Below are positions 1 to 64,000 of a stretch of 64,000 bases of DNA, piece after piece. Source of the stretch: a phage. Location: the NCBI GenBank assembly GCA_032986305.1, contig GCA_032986305.1_3672.1, one strand, 5' to 3'. Below the pieces are notes generated by a model. The model worked only from the letters and a program-made list of their open reading frames with translations, did no database searches and was not told the origin of the DNA. The position numbers were made by a program, and so were the translations under genes. How positions within the stretch are numbered: position 1 is the first letter of the stretch; the number at the start of each line of letters is the position of its first letter.

Positions 1-3000
1 GCGATGGTGAACGGTCTAGGTGCTAAATTATCAGTCATTGGGAATTTACAAAGGTCTGCTGCCCTAGTCACTGGTGAAGACCCTGTAGGGATAAACGAGG
101 ACTCACAAGATCCTAACTCAAACTGAGGTATTGCGACGTCAATCCAATCCCCTGCGGCGTGTTGAGAACCCTCCGGCGGGGCAATCTGGAACTGGCACCC
201 AATATTCATGTCAGAGGCCACTGCCTCAAACGTAGCAACAACCCTTATCCAAGCAGGTCCGGCTGTTTGCCATCTCTCAGCTTTTACTTTAATTCTCCCG
301 GCTGCACCACCTGTTGTTTTAACTTCAAGTGTTGACAGGTTAACATAGGCATCACCCTGGAATACTGTGGTGGATCCGTTATACATGTCGAATCTTACAC
401 GCAGTCTCTGGTGAGCTTTACCACCTCTTGCAATAATAGATCCAGTACAAAATTTCTCAGCACCTGTTACATCTGCACCTCGGGTGGCTGGAACTGTAGC
501 CAGGTTTAACGCCGTTGTTTCTACACCGGATACGTTGCTTACTGTAAATCTTGCACCTTTTGTGCCGTTGGTGTTTGTTACAGTGTTGCCGACCGTAATC
601 TGTGACTGGGCTCCCCATTTGCTCGGGTCTTCACTGTTAAGCATCAGATTTGTCCTTTGACCTTCAATGAGCAGACCATCTCTTTCGAAACGTGGTTGGT
701 TTGCCTGTGCAACAGCCATGACACCGCGCTTAGTGAAATATGTTGCTGTAGAAGGTCTGGAGAACACCATCTCACCTTCACCTAGTACAGGTTTTAGATT
801 AGAGGTTAAAGGCAACCACAGGTCAGGCATGACTGGGGCAGTTGTACTTTCTGGGAAGCTCGTTCTCTTCCAAGGGCTCCAGTTCATTCCGCTGCCAGTG
901 TTATTATAGTACCTTTCCCACGTTCCCCCAAGATACATTTTATATATCTGGACACAACCTGTACCTTCGTTGGCAGAGTTTCTAAGCACGATCAGCGTAC
1001 CAGCCATCTGCTGCCCTGGTGGGTAGTGTCTTTCCGCTGTGGCGTTGGCATTTGCCTCTTGATGGTAAATACCTTCGCGATCCGCTTTGTAATCGTTAAG
1101 GTCACTAGTCCCCAACCCTTGACCACGGTGCTGAATAACTTTGTTCCACGCTCTGTGGTTACCCTGCTCTATGGAACGGGTGTACAGCTGATCTAAACGA
1201 CCTGCCATCTGGAAAGCATAGTTTCCAGAAAACGCCACAGACAGACCGCCAACAACCATCGAACCTTCTGGCCCGTTGACGTTGCCAGCCATTATTTTGG
1301 ACGGATTATTATTTCCGAACTGGTTGTTCCAGTCTGCACCTGTGTGGCATACAAAACCACCAGGGGCCGAGAAAGTACCGTCTTTGTTGAAATTGTAGAA
1401 TCTGTGAGCGGAACCTACAACATCACGAACAATAACTTGACCAGCTTCTGGAGTAGACCTGAACTCTGCTTGGCCTTGGAGGCCAGCACCATTGCCGCAT
1501 TTAGAGGTAAACGTACCGTTAGTCAGGTCATCTGTCCCATCCGATGCGCACTGGAATCCTGCATTAGAGAATAACGCCTTTCTAGGACTGCCGTAGCACA
1601 AATAATCAATACCGTCTGCCCATAGCTCGACTTTTGGCATGTTCATTTTGCTCATCACCGCATAGCGTTCAGCAGTGCCTATATAGTGCCACTGTGTGCC
1701 GCCACCAGTGTAGAACCCAGAGGTACCTTTGAAGTCAACAATAGGTCTGGTGTTGGTATTGTTATCTCCAAGAACAGCCAGATTTAAATCTGCTGACTGG
1801 AGAGGTGCAACGAACTTAACACCGTCCTGATTGTTTGTTACAGAGCCAACTTGATAATCTTGCTCTCTGGTAAACACTTCGACAACATTTCTACTTGCGT
1901 ATATGCTGACAGGGAAAGCACGAGCCTCTGCATAGAAAGCAACATACTCTTGTTTACCCCTTGTCGGAGCAACCATCCCAAGAAGTGCTTTTTCATTTTG
2001 ATAGAAATTCACTACCCCGTAGAAAGAGTCCCCTCTATCTGTCCAACCGCCAGTTCTATAGTGGCACTGTAAGGTGGCGCAGTTCATAGGGTCACCGCCA
2101 GATGACGATCTGGTGACTAAGGTAATATCAGTGCCAGTTGCTGGAGCATAATACGGATCTGTTCTAACGATGATTGGGTAATATTTCCCATCTTCCATCC
2201 CTGCAGTTCTTGGCAGTGTTAAGAAATCTTTGACACCCGCAGCTATAGGAACTTTGAACAGATTCTGAGCATCTGCCAGGGTTGTAGCCCCTGTACCACC
2301 TGCAGCTTGAGGTAAAGGCTCCCACTTGGCCTTCCGGTTGTTATAAACACCCCACTCAAGCGTTCCTTCACCTTGCTCGTCCATACCGCCATCCCAGATG
2401 ACCATCTTGGCGGCTTTCTTAGATCCCCAGAAACCTCTTTCTGCTCCTGAACTGCGGATCCATTCTCCAAGTCCCCAGTTTGCCATCTGACCGTTCAGAT
2501 CACCAACCTGCATATATTTAGGACAATCTAAGACCCCATCCTCACGGAAACCTAAATATCTATGAGTTTCAGATCCTTTTGCACCTTTGTGCAGGTGGAT
2601 TGTTAACCACGCCCTATTGTCGTTTCTTACCTCGGAGTAGATCCTATAACCATGTTCAAGAACACCATCGGTGTTATATTTATCCCCATGGAGAATACCT
2701 GAAGCAGATTTAACATCTCCTGAGTATTGAGCTAAGTAAAGGTGCCCGAAAGCAGGGGAGTTGTTTTTACCAAGGCCGATATGAGATCTGAAGGTGTCAT
2801 CATTCCGAGGTCTGACCATCGGCTGCCATGCAGTCCACTGGTTTGTGTTGGCCTGATAGGTTCTCAAATACCAAACATCCACGTTAGAGAATGGATAGTA
2901 TTCCTGACGACAGCCTGTGCCACCGTTAGCATTGTTCTGCCAAACAATCAGGTGACCAGCACCAGAACCTGCAGGATAACCATTTGCCTCAGTTGCATTA

Positions 3001-4007
3001 GCAGTCATCGGCTGGTAGTATATGCCGTCCTGATTACCAGTCAAGTTATTGATATTGAAATTTTCCTCAAGGGCTGCACGTTGCTTATAGAAAGCACCGA
3101 TATTGATACGGACTCCAGCAGCATCTCTGGCTCCTGTACCGCCTTGCTCTATAGCAAGAGGTTGCCACGAGGCTGTTTGTTGGTTCCACATACCCCAACG
3201 ACCTGCTGCATCAAGCTGCAAGTACCCTGCCGTGTTTAAATCATCTCCGGCACGGATAACTGTTCTTGTTGGGTTGTTTGCCTCCAGGCGTTTAAATTCA
3301 TCACGAAGTGCTATTCTTTTTGTTGTTGCTACACCGTTGGTTACTGCAATGGTATACATGGCTCCAGAGGTAGCGCCACGGAAAACACCATCAACAGTCG
3401 TAGTATCACGACGAGATACCACACCGTTCAGAAATTTTTCACCAGCTGCTTCAGAAGGGTAGTTAGTAGTTCTTCCCTCTTCAATAACTGCAGGACCAAC
3501 AAAGTTGACAAGGTGAATAACATCACCTACAGTATGCACTGTACCAAAATCTACCCGCTGTGCAAGCGCTTTAGCATCGTTGGCTGTCTGAACCGTAACA
3601 TCCATTACATCCTGTACAGACTGCCCCTCGGCTGTCATGATCATAGATGCGCCAATGGTAGACTCCAGCTCCTCCCTTAAGGACGGGTCTGTATACACCA
3701 TCCATGCAGCGTCGGTGATCCCACCGTCAGAGTATGGTGAAGACAGTGCAGGAACAGTATGTGGAAATTCGCCTTTCCAACGCAGGTAGAGGTCTTCCTC
3801 TTCGAAGTAGGCAAAATCCATTGGGCCGTTTAACTTACCACCTTCCTTAAAGGAGATTACATGAGAAACAGTCCCATCCACATGGACAACATCGCCAATT
3901 TTTACACGACGGGTCAGGTCTGGTTGTTGAACAACCAGGTAATCATCCTCTGTCACTGCGGTAGTGGCAGGAAGAGATTCAATTCTGACAACTTTAATAT
4001 CAGCCAT
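1..4007 (-). CDS. large tail fibre/tailspike protein, 3'-truncated by window edge (at least ~1335 codons in window)
   Basis: ATG at 4007-4005 (reverse) with AGGAGA 6 nt upstream; spot translations in this frame (around 2030-2072 and 1-150) are stop-free and protein-like; absent from ORF track presumably because no stop lies inside the window; distal end of tail module. Confidence 0.5.
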   Translation of the reverse strand, partial: MADIKVVRIESLPATTAVTEDDYLVVQQPDLTRRVKIGDVVHVDGTVSHVISFKEGGKLNGPMDFAYFEEEDLYLRWKGEFPHTVPALSSPYSDGGITDAAWMVYTDPSLREELESTIGASMIMTAEGQSVQDVMDVTVQTANDAKALAQRVDFGTVHTVGDVIHLVNFVGPAVIEEGRTTNYPSEAAGEKFLNGVVSRRDTTTVDGVFRGATSGAMYTIAVTNGVATTKRIALRDEFKRLEANNPTRTVIRAGDDLNTAGYLQLDAAGRWGMWNQQTASWQPLAIEQGGTGARDAAGVRINIGAFYKQRAALEENFNINNLTGNQDGIYYQPMTANATEANGYPAGSGAGHLIVWQNNANGGTGCRQEYYPFSNVDVWYLRTYQANTNQWTAWQPMVRPRNDDTFRSHIGLGKNNSPAFGHLYLAQYSGDVKSASGILHGDKYNTDGVLEHGYRIYSEVRNDNRAWLTIHLHKGAKGSETHRYLGFREDGVLDCPKYMQVGDLNGQMANWGLGEWIRSSGAERGFWGSKKAAKMVIWDGGMDEQGEGTLEWGVYNNRKAKWEPLPQAAGGTGATTLADAQNLFKVPIAAGVKDFLTLPRTAGMEDGKYYPIIVRTDPYYAPATGTDITLVTRSSSGGDPMNCATLQCHYRTGGWTDRGDSFYGVVNFYQNEKALLGMVAPTRGKQEYVAFYAEARAFPVSIYASRNVVEVFTREQDYQVGSVTNNQDGVKFVAPLQSADLNLAVLGDNNTNTRPIVDFKGTSGFYTGGGTQWHYIGTAERYAVMSKMNMPKVELWADGIDYLCYGSPRKALFSNAGFQCASDGTDDLTNGTFTSKCGNGAGLQGQAEFRSTPEAGQVIVRDVVGSAHRFYNFNKDGTFSAPGGFVCHTGADWNNQFGNNNPSKIMAGNVNGPEGSMVVGGLSVAFSGNYAFQMAGRLDQLYTRSIEQGNHRAWNKVIQHRGQGLGTSDLNDYKADREGIYHQEANANATAERHYPPGQQMAGTLIVLRNSANEGTGCVQIYKMYLGGTWERYYNNTGSGMNWSPWKRTSFPESTTAPVMPDLWLPLTSNLKPVLGEGEMVFSRPSTATYFTKRGVMAVAQANQPRFERDGLLIEGQRTNLMLNSEDPSKWGAQSQITVGNTVTNTNGTKGARFTVSNVSGVETTALNLATVPATRGADVTGAEKFCTGSIIARGGKAHQRLRVRFDMYNGSTTVFQGDAYVNLSTLEVKTTGGAAGRIKVKAERWQTAGPAWIRVVATFEAVASDMNIGCQFQIAPPEGSQHAAGDWIDVAIPQFELGSCESSFIPTGSSPVTRAADLCKFPMTDNLAPRPFTI

Positions 4008-4042
4008 TCTTTCTCCTGAAAGGGGGCAAACAGCCCCCTATG

Positions 4043-6640
4043 TTAAAGGTACAATCCACGGTATTGAGCATAAAGTCCCAGACCGCGAAGGATTTCGCCA
4101 GAGTGATAGCCTACCGGATCAGAAACTGCCCAGCAGCCGTTTAAAACATTATCCCCGTTAATGAAGTGGTGCTTTTGCAGTAACTTCACACAGGCTTCTA
4201 CAACAATATCTATTTGAGGTATTGTCTCTGAATACCCGCACAGACCTAGCCAGCAGCAACCTGCAAGCCATTCACCTACCACCCACATCCTGTCCCCTCT
4301 GTCTTGATAAGAATATCCACCAGAGGTGTTAAAGTCTGTAGGTAGATTTCCTGAGTGAGAGGACTGGAATCTGTTGAGGAACCATGCCCATTTCTGGCAG
4401 AACAGGAACAGTCTTTCATCAACAGGTTCTTTATGTTTCTTAAGCTCATATAGTGTGCGACACGCAGCAACAAAGGCTCTTGATTGGAGTTTAGAGTTAT
4501 CTACCATCTCCCACCAACCAGTCAACCCCTCATTACCTCTCTGCCATACGTAGCGGGATGCAACTGGTCCTTCTGTTTTAAATGTGTTATTATACCAAAC
4601 TTGGGAGTCGTACATAAATCCAATCGTATTTGCCAATCTTTGACGATCTATGTTTTCCGCACCCATACAGTAGACTACCGGATATTGCATTCCGGGGTAG
4701 GGCCAATTTGGCCTTTCCTCTAGAAGATAATTTTCCTTATCTATCACCTTTCCGGCAGGGAACACACCTGGAGTGTGTCTGTATGCGCCTTGCTTGTAGT
4801 TTCTGACATAGCAATCACCAACCTTGGCTGTTGATTCTGTCTTGCTTGCCATCCATACACTAAACCAGATCAGATAAGCATCCCTATCTGCAACATAAAA
4901 TTGTGGCAGCGTGTTGACGCAATACAGATCGAACAAGCCATTGCCTATCTGCCTGTCGCTCAGATTGAAATCTACAGAGGTAATTCCTTTAGGGTTAGCA
5001 AAGAAAGGTTTAATCTCATCTTCTGTGTGATGAGGTTGTGTTGGGTCTAGTTTAAAATCACCTAGGGTAAGAGTTTCTGTTATCCATTGTCCATTAGTGG
5101 CATATAGATCAGCATACCATAACCAACGGTCTTTGTCAAGAAATTTGACCCTTATCATCTCATCATCTGATCGATAAGTTACTGAGTTTAAAGAAATCTC
5201 TCTTCCAAAATTGAAAGTTACCTTGCCTCTTGCTATGTTGCAACGGGTGAAGTTGTCGGAGTGGTTATAAATGTCGGTATCATACTGCATACTAACACTA
5301 GCGCCACCGCTTACGACAATGTTTTCCTCTTTTGGTAAGAGATACGGGTTACCATCTTTACCAACCACCTCTACGAAATCAGTAACCTTGGCAACTGTCT
5401 CTGTTACCTCTGCCCCTCCAAAAGGGACACCTATCCTATACTGTTTTTTGTTATTGTTGCCATCGTTAAGGATGAAGTGTGGCTGGAACAGAACCCCTTC
5501 TCCTCCGAAATTCATAACAATTTCAGCATCTCTGCCTATCTTGTATGTAGTCCCTTTTTGAATTATTTCGCAAGGCTGACGTGCGTTCATTCTAAAATTG
5601 ATATACCCGTCGCTGTCCCTGCTCATGACAGGAACTGTTCCTGCGACTAGACAAGTACCATCTGTGAACGGTGCCTTAATTAACGTGGTCTTTCTAAACA
5701 GTTTGTCGTAGGCATTTATATCGCTGAAATTAAGCAGCTTATTATAAGACTGCTTAAACGCGGTGTAATACTTTTCCTCACCTGTCAAGGTGTAGAGTTG
5801 ATAACAAGCGTCACACCACATTTCTTCCCCGTCCAACTCTGGGGCTTGATTGTCTGCAACCACGTTTATAGGATTTACAATTACAGGGGATCCAGCAGGT
5901 ATCACTGATCCACCCTGCTCTTGTGGCAATCTCACACAGTAGGTTACCTTGTGGCTGCCTGTAACACCCTTATCCTGCAGTTGGATTGTGCCGAACTCTA
6001 CAGACGTATGACCGCTGTCGGCTATGCTACCGTTAGCCCAATAGCGATTACCATCCCATGCTATATACCACTCAACCCACCAACTTAACCCAGATGTTGT
6101 CCAATTTGGGTTAGCATCTGTGCCGCCGTAAACATCAGAGTCTACAGTGTTTCTTCCTAGCACACCGTTATACGCTTGGAATGCCTTATCTAGGTATTCA
6201 CCCCATGTCGGAGATCCGGCTGGGATTTTTCCTCTACCATTGGTAAAAGACACCACTACATCTTTAAACCCGCCATGTGATGGAACCCCATCTGTGGATA
6301 ATGGGTAGTGGGACAATCTTTGCATTTTACTTTCTACTGCATAGGCACCCAGAAGATGACTGTTGTAGGCTTCCCAAGCTTCTTTGGCCCTATCTAGGTA
6401 AAAATCGCTTTTTGATGCCCTGTATGCCTCAATGTACCCCAGAATCAACACAGCCTGAGCTTCATGCATTGCCCAATCATTATTTATCTTACTTCCTGAC
6501 CAACCTGACGCTATAAGTCCATCCTGGTTTACCAGTTTGTTCTGCGTGGGGAGATTGGTAATGCCTGTGTTGTTATCGAGGCACTTCCTGTGCCCCTCAA
6601 TCATCTGAAATACGTTATCAATGTTGTGTTGAATACGCAT
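4043..6640 (-). CDS. tail fibre/tailspike protein (865 aa)
   Basis: long ORF with AGGAG RBS, directly downstream of baseplate genes; size and position typical of receptor-binding fibre. Confidence 0.5.
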   Translation of the reverse strand: MRIQHNIDNVFQMIEGHRKCLDNNTGITNLPTQNKLVNQDGLIASGWSGSKINNDWAMHEAQAVLILGYIEAYRASKSDFYLDRAKEAWEAYNSHLLGAYAVESKMQRLSHYPLSTDGVPSHGGFKDVVVSFTNGRGKIPAGSPTWGEYLDKAFQAYNGVLGRNTVDSDVYGGTDANPNWTTSGLSWWVEWYIAWDGNRYWANGSIADSGHTSVEFGTIQLQDKGVTGSHKVTYCVRLPQEQGGSVIPAGSPVIVNPINVVADNQAPELDGEEMWCDACYQLYTLTGEEKYYTAFKQSYNKLLNFSDINAYDKLFRKTTLIKAPFTDGTCLVAGTVPVMSRDSDGYINFRMNARQPCEIIQKGTTYKIGRDAEIVMNFGGEGVLFQPHFILNDGNNNKKQYRIGVPFGGAEVTETVAKVTDFVEVVGKDGNPYLLPKEENIVVSGGASVSMQYDTDIYNHSDNFTRCNIARGKVTFNFGREISLNSVTYRSDDEMIRVKFLDKDRWLWYADLYATNGQWITETLTLGDFKLDPTQPHHTEDEIKPFFANPKGITSVDFNLSDRQIGNGLFDLYCVNTLPQFYVADRDAYLIWFSVWMASKTESTAKVGDCYVRNYKQGAYRHTPGVFPAGKVIDKENYLLEERPNWPYPGMQYPVVYCMGAENIDRQRLANTIGFMYDSQVWYNNTFKTEGPVASRYVWQRGNEGLTGWWEMVDNSKLQSRAFVAACRTLYELKKHKEPVDERLFLFCQKWAWFLNRFQSSHSGNLPTDFNTSGGYSYQDRGDRMWVVGEWLAGCCWLGLCGYSETIPQIDIVVEACVKLLQKHHFINGDNVLNGCWAVSDPVGYHSGEILRGLGLYAQYRGLYL

Positions 6641-6641
6641 C

Positions 6642-7310
6642 TTAGATAGCTCCTGCTATAATCAGTGCCCCGTACCAAGTTAGCCCGTTGTCGTAGGTTT
6701 CTAACTTGAAAATATCTGTTGCACCAGCTGTAAATGTTAGGATAGGATCTCTTCCGTATGCCCATTTAACATTATCAGGCCAATAGACTTTGTTGCCTCC
6801 AGAGGTCTGAGTAATGCATACGGTTATAGTTCTCGCCACCCCTTCAAGGCCTTCTGTTTGATTTTCAAAAGAGATTGTGGTATTTGAAGTTAGTCGAACT
6901 TTAAAAGTGTCCGCAACTTCAAGATCCATATCAAGCTGACCACCAATAGATCCGTAATCAACTATTCTGCCAGAAGAAGTTGCAGCAAGCTCCCCAAAAA
7001 CAGACCAGGCTTTTGCAGACACACCCCCAGCACCCTCTACAGTAGAGTCTGGAAGGATTATTTTAGGATAATCCCCGTTCCACGTGTAGTAGCGCTTGGT
7101 CTCTGGGTCATAAGCAAAGTCCTTCTTGCTCTTAAGATAACCACCCTCTGTGAAATAGACTATTTTGGTAATGCTGAGATCGTTGACAACATCGTCAATC
7201 TTAGCCTTTCTTGTCCCATCAGTCTGATTGACAACCAAGAAGTCATCACTCAGGACTGTTTCTGCATCTTCAAGATCTGGAATTGGTATTGTAGGATAAG
7301 CTACAGCCAT
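6642..7310 (-). CDS. tail/baseplate-associated protein (222 aa)
   Basis: ORF tightly packed in tail module; no recognised motif. Confidence 0.35.
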   Translation of the reverse strand: MAVAYPTIPIPDLEDAETVLSDDFLVVNQTDGTRKAKIDDVVNDLSITKIVYFTEGGYLKSKKDFAYDPETKRYYTWNGDYPKIILPDSTVEGAGGVSAKAWSVFGELAATSSGRIVDYGSIGGQLDMDLEVADTFKVRLTSNTTISFENQTEGLEGVARTITVCITQTSGGNKVYWPDNVKWAYGRDPILTFTAGATDIFKLETYDNGLTWYGALIIAGAI

Positions 7311-7319
7311 GATTTCTCC

Positions 7320-8036
7320 TTAGTTAACATCAATAGCACGACCAGACTGGTTGGCAATAGCCTCATCATTAGAGGTAGCAATAACACCAGAGTATTCGCG
7401 CTCATCTGGAGCAAGCGTCCAGGTATTGCGGTTAATGGTTTGTTCTGCCTCGGTCATCAGCAGATCTTTATCCTGAGTCAACAGAGAGCCGACAGGGATC
7501 GGGTTTTCCATCTCAGGACCAGCATACTGGTTCCACCATGTGGCATCTCCGGTTCTAGGCAACCTGAAGTTGATCAGGTAATACAGTTTATTAGCCCACT
7601 TAATCCAACCTTCATCATCACATAGAGAGGTTGTCCCAGAATCAGGTTGTGGATAGGTAAACTGATCAAGACCTACGAAAGCAAGTCTTACAATCTCGTT
7701 CTCCTTGGTAACAACCTCAAAGAACGCTTGATATGTTCTCGATCTTCGATCCATGGTAGATTGGAAGTTTATGATGTTTAGCACATCCGGCTCTTGTCTT
7801 GCCACTTCCATAATCTTGTTATCAAGAACAGTCTTCATGACTTTCTTGCTAAGAAAGTCCATATAAGGGAAGCCAAACAATTCGTCAAAGTACCAGCTCC
7901 CTTTCCAGGTATTAAACCTCATCCACAGGCGCTGGCGCAGACTTACTTGGTTCGAGTCTATCAACTTAAGACCTTTGTCTATCGCCAAATCGCCTGTCTG
8001 TGGGTCCATCAATATATCACTATAAAGCGTAGCCAT
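7320..8036 (-). CDS. baseplate protein (238 aa)
   Basis: ORF in baseplate block; function from position only. Confidence 0.35.
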   Translation of the reverse strand: MATLYSDILMDPQTGDLAIDKGLKLIDSNQVSLRQRLWMRFNTWKGSWYFDELFGFPYMDFLSKKVMKTVLDNKIMEVARQEPDVLNIINFQSTMDRRSRTYQAFFEVVTKENEIVRLAFVGLDQFTYPQPDSGTTSLCDDEGWIKWANKLYYLINFRLPRTGDATWWNQYAGPEMENPIPVGSLLTQDKDLLMTEAEQTINRNTWTLAPDEREYSGVIATSNDEAIANQSGRAIDVN

Positions 8037-8048
8037 GCAAGCCCTCTA

Positions 8049-8726
8049 TTAGTGCGGTCCACTTGTCTCACCATCAGGGCAAGAGTGGGTATGACCTTTA
8101 TATTCTGCATAGAATGAGTCCAAATCCACACCAGCAGCAGTTATGATTCTGCCCGATGGGTCTATTGTGGCACCATTCATTCTAATATTTCCGTCCACAG
8201 CAGCTCGTAAATTGGCAGCTCCGTTGGTGAAAGAAAACTCCCCGCTGCTGTCGCACCGTAATGTCCCACCGGGTGTTTGAAGCTCAAAATCACCAGAAGG
8301 TGTAAGCTTAAAATAAACCCTATCATTCCATAACTCTACATTATCAGGATCGATCTGCAGAGCGTTAGAGTCTGAATGAACAGAGGTTATTGCCCACCCT
8401 GGAAACAGGCCGTGAGTTTGTTGATCATCATTATTGTTTTCATTTCTCTCTGAAAACTGCAATCCTACAACATCTCCAGCCTTAATAGGAAGTGTTAACC
8501 TTGCCTTCCCACTGTTTGCAGACATCACCTGGATTGGCACATCATAGATAAGAGGGTATCTCTCAACATCTCCGTCATCAAACGTGGTTTCAGCTATTGG
8601 CTGCACTGCTGCGGAGGGGATACTGTAATCTACACTGACAACTCTGGCCCTGATACTGGTGTGGTAGTCCCTCATTATTTTTTCTATAAAGGATCTTACA
8701 GCAGCATCTTTCCTATTTATTGCCAT
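8049..8726 (-). CDS. baseplate central spike protein, P2 gpV-like (tentative)
   Basis: 225 aa; C-terminal HxH motif (..GHTHSCPDG..) resembling the metal-binding apex of gpV-type spikes; position in baseplate block. Confidence 0.4.
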   Translation of the reverse strand: MAINRKDAAVRSFIEKIMRDYHTSIRARVVSVDYSIPSAAVQPIAETTFDDGDVERYPLIYDVPIQVMSANSGKARLTLPIKAGDVVGLQFSERNENNNDDQQTHGLFPGWAITSVHSDSNALQIDPDNVELWNDRVYFKLTPSGDFELQTPGGTLRCDSSGEFSFTNGAANLRAAVDGNIRMNGATIDPSGRIITAAGVDLDSFYAEYKGHTHSCPDGETSGPH

Positions 8727-9724
8727 TATACCTCCTCAGTTTTGTCAACAACTCCACCCACTGTTTCCCCAAGGCCAAGCTCTGTAGTGTAATCACCACC
8801 TTCTATGGTGCCCTTATGATGCACTGTGATCACCTTATAGAAGCCTGTGTACTGCCTGCTTTTAAGATAAATGGTGGACTCTGGGAGGATAGCTCCGTTG
8901 AGACATGTGGTTACAGTAAGACCAACATCCTCTCTCGGGTTTTTCTTTTTCTTACTTGTGCCACCTTTCGCAGCAGCTTTAGCTTTTCGTTTTTTAGCAG
9001 GTTCTGGGTTTTTAGGAGTAGGTGATCCGTGCATCCCAGATTCTGCACTTATTTCAAACACAGAATCCTTGAACCTTTTTCCAACCTTGGTCCAATACAA
9101 AGCCCCATCCTGAACGCTAAACGTCGAGTTGGTCAGCCTTGCAAACCTGCGGAGGTTCTCTGCAGTGTTTCCAGAGAAAGCCATAGAGTATTGCAAAGTC
9201 TGGTTTCCAAAACCAACAACCCTACCTTTTGGCAAGTTCATATCCTTCAGTAGGTCATTAAGCACAGAGTTCAGAGGTGTACCTTTCTGATAAGATCTTG
9301 TGCTTTGGCACTTAATGATGTTCTCAGTGCCATCCCCAAAGATGAACTTAGTTTTTCTGGTCGGGCCTTCCCATCTGTCCTCAACAAACTCTACAGTTCC
9401 AGAGAATATCAACTGGTTCTCATTATCATAGCCAGCCTCAAACATAACTGCAAGAGCATCAGCTTGATGCATATCTAGATAGTTAACTGTATCGTCAGAC
9501 AGGTTGTAAACTGTCACATAGCCTTTGTTTGGCTCTTTGGTATTGTCCTTTTGTATGTCAAACTCTATATTGGCAGCACCAGTGTCCGAACTAATCTCAT
9601 AAACTCCGGAATCACTCTCTCCTTTCTTTTCAACAGATTTTGGGATATTGGTTTTTGATTTACCGCCATGTTCTACAGGACGACCAAACAATAATCGCCA
9701 TGTTCTACGTCTGTACTCTGCCAT
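8726..9724 (-). CDS. baseplate/tail protein (332 aa)
   Basis: ORF with lysine-rich segment; position in tail module. Confidence 0.35.
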   Translation of the reverse strand: MAEYRRRTWRLLFGRPVEHGGKSKTNIPKSVEKKGESDSGVYEISSDTGAANIEFDIQKDNTKEPNKGYVTVYNLSDDTVNYLDMHQADALAVMFEAGYDNENQLIFSGTVEFVEDRWEGPTRKTKFIFGDGTENIIKCQSTRSYQKGTPLNSVLNDLLKDMNLPKGRVVGFGNQTLQYSMAFSGNTAENLRRFARLTNSTFSVQDGALYWTKVGKRFKDSVFEISAESGMHGSPTPKNPEPAKKRKAKAAAKGGTSKKKKNPREDVGLTVTTCLNGAILPESTIYLKSRQYTGFYKVITVHHKGTIEGGDYTTELGLGETVGGVVDKTEEV

Positions 9725-10104
9725 TATTCTAACCCTTGCTGTTCCTTGTAAAGATCAACTGGGGTACCGTATACAAGTTGCAGCTCAGACCTTGCTCCAA
9801 GGTTGTATCTTCCAACCCTTCCCCAATATTGATCGTCTTTAAACGACAGCACCATCAATCTACCTTTCGGTAAATCGTCTCTGTAATGCAGTCCGTCTAG
9901 AATATCTTGACAAGCTGTTACTTTTCTAGTTACTAAAGGGCTGTCACCTACCGGACCAAGAGATAACCACCAGGACTCATCCCTCTCATTCCATTGCATA
10001 CGCATTTCATACGTCTCATTGTCTAAAACAACACGCATGGTTTGATCAGGAAAGCCGTCAATGTCCCACACAAAGGTGATTATGCACCAATCTTTAAGTT
10101 CCAT
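9724..10104 (-). CDS. tail protein (126 aa)
   Basis: ORF, start overlaps upstream stop; position only. Confidence 0.35.
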   Translation of the reverse strand: MELKDWCIITFVWDIDGFPDQTMRVVLDNETYEMRMQWNERDESWWLSLGPVGDSPLVTRKVTACQDILDGLHYRDDLPKGRLMVLSFKDDQYWGRVGRYNLGARSELQLVYGTPVDLYKEQQGLE

Positions 10105-10117
10105 TACACGCTCCCCC

Positions 10118-11002
10118 TTATTTTCCGTTAACTTTGTTGTAGTTTCCCTGCTCAGATGGGACTATGGTAGAAGGTCTTCCATATTCCTGATAATACCAAT
10201 CAGCAGCAGATTGGGTAACACCGTTTTCATCCGTCCACATCATAGATTTGTATGGCTGCCACTCTTCTGCGGCATTTGTGGATGCAGTGTCTGCAAATGC
10301 CCCTGTGTCCCTCTTGTTACCTACGTTACTGCCATTCTTACAGTCGTTGACAGCACCTTTTTGCTGGGTCTTGCCTACTTTCTTAGGGTTGCTGTATACA
10401 GTTGCATTAACAACCTTGTTCAAGTAGAATGTGCGGAACTCTGTAAGTTCTACATCAAACACCATCGCAGCACCTTCACCAACAGACTTGTTGGCAGAAA
10501 GGCTGGTTATGATGTAGTTCTCAAGGAGTCTTTCCTCGGTAACCAAAGAAACCAACTGGCGCTTATTAATGATCTCAGTCAAAGCCTCCAGTGCAGCGCC
10601 CGGTCGCATAGATGCTGCAGGGTTTTTAGAGTCAGTATTCCTGTCAATGTAGTTTTGCTCATAGATTATATGTGGTGATGTATTTACCCTGCCAGTAAAA
10701 GAAAATACACCATCTTTAATTACAGCGTGGTCTGACAGGGTAGATTTATCTTCCACCGCAAAATCAGTCTTATCAACAGTATGTTTGAAAGAGTAGTTCT
10801 CAATCTGATCGAAGATGATGGCAAGATCGTTAGTAAAGTTTTTACCCTTCATCTCCGTATTGCGACCACCATAGTTAAGACCGCTGACAAACATAGTGTA
10901 CTTTACATCGCTTTCAGTTTGCTGTTCTGCCTTTTCAGCCTTTGGAGATTTAACCTCTTGAGGCTTGTACAGGTCTTTTTCATCAACTATATTGCTTGGC
11001 AT
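10118..11002 (-). CDS. tail protein (start moved to internal ATG with GGAGAGG RBS)
   Basis: ORF track 10118-11029; internal Met (MPSNIV..) has a better RBS. Confidence 0.35.
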   Translation of the reverse strand: MPSNIVDEKDLYKPQEVKSPKAEKAEQQTESDVKYTMFVSGLNYGGRNTEMKGKNFTNDLAIIFDQIENYSFKHTVDKTDFAVEDKSTLSDHAVIKDGVFSFTGRVNTSPHIIYEQNYIDRNTDSKNPAASMRPGAALEALTEIINKRQLVSLVTEERLLENYIITSLSANKSVGEGAAMVFDVELTEFRTFYLNKVVNATVYSNPKKVGKTQQKGAVNDCKNGSNVGNKRDTGAFADTASTNAAEEWQPYKSMMWTDENGVTQSAADWYYQEYGRPSTIVPSEQGNYNKVNGK

Positions 11003-11065
11003 AACCTCTCCAGGACACTCCGATACCATCTAAATATTGTATCATAAAATAGCCGTTTTTACAAC

Positions 11066-11096
11066 ACCGATAAAATAAAGGGGGCCGGAGCCCCCC
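11066..11096 (-). terminator. intrinsic terminator downstream of tape measure gene
   Basis: GC stem (GGGGG..CCCCC, 11080-11096) followed on the minus strand by a U-rich tract. Confidence 0.45.
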
Positions 11097-11109
11097 TGTG
11101 TGCTGTTTA

Positions 11110-13452
11110 TTACCAAAGATCTGTTGACATAAAGTTAATATCTTTGTTATTCTCCCACTCAAGTTTTGCATCAAGTATTTTGCTAAACTCCCCCTCATCT
11201 ATTGAAATCGTGATTTTGCCATCACTGATCTCTAAAGGTAGCATTTCCATAGTTCTTAATTGAGAAGCAAAACCAGGACCACCCGGCAACGGAAGAGTCC
11301 CTCCCGGTAAGGTGTCCAAAGGATCAACAAACCCGTTACCTCCCGATATGATATCTTTGCGAATCATATCGCTGATAGTATCCAGTTGCTGATTTCTCTC
11401 ACTCAGCGGGTTGAAACGGTCATTAAATAACTCCCCGGCACTTAATATTGTACCGATAATACCAAGCTTCCCAAGCAGGCCAACTTTACCGCCAGGTGTC
11501 TTGAGGCCACCTCCCCCTTTTCCTGCCGCACCACCACCACCAGATCCTTCTGTGGTAGCTGCACCTGCACCTGCTGCTCCAGCTGCGCCTCTTATAGAAC
11601 TAAGGAATTTGAAGGTTTTTACAAGCATAGATGCCATGACAAAACCTTTTGTCAGGGCGTTCACTACCAGCATGATGGCAGCAGCAAACCCTGCCCATTT
11701 AGCATAGCTAAAGGTGTCATTAAGCTCTTCAGAATATTCCTTCGTCTTAGCTGTTATGAATCCCCATTTAATCCCCCATTCAAGGAAAAACATGCGGATC
11801 TTGACTATGGTATTGTTTAGTTCACCAACTACCCAGTTGAGGCCTCTCATAAACCCGCTAACAAAATCACCAGAGGCATCCCACACAAATTGCAAAGTCT
11901 CACCTGTGCGAATCAGTGTATAATAGAACTCTGTTAATTCATCAGCCCAACGGGTGAACAGCTTCTGACGAGATAGTTCGATGAAGGTTTTCAGCCTGTT
12001 TTCTGCCAGTACGTTAGACTTCTGCATTCTTTCATAACCAGCTGCAGATGCCTCGTTCATGTACTTAGCCACATACTTCATGATCTTGGCTGTTTTAACC
12101 TCACCTTTCTTCATCATGTCCATGAACTGATCCATGGATAGTTCAGAAAGACCAAAAGCCTCTTTGGTGGCTTTGATAAAAGGTTCGTATGCACCAGGCA
12201 ATGCTTCAGCAAGTTGTTGCTTCAGTTCTTCGGACATTACCTGTCCTTTACCGAGCATTTGCTGGATTGCCATGATGCCACGCTGGTATTTTACCTCATC
12301 GGCACCGTAAGCAGCAGCATACTGTGAGTATGCAGAGAATAGCTCATGCACCTCTTGATTTGTCATCTGGTTTTTGGCGTTTACCGCCATCTGGGCGTAA
12401 CCTTGAAGACCAGATTTGAGATCAAAACCAAGACGCATAGCCTCTTGCTGGACAAACGCAACCTCACTGTTGGCTTTGTTTGGATCTCCAGTAACAGCAG
12501 TAAGAGCAGCACTTGCCCCCTCCATCATGTGACCAGATCTGTTCACAGCAGTAAATCCAGAGAAAGCCGTATACGCAGCTGTTGCATTAATAACAGATCT
12601 ACGTAAGTCTCTCATGGCATCGCCTAGTGTAAGCGTTTGGCTGGTGGCGCTTTTAAATCCAGACTGCAGCGCTGACAGGTGGGCGTTAAAGGTTGACTTT
12701 TTCATCTCCCCGCGAGCAAACCTGGACTCTAACTCTGAGTATCCTGGCAAGCTTCCACGGAATCCGGCTCCATACTTGGCAGAAAGTCTTATCGCAGAGT
12801 TGTAGAGGTGGGTTCTCCTTGCCTCACGATCCGACATAAGCCTATTATCCATACCAGCTTTACTGTCTCTTCTTAGCTGTCTATGATAACGATTCATAGC
12901 GGCTGTTTGAGCTTTCACAAGGTTAGGGTCGGAAGCCACACCACCCATATTAGGGTTACCTGGGATATACTTGAAAGATTTGGCATTAGCCAGAACTCTT
13001 GCCTTGGGTGCCTTATAACCGCCGTAAGACACTGGTGTAGATTTGGCAGCCTTTTTGGCCTCTTTAGCTTGCTGCTGGTAGAACTTACGCATCCTAGCCA
13101 TTTCTGGATTTTTAGCGGTAAGATTACCCACAGCTTGTTTGCGTCTCGCGTTCTCCCTACGTTCTATTGCAGCCCTTACTGCAGCCTCTTTCTTGGCTTG
13201 TGCTACGCTCTCCCTGTGCAGTTTAGCATTTGCCTGAGATTGCTGTCTGGCAACCCGTTGCATTGTTTGCTGGGTTTTAACAGCCACTGCCTGCCATCTA
13301 CTCATTGGGTTGGCTGAGTTAAAATCCTCGCCAAGTTTCCTGAACTCCCTCCCAATACTGCGAATTTTCTCTACAGCTTTTTTGTAGGAGGAGTTCTCTA
13401 TCTCAAAGCCAATCTTGTTGACTGTTGTGGCAACTATTTTGTTTGTAGCCAT
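11110..13452 (-). CDS. tail tape measure protein (780 aa)
   Basis: long ORF immediately after chaperone pair; coiled-coil-like Ala/Gln/Lys-rich N-terminal half and Gly-rich segment; canonical position. Confidence 0.7.
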   Translation of the reverse strand: MATNKIVATTVNKIGFEIENSSYKKAVEKIRSIGREFRKLGEDFNSANPMSRWQAVAVKTQQTMQRVARQQSQANAKLHRESVAQAKKEAAVRAAIERRENARRKQAVGNLTAKNPEMARMRKFYQQQAKEAKKAAKSTPVSYGGYKAPKARVLANAKSFKYIPGNPNMGGVASDPNLVKAQTAAMNRYHRQLRRDSKAGMDNRLMSDREARRTHLYNSAIRLSAKYGAGFRGSLPGYSELESRFARGEMKKSTFNAHLSALQSGFKSATSQTLTLGDAMRDLRRSVINATAAYTAFSGFTAVNRSGHMMEGASAALTAVTGDPNKANSEVAFVQQEAMRLGFDLKSGLQGYAQMAVNAKNQMTNQEVHELFSAYSQYAAAYGADEVKYQRGIMAIQQMLGKGQVMSEELKQQLAEALPGAYEPFIKATKEAFGLSELSMDQFMDMMKKGEVKTAKIMKYVAKYMNEASAAGYERMQKSNVLAENRLKTFIELSRQKLFTRWADELTEFYYTLIRTGETLQFVWDASGDFVSGFMRGLNWVVGELNNTIVKIRMFFLEWGIKWGFITAKTKEYSEELNDTFSYAKWAGFAAAIMLVVNALTKGFVMASMLVKTFKFLSSIRGAAGAAGAGAATTEGSGGGGAAGKGGGGLKTPGGKVGLLGKLGIIGTILSAGELFNDRFNPLSERNQQLDTISDMIRKDIISGGNGFVDPLDTLPGGTLPLPGGPGFASQLRTMEMLPLEISDGKITISIDEGEFSKILDAKLEWENNKDINFMSTDLW

Positions 13453-13506
13453 GCTTTCCTCATAATAAAAAGGGCCAGATCCCAGAAAAGGAATCCGGCC
13501 CTTAGA

Positions 13507-14240
13507 TTATCCTCTCCTGCGTTTAGCTTTCGCAGCAGCTGCGGCAGCCTTCTGCTCCCGCTCCATTTCCCTGTTTTGGACGGTATCTAGGAATTCTTCG
13601 ATATCAAGATACTCACAGAGCTTCAGGAAATACGCCATATCTGCAAGATTTAGCGATTCAAAATTTTCCCCTTTGAAATTCTTGAGCACCCTGCACCAAA
13701 GAAAGTCGAACCAGTTAAGTGAACTGTTCTTGGCTGCCCACTCACTGGCCCTCACAACAACCTTGCTTATTCCTGCTCTTCCGGAGTCTGATCCAGATTG
13801 TTCACCTGCTGGATCATACCCATCTGCTGTAACATCTCCAGAAGGCTTCCTAAACCGTCTTGTGTGAAAAAACAGCCGTAGTTAACCTCCAGAACCTTAC
13901 CTGCCAGCTTAATCATCTCTAGCAGATGCCCTGCAAACACAACATCAGGGTTAAGCTTATCCACACCATCCACGGTAATATCTTCGAACAAGATTTTAAA
14001 TAACTCTTCAATAGAGTTGTCATCAAGTTCTTGGAACAGGTAAGCCAGGGCTGTAGGAAGGACCTCTGCCATATTCTGACCGCCTGAGAGAATAGATCCA
14101 CCGATAGCACCTAGCGGGACAGCCACAATCTTACCGATTTTAGGCATGTTTTTCATTGCTTTCATCGGTCCCCAGTGGGTGATCACAAAGTTGTGCCCTG
14201 CTAAATCAATCTCTGTTGTAGGTCTAAAATTTATAGCCAT
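13507..14240 (-). CDS. tail assembly chaperone frameshift product (G-T-like fusion via -1 programmed frameshift)
   Basis: -1 frame is open from the heptamer TTTTTTC (reverse of 13866-13872) through ORF 13507-13755; read by hand the shifted frame continues ..FHTRRFRKPSGDVTADGYDPAGEQSGSDSGRAGISKVVVRASEW.. Confidence 0.5.
13767..14240 (-). CDS. tail assembly chaperone (G-like, 157 aa)
   Basis: ORF between tail tube and tape measure genes; overlapping -1 frame ORF downstream. Confidence 0.55.
   Translation of the reverse strand: MAINFRPTTEIDLAGHNFVITHWGPMKAMKNMPKIGKIVAVPLGAIGGSILSGGQNMAEVLPTALAYLFQELDDNSIEELFKILFEDITVDGVDKLNPDVVFAGHLLEMIKLAGKVLEVNYGCFFTQDGLGSLLEMLQQMGMIQQVNNLDQTPEEQE
13866..13872 (-). 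other. slippery heptamer U UUU UUC for -1 ribosomal frameshift
   Basis: X XXY YYZ pattern in the G reading frame (codons tgt ttt ttc). Confidence 0.45.
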
Positions 14241-14350
14241 TTTATAGCATCCTTATTAGTCATGTTGTGCACCATATTTGTGTATTTTACCATGATTATG
14301 GTGCATTGTCAATTTAACCTTTCAAGCAATTCAAGAACGTGTGTCAAAAC

Positions 14351-14384
14351 CATAAAAGCAAAAAGCCCCACCCGAAGGTGAGGC
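14351..14384 (-). terminator. intrinsic terminator after tail tube gene
   Basis: minus strand GCCTCACC-TTCG-GGTGGGGC hairpin followed by TTTTTGCTTTTAT. Confidence 0.5.
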
Positions 14385-14402
14385 TTATGCTAAAGTGTGC
14401 CC

Positions 14403-14876
14403 TTAGATAATACCTGCAAGACCTGCGAGGCCAGTAAGAGCACCAGTGATGTTATCACGGTTGAGCCATGCATCCAGAATACCGATATCCCAGTCCAATT
14501 GACCTACTTCGGTTCCGTAAGTCAGGTCAGGCTGTTTCTGGATCCAACCAATTGTGGAAATACCAGGACCCTGGCTACCTTCCAGCAGAACCGGGAAGAA
14601 TACCAGGCCAGTAATCGATGCCTGTTTCTGCCAGTCAGAAAGGTAAGCGTTCCATACAGAAGTGTTCTGCAAAGATACAGTCATAACACCAGATTGGTTA
14701 CGAGACAGGGCCGCAGACATTTCGCCATCCACACCAACGTGAGGGTAGATGTTATCTTCATTTCTTGAAACAACGATCTTGGTGTCAGCAGCGAAGCCAG
14801 TGACACGCTGCTGCATCAGGTACAGTTTGACCTTTTTAGGGTCATAAGCATAAGGAGTTAAAATTTGAGTTTCCAT
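14403..14876 (-). CDS. tail tube protein (157 aa)
   Basis: small ORF immediately downstream of the 458-aa sheath-sized gene; AAGGAAG RBS. Confidence 0.55.
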   Translation of the reverse strand: METQILTPYAYDPKKVKLYLMQQRVTGFAADTKIVVSRNEDNIYPHVGVDGEMSAALSRNQSGVMTVSLQNTSVWNAYLSDWQKQASITGLVFFPVLLEGSQGPGISTIGWIQKQPDLTYGTEVGQLDWDIGILDAWLNRDNITGALTGLAGLAGII

Positions 14877-14886
14877 CTAGTCTTCC

Positions 14887-16263
14887 TTATTCAGTCATTG
14901 CAACAGCATTGGTGGATTTAGAACCAACTTTGTCCAGAAGGACGTTGATCCGGATACGAACGAAGTGCAGGGCGTTGTTATACACCAGTTCTACTTTCAC
15001 ACCTTCCAGAACACGAGCAGCCAACTGATTGGTTGGGATCTCTGCACGTTTAGGAACTGTGATGATCGGGTCGTAGAACACATTGTTGTCTTCGTCAAAA
15101 CCTGTCAGGATCGCGCCATTCTTAATGCCAGTATTGATCGGGTTGTTCATCAGAACAGACTTGATAACCGGAAGATCATCATCAGACATCTTCATGCTTA
15201 AACCCATATTAGAGCGACGATGCATGTACCCAAACATAGATTCTTCAGATCTGAACTTGATCCAGTGTGCAAAACGAATAGCGTCTGCATACTGACCTGA
15301 AGCACACTTGCCTTCCCAGAAAGCGCCAACACCGTTAATCATTCTGTAGAAGTTAACGTGGTTTTCCCAAATCGCCATACGCTGAGTTAAAGTCAGAGAT
15401 GGTGCAATCACACCAGGCATCTGTTTTAAATGCAAGCTGTCGCCATAGGACGGATCGTTAGATGCCATAGCGCCTATGATACCACCCTCTGGAAAATCTT
15501 TATCAGCACGAGGATCGTACATGCCAACACTGTCATATTGTGCAGCCATCAGTTTGGTGGCGATGTTATTATCTTTACCCGTCACATCTTCTGCAGTAGA
15601 GTAGACATGCAGCTTGTAGTTAGCCTGAGCCCACTTAGCACATGCTTCAATGTCGGTGTGGTCTTCATGGCACAGGAAGTACCAATTGTCACGCTCAGCA
15701 TTGATCTTATCAACTACTGTAGAAGGTTTTTCAGCATTGGCGATATTTTTGATTGTATAGTTACCAGTATGGTAACCAACAGTACAGTCACCAGTGATGG
15801 TGATAACACCATCGGCAGCCTCTACAGTGATATCGTCCAAGTTATCATCTGCTTCGATCTTAGTCTTCATTGACTCTGCAATCTGAGTTGCACCTGTTCC
15901 ACCAGAGATAGGTACTATCAAAGAAGTATTGTAGCTACCTTTTGCAATAGTCATTACGACATCGGTATCAGCTGCGGCAGCAATACCTTTAAAATCTACA
16001 GTGGTCTTTTCTTTGGCCTGTCTGCCGATCATAACGTATTGTGGAGGGAATACACCACCAAAAGCTTTTGCTGCAAACTCATACGCTGCAGAGCCTTGTG
16101 CGAAACCATCTTCCACCATCTGATCCAGCTCTGCATATACGCGAGCTCGCTCAGTAAAGTTGTTGTGGATAGCGATGAACAGGGGAGTTTCGAAACCTAC
16201 AGTGTCAATAGGCTGGGTTCCGAGGTTAACTGTAACATCTACCACTTTATCTAAATATGGCAT
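14887..16263 (-). CDS. tail sheath protein (458 aa)
   Basis: size and position (before tube, chaperone, tape measure) typical of contractile-tail sheath. Confidence 0.55.
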   Translation of the reverse strand: MPYLDKVVDVTVNLGTQPIDTVGFETPLFIAIHNNFTERARVYAELDQMVEDGFAQGSAAYEFAAKAFGGVFPPQYVMIGRQAKEKTTVDFKGIAAAADTDVVMTIAKGSYNTSLIVPISGGTGATQIAESMKTKIEADDNLDDITVEAADGVITITGDCTVGYHTGNYTIKNIANAEKPSTVVDKINAERDNWYFLCHEDHTDIEACAKWAQANYKLHVYSTAEDVTGKDNNIATKLMAAQYDSVGMYDPRADKDFPEGGIIGAMASNDPSYGDSLHLKQMPGVIAPSLTLTQRMAIWENHVNFYRMINGVGAFWEGKCASGQYADAIRFAHWIKFRSEESMFGYMHRRSNMGLSMKMSDDDLPVIKSVLMNNPINTGIKNGAILTGFDEDNNVFYDPIITVPKRAEIPTNQLAARVLEGVKVELVYNNALHFVRIRINVLLDKVGSKSTNAVAMTE

Positions 16264-16335
16264 TTGTTTCCTCTTAATATCTGTGCACGGATATCAAACA
16301 CGCAGTGTAATCATTACACTACACAATTATAACGA

Positions 16336-16887
16336 TTACTGACCACTGTCTGTAACCGCTTTACCAGAATTGGGTGAAGGGAAGTGTGTGGTTATTTCAG
16401 CCTTAATTCCCTGAAGATCCTCAAAAGCCCCAATGTCTGTTTCAACAAACCTTACGTTAAATGTCAGCATCACAGTGGCTCTATTTTCATACGTCTGCTT
16501 ATTCAACGGCACTCTTTGAGGTGAGATTGTTGAATTGTTAGAGTAGGCAAAGCACGATCCCAGAGGGAAATACTTGTCATAAAACATTGGAAGGTTTATT
16601 GCTTGCAATACTCTGCTAAGTGCAGCATATGCCCTGCCACGATAAGCTGTTAGCAGATAGGTAACAGTGTAGCTGTGGGTGACATAAGCATTACCCTCTG
16701 CATCTTGAAACTCATTATCTTCCCAAGTGGTAGGATTGATCGCCAAGGTTTGTAAAAGTACAAACTCACCTTCCGGCTTCGGTATGGTAGAGCTTTCTGC
16801 CAGAACTACAGTTCTTCCTGTGGCAACCTTGACAAGCTTAGCAATGGTTGTTTCAAGATCAGAAAAAACTTTTTCGAAAGCTTCCAT
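16336..16887 (-). CDS. virion structural protein (183 aa)
   Basis: ORF between head and tail modules. Confidence 0.3.
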   Translation of the reverse strand: MEAFEKVFSDLETTIAKLVKVATGRTVVLAESSTIPKPEGEFVLLQTLAINPTTWEDNEFQDAEGNAYVTHSYTVTYLLTAYRGRAYAALSRVLQAINLPMFYDKYFPLGSCFAYSNNSTISPQRVPLNKQTYENRATVMLTFNVRFVETDIGAFEDLQGIKAEITTHFPSPNSGKAVTDSGQ

Positions 16888-17312
16888 CAGTTTTCTCCTT
16901 CAGGCTCTTCTACCACAAAAAATCTATATCTCCCACCACCAGAGGTAACATATGCATCGCATTTTAAAACGGTAAACCATTTCAAGTCACCACGGATGTC
17001 AGGAAGTTGAATTTGATCAGCCATTGCATATGTTCCTTCATCTGGACTATACAACTTGGTTGAGGAGTAAACTGTAAAAGCCTCGTACTGTCTGTCACCT
17101 TCAGGGTTTATTTGAGAGGAGTAATCTTTGGCTGCCCTTCCTGTCAACGGCTGCACAACACACTCTAAGACATCAAACTCTTCATACTCAAGTTCTAACC
17201 CCTCGTTGGCAAAAGGGCCACCAACTGTTTTGTTATACACTCTGTGGCGACCTTTGAATGTTTTACGAGGTATTAGTCTGTTCTTTCCTATCAGCTTATA
17301 ACCTGCTGCCAC
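16887..17312 (-). CDS. virion structural protein (141 aa)
   Basis: ORF; start overlaps upstream stop. Confidence 0.3.
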   Translation of the reverse strand: MAAGYKLIGKNRLIPRKTFKGRHRVYNKTVGGPFANEGLELEYEEFDVLECVVQPLTGRAAKDYSSQINPEGDRQYEAFTVYSSTKLYSPDEGTYAMADQIQLPDIRGDLKWFTVLKCDAYVTSGGGRYRFFVVEEPEGEN

Positions 17313-17328
17313 TCAACCCCCTTATTTT

Positions 17329-17799
17329 TTACTGTCCGATTTTAAAGGTTGCAGATTCAAGCAGCACATCGTAATGCCGCATAGCCTCGTTGAAGCCTTT
17401 CTCTTGTGCCCACTGCTCGCTAACAGTAGGATTACTAAACTGCCCAGCCTCAATAACAAACTGGATAGCTTTGGCCCCTGTGTCCCCCATCTGCTTAAGA
17501 ATAGCCTCTGCACTTGATCCTCTAGCCATAGCTCTCAACAATTTTTCTGTCAAGGTCTGTAGTTGAGTGCTGTGAAATGCAAAGGCTGTCTCCATGAAAT
17601 TGCGAACAGGCAGCCCGTTCCAACCGAAGTTGTGAATGGCTGCCAATGTTGCCATATTTAAGCCTGACGGGTGAGGTTCGTCATAAAAGCCGTAGGTTAT
17701 TGTTTTACTTTCAAGTCTCACAAGTTCTTTGTAGAAGCGATCTAAACGCTTTAGGTTGAACCTTGTTTGACATCTAACCTTTAGCATTATATCCCTCAC
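17329..17799 (-). CDS. head-tail connector/completion protein (156 aa, tentative)
   Basis: position only. Confidence 0.3.
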   Translation of the reverse strand: MRDIMLKVRCQTRFNLKRLDRFYKELVRLESKTITYGFYDEPHPSGLNMATLAAIHNFGWNGLPVRNFMETAFAFHSTQLQTLTEKLLRAMARGSSAEAILKQMGDTGAKAIQFVIEAGQFSNPTVSEQWAQEKGFNEAMRHYDVLLESATFKIGQ

Positions 17800-17840
17800 T
17801 AATGTATTTTACCACAAAGATACATCAAAAGCAACAATTT

Positions 17841-18461
17841 TTAAAAACTGCGTTTGCGTCTTGGGTGGCGAGGAGGTTGGTTATTTAGACCACTGATAGG
17901 TGTAATACCCTGGACATCGAACGGCCCGTTGCTGTTTTCATTAAATTTAACCCGAATTCCTTCATCTACACGAACACCACCAATGATAATCATTCTGCTG
18001 TAAGCATCTAGCTCAGAATCTACATAGTCTGGGTGTGCCAGCAGCCAATCAAGGAAATCTTTCCATTGAGCGTAGGAAGATCCGCCACGAATCTCTATGG
18101 TCTCATCACCTATTTTTTCCAGACGGGAAGTTATACTTGCATTACCGCTGGACACTTCCTGCATCATCAGCCACCGCACAAGTTGCACAAGCACATTGTA
18201 CTTAAGCAGAGGTAGCTTATCAGGATCTGCCGGATAATTTAGTTTCAACTTCTCCATGTCAAGGAATGTTTTAATTACCTCATCAGGGAGAGTTTCCTCA
18301 TCAACATTGCCGAGCAACAACCTCATAATATTAATAAGAGGTTGGTCTGGATCAGGTTCCGGAAGTACAGGATCTTCTTTTGGTGGTTCTTCTGGGGTAT
18401 CGACTACACCATTATGGTTAGGCGGGGACGGGATAATCTCTTCATCTTCATACCATGCCAT
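17841..18461 (-). CDS. virion structural protein (start at internal ATG with GAGGT RBS)
   Basis: ORF track 17841-18518; MAWYEDEE.. start has an RBS; Pro/Glu-rich N-terminal region. Confidence 0.3.
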   Translation of the reverse strand: MAWYEDEEIIPSPPNHNGVVDTPEEPPKEDPVLPEPDPDQPLINIMRLLLGNVDEETLPDEVIKTFLDMEKLKLNYPADPDKLPLLKYNVLVQLVRWLMMQEVSSGNASITSRLEKIGDETIEIRGGSSYAQWKDFLDWLLAHPDYVDSELDAYSRMIIIGGVRVDEGIRVKFNENSNGPFDVQGITPISGLNNQPPRHPRRKRSF

Positions 18462-18520
18462 TTGAAAATACCTCGTAAAAATAAAGCCCCATTCCTGATT
18501 TGGAAGGGGCCTTAACAAAA

Positions 18521-19360
18521 TTATGCCAGTGCAGCCTCAAAATCTTTCATCATATTTTGGAAAGTTTTTGCCTTACTTAAGGTAACACCGTGCTCTTTGG
18601 CGAAGGTTTGGAGTGCATCTTTTGAACCACTTTTGTCATCTTCGTTGTTAAGAGCTGCAGCCTGCTGCAGTATGGCATCAATATCATTGTGAGAAGATCT
18701 TGATTCTTGTGCCTGTTCAGGCTCCTGCTCAGCACCTCCTGGTGCAGCCGGATCTGGAGATTCCTCACCACCAGGTTCAGTAGGACCTACAGGCGGCTCC
18801 GGCTCTGGTTCAGGCGGTGGAGCTATCGTAGAGACAAGTCCAAGATTTACAACCTGAGAACGTTTCTTAGGCCACTCAATGGTGAAAGTTTGGGTATCTT
18901 CTTCATAAACAACGTTGCATTGCTCATCGTTTATGGTCACTTTTTTGGGCATCCCTTCAGGGTCCCACAGATGACCTTCTGCTACGGAAACCTTGAAAGC
19001 AGCATCTACCTCTTTAAACACCGAAGGAGTGAGTGTAATATTGACATCACCGCTTTGAAGTGTTAAAGTGCTTTCATCAAGATTTTCTGTGAAGAACAGA
19101 AGAATAACACCCATACGGATGGTTGAAATGCCTGTATCAATTGGCAGGCCTGTGTGTTTTGCAATCTTCTCGAAGAAGTCTACAATCGTTCTGCATGGAT
19201 AGTGAACACTTCCAATAACGAACTCTGTTGGTGGAAGCAGGGCTGATAAACCAACATTGATTTCTGGATTGTATTGTGCTAAAAATTGATAAAAACTTAA
19301 CTGATTGTTGAAAACTCTTAATAGAGGATCATACTCGACTGGATATACGGCTCTCTTCAC
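18521..19360 (-). CDS. virion structural protein (279 aa) with PEPEPEPP linker
   Basis: ORF directly downstream of major capsid gene terminator. Confidence 0.3.
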   Translation of the reverse strand: MKRAVYPVEYDPLLRVFNNQLSFYQFLAQYNPEINVGLSALLPPTEFVIGSVHYPCRTIVDFFEKIAKHTGLPIDTGISTIRMGVILLFFTENLDESTLTLQSGDVNITLTPSVFKEVDAAFKVSVAEGHLWDPEGMPKKVTINDEQCNVVYEEDTQTFTIEWPKKRSQVVNLGLVSTIAPPPEPEPEPPVGPTEPGGEESPDPAAPGGAEQEPEQAQESRSSHNDIDAILQQAAALNNEDDKSGSKDALQTFAKEHGVTLSKAKTFQNMMKDFEAALA

Positions 19361-19381
19361 GGGACACTCCTGTTAAACCCT

Positions 19382-19417
19382 AATAAATAAAAAAGGGGAG
19401 GGGAGAACCCCCTCCCC
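19382..19417 (-). terminator. strong intrinsic terminator after major capsid gene
   Basis: GGGGAGGGG/CCCCTCCCC stem followed on minus strand by a 6-U run. Confidence 0.6.
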
Positions 19418-19441
19418 ATATGGGATGAATCACATTAGTGA

Positions 19442-20464
19442 TTATTCACTTTTCAGAGTTACTTTAACAACCAGCTCTGGGCGGGTGTTAACTGCCAGCA
19501 TGGAAGTTTCAGATTCGATTTTCTGTTCTCTCAGGTAGGCAGAGTGTTTATACCACATATACAGCTCTTGAGCTGGGGTATTTGCATCTTCCAGAGTGTC
19601 AGCCGGAGCAAAGTGCAGCTGGAACATCTGATCGATACCCATAGGCATCAGACGAGCCTCACCGTCCGGAATGTTGCCAGAGATGTCTTCGATGAAGGTC
19701 ATACCCTTGTGTTCAAACACACGGTAAATGCTCTGTTCACCACCTGCACCCAGACGACGACGCAGCGGTTCCTGAGAAGAGCTGTAGTAGGTGTAAGCCA
19801 GCTCTACCAGCGGGTGATGAACCAGTGCTGAGAAGAATTTCGGAGAGCACAGCGCGATGATGTTATAAGCACCAGCGTTGTCACCAGCCTGCAGAGCAAT
19901 GTGCAGACGTGCATCTTCGATTACTTCCATCGGGTCCTGTGCTGCATTTTTAGGATCGATTTCGATAGATTTCTGGGAAACGCCCCACAGTTTGTAATAG
20001 TCATACTGACAGGTGGTGTCGCCAGGGGCATATGATTTACCCAGAACTGCAGCAAACAGCGCTTTTTCACGCAGAGTTTCGTGGGTCAGACGGATACGAC
20101 GAACCACACGGGTAACTACGTCCTGAACAGTTTTCGGTGCATCAGGGGTGAAGTAGCGACGGAAGTTCTGAACATCTGCAGCGGTGATGCCTTTATCCAG
20201 CGGGAAGAACGGGATGTTCAGGTTTTTGATCTGAGCACGTTCGCTACCAACGTAGTTACGTTCACCACCACGGCGACGTGCAGCAATATCACCAACCACT
20301 TCATCTGCACGTTCAATCTGTGCGATTGTTGAGGTGCCTAGATGAGTTTCAAACAGATCCATACCAGTGATCAGTCGGAATTGGCGCGGAACCAGTTCAA
20401 GAGTAGCACCTAAATCAACAATACCAAAATCATCTTTACGGGTGTTAGCCATTATTTTCTCCAA
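19442..20464 (-). CDS. major capsid protein (lambda gpE-like size, 340 aa)
   Basis: 340 aa ORF after a 124-aa decoration-like gene and scaffold; GGAGAA RBS; followed by strong terminator (high expression unit). Confidence 0.6.
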   Translation of the reverse strand: MEKIMANTRKDDFGIVDLGATLELVPRQFRLITGMDLFETHLGTSTIAQIERADEVVGDIAARRRGGERNYVGSERAQIKNLNIPFFPLDKGITAADVQNFRRYFTPDAPKTVQDVVTRVVRRIRLTHETLREKALFAAVLGKSYAPGDTTCQYDYYKLWGVSQKSIEIDPKNAAQDPMEVIEDARLHIALQAGDNAGAYNIIALCSPKFFSALVHHPLVELAYTYYSSSQEPLRRRLGAGGEQSIYRVFEHKGMTFIEDISGNIPDGEARLMPMGIDQMFQLHFAPADTLEDANTPAQELYMWYKHSAYLREQKIESETSMLAVNTRPELVVKVTLKSE

Positions 20465-20498
20465 ATAACTTTAAAATTTATTTCCCAAAGATCTAGGA

Positions 20499-20873
20499 TT
20501 ATTCCTGAACTTTGTTGCCTTTGGCTTCAAGCGCTGCCAGAACTGCTTCAGCTGCCGCTGTGCCGCCAGCAACTTTCAAATGAGCTTTAGCGAAGGTTAC
20601 ACCGCGAACAGCAACAACCAGCTTGTACTTCTCGCCAACTTTCAGCGGTTCTGCAAGATTTACACGACCAGCAGAGTCGGGCAGAAGCGCACGGTCAACC
20701 AGCACACCAAAGGTGTCTGAACCATCTTGATTAGCCAGAGTACCGGTTTTGGTAACTACTGCGCCAGCAACGTGATCAGCAGTGAGAGTGATTTCAATTT
20801 CTTTAAAGTTGAAACCTGCATCGCTAGAATCAACTTTGCCGAGCACGATATCAGAATATTGAGTGGTGATCAT
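20499..20873 (-). CDS. head decoration protein (lambda gpD-like, tentative)
   Basis: 124 aa ORF immediately upstream of capsid gene. Confidence 0.45.
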   Translation of the reverse strand: MITTQYSDIVLGKVDSSDAGFNFKEIEITLTADHVAGAVVTKTGTLANQDGSDTFGVLVDRALLPDSAGRVNLAEPLKVGEKYKLVVAVRGVTFAKAHLKVAGGTAAAEAVLAALEAKGNKVQE

Positions 20874-20894
20874 TATTTTCCCCTATTAAACAAA

Positions 20895-21875
20895 TTATTT
20901 ATTGGATTCTTTACGTGCGCGAGCCAGAGCTTTAGCGACGTTTTCAGCAATAATGTCTTCAGCAGATTTAGCAATGTCGTCCACCACGACATCACCATCT
21001 TTACCTTGCTCTGTGGTTGCGAACTCTTCTTTAGCTTTTTCAACTTTAGCTTCCAGTTCAGCAATACGAGCTTGAGCTTTTTCCAGCAATTCAACAACAG
21101 GGGCGTTAGCTTTATCCAGCATGAATTCGACCAGAGGTGCGTGGTCTTCTTCAGTGGTGAAGCTTAACGCCTGAGCTTTTTCCAGCATTTTAGCTTTTTC
21201 AACTTCTACCTGAGCCTTGATGATTTCTTCAGCTTTTTCATTGGTAGCTTTCAGTTCTTCGAACTGTTTCAGCAGGTCCAGGTACTCTTGAGACTTGGTT
21301 ACGTCTTCCACCGGATTCTCCTCGGTATTTGCGGATTTATCAACATTGTCCACAGCGTCTGTAACAACTTCTTCTGTGGTTTCCTGTGCCGCTTTAATAA
21401 GTTTCCCTTCTTCATCGAAGAGATCAGCGGTCATCTGCTCAAAAACTTGTTGGGTTTTCAACAGAGTGTATTGGTCAACAATACTTAAATCTTTACCTTC
21501 TTTAGCAGCTTTGTGAATGGTTACGTTATCACAACGTTCTTCTAACCACTGCACACAAGCCTCTGCATCAGCCTGTGCCCACTCCCAATCTGGGTGTTCT
21601 TTTGCCCAAGCTTCTTCCTCAATCTCGAACCCAAGCAGGTGAGCCAGTGCCTTAGCATCGTCATACCACATATCGAAAAAACGACGCAGGTATTCTTCAA
21701 AGCTAAGTTCAACAGTAACTTGGCGAAGAGCCTTAACGATATCCTCTGTTAACTGCTCGGGCTTAAGATCGCTCTTCATTAAAAGAGATACAGGCCTATT
21801 GTTAGCGCTATAGCCTTGCGCCTTGTGGCACAGGGCAATCCCTTTCTCTTTAATAGTGATTGTTTTTTCAGACAT
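20895..21875 (-). CDS. head scaffolding protein
   Basis: 326 aa, acidic, Glu/Lys/Ala-rich coiled-coil-like C-terminal half; between portal and capsid genes. Confidence 0.45.
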   Translation of the reverse strand: MSEKTITIKEKGIALCHKAQGYSANNRPVSLLMKSDLKPEQLTEDIVKALRQVTVELSFEEYLRRFFDMWYDDAKALAHLLGFEIEEEAWAKEHPDWEWAQADAEACVQWLEERCDNVTIHKAAKEGKDLSIVDQYTLLKTQQVFEQMTADLFDEEGKLIKAAQETTEEVVTDAVDNVDKSANTEENPVEDVTKSQEYLDLLKQFEELKATNEKAEEIIKAQVEVEKAKMLEKAQALSFTTEEDHAPLVEFMLDKANAPVVELLEKAQARIAELEAKVEKAKEEFATTEQGKDGDVVVDDIAKSAEDIIAENVAKALARARKESNK

Positions 21876-22290
21876 TACTCATTGCCCTCTTCTACAACAC
21901 TGATCCCGAAGTTTACGTTGGTGATCTCGCCAGTTTCTTCATCAACATTGCCAGTTGCCTGAATGCTTAGTCCACCAACAATGCCAGCCTTCTTAGCTTC
22001 CCATAATTCAGGATTGTTGTATTTAACTTTAGCAACCCAAGAGCCAGCCTTGATGACCTGCTCAGTACCAATTACCACAACATCAAACTCTTCTTGAATC
22101 CACGTCTTTTCAATAGTGAATGCATCTGTGGAGGTCAAGTGGAAAAGGTTTTCAGAAACTAGGCCTGCGGCGTATGCTGCGTCCCAATTATCTTTAGCCT
22201 TTTTGATGGTGTCTTTACTCATCCACTCACCGTGAGCGTCTTTAGTGTCCGGTTCGTAGATGATTTCGTAGGAAATCATTTCTTCCTGTG
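21875..22290 (-). CDS. head morphogenesis protein (start uncertain)
   Basis: ORF track 21875-22447 overlaps portal 3' end; internal ATGs with weak RBS. Confidence 0.3.
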
Positions 22291-22361
22291 GCATCTTATT
22301 CCCCATGTGGATTATTTTATCACGCCAAAGGAGGTTTTGCAACCCCCTGTGTTGATAATTT

Positions 22362-23918
22362 TTAATTTTCCATGTTGGATATGGAATTATCTCTGGTTGA
22401 TGACATCTTAGAAGTGCCGTTGCCAGTGGATCCTGCAGCCATTCCATCGCCAGCCCTACTGATGTCCTGGCCCAAGAGCTTCATTAGCTCTTCCTGATCC
22501 ATGTCCTCGTCAAATCTTTCATCAAACCCACCTACTTCAAGAATCTTATTAATTACTGCAGGAGTTTTTGGCAAGTAACCTACAGCACCGATCCTCTGGA
22601 CAAACTTGGAGAAGCTCTCCATGTCCACCTCTTCAATCAGGCCAGGTTTCAGTTTAGGCATATCATCATCTTCAAGGATGATACCATTCAATGCCAGAAG
22701 CTGTGGAATAAGATCTTTATTGAAGGCCTCAGTGATAATATCTATATCACGCTGAACAAAATGACCATGGATAGACTGTTTTGACTCAGACAGAGAGAAG
22801 GATCCGACGTTATCGTTACCGAGGTTAATAAAGCCAGCACCGAAACGGTCAAGAATCGCCTTCTTACGGGCATCAATCAAATCTTTAGTTGAATACTGCT
22901 TGCCCATACCGTCAACCCCCTTCAGGGTCATGGAGTAAAGCTCTTTACCAGACTTATCTCTATCAGACGGAAGTATAAAGAAACTTTGCTCCCCACTATG
23001 GGCGTTTGCTGCGTCAAGCATAAGATCTGCAACCATTCTCCCTTCCATTGAATTCGGGTCAATACTGGCCTTGTTCAAAATATTGGAAGGAATTTTCAGC
23101 TCAAGCACACCACCAAGGTCTTTGGAACAGCCAACAACCTCAAGGTTTTCAATCAAAACTTTCTCACGGAAAGATCTGTAGCAACCTATCATCGGTGACA
23201 CACCTGCAGGGTTAGATTCTGTTCCTGACAGAGTCATGAGCATAAGCTTTTTAGCAGGGATGAAAATTTCAGGCTCATTAAAGCCTTTTGAAGGCATTGC
23301 AGCAAGAGGTCCAGCCCAGCGTGCATTCTGAGTGTTTAGAAATGCATTAGGTGACTGATAAATACCTGTCAGTGTTCTACTATTCTTGTCAAAGACAAAC
23401 GGCTCTGATCTGGACAGACTGGCCTGAGGTCGGAATGCAATTTTATCAATAAGGAGCATCCCGGCATATTTACCTTCTTTCTCTCTGCGGTATACTTTCT
23501 CAAACAGTGAAAAACCATACTCGTTAAAGGTAGCTGCGCTTCTTGCAATATCCCGAAGGGTTTGTTGGTTTGCTAAATTACGCAAAGAATACTCTATAAG
23601 CTCGGCAGCTTTCTTAGAGTCTTCACTTTTAACATTATAAAGGATCTTAAAATCATTGAATGCTTTCGTGATGAAAACATATTTTGTATCTAAGGCAGTA
23701 GCAACTGTGGAATCACATTTCATAGTCTCCACTGTGGCAATCAGCTGAGGCCAACGCAATTCCTCAACCATCATAGATTGCGATTCTGCCATGATTTGGG
23801 AAAGTGCGCCAGAACCGATCTCACTCATACGAACATTATGAGTTGGTGCGCCTGCGTTCCCAGATTTATTCACAGTTTTGGCTGTGGCGTTGTGTTTCCT
23901 GCGGTTCTTTTTGGACAC
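22362..23918 (-). CDS. portal protein (518 aa; start GTG or downstream ATG)
   Basis: size and position between terminase and scaffold; annotated start is GTG. Confidence 0.6.
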   Translation of the reverse strand: MSKKNRRKHNATAKTVNKSGNAGAPTHNVRMSEIGSGALSQIMAESQSMMVEELRWPQLIATVETMKCDSTVATALDTKYVFITKAFNDFKILYNVKSEDSKKAAELIEYSLRNLANQQTLRDIARSAATFNEYGFSLFEKVYRREKEGKYAGMLLIDKIAFRPQASLSRSEPFVFDKNSRTLTGIYQSPNAFLNTQNARWAGPLAAMPSKGFNEPEIFIPAKKLMLMTLSGTESNPAGVSPMIGCYRSFREKVLIENLEVVGCSKDLGGVLELKIPSNILNKASIDPNSMEGRMVADLMLDAANAHSGEQSFFILPSDRDKSGKELYSMTLKGVDGMGKQYSTKDLIDARKKAILDRFGAGFINLGNDNVGSFSLSESKQSIHGHFVQRDIDIITEAFNKDLIPQLLALNGIILEDDDMPKLKPGLIEEVDMESFSKFVQRIGAVGYLPKTPAVINKILEVGGFDERFDEDMDQEELMKLLGQDISRAGDGMAAGSTGNGTSKMSSTRDNSISNMEN

Positions 23919-23937
23919 AAGCTTTACCCCTCAAAAC

Positions 23938-23970
23938 AGTATAACAAAATAGCCCTCGTGTTAGAGGGCT
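23938..23970 (-). terminator. terminator-like hairpin between terminase and portal genes
   Basis: AGCCCTC..GAGGGCT stem followed by AUUUUGUUAU on minus strand. Confidence 0.3.
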
Positions 23971-24020
23971 AGTATCTCCGATTACTCTATTCTACCACAT
24001 CTAATTAAGATTGGCAACAC

Positions 24021-24827
24021 TTAGATAAAACGCTTGAACATAGAAGGTGATGAGATTGATGGAATCACACAAGGAAGTGCTACCTCCTCTTTCTCCAGGA
24101 AATTAATTGCAGAAGCTACACAGTCAGCCCAGTCGTCTTTTCTGTTAAATGTTGATCTTTCCCCGTTGAATTTTTCAAGTTCAGTCAGAAATGCTTCCAG
24201 AGTATCAGGATGGAAACTGGATTTTACAATCCTAACCATTCCTTGTTGGGCAAGATTGGCAAAAGGTGAGAACCTTGTCAGTTTAGATTTGTTGGAAGGC
24301 ATTGGGTCTTCTTCAACCCTAAACCCTTCGGCGAGCAAGGATCTGGAGGATGTTAAGAACTCACTCTTACCTGCCTGACCGGGGTCCACAGAGAATACGA
24401 TTATACAATCATCACCATCAAACTGCGCCTGTTTCCTGATGATCACATCTCGTTCACCAGCCTTTTTACAGAACTTGCCTTCCAGACCTGTGGAATACCT
24501 CCCGTCATCCACGTTTTCAGGACAATAATCCCCTGACAGGTAATAAAAGCCGTCGCTATCTTTACTTACCTTAACACTGGCGGTAAAGTCAGGAAATTTA
24601 TTACCGGAAGTTCTGTCGGTTCCTGCCTTATCCCATGCCCTGCAAGATACTGATCCAAGGGGTACTCTATCGGCATCACGAAGGAAAGATCTTTGAAAAT
24701 AGTTTGCACCCTCAGGCTTTGCAAACCAGTTGCCATGAAGAAGCTGGGCTTTTTCAAGCTCGGGCAGACCTTCAAGAAAAGCAAGGTATTCTGGGTTGTC
24801 TCTCAAGCAGACAGGATTATCGAATCC
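24021..24827 (-). CDS. terminase large subunit, exon 2 (nuclease domain); 5' boundary approximate
   Basis: 261-aa ORF; continues the reading frame of exon 1 after removal of the intervening intron. Confidence 0.65.
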   Translation of the reverse strand, partial: GFDNPVCLRDNPEYLAFLEGLPELEKAQLLHGNWFAKPEGANYFQRSFLRDADRVPLGSVSCRAWDKAGTDRTSGNKFPDFTASVKVSKDSDGFYYLSGDYCPENVDDGRYSTGLEGKFCKKAGERDVIIRKQAQFDGDDCIIVFSVDPGQAGKSEFLTSSRSLLAEGFRVEEDPMPSNKSKLTRFSPFANLAQQGMVRIVKSSFHPDTLEAFLTELEKFNGERSTFNRKDDWADCVASAINFLEKEEVALPCVIPSISSPSMFKRFI

Positions 24828-25804
24828 TTATATTCAAAGGTGGTCGCAACACCACCTTCCGCACCTTTACGTGCTGCTGCATGTTACCATGCAGAGTAGA
24901 CTATATCACCACCCATTTCAGGGTGCTTCGCTTTTCGAGCGCCATAAGCTTGCGCCCTACTCCCTCTCGGGATAGTCGTTGAACTACATTACCAATCGTA
25001 ATTGTTTGAAATATAGGTGTAAGTCTTACGGTCTTTTATTCCTTTAACAACACTAAAACTTACTCCCCACTTCTTAGCTATTTTATTTACACACAAGACC
25101 TTATCACTAAGATCCTCGCAGATACCTATTATCTTGTGCTCACTTATCCGATTAGAGGTTGGCACTTTTCTAAAGTTAAACTCTTTAGAAATATCTGGGT
25201 ATACTGAGCCATTCTTTATACCACTTACAAGTGGTTGATTGACACCAAACATTTCACAAATGTCTTTTACCCTTGCGCCTTGCTCTAACAGCCTACATAT
25301 TTCAAGAGCAGTGGCATCATCCAGGGACCTGTATTTATTGACATAGTCCTTTTTAAGTCCCATTTCATGAGCGTGATGTGTGTTTTCCTCAGGCGTTGTC
25401 CACTCAAGGTTCCATGCGGCGTTATTCAACTTATTACCATCTAGGTGGTTTACTTGAGTTTTCACGCTGGGATTGTCATTATCAACAAAAGTCATAGCAA
25501 TCACTCTGTGAACGAGCACTTGGAACTTTTTACCGTCCTCGCACAAAGTTACCATAGCATAGCCAGTCTTTTTCTGCACATTAGGATGGAGGAATTTATT
25601 AGAATACAGACTGTAAATTCTGCCATCGTATGTAGCACAATAATGATTGTAGCCTAAAAAGCCTAAATTTTTCATTTCAAACATCTCCCTACTACAGGTT
25701 CGGAAGGGTAATTATAGCTGCTGATTGTCCGTTTAGCAATCGGATTTCCCAGCAATTAACGAAGTTATTCGACGTGCATTTCTGCACGAAGCCACTATCA
25801 TTTA
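24828..25804 (-). mobile_element. group I intron in terminase large subunit gene, carrying an HNH homing endonuclease ORF (boundaries +/- ~20 nt)
   Basis: R-like GTTCAACGACTATC (reverse of 24962-24975) and S-like GATATAGTCT (reverse of 24897-24906) core elements; 3' core nearly identical to the nrdD intron at 53500-53545; interrupts a single terminase reading frame. Confidence 0.65.
24989..25675 (-). CDS. HNH homing endonuclease (intron-encoded)
   Basis: motif ..VHRVIAMTFVDNDNPSVKTQVNHLDGNKLNNAAWNLEW.. (HNH_3-type); ORF lies inside the intron; stop 12 nt before the R element. Confidence 0.7.
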   Translation of the reverse strand: MKNLGFLGYNHYCATYDGRIYSLYSNKFLHPNVQKKTGYAMVTLCEDGKKFQVLVHRVIAMTFVDNDNPSVKTQVNHLDGNKLNNAAWNLEWTTPEENTHHAHEMGLKKDYVNKYRSLDDATALEICRLLEQGARVKDICEMFGVNQPLVSGIKNGSVYPDISKEFNFRKVPTSNRISEHKIIGICEDLSDKVLCVNKIAKKWGVSFSVVKGIKDRKTYTYISNNYDW

Positions 25805-26547
25805 ATGGTTGCGCCTATAAACGAGAATGACAACGGTCTTGGCTTGATCTCCACACCCAGTCCGTTAACCGTGGTGTATTTCTCTATCAACTCTTCTTTA
25901 GAGTCTCCCCAAATAAATTCACCGTCGCGTCGGATAAAATATCTTTTCTTACCGCATTTCTCCGGATCTGGATACCCTTCATCGTCCAACCACCATCTAA
26001 CCAGTTTGGCAAGCATGTGTTCTGAATCGGGGTTACAGCTGATAACCATTCTTGATGGATACTTTGACTGAGATCGCAGACGAGACATCAGATAGTCTAT
26101 CTGCTCCCATTCGAACTGCGTTCCCTCATCGAAGCAAACCATGGTGTACTCAAGCCCTTGATGGTTAAGCTTATCTTGTACATACTCCATGTGGCAGTAT
26201 TTTACAACAGCTCCCTTTTTGCTCCTATCCCACTTGCCAGTGTTCGGATCAAACCGTGGAAAAATGAACTTATGATCCTTCTCTCTGAACTTTGGCTTAA
26301 TGTTTTCAGGCAGATCACTATAAATAGCTACTGCTTTAGGCCATAGTCCACCCTCACCTTCCAACTGTGGGGTTGTTCTTCGGAACATAACCACAGAGCT
26401 GTGGGGGTCATCAATAATTTTAAGCGGCATCAACTGCAAGAGGAACGACTTGCCAGACCCTGCGGCACCGCCGATTACCAAAATATCTGCATCATTTTCG
26501 AGGATCATCTTCTGCTTTTCAGAACACGGTCCGTAAATCTTAGACAT
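25805..26547 (-). CDS. terminase large subunit, exon 1 (ATPase domain); 3' boundary approximate
   Basis: Walker A GGAAGSGKS near the N-terminus; ORF ends at a stop lying just inside the intron. Confidence 0.7.
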
Positions 26548-26834
26548 TAACCTCTCTCCTTTGGAAAAAGTGTTCTAATATAGTCTTGCAAAATGATCAA
26601 TTTAGCTCTATCATTGCTACAAGACAGATTATTATCCCTCATAATGCCAGAGTTCACTGCATCTGGCGCACCTTTCTTCAAAGGCATAGCTTTAGCAGGT
26701 GGTTTCATGGCACCTTCCGGGGGCTTAACAATCAACCTTCCTACATCTGGAGGGTCAATCTTGTATTCTTTCTCAACACTGGTTGCACACCCACATAATA
26801 ACAAGCACGCAATAAACAGTGTAGCAACTCTCAT
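26547..26834 (-). CDS. o-spanin-like outer-membrane lipoprotein
   Basis: signal peptide with L-C-G-C lipobox, Pro-rich periplasmic part, 95 aa; overlaps upstream gene by 4 nt. Confidence 0.45.
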   Translation of the reverse strand: MRVATLFIACLLLCGCATSVEKEYKIDPPDVGRLIVKPPEGAMKPPAKAMPLKKGAPDAVNSGIMRDNNLSCSNDRAKLIILQDYIRTLFPKERG

Positions 26835-27229
26835 CGATCCTCCTGATTGATACTCTCATTATAAATATCTATAAGCTGATCAGGAAGTGTTGACTTCTTA
26901 CCTTCAGGTGATTGGAGGTAGATAATCTGCTTTTCTCTACCTTCCCTCTCAGCCATATTTAATTTATCCTGCAGATCAGAAAGAGATTTTTCAAGGTTTT
27001 TAACCTCCTCTGCGTGGCCCATTTTAATTTTGTCGGCCTGCTTTTGTTGCTGATCAAGGATCCGTTCCCACTTTAACTCTGTTGCTGACACACCCTCTTG
27101 GTAGGCATCATTAAGCTTAGAGTTAAACCAATACACGGCCCCAAGATAAGCTGCACCTATAGCCGCTGCAAAAACTAAACCTTTTATGATCCCTCTATAC
27201 CTACTCAGCCATGTTAAACCTGAAATCAT
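26831..27229 (-). CDS. i-spanin-like protein
   Basis: N-terminal transmembrane helix followed by a charged coiled-coil-like region, 132 aa; paired with the lipoprotein gene. Confidence 0.45.
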   Translation of the reverse strand: MISGLTWLSRYRGIIKGLVFAAAIGAAYLGAVYWFNSKLNDAYQEGVSATELKWERILDQQQKQADKIKMGHAEEVKNLEKSLSDLQDKLNMAEREGREKQIIYLQSPEGKKSTLPDQLIDIYNESINQEDR

Positions 27230-27244
27230 TTTAAGGCTCCAGAA

Positions 27245-27278
27245 ACGAAAAAACCCCGCAGCTATACAGCTAACGGGG
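27245..27278 (-). terminator. intrinsic terminator between tRNA region and spanin genes
   Basis: CCCCG..CGGGG stem then TTTTTT on minus strand. Confidence 0.45.
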
Positions 27279-27334
27279 CGGGTTAAAATTGAGTAACCTA
27301 AATAGATCGAAACTAACTAAAAGGAGACTAATAC

Positions 27335-27603
27335 TTATCGAGGCACTCGGTGGATGATTCTAACAGTAACTGCATTTTCATTCATCAAGTATGCATCTAC
27401 ATCTCTGTAAATATAAAACTTCTGCTCACTATCAACAACACAAGCTACCGCCCCTTCAGAGTTGTCTTCAAAAAAGACCACCACTGCATCGCAGCTGAGT
27501 TCATGATATGACTCTCGAAGATTTACAGCCAGAGGATTGAAATCGTCACGAAAATCTACAGTATTTGTTGGATTTACACGCTCTACAATTTTAAGTGTAT
27601 ACA
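27335..27603 (-). CDS. hypothetical protein (89 aa; start moved to internal ATG)
   Basis: ORF track start overlaps tRNA-Pro; internal MYTLK start has AAGGAA RBS. Confidence 0.35.
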
Positions 27604-27649
27604 TTTTAAAGGTTCCTTTTGTGTGTATATGTTTAAAGTATAACTGAAA

Positions 27650-27726
27650 GTGGTCTCCACGGAGTGATTCGAACACTCGACCTCCTGATCCCAAATCAGG
27701 CGCTCTACCAAGCTGAGCTACGCGGA
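27650..27726 (-). tRNA. tRNA-Pro (anticodon UGG)
   Basis: hand-folded cloverleaf: acceptor CTCCGCG/CGTGGAG, T-loop TTCGAAT, anticodon loop TTTGGGA, CCA encoded. Confidence 0.8.
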
Positions 27727-27737
27727 GTATTTACTAT

Positions 27738-27812
27738 TTGGTGGCCCTGGGTGGAATTGAACCACCGTCTGGCGATTATGAGTCGCTTGCTTGAACCTTC
27801 CAGCTACAGGGC
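27738..27812 (-). tRNA. tRNA-Met (anticodon CAU; elongator or Ile-lysidine type)
   Basis: acceptor GGCCCTG/CAGGGCC, T-loop TTCAATT, anticodon loop CTCATAA, CCA encoded. Confidence 0.75.
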
Positions 27813-27813
27813 C

Positions 27814-27889
27814 TTGGTGCTGATGGCAGGACTTGAACCTGCAACCTATTGATTACAAATCAATTGCACTACCAATTGTGCTACATCAG
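27814..27889 (-). tRNA. tRNA-Thr (anticodon UGU)
   Basis: acceptor GCTGATG/CATCAGC, D-stem GCAC/GTGC, anticodon loop TTTGTAA, T-loop TTCAAGT, CCA encoded. Confidence 0.8.
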
Positions 27890-27894
27890 CAAAA

Positions 27895-27993
27895 AGGTGC
27901 TAGGCGGTGGAATCGAACCACCTATGTATTCAACGACTACCTCGTCTATTTTCAGGATTAAAAATCCTCGCCCTTGCCAAAGGGCTTACCTAG
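27895..27993 (-). tRNA. atypical tRNA-like gene, possibly tRNA-Lys (anticodon UUU) with ~30-nt extra region; may be a pseudo-tRNA
   Basis: perfect 7-bp acceptor pairing GCTAGGT/GCCTAGC, canonical T-arm GGTGG-TTCGATT-CCACC, D-stem GCCC/GGGC, 4-bp anticodon stem with loop TTTTTAA, but ~99 nt long and no CCA. Confidence 0.35.
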
Positions 27994-28091
27994 CTCAGTA
28001 TGTTGACCATGTTGCTAGTCGGCGATGACGACTGTAACATTTGATAATCCGGTTCTGCTTCCGGCTTTCGCTTAATTACAAGGTCAACAAT

Positions 28092-28182
28092 GTGGCGGAG
28101 AGTAATGGAATCGAACCATCATCGAGTCATCCTCAATGGGACGGTTTTCAAGACCGCTTGAGCACCATTGCTCCCTACCCTC
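28092..28182 (-). tRNA. tRNA-Ser (anticodon UGA), long variable arm
   Basis: acceptor GGAGGGT/ACTCTCC, anticodon loop CTTGAAA, extended variable arm, discriminator G, CCA encoded. Confidence 0.7.
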
Positions 28183-28189
28183 CTTTATA

Positions 28190-28218
28190 AATTATACTGA
28201 TAATGACACTGATTTTCG
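28190..28218 (-). promoter_or_regulatory. sigma70-like promoter upstream of tRNA-Ser
   Basis: minus strand TCGAAA-N17-TATAAT, -10 ending 7 nt before the tRNA 5' end. Confidence 0.4.
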
Positions 28219-28296
28219 AGCAGTTAGTGACTAGTATAAACGACGATAAATATCAATGCCATTATCTGTATTATTTACGCATCTAAAAATATAAAT

Positions 28297-28383
28297 TTGG
28301 TGGGGAGTGGTGGAGTCGAACCACCCGAGTCGCAATGACAATAGATTTACAGTCTACACCGCTACCTCTACGGGATAACTCCC
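28297..28383 (-). tRNA. tRNA-Tyr (anticodon GUA)
   Basis: acceptor GGGGAGT/ACTCCCC, anticodon loop CTGTAAA, long variable arm, T-loop TTCGACT, CCA encoded. Confidence 0.75.
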
Positions 28384-28387
28384 CAAT

Positions 28388-28462
28388 TTGGCACCCCGTA
28401 CTGGACTCGAACCAGTGTCAACGGCTTAGAAGGCCGCTGCTTTATCCACTAAGCTAACAGGG
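28388..28462 (-). tRNA. tRNA-Arg (anticodon UCU)
   Basis: anticodon stem-loop GCGGC-CTTCTAA-GCCGT, T-arm ACTGG-TTCGAGT-CCAGT, CCA encoded. Confidence 0.7.
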
Positions 28463-28559
28463 CACTGGGTGGCTTTCTTTTACACCTTAGCCGCCAGAAA
28501 AGGTGGGAGACCATGTTTACAATATTACACTGTTAAGCAAAGTTTGTCAAGAAAATATT

Positions 28560-28898
28560 TTAGCTATTGCTAACAGGCTGTATTTCTGTAGTAAATGGCA
28601 TAAAAGGTGCTGGTTTTTCAGCCTCTTCCACTACCATCTCTTCCTCTTCACCAAACATCTCATCATATTCTTCCTGCATTCGGTCTGCCTTATCAAGAAC
28701 ATACTCTGCAATGCTTTGACGAATATTTTGTTTGGTTTTCGGGTCCAACATCAGCTCTCTTAAAACTTTGTGAGCTTCTGGAACCATCGCTATAAAAGAT
28801 TCCTTCATATCAAGGATGTTCTTCTCTAGCTGAATGGCGTTGGACTCCTCTTTCAGAGGTCTGCCTCTACGGCGACGCTTTTTAGTTGTATCCGCCAT
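28560..28898 (-). CDS. hypothetical small basic/acidic protein with AT-hook-like KRRRRGRP motif
   Basis: start moved to MADTTKK.. with GGAGGA RBS; acidic C-terminal tail. Confidence 0.4.
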   Translation of the reverse strand: MADTTKKRRRRGRPLKEESNAIQLEKNILDMKESFIAMVPEAHKVLRELMLDPKTKQNIRQSIAEYVLDKADRMQEEYDEMFGEEEEMVVEEAEKPAPFMPFTTEIQPVSNS

Positions 28899-28904
28899 GT
28901 TTCC

Positions 28905-29200
28905 TCCATTATCACGTGATAGGTGGATTTTATCATAGCAAATACTGATTGTCAAGTTCGCCGCAGGGTGGTATTCCCTGCGACTTGTCCAGCGTCCTGG
29001 ACCAGCAAGACCCAACAAGTGGGTTACCAGAGGCCTATTACCCGCGCTTCGGCTCGACCTTGTTACAGGTTGGCTGGGGTCACATCGTCATGTGCTGGCT
29101 GCCCCTACCATTTTAAGTGTGGTGCACTATCAAGCCCTCTAAGGGGAACTCAGCCTTCTCCGAACCCTGTTTCAAAGCATCCAGAGATAAAGCCATCAAA
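28905..29200. ncRNA. GC-rich non-coding island, candidate structured RNA (strand and function unknown)
   Basis: GC content visibly above flanking DNA; hairpins CGCAGGG..CCCTGCG and GTCCAG-CGTC-CTGGAC; only an Arg-rich implausible ORF spans it. Confidence 0.25.
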
Positions 29201-29244
29201 TTCATCTTTAAATTGGATATTCATCATGATACACGAAAACAACC

Positions 29245-29487
29245 TCATTGTAAAGCACAAATAAATAAAACATACTTAATTTGTTTGTTATCAGGCTCAG
29301 GGTAGAAGTAGAAGATCTTGCTATCACCGATCTGAACACCACCATCCCAACAACATAGCCCATAACCTGTATTCATACAAGCTAAGTCGTTGGCAAAATC
29401 TATTGCATCATCCAGTGCACGAAATTCACCTTCATCTTCTAAATAATCCTCATTCATGGAACGAAAAACGAGCTTAACCTTAAACAT
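29245..29487 (-). CDS. hypothetical protein (80 aa)
   Basis: ORF only. Confidence 0.3.
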   Translation of the reverse strand: MFKVKLVFRSMNEDYLEDEGEFRALDDAIDFANDLACMNTGYGLCCWDGGVQIGDSKIFYFYPEPDNKQIKYVLFICALQ

Positions 29488-29563
29488 AGCATTACCTGTA
29501 GACCTCGTAAGTTAAAATTGCATCACATCATATTGCAGATCTTATCAGGTAACACTATTTTTG

Positions 29564-29773
29564 TCAACAGATTCCGGCCTTATCCTTCCTGTCTGCGTAT
29601 TCTTTAATCGCAACCTCATCTGCATTAGTGACCAGGTCTTCAAAGTAACTCTCAAGCTCCTCGTCAATGTCAGGAGACCAGCCCTTTTTCCTGTCAGTGT
29701 GAATCGCAGACTTGTTAAACTTAGTACAGTTCTTTGCTACCGGATTGTTCATTAAGCACCCCTCAGCGTTCAT
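29564..29773 (-). CDS. hypothetical protein (69 aa)
   Basis: ORF only. Confidence 0.3.
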   Translation of the reverse strand: MNAEGCLMNNPVAKNCTKFNKSAIHTDRKKGWSPDIDEELESYFEDLVTNADEVAIKEYADRKDKAGIC

Positions 29774-30341
29774 AGTAAATCTTATTTAACATTACCTCAT
29801 CCTTTGCAGAAAGGATATCTAGATATGCATCACCGAATCTACCTGCAACAACCTCTGCATGATACATCACTTCGTTAATATCGTCAAGAGGGATAACTGG
29901 ATGACCGTATCTCTCTGAGTATTGTCTCAGAGTGCGATGTAGGGAGTCATCATCATAGGCAGACTTTTTAATATCGCAAACACGACGAATAGCCTTGATG
30001 TCGAAAAACCCTGTACGATACCAACCAAGAAAAAGGTTTCGTGCAGTGTCAACATCTACATCAATACCATTAAGAACCTTATCTACAAGATAGCTGTCAT
30101 CCTTTGGACCAGCTTCCTTAGTGCGAATGTAGTTGCCATCTTTTCCAGGTGACATCTCCTTCTCATCACCAACCTGCATGCCATCATTTGGCGGTGTTAG
30201 CCACTTATCCGGATGCTTACGATCACGAGCGTTAGAATGATTACGCTGGAAACCAGGCTTCCACTTGAAAGTTTTCTCCATCTGTTCTTCATTCTGATAA
30301 CGTTTTGCAATCTTTTCACGGTCATCTTTGCGTGAACCCAT
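29763..30341 (-). CDS. hypothetical protein (192 aa)
   Basis: ORF with GAGGAGG RBS. Confidence 0.4.
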   Translation of the reverse strand: MGSRKDDREKIAKRYQNEEQMEKTFKWKPGFQRNHSNARDRKHPDKWLTPPNDGMQVGDEKEMSPGKDGNYIRTKEAGPKDDSYLVDKVLNGIDVDVDTARNLFLGWYRTGFFDIKAIRRVCDIKKSAYDDDSLHRTLRQYSERYGHPVIPLDDINEVMYHAEVVAGRFGDAYLDILSAKDEVMLNKIYYER

Positions 30342-30454
30342 AGCTGCCTCCTCTTCAAGTTATAGAAAAACTCACTGTATCACTTTGTAACGAGCTTTTC
30401 TATCAAACTGGTGCGATTGCATTACCTGGTATAGTTTATATAGCTGTGGAGCGA

Positions 30455-30710
30455 TTTAGGGGCCTTCTTGTCAGTTTCCACACATAAACTTCATCCAAGC
30501 TCGCGCGGGAGGCTCTCAACCGACTCCTTACGGCGCTGGCAAGCTTTCGTCGGTGGTCCACATCAGTGCTCGGCCTTTGGCCTGCGCTATCGCTTCGCTC
30601 CCACACATGTTAACAGACCTGCATGTATGCACTTCTGTTATTGTGTGCACCAAGGAGGCCCGGCATCTCGCCCCTCGTAGGCGAGTGCCAATGAAGGGCC
30701 GACACTACCT
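30455..30710. ncRNA. GC-rich non-coding island, candidate structured RNA (strand and function unknown)
   Basis: ~250 bp GC-rich block between AT-rich DNA; hairpins CTCGCC..GGCGAG and GGCC-TTT-GGCC; GGGGCCTTC at one end nearly complementary to GAAGGGCC at the other; only a low-complexity ORF. Confidence 0.25.
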
Positions 30711-30843
30711 ATAGTAAGTAATAATTTTAAAACATGGTACTTAGGATCTAGTATATTCTACATAAGTTAAGTATATGTACTTAGTACCATAAGTACTAGA
30801 TCTTTTATTTTTTATTATTTAGTTATTTTAGTTATATTCTTTA

Positions 30844-30927
30844 TGTGTCCGTATCACGGACAGTTAGTGTCCGTATTACGGACAGATGTGTCCGCGTGAC
30901 GGACAGTAGTGTCCGTATCACGGACAG
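30844..30927. repeat. four tandem ~21-22 bp palindromic repeats GTGTCCGT-N3-5-ACGGACAG (operator or iteron array)
   Basis: copies centred at about 30854, 30876, 30898, 30918; each is a 7-bp inverted repeat; 20-22 bp periodicity; AT-rich palindrome-rich DNA lies next to it at 30720-30840. Confidence 0.6.
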
Positions 30928-31001
30928 TTACTGACCTCTGTTCCAGAGCGAACATAAAACATACGAATCCTTATAGTACAGATATTTAAGTTTTTACTGG
31001 T

Positions 31002-31352
31002 CTAACCAGTTGTTGACATTCGAATAACCTCTTCTGGTGGCAAAACTTTGGAAAATGTACATCTTTTACCTCTCCCTTGTGTGGATATTTCAACCACTCC
31101 TGCACATTCTAAAGTTTTAACACACGCTGCTGCTTTTGTTTTCTTTATCCCAACATCTGCTGCAATTTTCCTTGTGCTGGGTGTGAAGCGTGAATTTCCT
31201 CCAAGCTTATACCAGTTGTGCAGGTAGCAGTATACGATCTTGTCATATAAGTCAAGAACAACAACCTCCCCAGTTGTGTCATTCAAAACTTTTGACATAG
31301 ACAGTATTTCAAGGGGGACTTTAAGATATAGCAGCTTATCCCCATCTTTCAT
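31002..31352 (-). CDS. small helix-turn-helix-like DNA-binding protein (tentative)
   Basis: 116 aa; segment ..STRKIAADVGIKKTKAAACVKTLECAGVVEI.. resembles an HTH; gene ends ~75 bp before the palindromic repeat array. Confidence 0.35.
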   Translation of the reverse strand: MKDGDKLLYLKVPLEILSMSKVLNDTTGEVVVLDLYDKIVYCYLHNWYKLGGNSRFTPSTRKIAADVGIKKTKAAACVKTLECAGVVEISTQGRGKRCTFSKVLPPEEVIRMSTTG

Positions 31353-31399
31353 ATCTCCTGATTCTCCTTGTGTGGCAATTTTCTTTAAAATAGCAGGGA

Positions 31400-31954
31400 T
31401 TACTCCCCGCTGTCAATAGCAAGACTCATTGCAATACGGTATGCCTCTTCTAATGGTAAGAGTCTCCCCCACACATCCCAACCGACATCAAACTGCCTGC
31501 CAAACAACTGCTGTGTGGTTCCGTGAGCATGACCGAACAGTTGGACTGATCCGTGAGGCTTTCTGTTCCACTTTGCAAACTGGTAATGGCTCATACAGAT
31601 CAAATTCTTGTTGTGGCGAAGCTCGTAATAATCTACAACCTCATGACCGAACTCTTTCATAATTCTGACAGTCGTCCTTGTGTCATGGTTACCACGAACA
31701 AGAATAATATGTCCGTTCAACATATTTAGAACATCTGGGAGCAATTTGTTGATATTCTTATCATTAGTGCACGCAATATCTCCCAAGTGAAACACAGTGT
31801 CTGCAGGTGACACAACAGAGTTCCACTTGGTGATGATTCCCGCATTCATACTGTCAAGATTGTGATCATACTGAGATCTGTGTTTTTGACATGAATCGAA
31901 CTCCATGACCCGCTGGTGGAGAAAGTGTGTGTCGCTTGTTACAAAGTATTTCAT
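31400..31954 (-). CDS. calcineurin-like metallophosphoesterase (start at internal MKYFVTSDTHF)
   Basis: motifs D-x-H (SDTHF), GDIA, GNHD, GHAH in canonical order. Confidence 0.6.
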   Translation of the reverse strand: MKYFVTSDTHFLHQRVMEFDSCQKHRSQYDHNLDSMNAGIITKWNSVVSPADTVFHLGDIACTNDKNINKLLPDVLNMLNGHIILVRGNHDTRTTVRIMKEFGHEVVDYYELRHNKNLICMSHYQFAKWNRKPHGSVQLFGHAHGTTQQLFGRQFDVGWDVWGRLLPLEEAYRIAMSLAIDSGE

Positions 31955-31961
31955 ACATTCC

Positions 31962-32372
31962 TCATTTAAGTTTAATGCAGTTTTTAAGCTGGCGTTCCAT
32001 ACGATCCACAACCCTGTCTGGAACATCATGAATGCTTTTATTACCATGGCGGTTTTCAACCACGATCACGGTATAACTATACCCATGACTGATCGCCATG
32101 TCAATATATTCTTGCACATATTTTTCTTTTGTAAACGTATTACTTACCACGATACGGTCGTATCCCATACGCATCATATCTTCTACGTTATCTTTGCACC
32201 ATTTTGCTGCAAGTGTTACTTTACTTGCATCCCAGTTATAATTTCCATCATCGTCGTACCAGAACATGTCGTTCTCAAAATGTGGATACAGACCGTCTAA
32301 AGATAGCGCATTTGCCAGTGTTGATTTGCCAGACCCTGGCAGACCACGCACGATATATAGCATTTTAGACAT
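31962..32372 (-). CDS. P-loop polynucleotide kinase-like protein (T4 Pnk kinase-domain-like)
   Basis: Walker A ..IVRGLPGSGKST.. near N-terminus; start MSKML with GGAGGA RBS; adjacent to phosphatase and divergent from RNA ligase. Confidence 0.55.
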   Translation of the reverse strand: MSKMLYIVRGLPGSGKSTLANALSLDGLYPHFENDMFWYDDDGNYNWDASKVTLAAKWCKDNVEDMMRMGYDRIVVSNTFTKEKYVQEYIDMAISHGYSYTVIVVENRHGNKSIHDVPDRVVDRMERQLKNCIKLK

Positions 32373-32400
32373 AGTAATCCTCCGTTTTAATTTCAACGAT

Positions 32401-32429
32401 AGTATACCTGACTGTTTTGTTAATTTCAA
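32401..32429 (-). promoter_or_regulatory. sigma70-like promoter for kinase-phosphatase operon
   Basis: minus strand TTGAAA-N17-TATACT. Confidence 0.45.
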
Positions 32430-32432
32430 GTG

Positions 32433-32461
32433 TTGACACTAGGTTATTTGTGTGGCAGGAT
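32433..32461 (+). promoter_or_regulatory. candidate early promoter (good -35 TTGACA, weak -10)
   Basis: TTGACA at 32433-32438, back to back with the divergent minus-strand -35. Confidence 0.3.
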
Positions 32462-32472
32462 AGGCTGACAAA

Positions 32473-33408
32473 ATGACAAATGAGGAACGTATGATGAAGT
32501 ATTTTAATGCAGATGACCTAGTAGACAAAGGTCTTGTAACCAGTCGGTATTATCCAGATCTTGGATTAAAGATCTATAAATATGCCAGAAAAGTATTCTA
32601 CAACAATCTGTGGCATTTGTCTCCGCGTTTACTGGAGTGCCGAGGTATTGTTGTTGGCAATGAGGGGAATGTTGTGGCATGGCCTTTCACAAAAGTATTC
32701 AACTTAGGAGAAAACTCCACCAACCTACCGGACAGTAAACTTGTTACTGCGGTAGAGAAAAAGAACGGATTCCTTGGTGTGGTATCATCTCATAAAGGTG
32801 AACTATTGTTCTCAACAACCGGATCTCTTGATTCTCCATATTGTAACCTCACAAAGGAAACCATCCAAGAGCAATGTGGTAATTTAGATCTTATCAAGAA
32901 GGTTATGGGCAATGAAAACATGACATTCATGTTTGAAATTTGTCACCCTTCAGATCCGCATATTGTTCAGGAAGATCATGGCGCATATTTGATAGGTTGC
33001 AGATATAATGATTCTGGAATAATGCTGCCAGAAGCAGCTTTAGATGGGATTGCCAAATACCTTGGCGCAAAACGTCCTCACACTGTGCGTGAAATTCCGT
33101 TCAGCTATGCAAAAGAATTGGCTGCAGAAACAAGAGGTGAAGGGTATATGATTCGTAAGCCTTACTACCCTTATGATCTGCAGCTGAAGATCAAGTCTCC
33201 ATACTATCTGGCACGGAAGGCCGTAATGAGGGGTAAAGCTTGGAAGATTTGGGATGATGATATCTTTAAACGTGTTGACGAAGAGTTTTACGGCATGGTA
33301 AACTTCATTCGTAGCAATTACACAGAAGATGTGTGGAACTGCCTACTGGAGCAGGAACGCAGGGAGATACTCGACCACTATTTCCACAACGAGGACTATA
33401 TGCAATGA
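32473..33408 (+). CDS. RNA ligase, T4 Rnl1-like (alternative start at 32491)
   Basis: recalled T4 Rnl1 motifs: ECRGI, FNLGEN, nucleotidyltransferase motif I KKNG (K-x-[DN]-G), EGYMIRK..LKIKS. Confidence 0.6.
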   Translation: MTNEERMMKYFNADDLVDKGLVTSRYYPDLGLKIYKYARKVFYNNLWHLSPRLLECRGIVVGNEGNVVAWPFTKVFNLGENSTNLPDSKLVTAVEKKNGFLGVVSSHKGELLFSTTGSLDSPYCNLTKETIQEQCGNLDLIKKVMGNENMTFMFEICHPSDPHIVQEDHGAYLIGCRYNDSGIMLPEAALDGIAKYLGAKRPHTVREIPFSYAKELAAETRGEGYMIRKPYYPYDLQLKIKSPYYLARKAVMRGKAWKIWDDDIFKRVDEEFYGMVNFIRSNYTEDVWNCLLEQERREILDHYFHNEDYMQ

Positions 33409-33755
33409 AGAAGTTGATTGTGTGGCTGGATGATTTGAGAGATCCGTCAAATTATGGACTCCCAGACGCTGTTTGGCTGAAGAATTCCTCCGAGTTTATG
33501 GATTTTATTAACGATAATGGAAAGCTCTACAGACGCGTTTCTGAGTGGCATATGGACAACGACTTAGGAGAAGTATTCGAAGGATATGATTGCCTATCCA
33601 TGTTGGAGGAAAAATTTGTATTCGGTAAGCCTCCCGTGGTTGACAACGTGAAGATTTTCGTACATACTTCTAATCCATCAGCGGCTCGTAAATTCATGCT
33701 TGCAGCTGACTCGTTTAAAAAGTTTGGAATAGAGATTAAACAAAACATCTACTGA
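33405..33755 (+). CDS. hypothetical protein, possibly flavodoxin-like/receiver-like fold
   Basis: 116 aa; KKLIVWLDD start and later DxD and VHTSNP segments loosely resemble a receiver-type domain; ATGA overlap with ligase stop. Confidence 0.3.
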   Translation: MKKLIVWLDDLRDPSNYGLPDAVWLKNSSEFMDFINDNGKLYRRVSEWHMDNDLGEVFEGYDCLSMLEEKFVFGKPPVVDNVKIFVHTSNPSAARKFMLAADSFKKFGIEIKQNIY

Positions 33756-33763
33756 GGACACTT

Positions 33764-34525
33764 ATGCGACGACTGATTATTATCTCCGGTGCTGGTTTGA
33801 GCGCTGAATCTGGTATTCCCACTTTCCGATCTGGTAGCACTGCAATGTGGGAGAATTTCAGCATCGATGAGGTGTGCAACATCCACACCTTTGCCAAGAA
33901 CTACTATAAGGTGCATGACTTTTACAATGCACGTCGTGTAGCTCTGGGCAGTGTTGATCCTAACCTTGCACATCTTCGGATCGCTGAGTGGTATTCCCGC
34001 TGGTCTGGTCGTGTGATCAACCTTACCACCAATGTAGATGATTTGCTGGAGCGTGCTGGTGTAAAACATGAAGATATTTTACATGTCCACGGGTATTTGC
34101 CTGAAATCACCTACGAAGATGCTGAAGGTAATGATGTAATTAAAAATATCGGATACACGGAGGTAGATACAGGTAAGTATACCTGGGTTAAGCCCAATGT
34201 AGTGTTCTTCGGTGAGGTTGCTCCTAAGTATACAGACATGTATGACCTGTTGACATCTCTCACAAGCAATGATATGGTGATCCTGGTAGGTTGTTCTAAC
34301 ACAGTTATTAATTTTAACTGGGAATTGTTTCCTGCTACTTGTAAAGGCACAAAACTGCTGATTGTAAACAAGTATGATTCGCAGAGTGCAGATGGAAGTG
34401 GCATTTCACGTAGCGACCTTTATCAATATGAGGATCGCGGGATCCCTGTATGGTTTAACGGTGCTGTTGACGCTTTCTCTGATAAAGTATTTATTGAAAC
34501 TGTAGAAAACTTTATGGAACTTTAA
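33764..34525 (+). CDS. SIR2-family (sirtuin-like) NAD-dependent enzyme
   Basis: motifs GAGLSAESGIPTFR, TNVDDLLERAG, catalytic-type HG, VFFGE; no obvious zinc-ribbon cysteines. Confidence 0.65.
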   Translation: MRRLIIISGAGLSAESGIPTFRSGSTAMWENFSIDEVCNIHTFAKNYYKVHDFYNARRVALGSVDPNLAHLRIAEWYSRWSGRVINLTTNVDDLLERAGVKHEDILHVHGYLPEITYEDAEGNDVIKNIGYTEVDTGKYTWVKPNVVFFGEVAPKYTDMYDLLTSLTSNDMVILVGCSNTVINFNWELFPATCKGTKLLIVNKYDSQSADGSGISRSDLYQYEDRGIPVWFNGAVDAFSDKVFIETVENFMEL

Positions 34526-34538
34526 AAGGAGACCTTTA

Positions 34539-35252
34539 ATGCTGAATACTAAACTGATCGACAACCTGGAAAAACTGTCTCAGCCTGAAAACTACCTTTG
34601 GTCTGCCAACTGGGTGGAAAACTGGAACCGTGTGGCAGCTAAGGTGAAAAAATCATACACACCATTCGAATTACAGCTTAGCTTCATTGAGGAAGAGTTC
34701 AATGAAGTTTTGGAAGAGCTGGAGAAAGGTGATGGTGGAGATCACTTGCTAAAAGAGGCCTGCGATCTTCATGTTGTCACAAGTTATGCCGCTTATCTTG
34801 TTAATGACAATCACGAAAAGTGGTCAAACCTGTTTGATAATCCACGAGGTATTAAGTTCAAGATTGGTGAGTTCTATGATACACTGATCGCTGCGAAAAA
34901 CACCTCTAAGCAAAGAGCGTCTGCTTACCGCTTAGCAGAGTTGTCAACAGCTTTGCTGTTCCAGCTTCGCGGAGATGTGTGCGGGATGATGCGTAAGGTT
35001 CTCAAATCGAATGACAGCAAGTTTGCACGGGTCAACCATCTACGGTATTCACACGGTGCCAGTGCAGATATGCCTGCTGAACAACTCATCGAGTTGGAGA
35101 TTAAAGATCTTGAGCGACGCTTTGATGGTCGATATGAAGGTTTTGTTGCTAAGGAAGAATTCTACAACGGTAATAAAGTTATCATATTCCTTGACAGTAA
35201 AGGTAAGATCATGAAGCCTTCAAGCTTCAAGGATGTAACAGGGTATATTTAA
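34539..35252 (+). CDS. hypothetical protein, possibly MazG/HisE-like nucleotide pyrophosphohydrolase domain
   Basis: N-terminal EExxE-type acidic helix pattern (..FIEEEFNEVLEELEKG..); weak. Confidence 0.3.
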   Translation: MLNTKLIDNLEKLSQPENYLWSANWVENWNRVAAKVKKSYTPFELQLSFIEEEFNEVLEELEKGDGGDHLLKEACDLHVVTSYAAYLVNDNHEKWSNLFDNPRGIKFKIGEFYDTLIAAKNTSKQRASAYRLAELSTALLFQLRGDVCGMMRKVLKSNDSKFARVNHLRYSHGASADMPAEQLIELEIKDLERRFDGRYEGFVAKEEFYNGNKVIIFLDSKGKIMKPSSFKDVTGYI

Positions 35253-35259
35253 CAACATA

Positions 35260-35285
35260 GCCGGGATCACCCGGCTTTACTTGTT
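35260..35285 (+). terminator. intrinsic terminator
   Basis: GCCGGG-ATCA-CCCGGC hairpin followed by TTTACTTGTT. Confidence 0.45.
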
Positions 35286-35624
35286 GTGGAAAGTATGCAA
35301 GTGAGGCAGATAGTTATGTACAAGCACTCTAGAGATCTTGAAAACGATGCTGTGTTTGGGGATCAGATGAAAGAGTTGGTTAAACTCATAGGCAGGATAG
35401 AGGATAAGTTTGACACTAAGATCTACATCGACAGCAAAGTATTCAACCACAAAATATGGACAAATCTGTGTGTTGGACTACATGGAGATAAAGATGTTGT
35501 AAATTTAGTTGTAATTAAGTTCATAGTGTGGCAGAATAAGACTATACGTTATTCCGATCCACACTTACTTGTTTATCCTATAAAAGACCTACTACAGAAA
35601 GAGGACTGCAATGCCGTTATTTAA
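35286..35624 (+). CDS. hypothetical protein (112 aa)
   Basis: ORF only. Confidence 0.3.
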   Translation: MESMQVRQIVMYKHSRDLENDAVFGDQMKELVKLIGRIEDKFDTKIYIDSKVFNHKIWTNLCVGLHGDKDVVNLVVIKFIVWQNKTIRYSDPHLLVYPIKDLLQKEDCNAVI

Positions 35625-35880
35625 TCTTGCTAAACCTGTAGAAGCCCACCAGTTTGACGGAAGCTCTTCATCAGTATCTGATCTGCAACGGTGGATTGAT
35701 ACAGGTGTGTTTACATCGTCACCTGTTCGGACCAGAGATCTTCGTCGCATGTGTGAGCTTGTCGAGCCTTTTGGTAACCTTGTCTTGTACCAAGGAGATT
35801 GGCTAGTTGACTTTATGGGAGACTGGTTGGTAATGAGTAAAGAAGAGATGTTTAAAATTTTTAAGGAAGAGGCCGAGTAA
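35611..35880 (+). CDS. hypothetical protein (89 aa)
   Basis: ORF, overlaps neighbours. Confidence 0.3.
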   Translation: MPLFNLAKPVEAHQFDGSSSSVSDLQRWIDTGVFTSSPVRTRDLRRMCELVEPFGNLVLYQGDWLVDFMGDWLVMSKEEMFKIFKEEAE

Positions 35881-37163
35881 TGCATCAAATCAAAACAACA
35901 CTGTACGCACTGAACAAAGATGGCAGCTACCAACAGTGGAAAGTATTCACTGATGGCGAAAAGGTTATCGTAGAGTTTGGCAAGCTTGACGGTAAATTGC
36001 AGTACAAAGAGACGGTATGCACACCTAAGAACGTAGGTCGTGCCAATGAGACTACAGCTGAGCAACAGGCCGAGCTTGAGGCTATCAGCAAGTGGGAAAA
36101 ACAAGTCCGTCTGGGGTATGTTGAAAACATGGAAGATTGCGAGCAGGGTGTTGATCTTTTACCCATGCTGGTGCATGACTACCTGAAGCGTGGCAAGGCA
36201 CTTAAACTACCTTGCTGGATCTTGCGTAAGTTAGATGGCCTTCGTCTGCTTGTTGTTTTCCAAAATGGTGAGCCTAAATTTATTTCCCGTGGTAATAAGT
36301 CCTACCCTATTCAAGGAAAGCTTTTAGAGCAACTTCGTTCTTTCCATTCTACCACTGGGATTAAACAACTTGATGGGGAACTATACATTCATGGTCTTCC
36401 TTTGCAGAAAATAGTGTCTCTTGCTAAACGGTGGCGAACACAGGAAGAGATTCAGGCCGAGATCGATAAAGACTATGAGGCAGATAAAAAACGCCGTCAT
36501 ACCGCAATTAAGGCAGGCTTATCAACATACAAAAACTTCAACAAGGTAGATATTCCTGTCGATGTTGAGCCTGTTCGTGATGATTTGCGTTACGGTGGGT
36601 ACTGTAGCTACGATCTTGAGTATCACATTTTTGATATTCCTAGCGACAAGGTGTGGTGGGATCCAGAAACAGAGTCTGGACGCTGCAAGGATCTTATGGA
36701 TGCAGAGGATACCGTTACCACTCTGATGCTTGACCATATCAAGGTTGTTGACGCAGAGCTTGCGTACACAGTTGATCATTGCGAAGAATCTGTTGGTATA
36801 TTCATGTCCGAAGGATATGAAGGTACTATCATGCGTAATTTCTGCGGTAAATATGAGTATGGTCAGAGAACATCTGAAGCATTGAAATGGAAAAAGTTCA
36901 ACGACGCAGAGGTGAAAGTTATTGACGTTGAGAAAGATAAGAATGATGAAGGTGTTCTTATCTGTGTTGACAAGGAAGGTGTTGTTGTTAAAATGAAGAT
37001 GAAAGGCACGCACGAGGAGCGTAGCTATGACAGGATGCAGGAAATGATCGGCAAGTTTGTCACCTTCAAATATCAAGCAAGGACAGAAGACAACAACTAC
37101 CAATTCCCTGTCGGTATCTGCGTCCGAAATGTTAACCCAGACACTTGGGAGGTGCTGGAATAA
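35880..37163 (+). CDS. ATP-dependent DNA ligase
   Basis: motif I K-L-D-G-L-R (..ILRKLDGLRLLVV..), motif IV/V-like EGTIMR and LKWKKF, OB-fold-like C-terminus. Confidence 0.65.
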   Translation: MHQIKTTLYALNKDGSYQQWKVFTDGEKVIVEFGKLDGKLQYKETVCTPKNVGRANETTAEQQAELEAISKWEKQVRLGYVENMEDCEQGVDLLPMLVHDYLKRGKALKLPCWILRKLDGLRLLVVFQNGEPKFISRGNKSYPIQGKLLEQLRSFHSTTGIKQLDGELYIHGLPLQKIVSLAKRWRTQEEIQAEIDKDYEADKKRRHTAIKAGLSTYKNFNKVDIPVDVEPVRDDLRYGGYCSYDLEYHIFDIPSDKVWWDPETESGRCKDLMDAEDTVTTLMLDHIKVVDAELAYTVDHCEESVGIFMSEGYEGTIMRNFCGKYEYGQRTSEALKWKKFNDAEVKVIDVEKDKNDEGVLICVDKEGVVVKMKMKGTHEERSYDRMQEMIGKFVTFKYQARTEDNNYQFPVGICVRNVNPDTWEVLE

Positions 37164-37316
37164 TTTAGGTATGCTTAGTAGATAACGGTAGCCAATTGAA
37201 TAAGTGTTTTCAATTTGCACCTACATATACCCTGATGTATGCACTGTGCAACCTAGCCACACCACACAGTGGTGCTGATCGGGGCCTCGTTATGAGTGAA
37301 CTGGAGAGTATGAAAA

Positions 37317-37787
37317 ATGAAACTTGATAAAAATGTTCAACGAAAAGCTTTCTTGGATATGATCGCATATTCGGAAGGCACAGATAATGGTAGACAACCA
37401 ACTAAGGATCGGGGATACGATGTCATAGTTGGTGGCAAGCTGTTTAGCGATTACAGCAAGCATCCAGGTGTGTACGTTAAGCTAAATGCTAAACTTACCT
37501 CCTCCGCTGCTGGGCGTTACCAGGTTTTGGAGAAGTTTGCTAAACACTACATGGAACAGTTAGGATTGCCAGATTTTGGCCCTGCCAGTCAGGACAAGAT
37601 TGCGTTGCAACTGATCCGTGAGTGCAAGGCTCTCTCCGACATTGACGAAGGGCGTATCCACGAGGCTATCCATAAATGCCGTTCCCGCTGGGCTTCGTTA
37701 CCTGGTGCTGGATATGGTCAGCATGAACAGAAGATCGAGAAGTTGATCGAGGTGTTTAAAAAGGCAGGCGGTGTTGTCCTTGATTGA
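37317..37787 (+). CDS. endolysin, lambda R-like lytic transglycosylase
   Basis: close match to recalled lambda R sequence along most of its length (QRKAFLDM..SEGTDNGRQ..GYDVIVGG..DYS.HP..AGRYQ..WASLPGAGYGQ). Confidence 0.85.
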   Translation: MKLDKNVQRKAFLDMIAYSEGTDNGRQPTKDRGYDVIVGGKLFSDYSKHPGVYVKLNAKLTSSAAGRYQVLEKFAKHYMEQLGLPDFGPASQDKIALQLIRECKALSDIDEGRIHEAIHKCRSRWASLPGAGYGQHEQKIEKLIEVFKKAGGVVLD

Positions 37788-37790
37788 TCA

Positions 37791-37819
37791 TTGACATAAC
37801 CACACGGACGTGGTATTGT
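37791..37819 (+). promoter_or_regulatory. sigma70-like promoter
   Basis: TTGACA-N17-TATTGT. Confidence 0.45.
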
Positions 37820-37850
37820 TACCTCATAAAATGTTTAGCAGGGTTTAACC

Positions 37851-38057
37851 ATGAAAGATTTTCTGTTGGCAATTTTGTTCATGGCAGCATGTCTGGCCTG
37901 TGGTGTCGTGTTTGCAGGTGAAACAGCGTATCTTGTCGATGTATATCGGGACAATGGTAAACGTATTTGCCTTTATGAGACAAGTCAAGGTGAGCTCTAC
38001 GAGCTTGTGAAACAAGGCGAGGCTGGATCTTGTCCTCGCACCCATTTCTTTGAATGA
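37851..38057 (+). CDS. small secreted or lipoprotein-like protein (68 aa)
   Basis: hydrophobic N-terminus with Cys in lipobox-like context. Confidence 0.35.
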   Translation: MKDFLLAILFMAACLACGVVFAGETAYLVDVYRDNGKRICLYETSQGELYELVKQGEAGSCPRTHFFE

Positions 38058-38066
38058 GGAGAATAC

Positions 38067-38531
38067 GTGGAAGACGGACGTTTAATGAAGTCTGAACGCA
38101 GGCTTATTGTGCAACTGATCCCAGAAACAGCTTGGTATAATAACCTCCGAAACGCTGTGAAGAAGAGTGAGTGGGATAAGATCCGTAAGAAGTGCTACAG
38201 AGAAGCCAACTACACTTGTGAGGTGTGCGGAGGCAAAGGCAGCAAACACCCTGTGGAGTGTCATGAACTTTACACTTTCGAAGAGGGAGTGATCCGGCTT
38301 GTCGGACTGATAGCGTTGTGCCCGGATTGTCACACATCGGTGCATCCTGGGTTAGCAAATATCCGTGGGAAGTATGCTCAGGCAGTTAGTCAGTTAGCTA
38401 AGGTGAATAAGATCACCAAGGGTATGGCGGAGGCCTATTACCGAGACTGCTTTGCAGAGTGGCGTGAGCTTAGTAAAGTTCCAGAATGGAAGACTGACTT
38501 TTCGTGGATAGAGGGTTACCTTGATGGCTAA
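38067..38531 (+). CDS. HNH-type (His-Me finger) nuclease-like zinc-binding protein
   Basis: C-x2-C .. H-x .. L-x2-L-C-P-D-C-H pattern (CEVCGG..ECHEL..LCPDCH). Confidence 0.4.
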   Translation: MEDGRLMKSERRLIVQLIPETAWYNNLRNAVKKSEWDKIRKKCYREANYTCEVCGGKGSKHPVECHELYTFEEGVIRLVGLIALCPDCHTSVHPGLANIRGKYAQAVSQLAKVNKITKGMAEAYYRDCFAEWRELSKVPEWKTDFSWIEGYLDG

Positions 38532-38814
38532 GAAACCTGTAAAAGAGAAATTTGATAAGACAGCTTTTGTATTCGATACACCTTTGGACGATATCATCAG
38601 AGGTATGCAAGACTTGTATCGGAAGGCTGAATCTGAGCAGCTGTCAGAATCAGAGCTTTACTGGTTGGGTTGGTGGGAGCTTAATCTACCTAAAGCTGAA
38701 AGATCTGATCTAAAAACCGTTAAAACGTGTGCCCAAGAAAATGCTGCACTTGGAATTTACCACAAAAGAAAAAGATCAACAAAAAGCTCTCCAAGAAAGA
38801 CTAAAAAGTCTTGA
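38521..38814 (+). CDS. hypothetical protein with basic C-terminal tail (97 aa)
   Basis: ORF only. Confidence 0.3.
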   Translation: MMAKKPVKEKFDKTAFVFDTPLDDIIRGMQDLYRKAESEQLSESELYWLGWWELNLPKAERSDLKTVKTCAQENAALGIYHKRKRSTKSSPRKTKKS

Positions 38815-38840
38815 CAAATGAGTCTCTGATCTGATATTAT
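38811..38840 (+). promoter_or_regulatory. sigma70-like promoter
   Basis: TTGACA-N18-TATTAT. Confidence 0.45.
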
Positions 38841-38873
38841 CAGTTAACTATTTATTAACTAGGAGAACTAGGT

Positions 38874-39182
38874 ATGCTTAAAATTTTTATTGTTGAAGAT
38901 AAAGATATCGTCCAGTTGTATGCAAATGAGAATCACAAAGGTATGATTCTGAAGAAGGCAAAAAACCTTCATGAAAACACAATTCAACCGGGTGATGTAA
39001 TTAAGATCTGTGGTTATATGATACCAGACTCCTTGATGAAAATAACCCACCACTGGGGGTCTAATCCGTTCCTTTTTGAAAAGTATTGGGATGTTGAGTC
39101 ACTTATTGCAGAGAGTGATGATGCATTTCATTACAGCATCCAACCATCTTGCAGAATAACTAACAGGAGGGGCTTTGAGTAG
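38874..39182 (+). CDS. hypothetical protein (102 aa)
   Basis: ORF with RBS. Confidence 0.3.
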   Translation: MLKIFIVEDKDIVQLYANENHKGMILKKAKNLHENTIQPGDVIKICGYMIPDSLMKITHHWGSNPFLFEKYWDVESLIAESDDAFHYSIQPSCRITNRRGFE

Positions 39183-40314
39183 AGAATATCCACTTATTGA
39201 ATCTGTAGATTGTCTTGCTGATCTTCTCGAACCTGACGCTATAGTTTATTATGACTTCGACCAGGTTGCATATCAAGCTGCGGCAAGTTGTGAAAAAAGG
39301 ACAATTGAGGTAACACACAAAGCCTCCGGACGCAAGAAGATGTTTAAAACACGAACAGAGTTCTGGGGGCGGCAGAAAAACACCGTTGGTGGTTGGTTAA
39401 AAGCTGAGAATACCAACCGTGAAGCCGCATGTAAAAAGGCTGGAAAGGAGTTTATTCCGTGGACACGCGAAGATTTCGATGTCTTGGATATCCAAACCCC
39501 TGATCCTGTAGAGAACTGCTTACACACAATTAAGTGTAAAGCTAATGCAGTTCTTAACTATCTTGGTATTCCGGAAGAGCGATGTGTCGGGGTGTTGGGA
39601 GGCACAGGTAACTTCAGACTAGATCTTCCAATGCCGGAAAGATACAAAGCCAACCGTAACAATACTCTTCGACCACTGCTGCTTGGAGATGCAAGACAGT
39701 ATCTCCAAAAGCAGTATAATGCTCAAGTGATCAACGGTATCGAGGCTGACGACTGGTTAGCTATCCAGCAATTTGAAGGTTGGAACCACTACCAAAAAAC
39801 AGGAAAGTTCAACAAGTTTATTATCTCTATTGATAAGGACCAAAGAACACTACCGGGGCTTGTGTTCGATCCTATGCGAAACGATAAGGGAGATTTTGTA
39901 AGGGAAACCCCTATGCTGATCGATAACGGTATGGGGAACATCTTCATGAAGCCTAATGGAGAGGTTGGTGGTTACGGAATGCTGTTCTTCGGATACCAAA
40001 TGCTGTGTGGTGACTCTGCTGACAATATCAAGCCGTATCAAGGACTTATCGGTAAGGGTAAGTTCGGGGATGCCTCAGCATTCTACCTACTGTCTCAGTG
40101 CAGCACTCCAAAGGAGATGTGGGTGGCTATTATTGATCAGTACAAGAAGTGGTTCCCGAAAGGTGTTGTTAAGTACACTGATTTCAATGGTATTGATCGT
40201 AGAATTTCCGTAGGTCAATGGATGAGTATAATTTTTGACTGTTTGTATATGAAGCGAACATTCAATGATCAGACAAAACTTGTTAACGTTCTTAGAAATG
40301 TTGGAGCAATTTGA
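39175..40314 (+). CDS. 5'-3' exonuclease / flap endonuclease (FEN-like)
   Basis: GIEADDWLA acidic motif and LCGDSADNIKPYQGLIGKG helix-hairpin-helix-type motif. Confidence 0.6.
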   Translation: MSREYPLIESVDCLADLLEPDAIVYYDFDQVAYQAAASCEKRTIEVTHKASGRKKMFKTRTEFWGRQKNTVGGWLKAENTNREAACKKAGKEFIPWTREDFDVLDIQTPDPVENCLHTIKCKANAVLNYLGIPEERCVGVLGGTGNFRLDLPMPERYKANRNNTLRPLLLGDARQYLQKQYNAQVINGIEADDWLAIQQFEGWNHYQKTGKFNKFIISIDKDQRTLPGLVFDPMRNDKGDFVRETPMLIDNGMGNIFMKPNGEVGGYGMLFFGYQMLCGDSADNIKPYQGLIGKGKFGDASAFYLLSQCSTPKEMWVAIIDQYKKWFPKGVVKYTDFNGIDRRISVGQWMSIIFDCLYMKRTFNDQTKLVNVLRNVGAI

Positions 40315-40646
40315 TGACTAAAAATTCTGTAGATAGTGCAATTATGGAAGCTGTTTTTGAGGATGATCATACAACAGGGACCATTAAAACAAAAAATACA
40401 TTTATTGTTGCCACAGGTATGTGGCGGTTGTATGAAGATGACACTATTGCATACATCTTGTATACTGATGATTACGCAGATGATCGTGTATGGTCTGCTG
40501 TTTTAAAAGAGGATTGTGAGCTGATTGAGGGCGAGCGGTTATGCATGTTCACCAGTGTGGAAACAGATGTTAAGCTTTGCTCTCTCGTCTTGTTCAAAGA
40601 TAAGGCTTATGCTCCTGATGAAGGAGAGGAGGATGAGGAAGCATGA
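40311..40646 (+). CDS. hypothetical acidic protein (111 aa)
   Basis: ORF only. Confidence 0.3.
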   Translation: MMTKNSVDSAIMEAVFEDDHTTGTIKTKNTFIVATGMWRLYEDDTIAYILYTDDYADDRVWSAVLKEDCELIEGERLCMFTSVETDVKLCSLVLFKDKAYAPDEGEEDEEA

Positions 40647-41272
40647 GAGAGCGCCTATTATCCATAGACCAGTCGTTGACACACACAGCTTGCGTTGTAT
40701 GGGACGATGGAAAGCCTGTTCATAAGGTTGTGTTACGAACTCAAAGCTCATCTGCAAAAGAGAAGAAACCAGGGACGGTTTCTTTTGCAACAGCTGCTGA
40801 GCGTATTGACTGGATCTGCAAACAGGTCAGATATTATATCCACACGCACGGAGTTGACACCGTGGTTATGGAAGGGCTTTCCTTTGGATCACGCGGAGAT
40901 GCCACACGTGAACTGGCCGGGTTGTTTTACGGTCTTGAAATTATGCTTTGGGATGCCTTAGCTGATTGTGAAAATGACGGCCTGTTTAAGGTCCACACAG
41001 TGACACCAACAACTGCCAAAAAGTTTGCTCGCAGTCATCTTCCTGAAGAACTTGCTTTTGAGGAGAAGAAAAAGCTTGACAAAAAGACAGGTAAAGAGCA
41101 TACTGTGAAGAAACCTGTTACAATGGATAAAAAGTTGATGGTTAAGGCCTGCGAAGTATCTGAACCGGGGTTCCTAGACGGGATCAATTTGGTACAAGGT
41201 AAGGCCGATCTCGCAGATGCTTATTGGATAGGCAGGGCTCATCTGGAGGGATTATCGCAAAGCGTAAAATAA
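40643..41272 (+). CDS. RuvC-like Holliday junction resolvase
   Basis: N-terminal LSIDQS..ACVVWD, VVMEGLSF, ADAYWIG segments matching the RNase H-fold RuvC acidic-residue pattern. Confidence 0.5.
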   Translation: MRERLLSIDQSLTHTACVVWDDGKPVHKVVLRTQSSSAKEKKPGTVSFATAAERIDWICKQVRYYIHTHGVDTVVMEGLSFGSRGDATRELAGLFYGLEIMLWDALADCENDGLFKVHTVTPTTAKKFARSHLPEELAFEEKKKLDKKTGKEHTVKKPVTMDKKLMVKACEVSEPGFLDGINLVQGKADLADAYWIGRAHLEGLSQSVK

Positions 41273-41829
41273 GAAAGAAAGCTGTCAAAGCCCCAGTTCA
41301 TAACGGGTGGTTAAAAGATTCTAAGGACATAGCCAACTTTCGAAAAGAATTGTCAGAGGAGCAGGATGGTCTTGATCCGATCTTGTGCGAGCCACTTCGT
41401 AAGCCTTGTTTAGATCATGATCATCTGACTGGTCGTTGCAGGGGTGTTTTGTCTCAGTGCACTAATACCTTTGAGGGGTATGTGCTTAAATACTGGATGA
41501 AATACTGTAACGAGTATACAGATTGCAGTTTATCAGAGGCGTTGCGCCGGATGGCTGACTATTTGGAGAAAGACTACAGCGACTTCCCGCTCCACAAAAA
41601 CTACAGAGATGATATGACAAAGTTCTTGAGGAGATGCTCTAAAGCTACGATTATTGCACGAGCAGAATCAGATCTCAATCTTGTCATTAATCCGGAGTGC
41701 ACCAAGCATGAGGCTATTGAGTTCTACATGCAGGAGTTTATAAAGAAAACTGAGGAGAGAGATTTCTATGGGGATGAAAAAGGTATTCAATCCTTGCGAC
41801 TCAGTCCTGATCAGGATGAAATACCGTAA
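41224..41829 (+). CDS. endonuclease VII-like (T4 gp49-type) junction-resolving nuclease; start uncertain
   Basis: signature ..CLDHDHLTGRCRGVLSQCTN..; annotated start is TTG overlapping upstream gene. Confidence 0.55.
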   Translation: MDRQGSSGGIIAKRKIRKKAVKAPVHNGWLKDSKDIANFRKELSEEQDGLDPILCEPLRKPCLDHDHLTGRCRGVLSQCTNTFEGYVLKYWMKYCNEYTDCSLSEALRRMADYLEKDYSDFPLHKNYRDDMTKFLRRCSKATIIARAESDLNLVINPECTKHEAIEFYMQEFIKKTEERDFYGDEKGIQSLRLSPDQDEIP

Positions 41830-41989
41830 CTGGAAAGGTGTTGTTGCAGATCGCTGCGTTACTGAGCCTAATTTATGGTTTGGCTCTACAGAGTATCATA
41901 AAGAAGAGCAGTGGTTGATGCGTGCCTTCGATGTAGACAAGGGCGAATATCGTGACTTCGCTTTAAAAGACATTCTTCAGTTTTACTAA
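41768..41989 (+). CDS. hypothetical protein (73 aa)
   Basis: ORF only. Confidence 0.3.
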   Translation: MGMKKVFNPCDSVLIRMKYRNWKGVVADRCVTEPNLWFGSTEYHKEEQWLMRAFDVDKGEYRDFALKDILQFY

Positions 41990-42001
41990 GGAATCTTAAC
42001 G

Positions 42002-42985
42002 ATGATGACAAAGTTAACTCTTGAGCAAATTTTAACACTAAAGCAACAGGGATACACTAATAGACAAATTGCTCGTGAATTTTTAGGCCGTGAGTCACGT
42101 GAGAGCTGGATCCGACTACAGCTTAAACGTGCACAAGAGAATATGTCAGAGATTGTAGGAGAAGCAACGGAGCGCTTCCTTGAAGAGCACAAAGGTGCTA
42201 AAGTTTGGGTGTATGATACAGAGACATCCCCAACAAACGGCTGGTTCTTTGGGCACTATAAGACCAACATTCAAACCTGTGGTATTGAAGTTATGCCTTA
42301 TATGCTAACTTTCGCAGGTAAGTGGTTAGACAGCCCTAGTGTGGTTGACTGCGCTCTTCCAGATTACAAAATGTGGGATGAGGATATTCACAATGATCTC
42401 GAATTGATTCAGGATTTGTGGTATTATCTGGATAAATGCGATGTCGCAGTAGCCCACAATTCAGGTTTTGACTGCGGGTGGGCCAACCAACGATTTGCAT
42501 TTCACGGGTTGCCTCCAACAAGCCCCTACAAAGATGTTGACACCCTTAAAATGATCAAAAAGGCATTCCGTTTGAATGCAAACACTTTGGAGTATGCATG
42601 CAAATACTTCCAACTGGCCCGACAGAAACTGATTGATCACACATTTGAAATGTGGATCAAGTGTGTCCATGGCGATCTTGAGGCATTTAAACAGATGCGG
42701 GAGTATAATGTTGGTGATATCCTGTCTCTGGAAGGACTGTATTTGCTGGCTCGCCCGTTTGCTAAGCAGCACCCAAACATGTCATTGTACTACCAGGACG
42801 AGGAGCCAAAGGTTCGTTGCCCACGCTGTGGTGGAGAACACTTTCACGAGGAAGAAGCTTTGGCATATACTCAGCTGAGTGCATTTAAAACATACCGCTG
42901 CGAAGGTTGTGGATCTGTTGTTCGTGACCGTAACAACATCCGTACCAGAGAAGAAATGAAAAACACCCTGATTCAGATAATCTAA
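42002..42985 (+). CDS. DEDD-type 3'-5' exonuclease with N-terminal HTH and C-terminal zinc ribbon
   Basis: HTH-like GYTNRQIAREF; exonuclease motifs VWVYDTETS, AHNSGFDCGW, YNVGDILSLEGLY; CPRCGG..CEGCG. Confidence 0.5.
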   Translation: MMTKLTLEQILTLKQQGYTNRQIAREFLGRESRESWIRLQLKRAQENMSEIVGEATERFLEEHKGAKVWVYDTETSPTNGWFFGHYKTNIQTCGIEVMPYMLTFAGKWLDSPSVVDCALPDYKMWDEDIHNDLELIQDLWYYLDKCDVAVAHNSGFDCGWANQRFAFHGLPPTSPYKDVDTLKMIKKAFRLNANTLEYACKYFQLARQKLIDHTFEMWIKCVHGDLEAFKQMREYNVGDILSLEGLYLLARPFAKQHPNMSLYYQDEEPKVRCPRCGGEHFHEEEALAYTQLSAFKTYRCEGCGSVVRDRNNIRTREEMKNTLIQII

Positions 42986-42993
42986 CAATTATA

Positions 42994-43021
42994 GGGAGGC
43001 TTGCGCCTCCCTTTTCCTTTT
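42994..43021 (+). terminator. intrinsic terminator
   Basis: GGGAGGC-TTGC-GCCTCCC then TTTTCCTTTT. Confidence 0.55.
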
Positions 43022-43030
43022 GGAGGCACT

Positions 43031-43849
43031 TTGAGCAAGAAAGAGTCCAACGACAAATATTACACAAACCCTGAGTATGCAGAATATCTTGTTGGTAAAG
43101 TAAAAGACAAGTATGGGAATTGTGCATACGTTGAGCCTTCTGCTGGAAGGGGTTCTTTTTCAAAACTATTTTCAAAGATACTGTCGTACGATCTAGTACC
43201 AGATCCTGAATTTGAAGGACCAACACAGTGCATTCAGGCAAACTTCTTGGAGGTGCATCCCAAGGCAGATGTCTTCATAGGTAACCCACCATTTGGCAAG
43301 AATTCATCTTTAGCTTGCAAATTCTTTAACCATTGTGCATCATTGCTAGAGCTTGGCGGGGCTATAGCCTTCATATTGCCACGGACATTTGAAAAAATAT
43401 TTTTTGCAAACAAACTGGACATGTCTATGCACCTTGTCTACAGCGAAAGGTGCCCTAAGAACTCGTTTTTACTTAATGGCAAACCTTACGACGTGCCATG
43501 TGTTTTCCAAATTTGGGAGAAAAAGGCGTGCAATAGGGATCCTGTAGAGATTGGAGAGAATAAGTTATTTTCTTTTAGCACTCCAGATGACTACGACTTC
43601 TGTGTAAGACGTGTTGGGTATAATGCTGGAAAAGTATTGGGGGATGATGACCCAAAATCTGAAGAATCGACATATTTCATAAAATCTTTAGTTGACGGTG
43701 TTGACAGAGTGTTTGCCGAATGCTATTCTTCTTTTCAAGAAGAAGCAGGTAAGACTGCTGGAATGAAGAGTATAGGCAAGAAAGAACTACAATACATTTT
43801 GGAGACCCGGTATGATCAAAAGCATAGACTTGACCAAAGAACTTACTGA
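43031..43849 (+). CDS. DNA N6-adenine methyltransferase (TTG start after terminator)
   Basis: motif IV FIGNPPFG, motif I-like EPSAGRGSF. Confidence 0.55.
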   Translation: MSKKESNDKYYTNPEYAEYLVGKVKDKYGNCAYVEPSAGRGSFSKLFSKILSYDLVPDPEFEGPTQCIQANFLEVHPKADVFIGNPPFGKNSSLACKFFNHCASLLELGGAIAFILPRTFEKIFFANKLDMSMHLVYSERCPKNSFLLNGKPYDVPCVFQIWEKKACNRDPVEIGENKLFSFSTPDDYDFCVRRVGYNAGKVLGDDDPKSEESTYFIKSLVDGVDRVFAECYSSFQEEAGKTAGMKSIGKKELQYILETRYDQKHRLDQRTY

Positions 43850-44270
43850 TGCAAAAGCTTTTGGTGAGACAGCGGTACAAAGAGGCCAGGCGATGGGACT
43901 GGCACTACCTTTCGTCTTAAAAGAGCACTTTACAGATTTTCAACTTATCAAAGGTGATAAGGGAATGCTTATCCTGGAGCATAAGTTGAGTAAGAAACGC
44001 TACAAAGTTGTTTTTAATTCTAAAGCCCCAACAAAACTTGGATTCAGAACTTACAATCTCAACCCATCCTATACTAAGGGTGTTGGAAGGGTAGAACAAC
44101 AGCATTTCAGTGCTAGAGCTTCTTTAGCCCCTTTGATGCTAAATTTCTCAGGGGTGGCTTTAGGATACCTTGATAAGAAAAGAGTTCTTCATGTCCGTTT
44201 CACAGACTTTGTAACGCTTTTAGCTAACAACGAAGTTGATGAAAAGGGACGTGTAAAAACAAACTTCTAA
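43812..44270 (+). CDS. hypothetical protein (152 aa)
   Basis: ORF only. Confidence 0.3.
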   Translation: MIKSIDLTKELTDAKAFGETAVQRGQAMGLALPFVLKEHFTDFQLIKGDKGMLILEHKLSKKRYKVVFNSKAPTKLGFRTYNLNPSYTKGVGRVEQQHFSARASLAPLMLNFSGVALGYLDKKRVLHVRFTDFVTLLANNEVDEKGRVKTNF

Positions 44271-44285
44271 TAACGCATAGTATGA

Positions 44286-44489
44286 TTGGAGACCGCAATG
44301 ACACTAAAGTTAACAATTACAGACAGCTTTTCAGAAAACTTTATCCCAGAAATGATGGGTAAGATGCGATCATTGCTTGATCAGATTGAGGAAGCTGTTT
44401 GGGAAGACGATGCTGTAGTGGCTAACGAGCTAGTAGATAAGTGTAAAAGTATTATTGATGCAGTTGAAGAATATCACGGAGGTTTTTGA
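44286..44489 (+). CDS. hypothetical acidic protein (67 aa)
   Basis: ORF with RBS. Confidence 0.3.
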   Translation: METAMTLKLTITDSFSENFIPEMMGKMRSLLDQIEEAVWEDDAVVANELVDKCKSIIDAVEEYHGGF

Positions 44490-45103
44490 TGGATATTATT
44501 GTTCTTAACGCCCCACCTAGCAGCGGCAAGGATCACATTGCAGATCTCTTGTTGGAAGCTATTCCTAACTCACACCACCGTGAGGTTAAGGAGATGCTCT
44601 TCAGTGTGGCAATTAAGGCAGCTGGTGTAACTCCTCAACTCTGGAATGCACTTTATGACCGCCACTACAAAGAAGAGCCTTGCCCTTTCTTAATGATAGA
44701 CGGCAAGCATGTTTCTCCGCGAGAGTGGATGATCCATTGTAGTGAAAATCTGATTAAACCTATCTTTGGTGAAGATGCTTTCGGTAAGGCCGCAGTCACA
44801 TCCTTGAAGAAAGATTTCCCTAAAGGTAAAGGGGTTGTTGTTTACTCCGATGGTGGATTCAAAGAGGAGCTGGCATGCCTTAGTGAGTACGCATACAGCA
44901 CAGGTGGAGATCTGTTGTTGTTCCGTATTCACCGTGTCGGATATGACTGGGGAAATGATTCCAGAACCTATCTAAGCCTGGAAAAGAACGGAATAAAAGG
45001 GATTGAGTTCGATGTTGTAAATCCTGAAGGTGCACCTTGGGAATGTGCATCGGAGATTGTGTGCAAGTATATTGATGCTAAAGAGGCCCAAGAAGAATGT
45101 TAA
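44486..45103 (+). CDS. P-loop nucleotide kinase-like protein (possible dNMP kinase)
   Basis: N-terminal ..IVLNAPPSSGKD.. P-loop-like; in nucleotide metabolism cluster. Confidence 0.4.
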   Translation: MMDIIVLNAPPSSGKDHIADLLLEAIPNSHHREVKEMLFSVAIKAAGVTPQLWNALYDRHYKEEPCPFLMIDGKHVSPREWMIHCSENLIKPIFGEDAFGKAAVTSLKKDFPKGKGVVVYSDGGFKEELACLSEYAYSTGGDLLLFRIHRVGYDWGNDSRTYLSLEKNGIKGIEFDVVNPEGAPWECASEIVCKYIDAKEAQEEC

Positions 45104-45690
45104 TCGGAATTGATGTAGATTTGACACTGGTAGATTCAGGAACAGCATGGTGGGAGTGGTTGGAGCGTTTGTATGGTCCAGCCAGTAAGACAGTCGTTAA
45201 ACCTTCTAATGGGCTGATGTATTACGATCTGTCAAAGTATTGGCCTGATCGCCCCAAAGAAAACATCATAGGACCTTTTGATTTCTGGAGTGATCCGTTC
45301 CTCTACGACTTTCTTAAGCCTGAAGAGGGGGCTATTGAGGTTATGAAAGATTTGGTGGCTCGCGGTCACAAGCTCGCATTTATCTCGGTATGCAAGAAAG
45401 GTCACCTTGCATCTAAATCAAGGTTCTTAAAGCGCTGGACCAGTGATTTTATGGATCTGGATGATCACACCCAGGGTCACGGCTTCTACGCCACACATTT
45501 CAAAGGTAATGTGGCTGTAGATGTTATAATTGATGACAGGCATGAATACCTGAACCAATTCGCTTCACGACCTGAAGTTATTAAAATCCTAAAAGACACG
45601 CCTTATGAGCAATTCGAAGAGTTAAAGGTCAGTGTTGACTATACCGCTAATAGCTGGTATAAAATAGGAAAGTTTTTAGAAGGTATTTGA
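45097..45690 (+). CDS. HAD-superfamily phosphatase (possible 5'-nucleotidase)
   Basis: N-terminal DxDxT motif (GIDVDLTLVD). Confidence 0.45.
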   Translation: MLIGIDVDLTLVDSGTAWWEWLERLYGPASKTVVKPSNGLMYYDLSKYWPDRPKENIIGPFDFWSDPFLYDFLKPEEGAIEVMKDLVARGHKLAFISVCKKGHLASKSRFLKRWTSDFMDLDDHTQGHGFYATHFKGNVAVDVIIDDRHEYLNQFASRPEVIKILKDTPYEQFEELKVSVDYTANSWYKIGKFLEGI

Positions 45691-45691
45691 A

Positions 45692-45892
45692 ATGGGCAGA
45701 TGTTCTAAAGGTGGCGATCCTGTAGTCAGATACGGTGACTGGCTAGAGGTGTATGATCTGGGAGGTAAGCTGGTGTATGCCTCCAGGATCACCCAAGACA
45801 TGTGCTCCGATATGTTCAACAGATACCTTGCATTTAAGGCTAACATAAACCCAGACGAAATTTCCAAAATTAAAACAAGGAGAGCTAAATAA
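45692..45892 (+). CDS. hypothetical protein (66 aa)
   Basis: ORF only. Confidence 0.3.
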   Translation: MGRCSKGGDPVVRYGDWLEVYDLGGKLVYASRITQDMCSDMFNRYLAFKANINPDEISKIKTRRAK

Positions 45893-46875
45893 TGCTAAAA
45901 CTGTGCACTGCAAAGATCATTGCTGACAGCATTTCCGAGAAAGGTAAGCGTATCACCACTTTTGAGCTAGAGTATCCTCGAATTATTCACTCAGAGCTTA
46001 TGACACATCGAGTGTTCAGCCGAAACGCCATGTCTTCCCGTGCAGTGCCTGTAGGCAAGATGCTACAACAGATTGTGGAGAATCCGGCAATGCCAGTTCG
46101 CTTCGGTGTAAATAAGCGAGGGATGGAAGATGGTGGGAAGCACGATCAAAAGATCCGTGTAGAGTACACCGACATGGAGCTAACTCCTGAAGAGTTTTGG
46201 AAAGAAGCTGCAAAAAACGCCGCTTGGCATGCAGAGAAGTTCGCCCTTGCTGGTTACCATAAGCAAGTATGTAACCGCTTAGTGGAGCCGTTTCAGCGCA
46301 TGAAAACAGTTGTAACAAGCACAGAGTGGAATAATTTCTTCCATCTCCGTTGTTGGCACGATGCTGACCCTACTATTCAGATGTTGGCTAATTGCATGTG
46401 GGAGGCTCTTATGAATAGCACTCCTGAAATCCTTAAACCGGGTCAATGGCACACTCCATATGTAGAGCACGTTTATTTGGACGGAGAGTTTAACTACGCT
46501 GTACGTGACACAGAAGGAAAGCTCTGTATTCTCGATACTAAAGAAGCTCTGTCTATTAGTGCTAGTTGCTGTGCACAAGTATCTTATCGAAATATTGACA
46601 GCACGTTTGAAAAGGCAGATAGTGTGGCTAAAAAATTGATTGGTGGGGATCGTATTCATGCAAGCCCTTACGAGCACCAGGCAACACCTATGGATCACGA
46701 TAACGCAATGGAACGTTTAAACTACTATCTATCTTCATGTGAAATCACACAAGACAGCTGTGTTTGGCAGGAAGGTGTAACCCATCAAGACCGTGATGGT
46801 AAATTCTGGTCTGCCAACTTTTGTGGGTGGGTTCAGCACAGACAACTGCTTAATAACCACTTTGTGAAAGGTTAA
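45892..46875 (+). CDS. thyX: flavin-dependent thymidylate synthase ThyX
   Basis: ThyX signature ..MTHRVFSRNAMSSRA.. (RHR-x-S-type motif); ~330 aa. Confidence 0.8.
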   Translation: MLKLCTAKIIADSISEKGKRITTFELEYPRIIHSELMTHRVFSRNAMSSRAVPVGKMLQQIVENPAMPVRFGVNKRGMEDGGKHDQKIRVEYTDMELTPEEFWKEAAKNAAWHAEKFALAGYHKQVCNRLVEPFQRMKTVVTSTEWNNFFHLRCWHDADPTIQMLANCMWEALMNSTPEILKPGQWHTPYVEHVYLDGEFNYAVRDTEGKLCILDTKEALSISASCCAQVSYRNIDSTFEKADSVAKKLIGGDRIHASPYEHQATPMDHDNAMERLNYYLSSCEITQDSCVWQEGVTHQDRDGKFWSANFCGWVQHRQLLNNHFVKG

Positions 46876-46904
46876 TCCTATCACAGCGATAGGTAACTTT
46901 TGTG

Positions 46905-46933
46905 TTGACTAATAGTATCAGATAGTCTATAAT
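46905..46933 (+). promoter_or_regulatory. sigma70-like promoter
   Basis: TTGACT-N17-TATAAT. Confidence 0.5.
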
Positions 46934-46973
46934 AATGGCTCACTTTGTTGGTGAGCCAGAAATGGAGACAGAT

Positions 46974-47435
46974 ATGAGTAATGTTATGATTCCTAAAAAG
47001 ACATTTATTTCAGTTACTTTAGATTTCCTAGCTACCGTCCCTGGGTTTAACGTTCGCACACGAAACGGTCTCCGAGCTGCACTCTTCACCGTAGGGTTTG
47101 ATTTAAAAAATATTGATGTTCTTCGTGGAAAAAACGTTAGATGCAAAAATAAGCCAACCCATTATCGAAAGGCAGATGTATTTGCTGGTGTCATGCGTGC
47201 AGACTTTAGATACCCACAAATGTATAACGGTGTAGATATTTTAGATGTAGATAAAGCACCTGGTGAGGCAATGCTTGTTCAAGATCTTCCGTATGATATC
47301 TCTGTAGAGGATCGTGTTAATGTAAGAAAGTATACAAAACAATCTGAAAAGGCTGAAGATATTCATATTGTTGATGAACCTTTCAATTTTGAAGATCTGC
47401 ATCGCCTGGAAAAATTATTCGGTATTGAAAGCTAA
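46974..47435 (+). CDS. hypothetical protein (start at ATG after promoter)
   Basis: ORF track start 46935 would precede the predicted transcription start; MSNVMIPKK start has GGAGA RBS. Confidence 0.3.
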   Translation: MSNVMIPKKTFISVTLDFLATVPGFNVRTRNGLRAALFTVGFDLKNIDVLRGKNVRCKNKPTHYRKADVFAGVMRADFRYPQMYNGVDILDVDKAPGEAMLVQDLPYDISVEDRVNVRKYTKQSEKAEDIHIVDEPFNFEDLHRLEKLFGIES

Positions 47436-47445
47436 GGTGGTGAAG

Positions 47446-47676
47446 ATGAGTCATAACTCCAAGTGGAAGGATCTTGGTTTTGCAAGTCGGGCAGAATATG
47501 TTGGTTGGCTTTGGTTCAACGGCCTGACAAACGATATTAAAATGTATGATGATGTTTATTATGATGAGTATACAGGTAAAATTATAAATATCTCTGTAGA
47601 AGAGGATACCTTTATTCAGCAAGATACTGATACCTGCCTTGATAAATACGTTAATGAAGTGGAGGAAGCAAATTGA
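47446..47676 (+). CDS. hypothetical protein (76 aa)
   Basis: AAGGTGGTG RBS before MSHNSKW. Confidence 0.3.
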   Translation: MSHNSKWKDLGFASRAEYVGWLWFNGLTNDIKMYDDVYYDEYTGKIINISVEEDTFIQQDTDTCLDKYVNEVEEAN

Positions 47677-49988
47677 TCACCAAGGTAATTAAAAGCAACG
47701 GATGTGAAGTGGCATTCGACCCAGAACGTTTAAATAAGGCAGCTATTTTCGGTGACGACGGTAACGGCAATTGGTCACACATTGCACTGGATGCATACAA
47801 ACGACTGTATGATGGATGTACAACCAAAGAAGTTAACCAAGCTATCATAGACTCCTGTGTTAGCCGTAAAGACGAAGCACATTCCCGTATGGCTGGTCGT
47901 GTTCTTATTGGTCAGATTTATAAAGAGGCTTTTGGAGGGTTTACAAAGATCCCTTCCTTACCATCATTTTACAACGACATGGTTGAGAAAGGGTATTGGG
48001 AGGATATGGGTTATAGCTTTACCGAGCTAAATACTTTAGACGCTGTTATTGACCACAGCAAAGATCTCGGTTACGGCTATGCAGTCCTTAAACAGTTTCG
48101 CGACAAATACGGGATCAAGGATACTCTTAAAGACACCCTGTTTGAATCTCCCCAGATGATGTTTATGGGGATAGCAATGGCTGTCATGAAGAATATGCCG
48201 AAAGAACGTCGTATCAACGATGTTGTAAAATTATACACTTATCTGTCCGACTTAAAGATCAATGCTCCGACACCGTACTTAAACGGGCTGCGCACAGGTA
48301 AGACAGGGTATGCATCTTGTTGTGTAATAAAAGCGGATGATACAGCAAAATCTATTGGTGTGGCACGTGAAGTTGCGTACACAATGACGGTTAACCAAGC
48401 AGGTATCGGCTACTATTTATCATCAAGATCTGCAGGCGATGGTGTTCGTGGTAACACTATTAAACACATGGGTAAGATTCCATATTATCGAGGTATTGAT
48501 GCTGGGGTTAAGGAGAACAGACAACAATCGCGTGGCGGTTCTGCAACAGTATCATTCCTTGCACTAGACCCGCAGATTGATGAGCTAATCCGTTTGAGAA
48601 ACCCTATGACTGTTGCTTCAAAAAGAATCAACACCATGGACTACTCTATAGGTATTAATAGGTCGTTTATCAACCGTGTGGCTAAGAATTTAGATTGGAT
48701 GCTTGTTTCTTATAAGCACGCTCCTCAACTGCATGAAGGTATCTTCACCATGTCTATGGAGGAGTTTGATGCAGAGGTTGATCGTATCGCTAAAGATGAC
48801 AGTATTCCTAAAACATGGATCCGAGCTAGAGATCTTGCTGTTGAGCTGATCACGCAGCGTACCGAAGTGGGGAGGCTGTACGTATACTGGACAGATGAGA
48901 TGAATAGACATACACCTTTTAAAGATGTGATCTACTCAAGTAACCTGTGTGCAGAAATAGCCCTCCCGACAAAAGGCTATTCAGATATGCGTAATATCTT
49001 CAAGTACGATGCTGATGATGGCGAGGTTGCATTGTGCTTCCTGTCATCTCTTGTAGCTGGAAGGGTTACCCCAGAGGAGTATGAGGATGTTGCATACTAC
49101 ACGGTGCTTATGATTGACAATGTTATGGAAATCATGACATATCCGTATGAAAATATGGAGAGCACTGTTAAAAAACGCAGATCCATCGGGGTTGGCCTTA
49201 CCAATGTTGCACATTTTATTGCCAGCCACAAGGTTACTTACGGATCTCCTGAAAGTAAACAGCTTGTTCACGATCTTGCAGAACTTCACAGCTACAGCTT
49301 GCATAAGGCAAGTTTACGGTTGGCAAAAGAGCGTGGTGTCTGCGAGTGGATGCATAAAACAAAATATCCAGAAGGTTGGTTACCAATCGACACCTATAAC
49401 AAAGAGGTAGATAGCGTGGTGAAAGATCCTTCTCTTAAACAGGATTGGGAAGGGTTACGTAAAGAAATCATTGAAAATGGTGGGCTACGTAATAGCGTTC
49501 TTGAAGCATATATGCCTAATGAAAGCTCTTCGCTGGCAACAAACACCACTAATGGGGTTTATCCTGTCCGTGAGCACATTATCTTTAAAAAATCGCCACA
49601 AGGGCAGGTGCTGTTTATCGTTCCTGACTATGATGAGTTGAAAGAGTATTACACCTCGGCTTGGGACGTTGATACTAACGACATGATCGATATGTATGCT
49701 GTGATTCAAAAATTCACAGGTCAGGCAATCAGCGCGGATTTATACATAGACTACACCAAGTTGAAAGATGGTAAAATTTCAATGAAGGAGCAGCTAGGGT
49801 ACCTTATCCGTGCCACTAAATTCGGGATGAAGACATGGTATTATTTAAACTCTAGGGTTGGTGCTGGTGACTCCTTGGCAGAGGAACTTCATGCCAAGAA
49901 ACAGGCTGAAGATGAAACCAGAAAGAACTACCCTTTGATTGCAGATAGTTCAGTTGAAGATCCGTATTGCGAAAGCTGTGCACTATAA
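47673..49988 (+). CDS. nrdA: ribonucleotide reductase class Ia large subunit NrdA
   Basis: 771 aa; active-site motif SNLCAEIALP, C-terminal redox cysteine pair YCESCAL. Confidence 0.85.
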   Translation: MITKVIKSNGCEVAFDPERLNKAAIFGDDGNGNWSHIALDAYKRLYDGCTTKEVNQAIIDSCVSRKDEAHSRMAGRVLIGQIYKEAFGGFTKIPSLPSFYNDMVEKGYWEDMGYSFTELNTLDAVIDHSKDLGYGYAVLKQFRDKYGIKDTLKDTLFESPQMMFMGIAMAVMKNMPKERRINDVVKLYTYLSDLKINAPTPYLNGLRTGKTGYASCCVIKADDTAKSIGVAREVAYTMTVNQAGIGYYLSSRSAGDGVRGNTIKHMGKIPYYRGIDAGVKENRQQSRGGSATVSFLALDPQIDELIRLRNPMTVASKRINTMDYSIGINRSFINRVAKNLDWMLVSYKHAPQLHEGIFTMSMEEFDAEVDRIAKDDSIPKTWIRARDLAVELITQRTEVGRLYVYWTDEMNRHTPFKDVIYSSNLCAEIALPTKGYSDMRNIFKYDADDGEVALCFLSSLVAGRVTPEEYEDVAYYTVLMIDNVMEIMTYPYENMESTVKKRRSIGVGLTNVAHFIASHKVTYGSPESKQLVHDLAELHSYSLHKASLRLAKERGVCEWMHKTKYPEGWLPIDTYNKEVDSVVKDPSLKQDWEGLRKEIIENGGLRNSVLEAYMPNESSSLATNTTNGVYPVREHIIFKKSPQGQVLFIVPDYDELKEYYTSAWDVDTNDMIDMYAVIQKFTGQAISADLYIDYTKLKDGKISMKEQLGYLIRATKFGMKTWYYLNSRVGAGDSLAEELHAKKQAEDETRKNYPLIADSSVEDPYCESCAL

Positions 49989-50026
49989 TTTTAAAGGGGC
50001 TTCGGCCCCATTTTAGAGGTAGAATA

Positions 50027-51115
50027 ATGGCTGTATTTAATGCTGAGAACACCGCTCATAAAACTGGTGACTATCCGCTGTTTCTGGGACAGCAAATGGG
50101 TATGTACGACTCTATCAACAAAAAATATCCACAACTGTTCGAACTGTACAAAAAACAAAAAGAACAAGACTGGGCAGAGGATGAAGTGGATTTGTCGCAA
50201 TCTATTTCAGATTTTGTAACATGCTCCAAGTCAACTTATGATGTGATGGTGCAGACCTTGATGTGGCAATGGGAGGCTGATAGCGTTGCGGCAAGATCGA
50301 TCATCTGCCTCTTTTCACCATTCATCACTAATAGTGAGCTTTTCACTCTATTGATGAAACAGTCAGAGATTGAAGTTCTTCACGCGCTAACTTACTCAGA
50401 GATTGTTAGACAATGCCTCCCCAATGCCCGTGAGATTATAGAAGAGATTCAGGAAAACCAAAACGTTCTGAGCAGATCTGGCGTTATTGTCAAATACATG
50501 CAAGAGCTTGAGGTTATTGGTGCAAAATACCGACTGGATCCTTCTAGTGTTGAAGAAGATATTGTGCGGAAATGCATTCTTAGAGCGCTTTTTGCACTTT
50601 TAGCCCTGGAAAGTATTGAGTTTATTGCAAGTTTTGCATGCACTTTCGCAGTAGCTGAACAGGGTATTTTTGTTCAGGTGGCGCAGCTTGTTCAAAAAAT
50701 CATGCTTGACGAAATGCTACATTCGAAAGGTGATTTTGCCATCATTGATATCCTGCTTAATGATCCGGCATGGGAGAAAAGCTTCCTTGAGATAAAAGGG
50801 GAGTTAAAAGAGATTCTTGATGAAGTACGAACCAAAGAGTACGGTTGGAGTGACTATATTTTCAGCGAAGGAAGAGCGATTATAGGTCTTAACTCACCAT
50901 TGCTTAAAGAATGGGTTGACTATAACTGCTCACCGATTTATGATTACTACGGCATCGACAAAGACTTTGTGCCGCCAACAAAGGACCCTCTACCGTTTAT
51001 GCAGGTGTGGATGAAACCTTCATTGCAACAGACGGCGAACCAAGAAATGTCGAACACTGACTACCGCGTCAACACAACTGTTAATGACGCTGAAGAAGAA
51101 ATTTGGGAGTTTTAA
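50027..51115 (+). CDS. nrdB: ribonucleotide reductase small subunit NrdB
   Basis: immediately downstream of nrdA; ~360 aa; start ATG with GAGG RBS. Confidence 0.75.
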   Translation: MAVFNAENTAHKTGDYPLFLGQQMGMYDSINKKYPQLFELYKKQKEQDWAEDEVDLSQSISDFVTCSKSTYDVMVQTLMWQWEADSVAARSIICLFSPFITNSELFTLLMKQSEIEVLHALTYSEIVRQCLPNAREIIEEIQENQNVLSRSGVIVKYMQELEVIGAKYRLDPSSVEEDIVRKCILRALFALLALESIEFIASFACTFAVAEQGIFVQVAQLVQKIMLDEMLHSKGDFAIIDILLNDPAWEKSFLEIKGELKEILDEVRTKEYGWSDYIFSEGRAIIGLNSPLLKEWVDYNCSPIYDYYGIDKDFVPPTKDPLPFMQVWMKPSLQQTANQEMSNTDYRVNTTVNDAEEEIWEF

Positions 51116-51118
51116 TAC

Positions 51119-51397
51119 ATGAGCTGTGAAAAATCTTTTTTCTTTATTATTTACGGTAAAGATAACTGCCCACATTGTGTAAGAGCAAAAGAATTTGCAG
51201 TCAGTAAAGGTCTGCCTTTTGTATATAAGACACTTGGCGAGGGTTACACAAAAGAAGAGCTTATTGAGAAGTGCAGTCCAATCGTACCCAGAACGTTGCC
51301 GCAGATCTTCTTAGAAAGCAATCTTGAAAGTGCCCATATAGGCGGTGCCGACGATTTCATCTCTTTTGTTAAGAATGGTTTTGGAGAGAAAAAGTGA
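51119..51397 (+). CDS. glutaredoxin/NrdH-like redoxin
   Basis: CPHC active-site motif (..YGKDNCPHCVRAKEF..). Confidence 0.7.
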   Translation: MSCEKSFFFIIYGKDNCPHCVRAKEFAVSKGLPFVYKTLGEGYTKEELIEKCSPIVPRTLPQIFLESNLESAHIGGADDFISFVKNGFGEKK

Positions 51398-52254
51398 AAG
51401 TTGTAAAACGGGACGGTAGAGAAGAGGTCTATAACGGAATTAAGGTGATCAAGGCGGCAGAGTCCGCCTTACTTGAGTCTGGACATACTGAAGAAGAAGC
51501 TTACCGGATCGCCTGCGCGGTTAATGAAGTTGTTGCTAACAATCTACCAACCGACCAGTGCACGATCTCTGTAAAAAATATCCATATCCTTGTTGAAGAC
51601 GCTCTTATGGATATGGGTTTAAAATGTGCAGCCAGAGAATACATCCAGTATAGGCAGACAAGAGATAATAACAGAGAGGCAGGTGGAAAACTGCTTGCAG
51701 ATATTAGTGGCTTCTTGGATCGCACTTGTGATGAATTTACAAAAGAAAACGCAAATAAGCCTACCAATCATGTACACACTCATCGTGACCTGCTTGCAGG
51801 CATCCTTAGCAAACACCTTGCATCAACACAGATCCTGCCAGACCGTGTCTCAGAAGAGCACAATAAAGGCTTCATCCATGTGCATGATCTTGACTACTTG
51901 ATCAGTCCGTTAACAAACTGTTGTTTGGTAAATTATCCAGATATGTTGGAAAACGGATTCAACATTGGTAACGCCCATGTCAGTAAGCCGAAGTCAATAG
52001 GGGTTGCAACAACAATCCTTAGCCAAATTTCTAGTGCAGTAGCTAGTGCTCAGTATGGGGGTCAGACTATGAGCCATATTGATCATTATCTGGCACAGTA
52101 TGCTGAGGCGACCTATGAGAAGAATCTTAAATTTTGCCAGGAACACTGGTTGCCAGATGCTGAGACTGTTGCAATGCAAATGACAGATAAAGACGTATTT
52201 GACAGCATGCAGACTTTGCTCTATCAAATCAATACGTTAACCTCTGTCAACGGT
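51394..52254 (+). CDS. nrdD: anaerobic ribonucleotide reductase NrdD, exon 1 (GTG start)
   Basis: N-terminal ATP-cone-like MKVVKRDGREEVYNG..; reading frame continues into exons 2 and 3 after intron removal. Confidence 0.7.
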
Positions 52255-52568
52255 TAACAAACTGGCCGTTTTAAAACTCTGCTAACCTCAGTATGAGGGG
52301 TCAGCTGATCGCTGGCTAACGGGGAACGCTAAGGCGAAAGCTATGCCAATCCCGTGACTAGCTTCACAAGGAGTGAGGCGGTTGTAACGACTAACCTTTT
52401 GGTGTAGGGATTATGGAAGATTCCGAAACGCAGAGGTCTGATTAAGAATCACACGGTGTGATTTCAGGCAAGAGATAGTCTGGCCTTGTGGAAACATAAG
52501 GGTGGGGACCGCAAACCCCTTTTATCACATTAAGTTTAGGTCTGGACACCTCAGTATTTGGTAGAATG
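52255..52568 (+). mobile_element. group I intron 1 in nrdD (ORF-less, ~314 nt)
   Basis: non-coding insertion between in-frame nrdD segments; R-like AACGACTAACC (52386-52396), S-like AGATAGTC (52473-52480); 5' exon ends in GGT, intron ends AATG; homologous to the other two introns. Confidence 0.55.
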
Positions 52569-52811
52569 ATTACCAAAAACTACTTGAAAGTCCACAAAAT
52601 GGGTCTTGGTGAAGAATGTATCACACCTGTGTTCCCTAAAGTGCTGTTCTTCCTAGAAGAGGGTGTCAACATGAACCCTGGAGATCCTAACTATGATTTG
52701 AAACGTTTAGCTCTGGAATGCTCTGCAGAGCGGATTTATCCTGACTTTGTTTCTGTTCCACTAAATCGTAAAGTGACAGGCTCGACAGATGGCAAAGTAA
52801 CGAGCATGGGT
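52569..52811 (+). CDS. nrdD: NrdD exon 2
   Basis: encodes ..VFPKVLFFLEEGVNMNPGDPNYDLKRLALECSAERIYPDF.. matching recalled class III RNR sequence; ends in GGT before intron 2. Confidence 0.6.
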
Positions 52812-53573
52812 AAACTATAACTGCTCATGTAAAATCTATCTAAACGGGGAAACTCCAGAACGGACAATCCCGTGCTAAACGTAACAGAACTCCTGACCAA
52901 GAGGAGTCCTGAAATGAGAAAACAAATTCGTGATTTTGAAGGTTATGAAATTGACGAGATGGGCAATGTTTATTGCACCCGCTACGAAAATGAAAGAATT
53001 ATTCATTCGTGGGAAGAGATAAACACAGGTTACCGTCTTGTTAGGATACGCAAGAACAAAAAGACTGTTTGCCTAAGGGTTCACAGACTTGTTGCTGAAG
53101 CGTTCTTACCAAATCCAGACAATTTACCCTATGTTAAGCACAAAGGGGACAACAGGAAAGATAACAGTGTATACAACCTTGAGTGGGGAGCTTGCCCAGA
53201 CAATACGCAAGAAGGATACAACAACAACTGTTATGCTTTTTACACAAGATGCCACGGTGTGAAAGCCACCAACAAATTAACTGGTGAGGTTTTCCACTTT
53301 AAAAGTCTGAGATGTTGTGCTGATGTTTTAGGAGTGGATAGAAAAAGAATATCTGCTATCCTGAAACGTGGTGCGCCTAATAACTATGATTACGAGTTCT
53401 GTTACGAAATGCCTAACGACTAACCGTGATGAATGTAGCGGTGTAGGGTGTAAGCCGATGACACTCGAAATGGTAGACACACTAAGTGTGAAGATATAGT
53501 CTGATCTGCATGGGAACATGCAGCAGCACGTAAAGGTGCGGGGGTGGACTTGCGAACCACCCTGAACATAATG
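52812..53573 (+). mobile_element. group I intron 2 in nrdD, carrying an HNH homing endonuclease ORF
   Basis: R-like AACGACTAACC (53415-53425), S-like AAGATATAGTC (53491-53501); 3' core near-identical to terminase intron; exons rejoin as ..TSMG|CRSFL.. Confidence 0.65.
52915..53423 (+). CDS. HNH homing endonuclease (intron-encoded)
   Basis: GAGGAG RBS; motif ..RVHRLVAEAFLPNPDNLPYVKHKGDNRKDNSVYNLEW..; stop codon lies inside the intron R element. Confidence 0.7.
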
Positions 53574-54536
53574 TGTAGAAGTTTCTTATCGAAATATAGC
53601 GACCCTGTAACAGGCGAGGAGAAATACCTTGGCAGATTTAACTTAGGCGTTGTTAGCCTTAACCTGCCAATGATTGCGGCAAAAGCCAAGACGGAAGGTG
53701 TTGATTTCTTTGCAGTTCTTGACGAATACTTGGATCTTGCATACGAGGCTCACCTTGTAAGGGTTAATCGTCTAAAAGGAACAAAGGCAGGGCAGAACCC
53801 CATCATGTGGTGTGAAGGCGCTCTTGCTCGCCTGGATCCTGAAGAGAGTGTTGATAAACTCTTCTATGACGGGTACGCTTCCATCAGTATTGGGTATATT
53901 GGTGTGTATGAAACCTGTCAGATTTTGGGTAGAGAGGGTGACAAGGCTTTAGCTCTTGGAATCCTTCAGCACATGAGAGATGCTTGTGAGCGATACAAGA
54001 AGGAAAGTAGACTAGCGTTTAGCTTGTACGGCACTCCTTCTGAGAGTCTATGCTATAAAGCTGCAACCTGTCTGGATCGTGAATATCCGGAAGTGTTGAA
54101 GCACGAGCATGAATATCTCACCAACAGTTTCCATCAGCCAGTATGGATAAATAGCTCTCCTTTTGATAAGTGGGAGTATGAGGAAGGTTTTGCTATGATC
54201 TCCTCTGGTGGCAACATCGGATACGTAGAAACACCTAACCTGAAAAACAACCTGGATGCTTTAGAGGCTCTTGTTGACTTCGGGTATAAACATATTATGT
54301 ACTTCGGTATAAACCAGCCTGTTGACCAATGCTTCAAGTGCGGTTTCCAGGGAGAATTTAAAGCCTCTCCAAGAGGTTTTATATGCCCTTGTTGTGGAAA
54401 CCATGAGGAGGGAACGATCAGTGTAATTAGACGTGTGTCTGGATACCTTTCCAGTCCTAACTCCCGTCCTTACAATAAAGGTAAGCAAGCGGAAGTTATA
54501 GAACGGGTTAAGCACTATGGAAGTTGTAGTTGCTGA
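53574..54536 (+). CDS. nrdD: NrdD exon 3 (glycyl-radical C-terminal part)
   Basis: CRSFL..GRFNLGVVSLNLPMIA, C-terminal Cys cluster CFKCG..CPCCG and glycyl-radical-like RRVSGYL. Confidence 0.7.
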   Translation, partial: CRSFLSKYSDPVTGEEKYLGRFNLGVVSLNLPMIAAKAKTEGVDFFAVLDEYLDLAYEAHLVRVNRLKGTKAGQNPIMWCEGALARLDPEESVDKLFYDGYASISIGYIGVYETCQILGREGDKALALGILQHMRDACERYKKESRLAFSLYGTPSESLCYKAATCLDREYPEVLKHEHEYLTNSFHQPVWINSSPFDKWEYEEGFAMISSGGNIGYVETPNLKNNLDALEALVDFGYKHIMYFGINQPVDQCFKCGFQGEFKASPRGFICPCCGNHEEGTISVIRRVSGYLSSPNSRPYNKGKQAEVIERVKHYGSCSC

Positions 54537-54539
54537 TAC

Positions 54540-54569
54540 TTGACAGAAGCCACAAGGATGTGGCATACT
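54540..54569 (+). promoter_or_regulatory. sigma70-like promoter
   Basis: TTGACA-N18-CATACT. Confidence 0.4.
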
Positions 54570-54602
54570 TGGCTAATCTATGAGAACCAAGAGGGATCAA
54601 AG

Positions 54603-55559
54603 ATGCCTAGAGGAAAACAACTTACAACTGAAGAATTTACAAAAAGAGCTAGAGAAGTACATGGCGATAAATATGACTATTCAAAAACCGTATATAAAAC
54701 TGCTAAAAGTAAGGTTGTAATTGTATGCCCTGTTCATGGTGAGTTTACGCAGATCGCTGGACATCATATCCTTGACGGTAGTGGGTGTCCTAAGTGTGGT
54801 AGAGTGCCAGTAGGCAATAAGCTTAGAAACGATTCTAGTGATATTATCAAAAAATTTGTAAAAATCCACGGTGACACCTATGATTATTCTAAGGTTGAAT
54901 ATGTTAACTATAAAACTCCTGTAAAAATTGTATGCCCTGAGCACGGAGTGTTCTTGCAATCCCCATCTAACCATTTGAAAGGCCAAGGGTGCCCTGAGTG
55001 TAGTAAACTCATTAGCGCAGCAAAAAGGAATAAAGGCCCTGAATTCATAGAAAGAGCCAAAGAAATCCATGGCGATAAATATGACTACTCTTTTGTAGAT
55101 TATATGACTTGCGAAGATAAGGTAGAGATAATCTGCAACACTTGTGGAAATCACTTCACCCAGACACCTTCTTGCCACCTGTCTGGTCGTGGATGCCCTA
55201 AATGTGCCAAAAACGGTTTCTTATCTCACAACTATGGGAAGCTTTACCTCATGGTTGATAACTTAGAAGCGCCAACACTTATGAAGATTGGTGTGAGCGT
55301 CAATGTAGAAGCGAGGAAGGGAAGGATATTAAGAGCATCCAAGAAGGCTGGTGCAGGTATTTATGATCTCCACATAGTAAAAACATGGGGCGGATCGACT
55401 GAAAACATGCTGAGTGTAGAAAAATCTGTGCATGAAGCCTTCAATAAGTATAAAATAAACTTCTCTAAAGTATTTAGTGGAAGCACTGAATTCTTTCACT
55501 ACAGACCTGAAGTGTTTAGCATAGTGGAAGCAGTATACAAAGAGATCTGTGGTAAATGA
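54603..55559 (+). CDS. free-standing homing-endonuclease-like protein: three zinc-finger repeats plus C-terminal T5orf172/GIY-YIG-related domain (tentative)
   Basis: three repeats of HGDKYDYS..C(P)..HG.F..H..G.GCP.C; C-terminal ..GKLYLMVDN..KIGVS..HIV..; between nrdD and nrdG. Confidence 0.45.
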   Translation: MPRGKQLTTEEFTKRAREVHGDKYDYSKTVYKTAKSKVVIVCPVHGEFTQIAGHHILDGSGCPKCGRVPVGNKLRNDSSDIIKKFVKIHGDTYDYSKVEYVNYKTPVKIVCPEHGVFLQSPSNHLKGQGCPECSKLISAAKRNKGPEFIERAKEIHGDKYDYSFVDYMTCEDKVEIICNTCGNHFTQTPSCHLSGRGCPKCAKNGFLSHNYGKLYLMVDNLEAPTLMKIGVSVNVEARKGRILRASKKAGAGIYDLHIVKTWGGSTENMLSVEKSVHEAFNKYKINFSKVFSGSTEFFHYRPEVFSIVEAVYKEICGK

Positions 55560-55611
55560 TCGTAGAAAGATACACATGTCTTAAATATGCTATTAACTAA
55601 GGAGGTGCAGT

Positions 55612-55728
55612 ATGTCATCGGGTATCTATAAAATCTGCAAGTGCGGTTGTCATTGTAATCTTCGTTGGTGCAAGGCACTGGACGATTTTATTTGGCATTG
55701 CCCTAAATGTGATGCGGAGTATCTATGA
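55612..55728 (+). CDS. small Cys-rich (zinc-ribbon-like) protein, 38 aa
   Basis: AAGGAGGTG RBS; MSSGIYKICKCGCHCNLRWCKALDDFIWHCPKCDAEYL; ATGA overlap with nrdG start; below ORF-track size cutoff. Confidence 0.4.
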   Translation: MSSGIYKICKCGCHCNLRWCKALDDFIWHCPKCDAEYL

Positions 55729-56198
55729 ATATTGCCGGATACACAGAAATATCTTACACCGAAGGGCCAGGTATTAGAACTGCCTTATGGGTATCTGGGT
55801 GCCCACACGCTTGCCCTGGTTGCTTTAATCAGGCATTTTGGTCAAAAGATAAGGGGAGAGAGTTTACTGAAGAAGACTTGCAAAAAATCTTGTCAGATTT
55901 AGATAACCCGTCTGTGTGCGGTATCTCTCTGCTGGGTGGAGAACCCTTAGCATACTATAATGAGCCAGATATTATTAGCCTGATGGAGAAAATTAAGGAA
56001 AAATTTGGTGACAAGAAAACTATTCTTGTATATACTGGGTTCACATTTGACCATATCTCTAGTGATGTTCTTAAACTGGCTGATATCATCATTGACGGTA
56101 AGTATGTAAAAGATTTACCAACCAAGAAACCGTTCCGAGGTAGTGATAACCAAAGAATGTTTAAAAAAGTATCAGGCGGTTGGGTTCAGGTAGACTAG
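55725..56198 (+). CDS. nrdG: anaerobic ribonucleotide reductase activating protein NrdG (radical SAM)
   Basis: 157 aa; N-terminal Cys cluster ..WVSGCPHACPGCFN..; adjacent to nrdD. Confidence 0.65.
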   Translation: MNIAGYTEISYTEGPGIRTALWVSGCPHACPGCFNQAFWSKDKGREFTEEDLQKILSDLDNPSVCGISLLGGEPLAYYNEPDIISLMEKIKEKFGDKKTILVYTGFTFDHISSDVLKLADIIIDGKYVKDLPTKKPFRGSDNQRMFKKVSGGWVQVD

Positions 56199-56201
56199 TT
56201 G

Positions 56202-56231
56202 TTGACAAAGCTTTGTTAAGTTGGTTATAAT
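56202..56231 (+). promoter_or_regulatory. sigma70-like promoter
   Basis: TTGACA-N18-TATAAT. Confidence 0.5.
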
Positions 56232-56260
56232 TGTCGTAATGAAAGCAGAGGAGGTGCCAA

Positions 56261-56374
56261 ATGGCTAAAAAAGCCTTGAAGAAGGCGTACAAGAAAGAGA
56301 TTGCGCTTGAGCTTAAGAAAAAACACAAGCGTGAAAAGAAACATCATGAGGATGAAGAGGGGGTGCAACAGTGA
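56261..56374 (+). CDS. small highly basic protein, 37 aa
   Basis: GAGGAGG RBS then MAKKALKKAYKKEIALELKKKHKREKKHHEDEEGVQQ; below ORF-track cutoff. Confidence 0.35.
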   Translation: MAKKALKKAYKKEIALELKKKHKREKKHHEDEEGVQQ

Positions 56375-56721
56375 CACAAGAACGTATCGATTTGGCTAAT
56401 AAGTTTGTAGATCTCATTTTGCCACGGTTAGTTACTCAACATGCAGACGCTATTTCTACTAATCTTGATGGCTTACGCCTAATGCTGAATCGCACAGATG
56501 ACCCTCGTATTCGGGCTGATTTAGAAGCCTCTGCCAACAAACTGGAAAAGTTCTTGCAAGTAGATACGCAAGAGGCCTTACACAAGATTATGGTGGAAGG
56601 TTTCTCTAAAGAATTTACCATTAAAGAGCTTAAGGAGCTGATCCACCAAGAAGAGATGAATATCCGAGTTCAGGCTGTTGCAAGCAGCATGGAAGCGGCT
56701 ATTGAAAAACTGTTGCAGTAA
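56371..56721 (+). CDS. hypothetical protein (116 aa, GTG start)
   Basis: ORF overlapping upstream stop. Confidence 0.3.
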   Translation: MTQERIDLANKFVDLILPRLVTQHADAISTNLDGLRLMLNRTDDPRIRADLEASANKLEKFLQVDTQEALHKIMVEGFSKEFTIKELKELIHQEEMNIRVQAVASSMEAAIEKLLQ

Positions 56722-56759
56722 AAGTGCTTGGTACATCTCAATCTGAAAGGAGTCCCAAC

Positions 56760-57548
56760 ATGGGTCGAGCTAAAGAAACAAAACGCATGCGTGATGAAGC
56801 TAGAGAGGCTCGCAAATCTGATCGCCTGCGTAAGGCTGCTGAGAAATTTGCTGACGAACGAGAGCACACCGCTCCAGCTCTCCGACCAATGAATAAGAAG
56901 CAGCAAAAGTATCTTGATTATCTAGGGTCACGTAAGATTATTATTGTAAACGGTGTGTTTGGATCCGGTAAGACATTCATGGCATCTGCATATGCAGGTG
57001 ATCTTCTGCGTAAGAACGAGATTGATAAGATCATTGTTGCACGTCCTTATGTACAGACCGGAAAATCAAGCGGATACAAACCGGGAACGTCAATGCAGAA
57101 GCTTTGGCCTTACCTTCGTAGTATGATGGACACTATTTGTCGTCGTGTTGGCAAAGGTGCTTTTGCCGCAATGCTAGGAGACGGTCAGAACAGCCGTATC
57201 GAGATTTGTGAAGTTGAAAGCATTCGTGGTCGTAGTTTCGATGAGCGATGCTTTGTCCTGATTGACGAGGCACAGCAAACTAACCCTGAAGAAATGTTGT
57301 CAATTATCACAAGGATCTCTGATCAGGCAACCCTTGTAATTATGGGCGATAATAGCCAACGTGACATCCCTGGTAAATCTGGCCTTGCATGGGTGACGGA
57401 TTTCTTTACTCGTCATCCAGATCCTGAGGTTGGAATGATCAGCTTTGATAGTCCAGACGATGTCGTTCGTTCCGGGTTGGGTCGTCAGATTGCACTCAAT
57501 CTTATTGAGGATCGTGCAAATCATATTTGGACCCCTGTTTCCGAGTAA
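56760..57548 (+). CDS. PhoH-like ATPase
   Basis: Walker A GVFGSGKT, Walker B-like LIDEAQ; start ATG with GAAAGGAG RBS. Confidence 0.6.
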   Translation: MGRAKETKRMRDEAREARKSDRLRKAAEKFADEREHTAPALRPMNKKQQKYLDYLGSRKIIIVNGVFGSGKTFMASAYAGDLLRKNEIDKIIVARPYVQTGKSSGYKPGTSMQKLWPYLRSMMDTICRRVGKGAFAAMLGDGQNSRIEICEVESIRGRSFDERCFVLIDEAQQTNPEEMLSIITRISDQATLVIMGDNSQRDIPGKSGLAWVTDFFTRHPDPEVGMISFDSPDDVVRSGLGRQIALNLIEDRANHIWTPVSE

Positions 57549-57555
57549 TACAGAA

Positions 57556-57580
57556 GGGTGGTTATTCCACCCTTAAATAT
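57556..57580 (+). terminator. terminator-like hairpin
   Basis: GGGTGG-TTATT-CCACCC followed by TTAAATAT. Confidence 0.35.
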
Positions 57581-57592
57581 CTAAAACAGTTG

Positions 57593-57621
57593 TTGACAAA
57601 TAGGCAAGCTTTAGATATTAT
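57593..57621 (+). promoter_or_regulatory. sigma70-like promoter
   Basis: TTGACA-N17-TATTAT. Confidence 0.5.
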
Positions 57622-57649
57622 TATCGGACAAAACAAGGAGGAGGACAGT

Positions 57650-57961
57650 ATGGCTACAATACAAGAGAAACTGAATAAAATATACTGCCTGTTTGTCTAT
57701 AACGGCGAGACAATTTTGGCAAATAAAGGATCCAAGAATGTGTGGATCAAGGACAGTGGTGGTAATATAATCAACTTAGCGTTGCTACGTGAGCGCCGAC
57801 ACAGATTCTTTATCGAGTCTCGGATTATTGAAAGCAGCACCTGCTACAGAACAGGCGATAAAGTAATTGTTGACAATGATACGTGGTATGTGGTAGACTG
57901 GCAATCATTGAGTTGTGATGCTTCTGACAATCGTAAGTATTCCATAGTGATTGCTAAATAA
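57650..57961 (+). CDS. hypothetical protein (103 aa)
   Basis: strong AAGGAGGAGG RBS before MATIQEK. Confidence 0.4.
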   Translation: MATIQEKLNKIYCLFVYNGETILANKGSKNVWIKDSGGNIINLALLRERRHRFFIESRIIESSTCYRTGDKVIVDNDTWYVVDWQSLSCDASDNRKYSIVIAK

Positions 57962-58021
57962 AGGTAAATGTGAATCAGGTTTAAATAAATAGCTTTCAAC
58001 TTCCAATATTAAGGATTTCTC

Positions 58022-59071
58022 ATGAATTTAACACCTCGCAGCACCATGGTACACGGCATGAAAGAAAAACAGAACGGTTTCGAACCTATGAGTAATAAAA
58101 TGTTTGGTATGCCGGGCGGTATCATGGAAACATACAGCTACCCAACACCTGTTGTTGACCACGTTCTTTATATCGACGATTTGGAAGACCTACAGGATCA
58201 TATGTCTCGTCTGCAGACGATCCGTATGGCTCAGCCGGAAGAAAGCATTCGGGTAATCATCAATAGCCCTGGGGGTTGCGTGCACATTGCAATGGCTTAT
58301 CTGCAGGCATTCCGCGAGTCTCAGGCAAGCGTTGTTGCACATGCTGAAGGGATGTGCTGCTCTGCTGGAACAATCCTATGGCTGGGTTGCAAAGAACGCA
58401 CCGTGGCTCCGGACACAGAGTTTATGTTCCACTACTATCAAGGCGGCACTTATGGTAACGGTGTGAACATGAATACTCAGGTCAGCTACTGGAAAAAACG
58501 TTTCGAACGCCTGATCGAAAAATACTACGGTGGGGTGCTTACAGAAGATGAGATCGCATCCATCACAGCTGGTGGCGAAGTGTGGTTGGACGGAGAAGAG
58601 CTGGCAGCACGCACTGGAGCTATTATTCTGGATGAAGGCAACATACAACGCATCCAGAACGGACAAAAACCGAAAAAGCTTCTGGCAAAAGGTGATGAAG
58701 AAGGCGTGTTAGGTGAAGCAGGTCTTCCGGAGATTCACCAGTGCACATCTTTAGATGAGTTAGTTCATGCTGTTGAATCTGCAAAAGCGGGTGGTTCGAA
58801 AGGTGATGTTCACACTGTGTTCCTGAATCTGCAGATGGAGAGTGGCGAGACCGTCAGAATTGCCCTGGGTGAGATTACTTCAGAAGATCTGCAGAGATTC
58901 TCTGTCGTTGAACTTCAGGATATTCTGTCTCAATTGAAGACTACTCTGAACGGCGGTGAAGAGGTTAAGGTGAAAGATAAGACTCGCAAGCGTCTGGTGG
59001 ACAATATTATTAAAACAGCAAAAGAGCTCAATGAAAAAATCCTGGGTGCAGGAATTGTCGAAGAAGCTTAA
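58022..59071 (+). CDS. ClpP-family serine protease-like protein with C-terminal extension
   Basis: ..IINSPGG.. motif, Ser in GMCCSAGT, His in MFHYYQ; 349 aa. Confidence 0.55.
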   Translation: MNLTPRSTMVHGMKEKQNGFEPMSNKMFGMPGGIMETYSYPTPVVDHVLYIDDLEDLQDHMSRLQTIRMAQPEESIRVIINSPGGCVHIAMAYLQAFRESQASVVAHAEGMCCSAGTILWLGCKERTVAPDTEFMFHYYQGGTYGNGVNMNTQVSYWKKRFERLIEKYYGGVLTEDEIASITAGGEVWLDGEELAARTGAIILDEGNIQRIQNGQKPKKLLAKGDEEGVLGEAGLPEIHQCTSLDELVHAVESAKAGGSKGDVHTVFLNLQMESGETVRIALGEITSEDLQRFSVVELQDILSQLKTTLNGGEEVKVKDKTRKRLVDNIIKTAKELNEKILGAGIVEEA

Positions 59072-59084
59072 ACATTAATTCTAA

Positions 59085-59108
59085 AGCCCTCTTCGGAGGG
59101 CTTTTATG
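59085..59108 (+). terminator. intrinsic terminator
   Basis: AGCCCTC-TTCG-GAGGGCT then TTTTAT. Confidence 0.55.
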
Positions 59109-59122
59109 ATCTGGAGATTTGC

Positions 59123-59656
59123 ATGACTTGTGCTAGAAAACCTGATGAACAACGTAACGCCTACGATGAGTATGTGACACCGGAGTGGTGTGCAGAAGGG
59201 CTGTATGACCTTATTCCGTTCCCAGAAGACTGGACCTACTTAGAGCCTTGCAGGAATAGTGCCTCAGGTGTGTTCTACTCCCGTATGCCGTTAGGATCTG
59301 CATGGGGAGAAATCCAAGAAGGTGTTGACTATCTGAATACAGAATACAACCATGTTGACTGTATTATCACCAACCCACCATACAGCCTGGCTCGTGAGTT
59401 TGTAGACAAGGCGTTGAAAGATGCTGACGTAGTTATTATGCTTTTGCGTCTTAATTTTCTGGAAAGCAAAACCAGATTCGAATGGTGGCTTGATAATGCA
59501 CCTACCACTGTGATCACAATATCTAAGCGCCCGTCATTCCAATCCAATGGTAGAACGGATGGGCAGGCATATGCATATTTTGTATGGGACAAGAAAAACC
59601 GTCTAGACTTGCCGCCATTTATGTGGTTGGCACCACCAGAGGCAGACTTGAAATGA
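59123..59656 (+). CDS. small DNA methyltransferase (N6-adenine type, motif IV NPPY)
   Basis: ..CIITNPPYSLA..; 177 aa. Confidence 0.5.
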   Translation: MTCARKPDEQRNAYDEYVTPEWCAEGLYDLIPFPEDWTYLEPCRNSASGVFYSRMPLGSAWGEIQEGVDYLNTEYNHVDCIITNPPYSLAREFVDKALKDADVVIMLLRLNFLESKTRFEWWLDNAPTTVITISKRPSFQSNGRTDGQAYAYFVWDKKNRLDLPPFMWLAPPEADLK

Positions 59657-59937
59657 AAATGAGTGCTAAGGACAAGTTGCACCAGTTAGCGCTAAAACGT
59701 CCTGTAACGCTCCCTGACGAGCTTAACTCCATTTATGATGCGATTGTAGGGGAGATACAAAATAAAGCGTTAGCAGGCTTTCTGGGATGCGGATTTTCGA
59801 TAAATCTACCCTCACATCTCTCAGATTACTTCCCACACATTGTTGGGGATTTGAGGGCAGGAGGTCTGCAGGTGGATGTTGTTGGCATCTCTCCGGAGAA
59901 AAATAACACAGTTGCCTACTTGACAGTGACCTGGTAG
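59653..59937 (+). CDS. hypothetical protein (94 aa)
   Basis: ATGA overlap with methyltransferase stop. Confidence 0.3.
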   Translation: MKMSAKDKLHQLALKRPVTLPDELNSIYDAIVGEIQNKALAGFLGCGFSINLPSHLSDYFPHIVGDLRAGGLQVDVVGISPEKNNTVAYLTVTW

Positions 59938-59974
59938 TAGTGTATTTTGTTTTCAACAAGAGGGGGGGTCATCC

Positions 59975-60214
59975 ATGTATAAGTCATTTTCAATTTACTC
60001 AAGACAGGCAAAACACTACACAGAGATTCTGATCACTCAGAAAAAATCTGTAGAAGGTGAGTGGGAATATCATCATAAAATGTTGCGTCCAGACTGGGTT
60101 TTTGATAGACTTATTGCTATGATCCCTCTTGGAGAAGTATACCCTATGACAGGCCATAGGGATGCTTGGGATTTAATTGACTATATAGATTCATTTAAGG
60201 AGCCCAGTGTATGA
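59975..60214 (+). CDS. hypothetical protein (79 aa)
   Basis: ORF only. Confidence 0.3.
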   Translation: MYKSFSIYSRQAKHYTEILITQKKSVEGEWEYHHKMLRPDWVFDRLIAMIPLGEVYPMTGHRDAWDLIDYIDSFKEPSV

Positions 60215-60609
60215 AGATTGAGATCACTAAAGAAGGTAAGAAAGTGTCTGGAGACTATGCAACAGTAATTCGAGATTTAATGTTTGAAACCACCAAGTTC
60301 GGCACATCTAAAGTTGGTCAAACTGTTAGTGTGCAAGGTAATATCGTCTCAGGAGAGAAGATAATCATCGTAATAAAAGGCCAGGACCCTGTAGAAGGGA
60401 CAGTGGGCCGAGGAGGCTACCTGTGTATCTCTGAAGAGCCTCGTATGCTAGTTGCTGATAACTCTACAGGTAAAAAGCGGGTATGTAACACGGACGAGGT
60501 GATGATTATCTATCCAGTCAACCCAGATGATCCGGCAACATGGATTGTGGGAAATGAAATCTTCTCTTTAGAAGAGTTATCCTTCCCAGCTCCGCGCTCT
60601 GTTCAGTAA
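60211..60609 (+). CDS. hypothetical protein (132 aa)
   Basis: ORF only. Confidence 0.3.
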   Translation: MKIEITKEGKKVSGDYATVIRDLMFETTKFGTSKVGQTVSVQGNIVSGEKIIIVIKGQDPVEGTVGRGGYLCISEEPRMLVADNSTGKKRVCNTDEVMIIYPVNPDDPATWIVGNEIFSLEELSFPAPRSVQ

Positions 60610-60648
60610 TAATTTATCTTACCAGGGACGGTAGAAGTAGGAGGTAGC

Positions 60649-60882
60649 ATGAAAGTTAAATTTCTTACAGATTTAGGGTACCCTTCCTTGGTTGACTGCA
60701 TTGGTAAAATTGTGGAAGCAAAACGGCTATCTGCAAACGATAATGTTGTCATGGTTAAGGGAAAAGATTTATTAGCTGCAGGTGCAGAGTCTGGCAGGAT
60801 CTCTCCTGACTATACATATTACCTATCTTTAAGTAATCTACCAGAACGAGGTGGCAAAGGCCTTGAAGTTGTGGAGGAGTGA
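60649..60882 (+). CDS. hypothetical protein (77 aa)
   Basis: GGAGG RBS. Confidence 0.3.
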   Translation: MKVKFLTDLGYPSLVDCIGKIVEAKRLSANDNVVMVKGKDLLAAGAESGRISPDYTYYLSLSNLPERGGKGLEVVEE

Positions 60883-61412
60883 CAGGTATGCTTCTTATTA
60901 ACTGGGAAGACCTCTATGGGGACAAAGACCCTGTTGCGTTTGTTGATCGTAGATGGAGATATACTGAAGAACAACTGGCTGCAAAAAATTTAACTGCGAA
61001 ACGCAGAAAGATCATCCAGTGCAAGTATAAATACGCACAGTTTGCTGCAAAAGTGTCTCCACAAATCGAGAGCTTTGTGCTTAAATTGTATGACGAGTAC
61101 CTCAAATTCAGATTGGATTTTGTACAGGTATACCGTACACAGTTGCGCCCAGATACTAGCATTTGTAGATGGAAGGTTGTTTGTGACGGTAAAGATTTGC
61201 CGCTCAGCTTGACAATTGAGCAGCGTTGTGGGTATCATGAGTGCGGTCTGTATGAGACTTGGGATGTCATTGTAGATCCTGCTAAGTACCTGAACACGGA
61301 GGAGCTGGAATATATCAATAAGGTTATTCTAGATATGTTTTTCAGCTACACCTGTGAAAACTCCAAGAAAGAACGGGATACTTTTCTTGACACCATAAGC
61401 AACCATCTGTAG
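60879..61412 (+). CDS. hypothetical protein (177 aa)
   Basis: ORF only. Confidence 0.3.
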   Translation: MTGMLLINWEDLYGDKDPVAFVDRRWRYTEEQLAAKNLTAKRRKIIQCKYKYAQFAAKVSPQIESFVLKLYDEYLKFRLDFVQVYRTQLRPDTSICRWKVVCDGKDLPLSLTIEQRCGYHECGLYETWDVIVDPAKYLNTEELEYINKVILDMFFSYTCENSKKERDTFLDTISNHL

Positions 61413-61442
61413 TATACAATTTAACCTACAAAGGGAGGGCTA

Positions 61443-61679
61443 ATGAGTATAAATGTTGTGTTAATAGGTTACCTGGTAATATCCGTTATAACAGCGGTAT
61501 TCTTGACAGGTATATGCATCGTGTCCAGACGAAGGGTGAAGTTTGATGATTTTATCACCATCATCACTGCTGCACCTTTTTGGCCTGTTGTTATCTTCAT
61601 AGTGATAATGTGTCTGGTTGATTACTACAAGAATATCCGTAAGGAGAAAAAGGAGAGTAGAGATGGATACCGCACCTAA
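61443..61679 (+). CDS. small membrane protein, two predicted transmembrane segments (78 aa)
   Basis: two hydrophobic stretches; AAGGGAGGG RBS. Confidence 0.35.
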   Translation: MSINVVLIGYLVISVITAVFLTGICIVSRRRVKFDDFITIITAAPFWPVVIFIVIMCLVDYYKNIRKEKKESRDGYRT

Positions 61680-61815
61680 AACTATCTATGCTGTTCTTAA
61701 AGAGATTGCGTTCTACGCAGATCTTAGCAAGGCACCTTTATGGGAAAAGAGCATGTATTTAAAATGGTGCGTTAATTTAGGGAGACCTTCTAGTGTTTCA
61801 AGCCATGTTTATTGA
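61663..61815 (+). CDS. hypothetical small protein (50 aa)
   Basis: AAGGAG RBS before MDTAPK. Confidence 0.25.
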   Translation: MDTAPKTIYAVLKEIAFYADLSKAPLWEKSMYLKWCVNLGRPSSVSSHVY

Positions 61816-61898
61816 GATGCTATCCGGGGTATTGTTACTGGTAGCCATCTTAGGTGGTGCAGTTCTGATGTATAACTATCTTGAAAAAGGAGACAGCA

Positions 61899-62084
61899 AT
61901 GGTAAAAAATAAATCTTTAGAGCAGGCTGAAAACCTTCTCCACGAGCTGGTAAAGGAGTGGAAAGTTGAATACTCAGATTTTAATGCACGAGAGGGTGAA
62001 GATTATTGGCCTACGGAGCGCTCAGAGGGAGAGTGGTATCAAGATTTTATAGAATGGCTATATCAGACGTGTGATGAGGGGTGA
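61899..62084 (+). CDS. hypothetical protein (61 aa)
   Basis: AAGGAGA RBS before MVKNK. Confidence 0.3.
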   Translation: MVKNKSLEQAENLLHELVKEWKVEYSDFNAREGEDYWPTERSEGEWYQDFIEWLYQTCDEG

Positions 62085-62542
62085 CGATGTTTGTTAAATA
62101 TGTAAAAACGTGCCTCAACAATCTTGGTAGAGAGCATTGGTACACCTTGCTTGAAAAAGGAGAAATTTTAACAAAATCTGGAAAGATAACTTTGATACCC
62201 TTGGACGATAAAGATCCGTCACTACTTATCATAGATGATTACGTTACAGGTGTGTCGTACGAGGTCTCTGTGGAGAGGTTAATACGTAGATCTGGAGGTC
62301 CTTATGACCGAAGAGAGTATGTTTTCGATTCTGTTACAGAGAAGGAAGATCCGTCTCTAATGTTTAGGATGGTAATCAGGGATATGAAATCATCTATAAA
62401 TAGGATCGTAAAGGACATTAAGGAGCCTTTTAGGGTAAAAGTTAAGAAGTTTTTTGATTCTAAGATTAACATACTTGCCGTTGTGCTAGGCGTAATTCAA
62501 CTTCTGTTAATTTTGCACTATCTTGAACTGTTGTTTAAGTAG
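62081..62542 (+). CDS. hypothetical protein with C-terminal hydrophobic segment (153 aa)
   Basis: ORF only. Confidence 0.3.
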   Translation: MTMFVKYVKTCLNNLGREHWYTLLEKGEILTKSGKITLIPLDDKDPSLLIIDDYVTGVSYEVSVERLIRRSGGPYDRREYVFDSVTEKEDPSLMFRMVIRDMKSSINRIVKDIKEPFRVKVKKFFDSKINILAVVLGVIQLLLILHYLELLFK

Positions 62543-62602
62543 CGTGCAATAAGGCACAAAGGATGTGCCATAATTAAATAGGTTAAGAAAGAGGTAGAGA
62601 GA

Positions 62603-62968
62603 ATGACAAATATTAAATCGATATTAAAATGGGTAGCTGCTATGGGGCTGGTAACCGTCGTGGCTTTTATAGGGTACTGGGTTTGGGAAACTGAATTAAA
62701 AGATATCGGATATACCAGTCTTGAGAGCAAGGCGTGTATTGGCATAACCGATGCATTCAGGCAAAATGCCATGGATCACGAATGTGTCGATGCAGATATA
62801 GATGAGAAACTGTCTAAGGACAAAGATTTTTACCATGGTCATGCCTTGCTTGATAGTGGTGACACTGTAGAATTCTGGTCGTGGTTCCGTGAAGATGGAA
62901 CAATAAAGACAGCAGTAAAGATTTCCAACAAAGAGTTAATGCTGTTGCAGCAGAAGGAGGTGCAATGA
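62603..62968 (+). CDS. hypothetical protein with N-terminal signal/anchor (121 aa)
   Basis: hydrophobic N-terminus; GAAAGAGG RBS. Confidence 0.3.
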   Translation: MTNIKSILKWVAAMGLVTVVAFIGYWVWETELKDIGYTSLESKACIGITDAFRQNAMDHECVDADIDEKLSKDKDFYHGHALLDSGDTVEFWSWFREDGTIKTAVKISNKELMLLQQKEVQ

Positions 62969-63252
62969 TTTGGATATCCTACACTGATGGCACCATGCTG
63001 TATACTGCAGGTACTAGGTATGAAGTCCAGGAGGACGATAAAAAATTTATCGTAAAAACATTTGACAAGGACGACAACCTTTTGTTAGAATTGACTTACA
63101 AGGTTGGGGAGGTATCTAGCATCCAATTGGATTGCGGTCATAAAGATAACCCGCTCAAGAAACCTGGGGTAGGTAAAGCTTCAGAAGAACGCCTGTCTCG
63201 TATTGCAGAAAGCGTTTCTGCACAAAAATCTAAGAAGGGGACTAGAAAATGA
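62965..63252 (+). CDS. hypothetical protein (95 aa)
   Basis: ORF only. Confidence 0.3.
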   Translation: MIWISYTDGTMLYTAGTRYEVQEDDKKFIVKTFDKDDNLLLELTYKVGEVSSIQLDCGHKDNPLKKPGVGKASEERLSRIAESVSAQKSKKGTRK

Positions 63253-63443
63253 AAAACTTACGTTTTAACACTTATTACTACAACACTTTGAATGATTTGT
63301 ATTATATTATTCGAAGTAAAAGTCCTGAAACAGTCCTATTCTGCCGCGAACCTTTCAAAGGAGAGGAAGTAGAGTCTGAGATGAATGTTAGCCATATTAC
63401 CTCTTTGTTGCTCTCAGGTGCAATGGAAGAAGCAATATTCTAA
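63249..63443 (+). CDS. hypothetical protein (64 aa)
   Basis: ORF only. Confidence 0.25.
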   Translation: MKNLRFNTYYYNTLNDLYYIIRSKSPETVLFCREPFKGEEVESEMNVSHITSLLLSGAMEEAIF

Positions 63444-63460
63444 ACCGGGCGGGAGGGTTT

Positions 63461-63646
63461 ATGAAGCACTATTGCCTGTTTGGTAGGATGGGTGTAGAGT
63501 GTGATTGGGTTTTCTTAAAACTTGTCAGCATCCGAGAGTCAATCCCAGAGGAAGAGCAAGAAAGTGAGCTGATGTCATGGATCAACTATTACGGCAACAC
63601 TTTCCGGTATGTCAAAATGGAAGGGCTGCCAAGCGAGGATGATTGA
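63461..63646 (+). CDS. hypothetical protein (61 aa)
   Basis: ORF with GGGAGGG RBS. Confidence 0.25.
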   Translation: MKHYCLFGRMGVECDWVFLKLVSIRESIPEEEQESELMSWINYYGNTFRYVKMEGLPSEDD

Positions 63647-63648
63647 TT

Positions 63649-63738
63649 ATGATTGCATCAATATTAACGTTTATGGGTGGCGTGGCAGTCGGATTCATTA
63701 TTTGCCTGTTTATAGTGATTATGTCTATGCGAGGCTGA
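63649..63738 (+). CDS. small hydrophobic peptide (29 aa)
   Basis: MIASILTFMGGVAVGFIICLFIVIMSMRG; below ORF-track cutoff. Confidence 0.2.
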   Translation: MIASILTFMGGVAVGFIICLFIVIMSMRG

Positions 63739-63741
63739 CTT

Positions 63742-64000
63742 ATGAAACTGTTCGAGTGGTTTAAAAAGTTTAAATATCGGGCCGTTGCTGTATCGAAATG
63801 GACCGTCCGCTGGGTGGACAATGATGGAACACAAATTCCCGGTGATCAGGATACCGGATACTGGGTTATGATGGAGAACGGATTTGGGAAAAGGAAGTTT
63901 AAATGTGTTGGTGCTCCTACTCTTTTAAATGTTAGAAGTGTGCCAGGGTACAGCACTATGGTTGTTTGGGAGCTATCCGGTGTTCCTCCTGCCAATGTGC
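63742..64000 (+). CDS. hypothetical protein, 3'-truncated by window end
   Basis: ATG at 63742, frame open to the window end. Confidence 0.3.
   Translation, partial: MKLFEWFKKFKYRAVAVSKWTVRWVDNDGTQIPGDQDTGYWVMMENGFGKRKFKCVGAPTLLNVRSVPGYSTMVVWELSGVPPANV

Follow-up and report, generated by a model that had tools for sequence, protein, structure and literature searches.

Organization of the locus and of the ClpP-like protein

The window analyzed here, a 64,000-nucleotide stretch of phage DNA (GCA_032986305.1, contig GCA_032986305.1_3672.1), comes from an rV5-like E. coli phage. Its ClpP-like ORF is a real gene, located on the plus strand amid nucleotide-metabolism genes (NrdG, PhoH, and a methyltransferase), and its features are collected in Table 1 with those of its neighbors and of the head module. 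The encoded protein is 100% identical to its JES2013 counterpart, and PHROG 5410 ("ATP-dependent protease") matches it end to end (E=5e-155), the rV5, JES2013, and PHROG 5410 members being 99 to 100% identical to it. The ClpP annotation of rV5 gp122 dates from 2013, and a ClpP-like label is found in more than 100 Vequintavirus genomes. A literature search for a functional paper on rV5 gp122, T5.042, or phage-encoded ClpP-like proteins found none; the CRISPRi-ART study included the rV5-like phage EdH4, with only capsid and rII genes as targets in that phage. The transcriptome paper on PAK_P3 and PAK_P4 does not mention the protease, and a literature search for structural proteomics of Pakpunavirus found nothing relevant.

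Table 1. Coordinates of the ClpP-like gene, its parts, its neighbors, and the head-module genes in the window.
Feature	Position	Strand	Basis and remarks
ClpP-like protease gene	58022..59071	+	349 aa + stop, ATG start; = rV5 gp122 = JES2013 ORF114
Shine-Dalgarno AAGGA	58011..58015	+	6 nt 5' of ATG; sequence read directly
N-terminal 45 residues	58022..58156	+	Residues 1-45, predicted disordered, AF2 pLDDT <50
ClpP-fold catalytic core, residues 46-215	58157..58666	+	AF2 pLDDT ~90; Foldseek; hhalign
Catalytic Ser114 codon	58361..58363	+	Aligns with E. coli ClpP S97; invariant in 68/68 distinct relatives and E. coli ClpP
Catalytic His137 codon	58430..58432	+	Aligns with ClpP H122; invariant in 68/68 relatives
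Glu186 codon	58577..58579	+	At ClpP triad Asp171 position, strand E-V-W versus D-R-F
C-terminal extension, residues 216-349	58667..59068	+	Disordered linker 222-241; small helix/beta-hairpin/helices domain ~243-343
Sigma-70-like promoter match TTGACA-18-TAGACT, with TG	57870..57899	+	10/12 consensus scan; pattern match only; just upstream of ClpP-like gene
Sigma-70-like promoter match	57593..57621	+	11/12 consensus scan; pattern match only; 5' of small ORF preceding ClpP-like gene
PhoH-like ATPase gene	56724..57548	+	Pfam PhoH E=7e-47; conserved upstream neighbor
Small conserved ORF, PHROG 5456 (unknown function)	57650..57961	+	Between PhoH and protease; start at Met42 of listed ORF
DNA methyltransferase-like gene	59123..59656	+	PHROG 799; downstream of protease
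Portal protein	22362..23918	-	PHROG 113, Pfam Portal_Mu
XkdF-type (Peptidase_S78_2) ORF, likely prohead protease	21875..22447	-	Pfam PF14550; directly after portal gene, before scaffold-like ORF
Acidic scaffold-like protein, 326 aa (rV5 gp62)	20895..21875	-	Position and composition; expected substrate of head protease
Major capsid protein, lambda-E type	19442..20464	-	Pfam Phage_cap_E

The original prediction placed the gene in the ClpP family on the strength of three motifs, each of which was located in the protein: IINSPGG at residues 79-85, CCSAGT at residues 112-117 with Ser114, and MFHYY at residues 135-139 with His137. The family assignment is borne out by a match to Pfam CLP_protease (PF00574) above the cutoff (47.7 bits versus 20.2, E=2e-12), which covers residues 59-168 only, by the ClpP core of the AF2 model, and by best-matching PDB folds that are exclusively ClpP, all of the top 50 Foldseek matches of the model being ClpP structures with TM scores of 0.64-0.73 (about 0.69). 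The predicted structure has the ClpP alpha/beta fold with its handle helix, and the length of the handle region is conserved in the alignment with ClpP. Comparison by hhalign with E. coli ClpP gave a probability of 97% and E=1.8e-11, versus 29% and E=6e-4 with lambda gpC, and a profile of the ClpP-like family matches 105 PDB ClpP sequences.

All 68 distinct relatives keep both glycines of SPGG as well as the catalytic serine and histidine, and the invariance of the latter pair argues for selection on catalysis; the idea that the protein is a pseudo-protease was rejected on the same conservation. The third triad position is more variable, with Asp in 54 of the relatives, Gln in 12, and Glu in 2, and the register that places Glu186 there was taken from the secondary structure of the predicted model. 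The N-terminal 45 residues keep FGxPG and YxYP motifs in the alignment of the Vequintavirinae-level family. At the other end, the C-terminal extension, put at about 130 residues by the original prediction, comprises 134 residues; it has no recognizable fold and is confined to the Vequintavirinae-level lineage, and most members of the 68-sequence set, at 200-220 residues, do without it.

ATPase docking site and genomic context

The pocket that receives the IGF loop or ADEP in E. coli ClpP is formed, in the ClpP-ADEP and ClpX-ClpP structures, by Y60, Y62, F82, I90, M92, F112, and L114, together with L48 and F49; for the comparison, the residue types at these numbers were checked in the E. coli sequence. 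In the alignment the first seven become R77, I79, E99, H107, E109, T127, and A129, respectively, and L48 and F49 fall in a 5-residue deletion of the phage protein that shortens helix B. At the charged pocket positions the relatives carry K or R in 66/68, E or D in 67/68, and E in 68/68. The N-terminus of mature ClpP, which forms the axial loops, has no alignable counterpart in the phage protein, and the annotated JES2013 regions that were viewed showed no gene resembling ClpX or ClpA. These alignments indicate that the canonical ClpX/ClpA docking site has probably been lost in the phage clade. Because a hydrophobic pocket has been replaced by conserved charged residues, the "ATP-dependent" label is doubtful, and "ATP-dependent Clp protease proteolytic subunit," the name used in databases, is probably misleading for a clade in which the ATPase docking site appears to be gone throughout.

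Some 37.5 kb lie between the gene and the major capsid gene, which is on the opposite strand, in agreement with the original description of it as far from the head genes. Its homologues have the same kind of location in seven lineages (rV5-like, ICP1, Otagovirus, Pakpunavirus, Flaumdravirus, T5-like, and Barbavirus) and in 80 metagenomic viral contigs, and none of the roughly 90 loci examined has the gene next to head genes. In the window, 474 nt separate it from the PhoH-like gene. PhoH was detected in 39 of 80 IMG/VR loci, always upstream, on the same strand, and 117-2057 nt away; grouped at 90% identity, 20 of 38 informative clusters have it, and the remaining 18 have no PhoH within ~6 kb. 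In KIL1 and UNO-G1W1 the PhoH and ClpP-like reading frames overlap, and the order PhoH, protease, methylase recurs in Barbavirus. Clusters lacking PhoH have ribonucleotide reductase, thymidylate synthase, RuvC, SbcCD, Sir2, and endolysin as neighbors, and the top 25 neighbor families contain no head gene. On the evidence of homology and gene order, the gene belongs to a widespread family of putative early-region phage proteases, often encoded just downstream of PhoH. Instead of reflecting functional coupling, the synteny with PhoH could be a gene order that distantly related large phages have inherited. Regarding timing, the ICP1 gene block that contains the ClpP-like gene peaks before the late genes, a statement that applies to a range of genes and not to gp211 specifically (PMC7567579).

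The head module and its probable protease

The original prediction recognized no protease in the head module, and this part does not stand, as an XkdF-type ORF directly follows the portal gene. It matches PF14550 with 64.6 bits versus a cutoff of 24 (E=1.1e-17), over ORF residues 52-167 and profile positions 8-123 of 126, and PHROG 3017 ("head maturation protease") is a further match. Its translation probably begins at Met48 or Met52 (22306 or 22294), just past the portal stop. In the BASEL phage HeinrichReichert the homologue is named "prohead protease," its ICP1 counterpart, gp125, is annotated "capsid protease" (PMC7567579), and RefSeq records of several genera misname the candidate "DNA methyltransferase." With portal, XkdF-like, scaffold, decoration, and capsid in succession, the head genes follow the same order as lambda B, C-Nu3, D, and E. 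From its profile matches and position, this ORF likely encodes the real prohead protease of the window phage. The XkdF family is itself listed in Pfam as only a "putative" protease, and a sequence search of the PDB with the XkdF-like ORF gave no match.

The expected substrate lies next to it. The ICP1 homologue of the scaffold-like rV5 gp62 is a scaffold by experiment and gets cleaved (PMC10945586), and gp62 is represented in rV5 virions by only 2 spectra. The major capsid protein shows no N-terminal processing, since the rV5 virion peptide KDEFGIVDLGATLDLVPR corresponds to residues about 6-23.

Role of the ClpP-like protein and relation to known systems

Taking together the observed fold, the conservation of the catalytic residues, the loss of the docking pocket, the gene context, and the co-occurrence with a head-module protease, we consider it reasonably probable that the gene is an early or middle one and encodes a ClpX-independent peptidase of ClpP fold that acts in the cytoplasm and is associated with PhoH, and that capsid maturation falls to the XkdF-type protease. 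The product would be an active, self-contained serine peptidase using Ser114, His137, and Glu186, made along with the early or middle genes for nucleotide metabolism and replication, and it would act in the cytoplasm of the infected cell and not inside the prohead. With a charged patch in place of the IGF-loop pocket and no counterpart of the N-terminal gating loops, it would make no use of canonical ClpX/ClpA docking, and the loss of both elements makes an ungated or differently gated peptidase most likely, presumably oligomeric and acting on unfolded proteins or peptides. Candidate substrates are host proteins during takeover or early proteins of the phage, and a functional association with the upstream PhoH-like ATPase may be expected from the gene order. 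Capsid maturation would be the task of the XkdF-type protease, whose gene lies between those for portal and scaffold.

The original prediction had offered two roles, a prohead protease encoded away from the head genes or a protease with another role, and it is the latter that we favor. The argument for the former rested on a head module without a protease, and it falls with the XkdF-type ORF found there. In its fullest form, this disfavored reading makes the ClpP-like protein the prohead protease, or a second one, that is targeted by its C-terminal extension to the procapsid and digests the scaffold there, and we regard it as unlikely. The ClpP/S49 fold is known from one class of head-maturation protease, and residues ~70-256 are matched by the PHROG "head maturation protease" families 1684, 94, 2976, and 133 with E from 1e-22 to 1e-14; the C-terminal domain is conserved within its lineage and could be a targeting element, although most ClpP-like relatives lack it; and the near absence of gp62 from rV5 virions implies that something removes it. 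It is also consistent with this role that the protein, like the head proteases, has no ClpX docking pocket and that gp122 is not listed in the rV5 virion mass spectrometry, as expected of a head protease, but since ATPase independence and virion absence hold for prohead proteases as well, neither discriminates between the readings. Against it, the XkdF-type protease already holds the canonical head-protease position, between the portal and scaffold genes, and a ClpP-like gene and a head-module protease co-occur in four lineages, the rV5-like phages, ICP1, Otagovirus, and Pakpunavirus (PAK_P4). The gene is outside the head region in every locus examined, including that of the T5-like phage Slocum, whose T5.042-like homologue sits among non-head genes, and T5 also has a separate, characterized head protease, pb11. 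Finally, the gene is part of a nucleotide-metabolism block whose ICP1 equivalent peaks earlier than the late genes, and hhalign scores the family higher against cellular ClpP than against lambda gpC.

Three further explanations differ in the partner that they give the protein. In one, it is a genuine ATP-dependent Clp subunit whose rings dock host ClpX or ClpA and redirect host ATP-dependent proteolysis; its Pfam family membership, handle helix, and retained catalytic residues are those of such a subunit, but the IGF-loop/ADEP pocket is replaced or deleted and charged throughout the clade, and where the axial loops should be there is a region predicted to be disordered, which makes this very unlikely. 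We give even less credence to the proposal that it mixes into host ClpP rings or poisons them, and is a regulator of host proteolysis rather than a protease itself: heteromeric rings do exist in bacteria, with ClpP1P2 structures among our matches, and the fold and handle region are kept, yet at only ~20% identity to E. coli ClpP, with a deletion in helix B, and with serine and histidine invariant in all 68 relatives, the proposal is hard to credit. The third is a two-component machine in which PhoH delivers or remodels substrates for the protease, or both share a ribonucleoprotein target. The consistent upstream, same-strand position of PhoH in all 39 loci that have it, where the ClpP-like proteins are only ~25-35% identical, the overlapping frames in two phages, and a conserved charged patch that could be another docking surface in place of the ClpX pocket all speak for such a machine. 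PhoH, however, is a helicase-like P-loop NTPase and not an AAA+ unfoldase, one to several unrelated ORFs usually intervene (with gaps that elsewhere extend to 2 kb), PhoH is missing from the flanks examined in half of the clusters and in the Pakpunavirus and T5-like loci, and the synteny may simply be inherited, so that we hold the machine to be improbable. The same doubt attaches to the more general proposal that PhoH and the ClpP-like peptidase form a conserved two-gene unit of large virulent phages, dedicated to ClpX-independent proteolysis or ribonucleoprotein remodeling with the charged patch as the docking site, which we would call a long shot; if true, it would offer a first mechanistic entry point to phage PhoH, a gene that is very widespread among phages.

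A self-contained cytoplasmic peptidase thus remains our preferred reading. For the rV5-like phages (BASEL Bas48-59), restriction comes from a CBASS system recently shown to sense phage protease activity (PMC12991175), and with two putative proteases that would be expressed at different times, which of them trips the sensor becomes a concrete question. The recurrence of the order PhoH and then ClpP-like gene across very divergent phages is a modest lead, and one that can be tested, on the function of the two families.

As such, the ClpP-like gene is ordinary, the identical protein having been annotated since 2013 and having its own PHROG family, and in comparison with rV5 gp122, JES2013 ORF114, and PHROG 5410 the window shows no difference and adds one more isolate. 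Cellular ClpP (MEROPS S14; E. coli, PDB 1TYF, 3MT6, and 6WR2) shares with the phage protein the same fold over ~170 residues (TM ~0.69), the SPGG oxyanion motif, the catalytic serine and histidine, and a Gly-rich handle of equal length. The two are only ~20% identical, and the phage protein differs in having Glu at the third triad position, a 134-residue C-terminal extension, a charged pocket, a helix B that is 5 residues shorter, and no N-terminal axial loops. Closer in setting are ICP1 gp211, the T5.042-like protein, PAK_P4 gp168, KIL1 gp031, and Barbavirus gp072 (PHROG 1827), whose cores are 19-27% identical and whose genes have a similar non-head context, often with PhoH immediately upstream; these homologues are mostly ~200-230 residues long without the C-terminal domain, mostly have Asp at the third triad position, and in the case of ICP1 gp211 carry an extension that differs from that of the window protein.

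To the ClpP/S49-fold head proteases (lambda gpC; PHROGs 1684, 94, 2976, and 133) there is a remote sequence kinship in the region from SPGG to the serine, and an ATPase independence that is predicted here for the window protein. In the PHROG comparison, the families that rank directly below the protein's own are head maturation families, so the ClpP-like protein and the head proteases may have a common origin. For the ClpP-like gene, the model of a lambda-C-like S49 head protease with its scaffold nested inside was considered and rejected on the 29% hhalign probability and the position outside the head module. In lambda, the gpC gene and the scaffold nested within it lie between the genes for portal and decoration/capsid, whereas the window gene is 37 kb from the head genes, and the slot that protease C has in the lambda head module is here filled by the XkdF-type ORF.

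The ClpP-like gene and its product

The source of the window is an rV5-like E. coli myophage in the genus Vequintavirus, whose genomes measure ~137 kb. More than 100 phage records, JES2013, FFH2, and ECML-10 among them, are 97-98.6% identical to it over the 3 kb around the ClpP-like gene. GC skew and the ORF map divide the window at ~32 kb: structural genes precede this point, on the minus strand, and genes for replication and nucleotide metabolism follow it on the plus strand. Nineteen GenBank records named "Campylobacter phage" (MG065644-MG065690, host C. jejuni) are also 97-98.6% identical to this rV5-like sequence; that host looks doubtful, and coliphage carry-over would be one explanation.

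The ORF listing places the ClpP-like gene exactly where the original prediction had put it, with an ATG start preceded 6 nt upstream by AAGGA in the sequence, and the three ClpP Ser/His motifs named there are all present: IINSPGG (residues 79-85), CCSAGT (Ser114), and MFHYY (His137). The Pfam CLP_protease match (47.7 bits, curated cutoff 20.2) covers residues 59-168 only, and PHROG 5410, "ATP-dependent protease", matches over the full length of the protein (E=5e-155). JES2013 ORF114 has the identical sequence (100%), and the rV5 counterpart, gp122, was labeled "ClpP (ATP-dependent) protease subunit" in 2013 (PMC3606486, Table S3). On these motifs and matches the gene is real, and annotations of it already exist.

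Coordinates of features in the window
Feature	Position	Strand	Family match
279-aa ORF	18521-19360	-	PHROG 1051 (last 45 residues)
Major capsid protein, lambda-E-type	19442-20464	-	
Head decoration protein	20499-20873	-	
Acidic 326-aa scaffold-like ORF	20895-21875	-	
XkdF-like ORF, 190 aa	21875-22447	-	Pfam PF14550, PHROG 3017
Portal	22362-23918	-	
Large terminase, split	24021-24806 and 25798-26547	-	
HNH homing-endonuclease ORF	24989-25684		
339-aa ORF	54540-55559	+	DUF723, PHROG 681
Promoter match (12/12)	56202-56231	+	
Promoter match (11/12)	57593-57621		
Small conserved ORF	57650-57961	+	PHROG 5456
Promoter match (10/12)	57870-57899		
ClpP-like ORF, 349 aa	58022-59071	+	Pfam CLP_protease, PHROG 5410

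In an AlphaFold2 model based on 13 family members, residues 46-215 form a confident ClpP core (pLDDT ~90), the N terminus (residues 1-45) is disordered, and a disordered linker (222-241) leads to a small C-terminal domain (~243-343; helix, beta-hairpin, helices) of moderate confidence. The best 50 Foldseek matches in the PDB are all ClpP, with TM scores of 0.64-0.73 on the target over ~170 aligned residues at ~20% identity. With hhalign, a profile of ten phage lineages matched E. coli ClpP at 97% probability (E=1.8e-11), whereas the lambda S49 head protease gpC reached 29% (E=6e-4), which places the phage family on the S14 ClpP side. Across 68 distinct relatives Ser114, His137, and both SPGG glycines are invariant, and the position aligned with the ClpP triad residue Asp171 (strand E-V-W versus D-R-F; Glu186 in the window) is Asp in 54, Gln in 12, and Glu in 2, a pattern that, judged from sequence, argues for a working serine peptidase. 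A pseudo-enzyme was also considered, and the catalytic-residue conservation argues against it.

The C-terminal extension is conserved inside the Vequintavirinae-level family, with F293, E297, and R322 invariant, while the majority of relatives are 200-220 aa long and do not have it; searching 1.84 billion representative proteins with a profile returned nothing outside its own family. It is a lineage-specific appendage, perhaps serving in substrate or partner recognition.

The ATPase docking site

The docking site for the IGF loops of ClpX/ClpA (and ADEP) in E. coli ClpP, for which the reference sequence matched PDB 3MT6 at 100%, is taken here to comprise Y60, Y62, F82, I90, M92, F112, L114, L48, and F49 (mature numbering), and every one of these numbers carries the expected amino acid. 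The first seven correspond to R77, I79, E99, H107, E109, T127, and A129 in the window protein, and L48 and F49 fall inside a 5-residue deletion. By alignment, then, the hydrophobic ClpX pocket is replaced by a conserved charged patch: positions 77, 99, and 109 are K/R in 66, E/D in 67, and E in all 68 relatives, which suggests a different conserved interface rather than random replacement. The N-terminal axial loops of ClpP likewise have no counterpart in the alignment or the AlphaFold2 model. Two defining traits of a ClpX/ClpA-dependent ClpP were thus looked for and not found, and "ATP-dependent" action of the ClpXP kind is improbable for this protein.

Gene neighborhood and expression

The strongest evidence on the role of the gene is its genomic context. 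The window has the order NrdG, small ORF, PhoH, small ORF, ClpP-like gene, methyltransferase; ICP1 has nrdA and nrdB, then PhoH (gp208), gp209, gp210, and ClpP-like gp211, with ligase further on; and Rheinheimera Barbavirus has PhoH, Clp protease, DNA methylase. The reading frames of PhoH and the protease overlap in Otagovirus UNO-G1W1 and Flaumdravirus KIL1. In Pakpunavirus PAK_P4 the gene is found outside the head region, close to dCMP deaminase and ligase, and in the T5-like Slocum the T5.042 homologue adjoins dNMP kinase among non-head genes. A PhoH profile detected PhoH in 39 of 80 IMG/VR viral loci encoding relatives, always upstream on the same strand at 117-2057 nt, and in 20 of the 38 clusters (90% identity) with enough upstream sequence to judge. 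Among 127 neighbors taken from clusters without PhoH and compared with PHROGs, the families seen most often were endolysin, ribonucleotide reductase subunits, RuvC-like resolvase, ferredoxin, thymidylate synthase, SbcCD, and Sir2; portal, terminase, capsid, and scaffold families were absent from the top 25. An XkdF-type head-module protease co-occurs with the ClpP-like gene in rV5-like phages, ICP1, Otagovirus, and Pakpunavirus, and T5 has its characterized head protease pb11 besides T5.042.

In ICP1 the nucleotide-metabolism block that holds the ClpP-like gene, taken as a range of genes, peaks before the late genes. Three sigma-70-type promoter matches in the window, which are pattern matches only, precede the gene; the one at 56202-56231 is a perfect consensus (TTGACA, 18-nt spacer, TATAAT) 5' of the block of small ORF, PhoH, and ClpP-like gene. 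In Vequintavirus the small PHROG 5456 ORF always separates PhoH from the ClpP-like gene, and two small ORFs take its place in ICP1. Directly 5' of nrdG, the 339-aa ORF carries repeated zinc-ribbon motifs and a T5orf172 domain (endonuclease); it looks like a mobile endonuclease insertion, since JES2013 is annotated with a single 117-nt ORF between nrdD and nrdG. The rV5 gp122 is not among the proteins flagged as virion-detected, which agrees with, without proving, early or middle action in the cytoplasm.

The probable head-module protease and the proposed role of the ClpP-like protein

The original prediction saw no protease in the head module, and this did not hold: the XkdF-like ORF matches Peptidase_S78_2, "putative phage serine protease XkdF" (E=1.1e-17, 64.6 bits, cutoff 24), as well as the "head maturation protease" family PHROG 3017. 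Its best PHROG is 1530, labeled "DNA methyltransferase", a label apparently inherited as the RefSeq product name of homologues in several genera (JES2013, PAK_P4, ESCO5, Psxphi15); elsewhere it is called "prohead protease" (BASEL phage HeinrichReichert), "XkdF-like putative serine protease" (EC152), and "capsid protease" (ICP1), where the homologous gp125 is predicted to be the procapsid protease within a capsid operon spanning gp122-126 (PMC7567579). As listed, the ORF shares 86 nt with the end of the portal gene, and since homologues align from ~residue 51, translation probably begins at Met48 or Met52. Mass spectrometry of rV5 virions found the capsid N terminus retained (peptide KDEFGIVDLGATLDLVPR, residues ~6-23) and scaffold-like gp62 nearly absent (2 spectra), so that the expected task of a head protease is scaffold removal and not capsid trimming; in ICP1, particles prepared without protease inhibitors show cleavage of the homologous scaffold (PMC10945586).

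Two further features of this module were observed. The large terminase gene, called spliced in the rV5 paper (PMC3606486), is split by an HNH homing-endonuclease ORF, where JES2013 carries a different endonuclease. The 279-aa ORF directly downstream of the capsid gene ends in 45 residues that align with the N-terminal portion of PHROG 1051, "minor head protein inhibitor of protease" (E=2e-7), perhaps an element for head targeting or one connected with a protease.

We consider it most likely, with moderate confidence, that the ClpP-like protein is a serine peptidase of ClpP fold that acts independently of ClpX in the infected cytoplasm, in the early or middle phase, and is somehow linked to the PhoH module, so that of the two roles originally proposed, a remotely encoded prohead protease or a protease with another role, the second is retained. 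In favor of the prohead role, the PHROG families that come next in similarity are those of head proteases; with head genes missing from the commonest neighbors and an XkdF-type protease in the head module, we regard it as unlikely. Membership in a PhoH-coupled machine, to which the recurrent PhoH neighbor would speak, seems similarly improbable. A canonical ClpX-docking ClpP, as the existing labels would have it, is less probable still given the charged pocket, and a modulator of host ClpP is the most improbable of these.

Under the favored cytoplasmic reading, head maturation would fall to the XkdF-type ORF. A CBASS system with a cyclase that is activated through cleavage by a phage protease restricts Vequintavirinae (Bas48-59) (PMC12991175), and these phages carry two candidates, the ClpP-like and the XkdF-type protein. 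Gene order runs parallel to lambda: portal, XkdF-like ORF, scaffold, decoration, and E-type capsid here, and B, C with nested Nu3, D, and E there, the XkdF-like ORF taking the slot of the lambda protease C.
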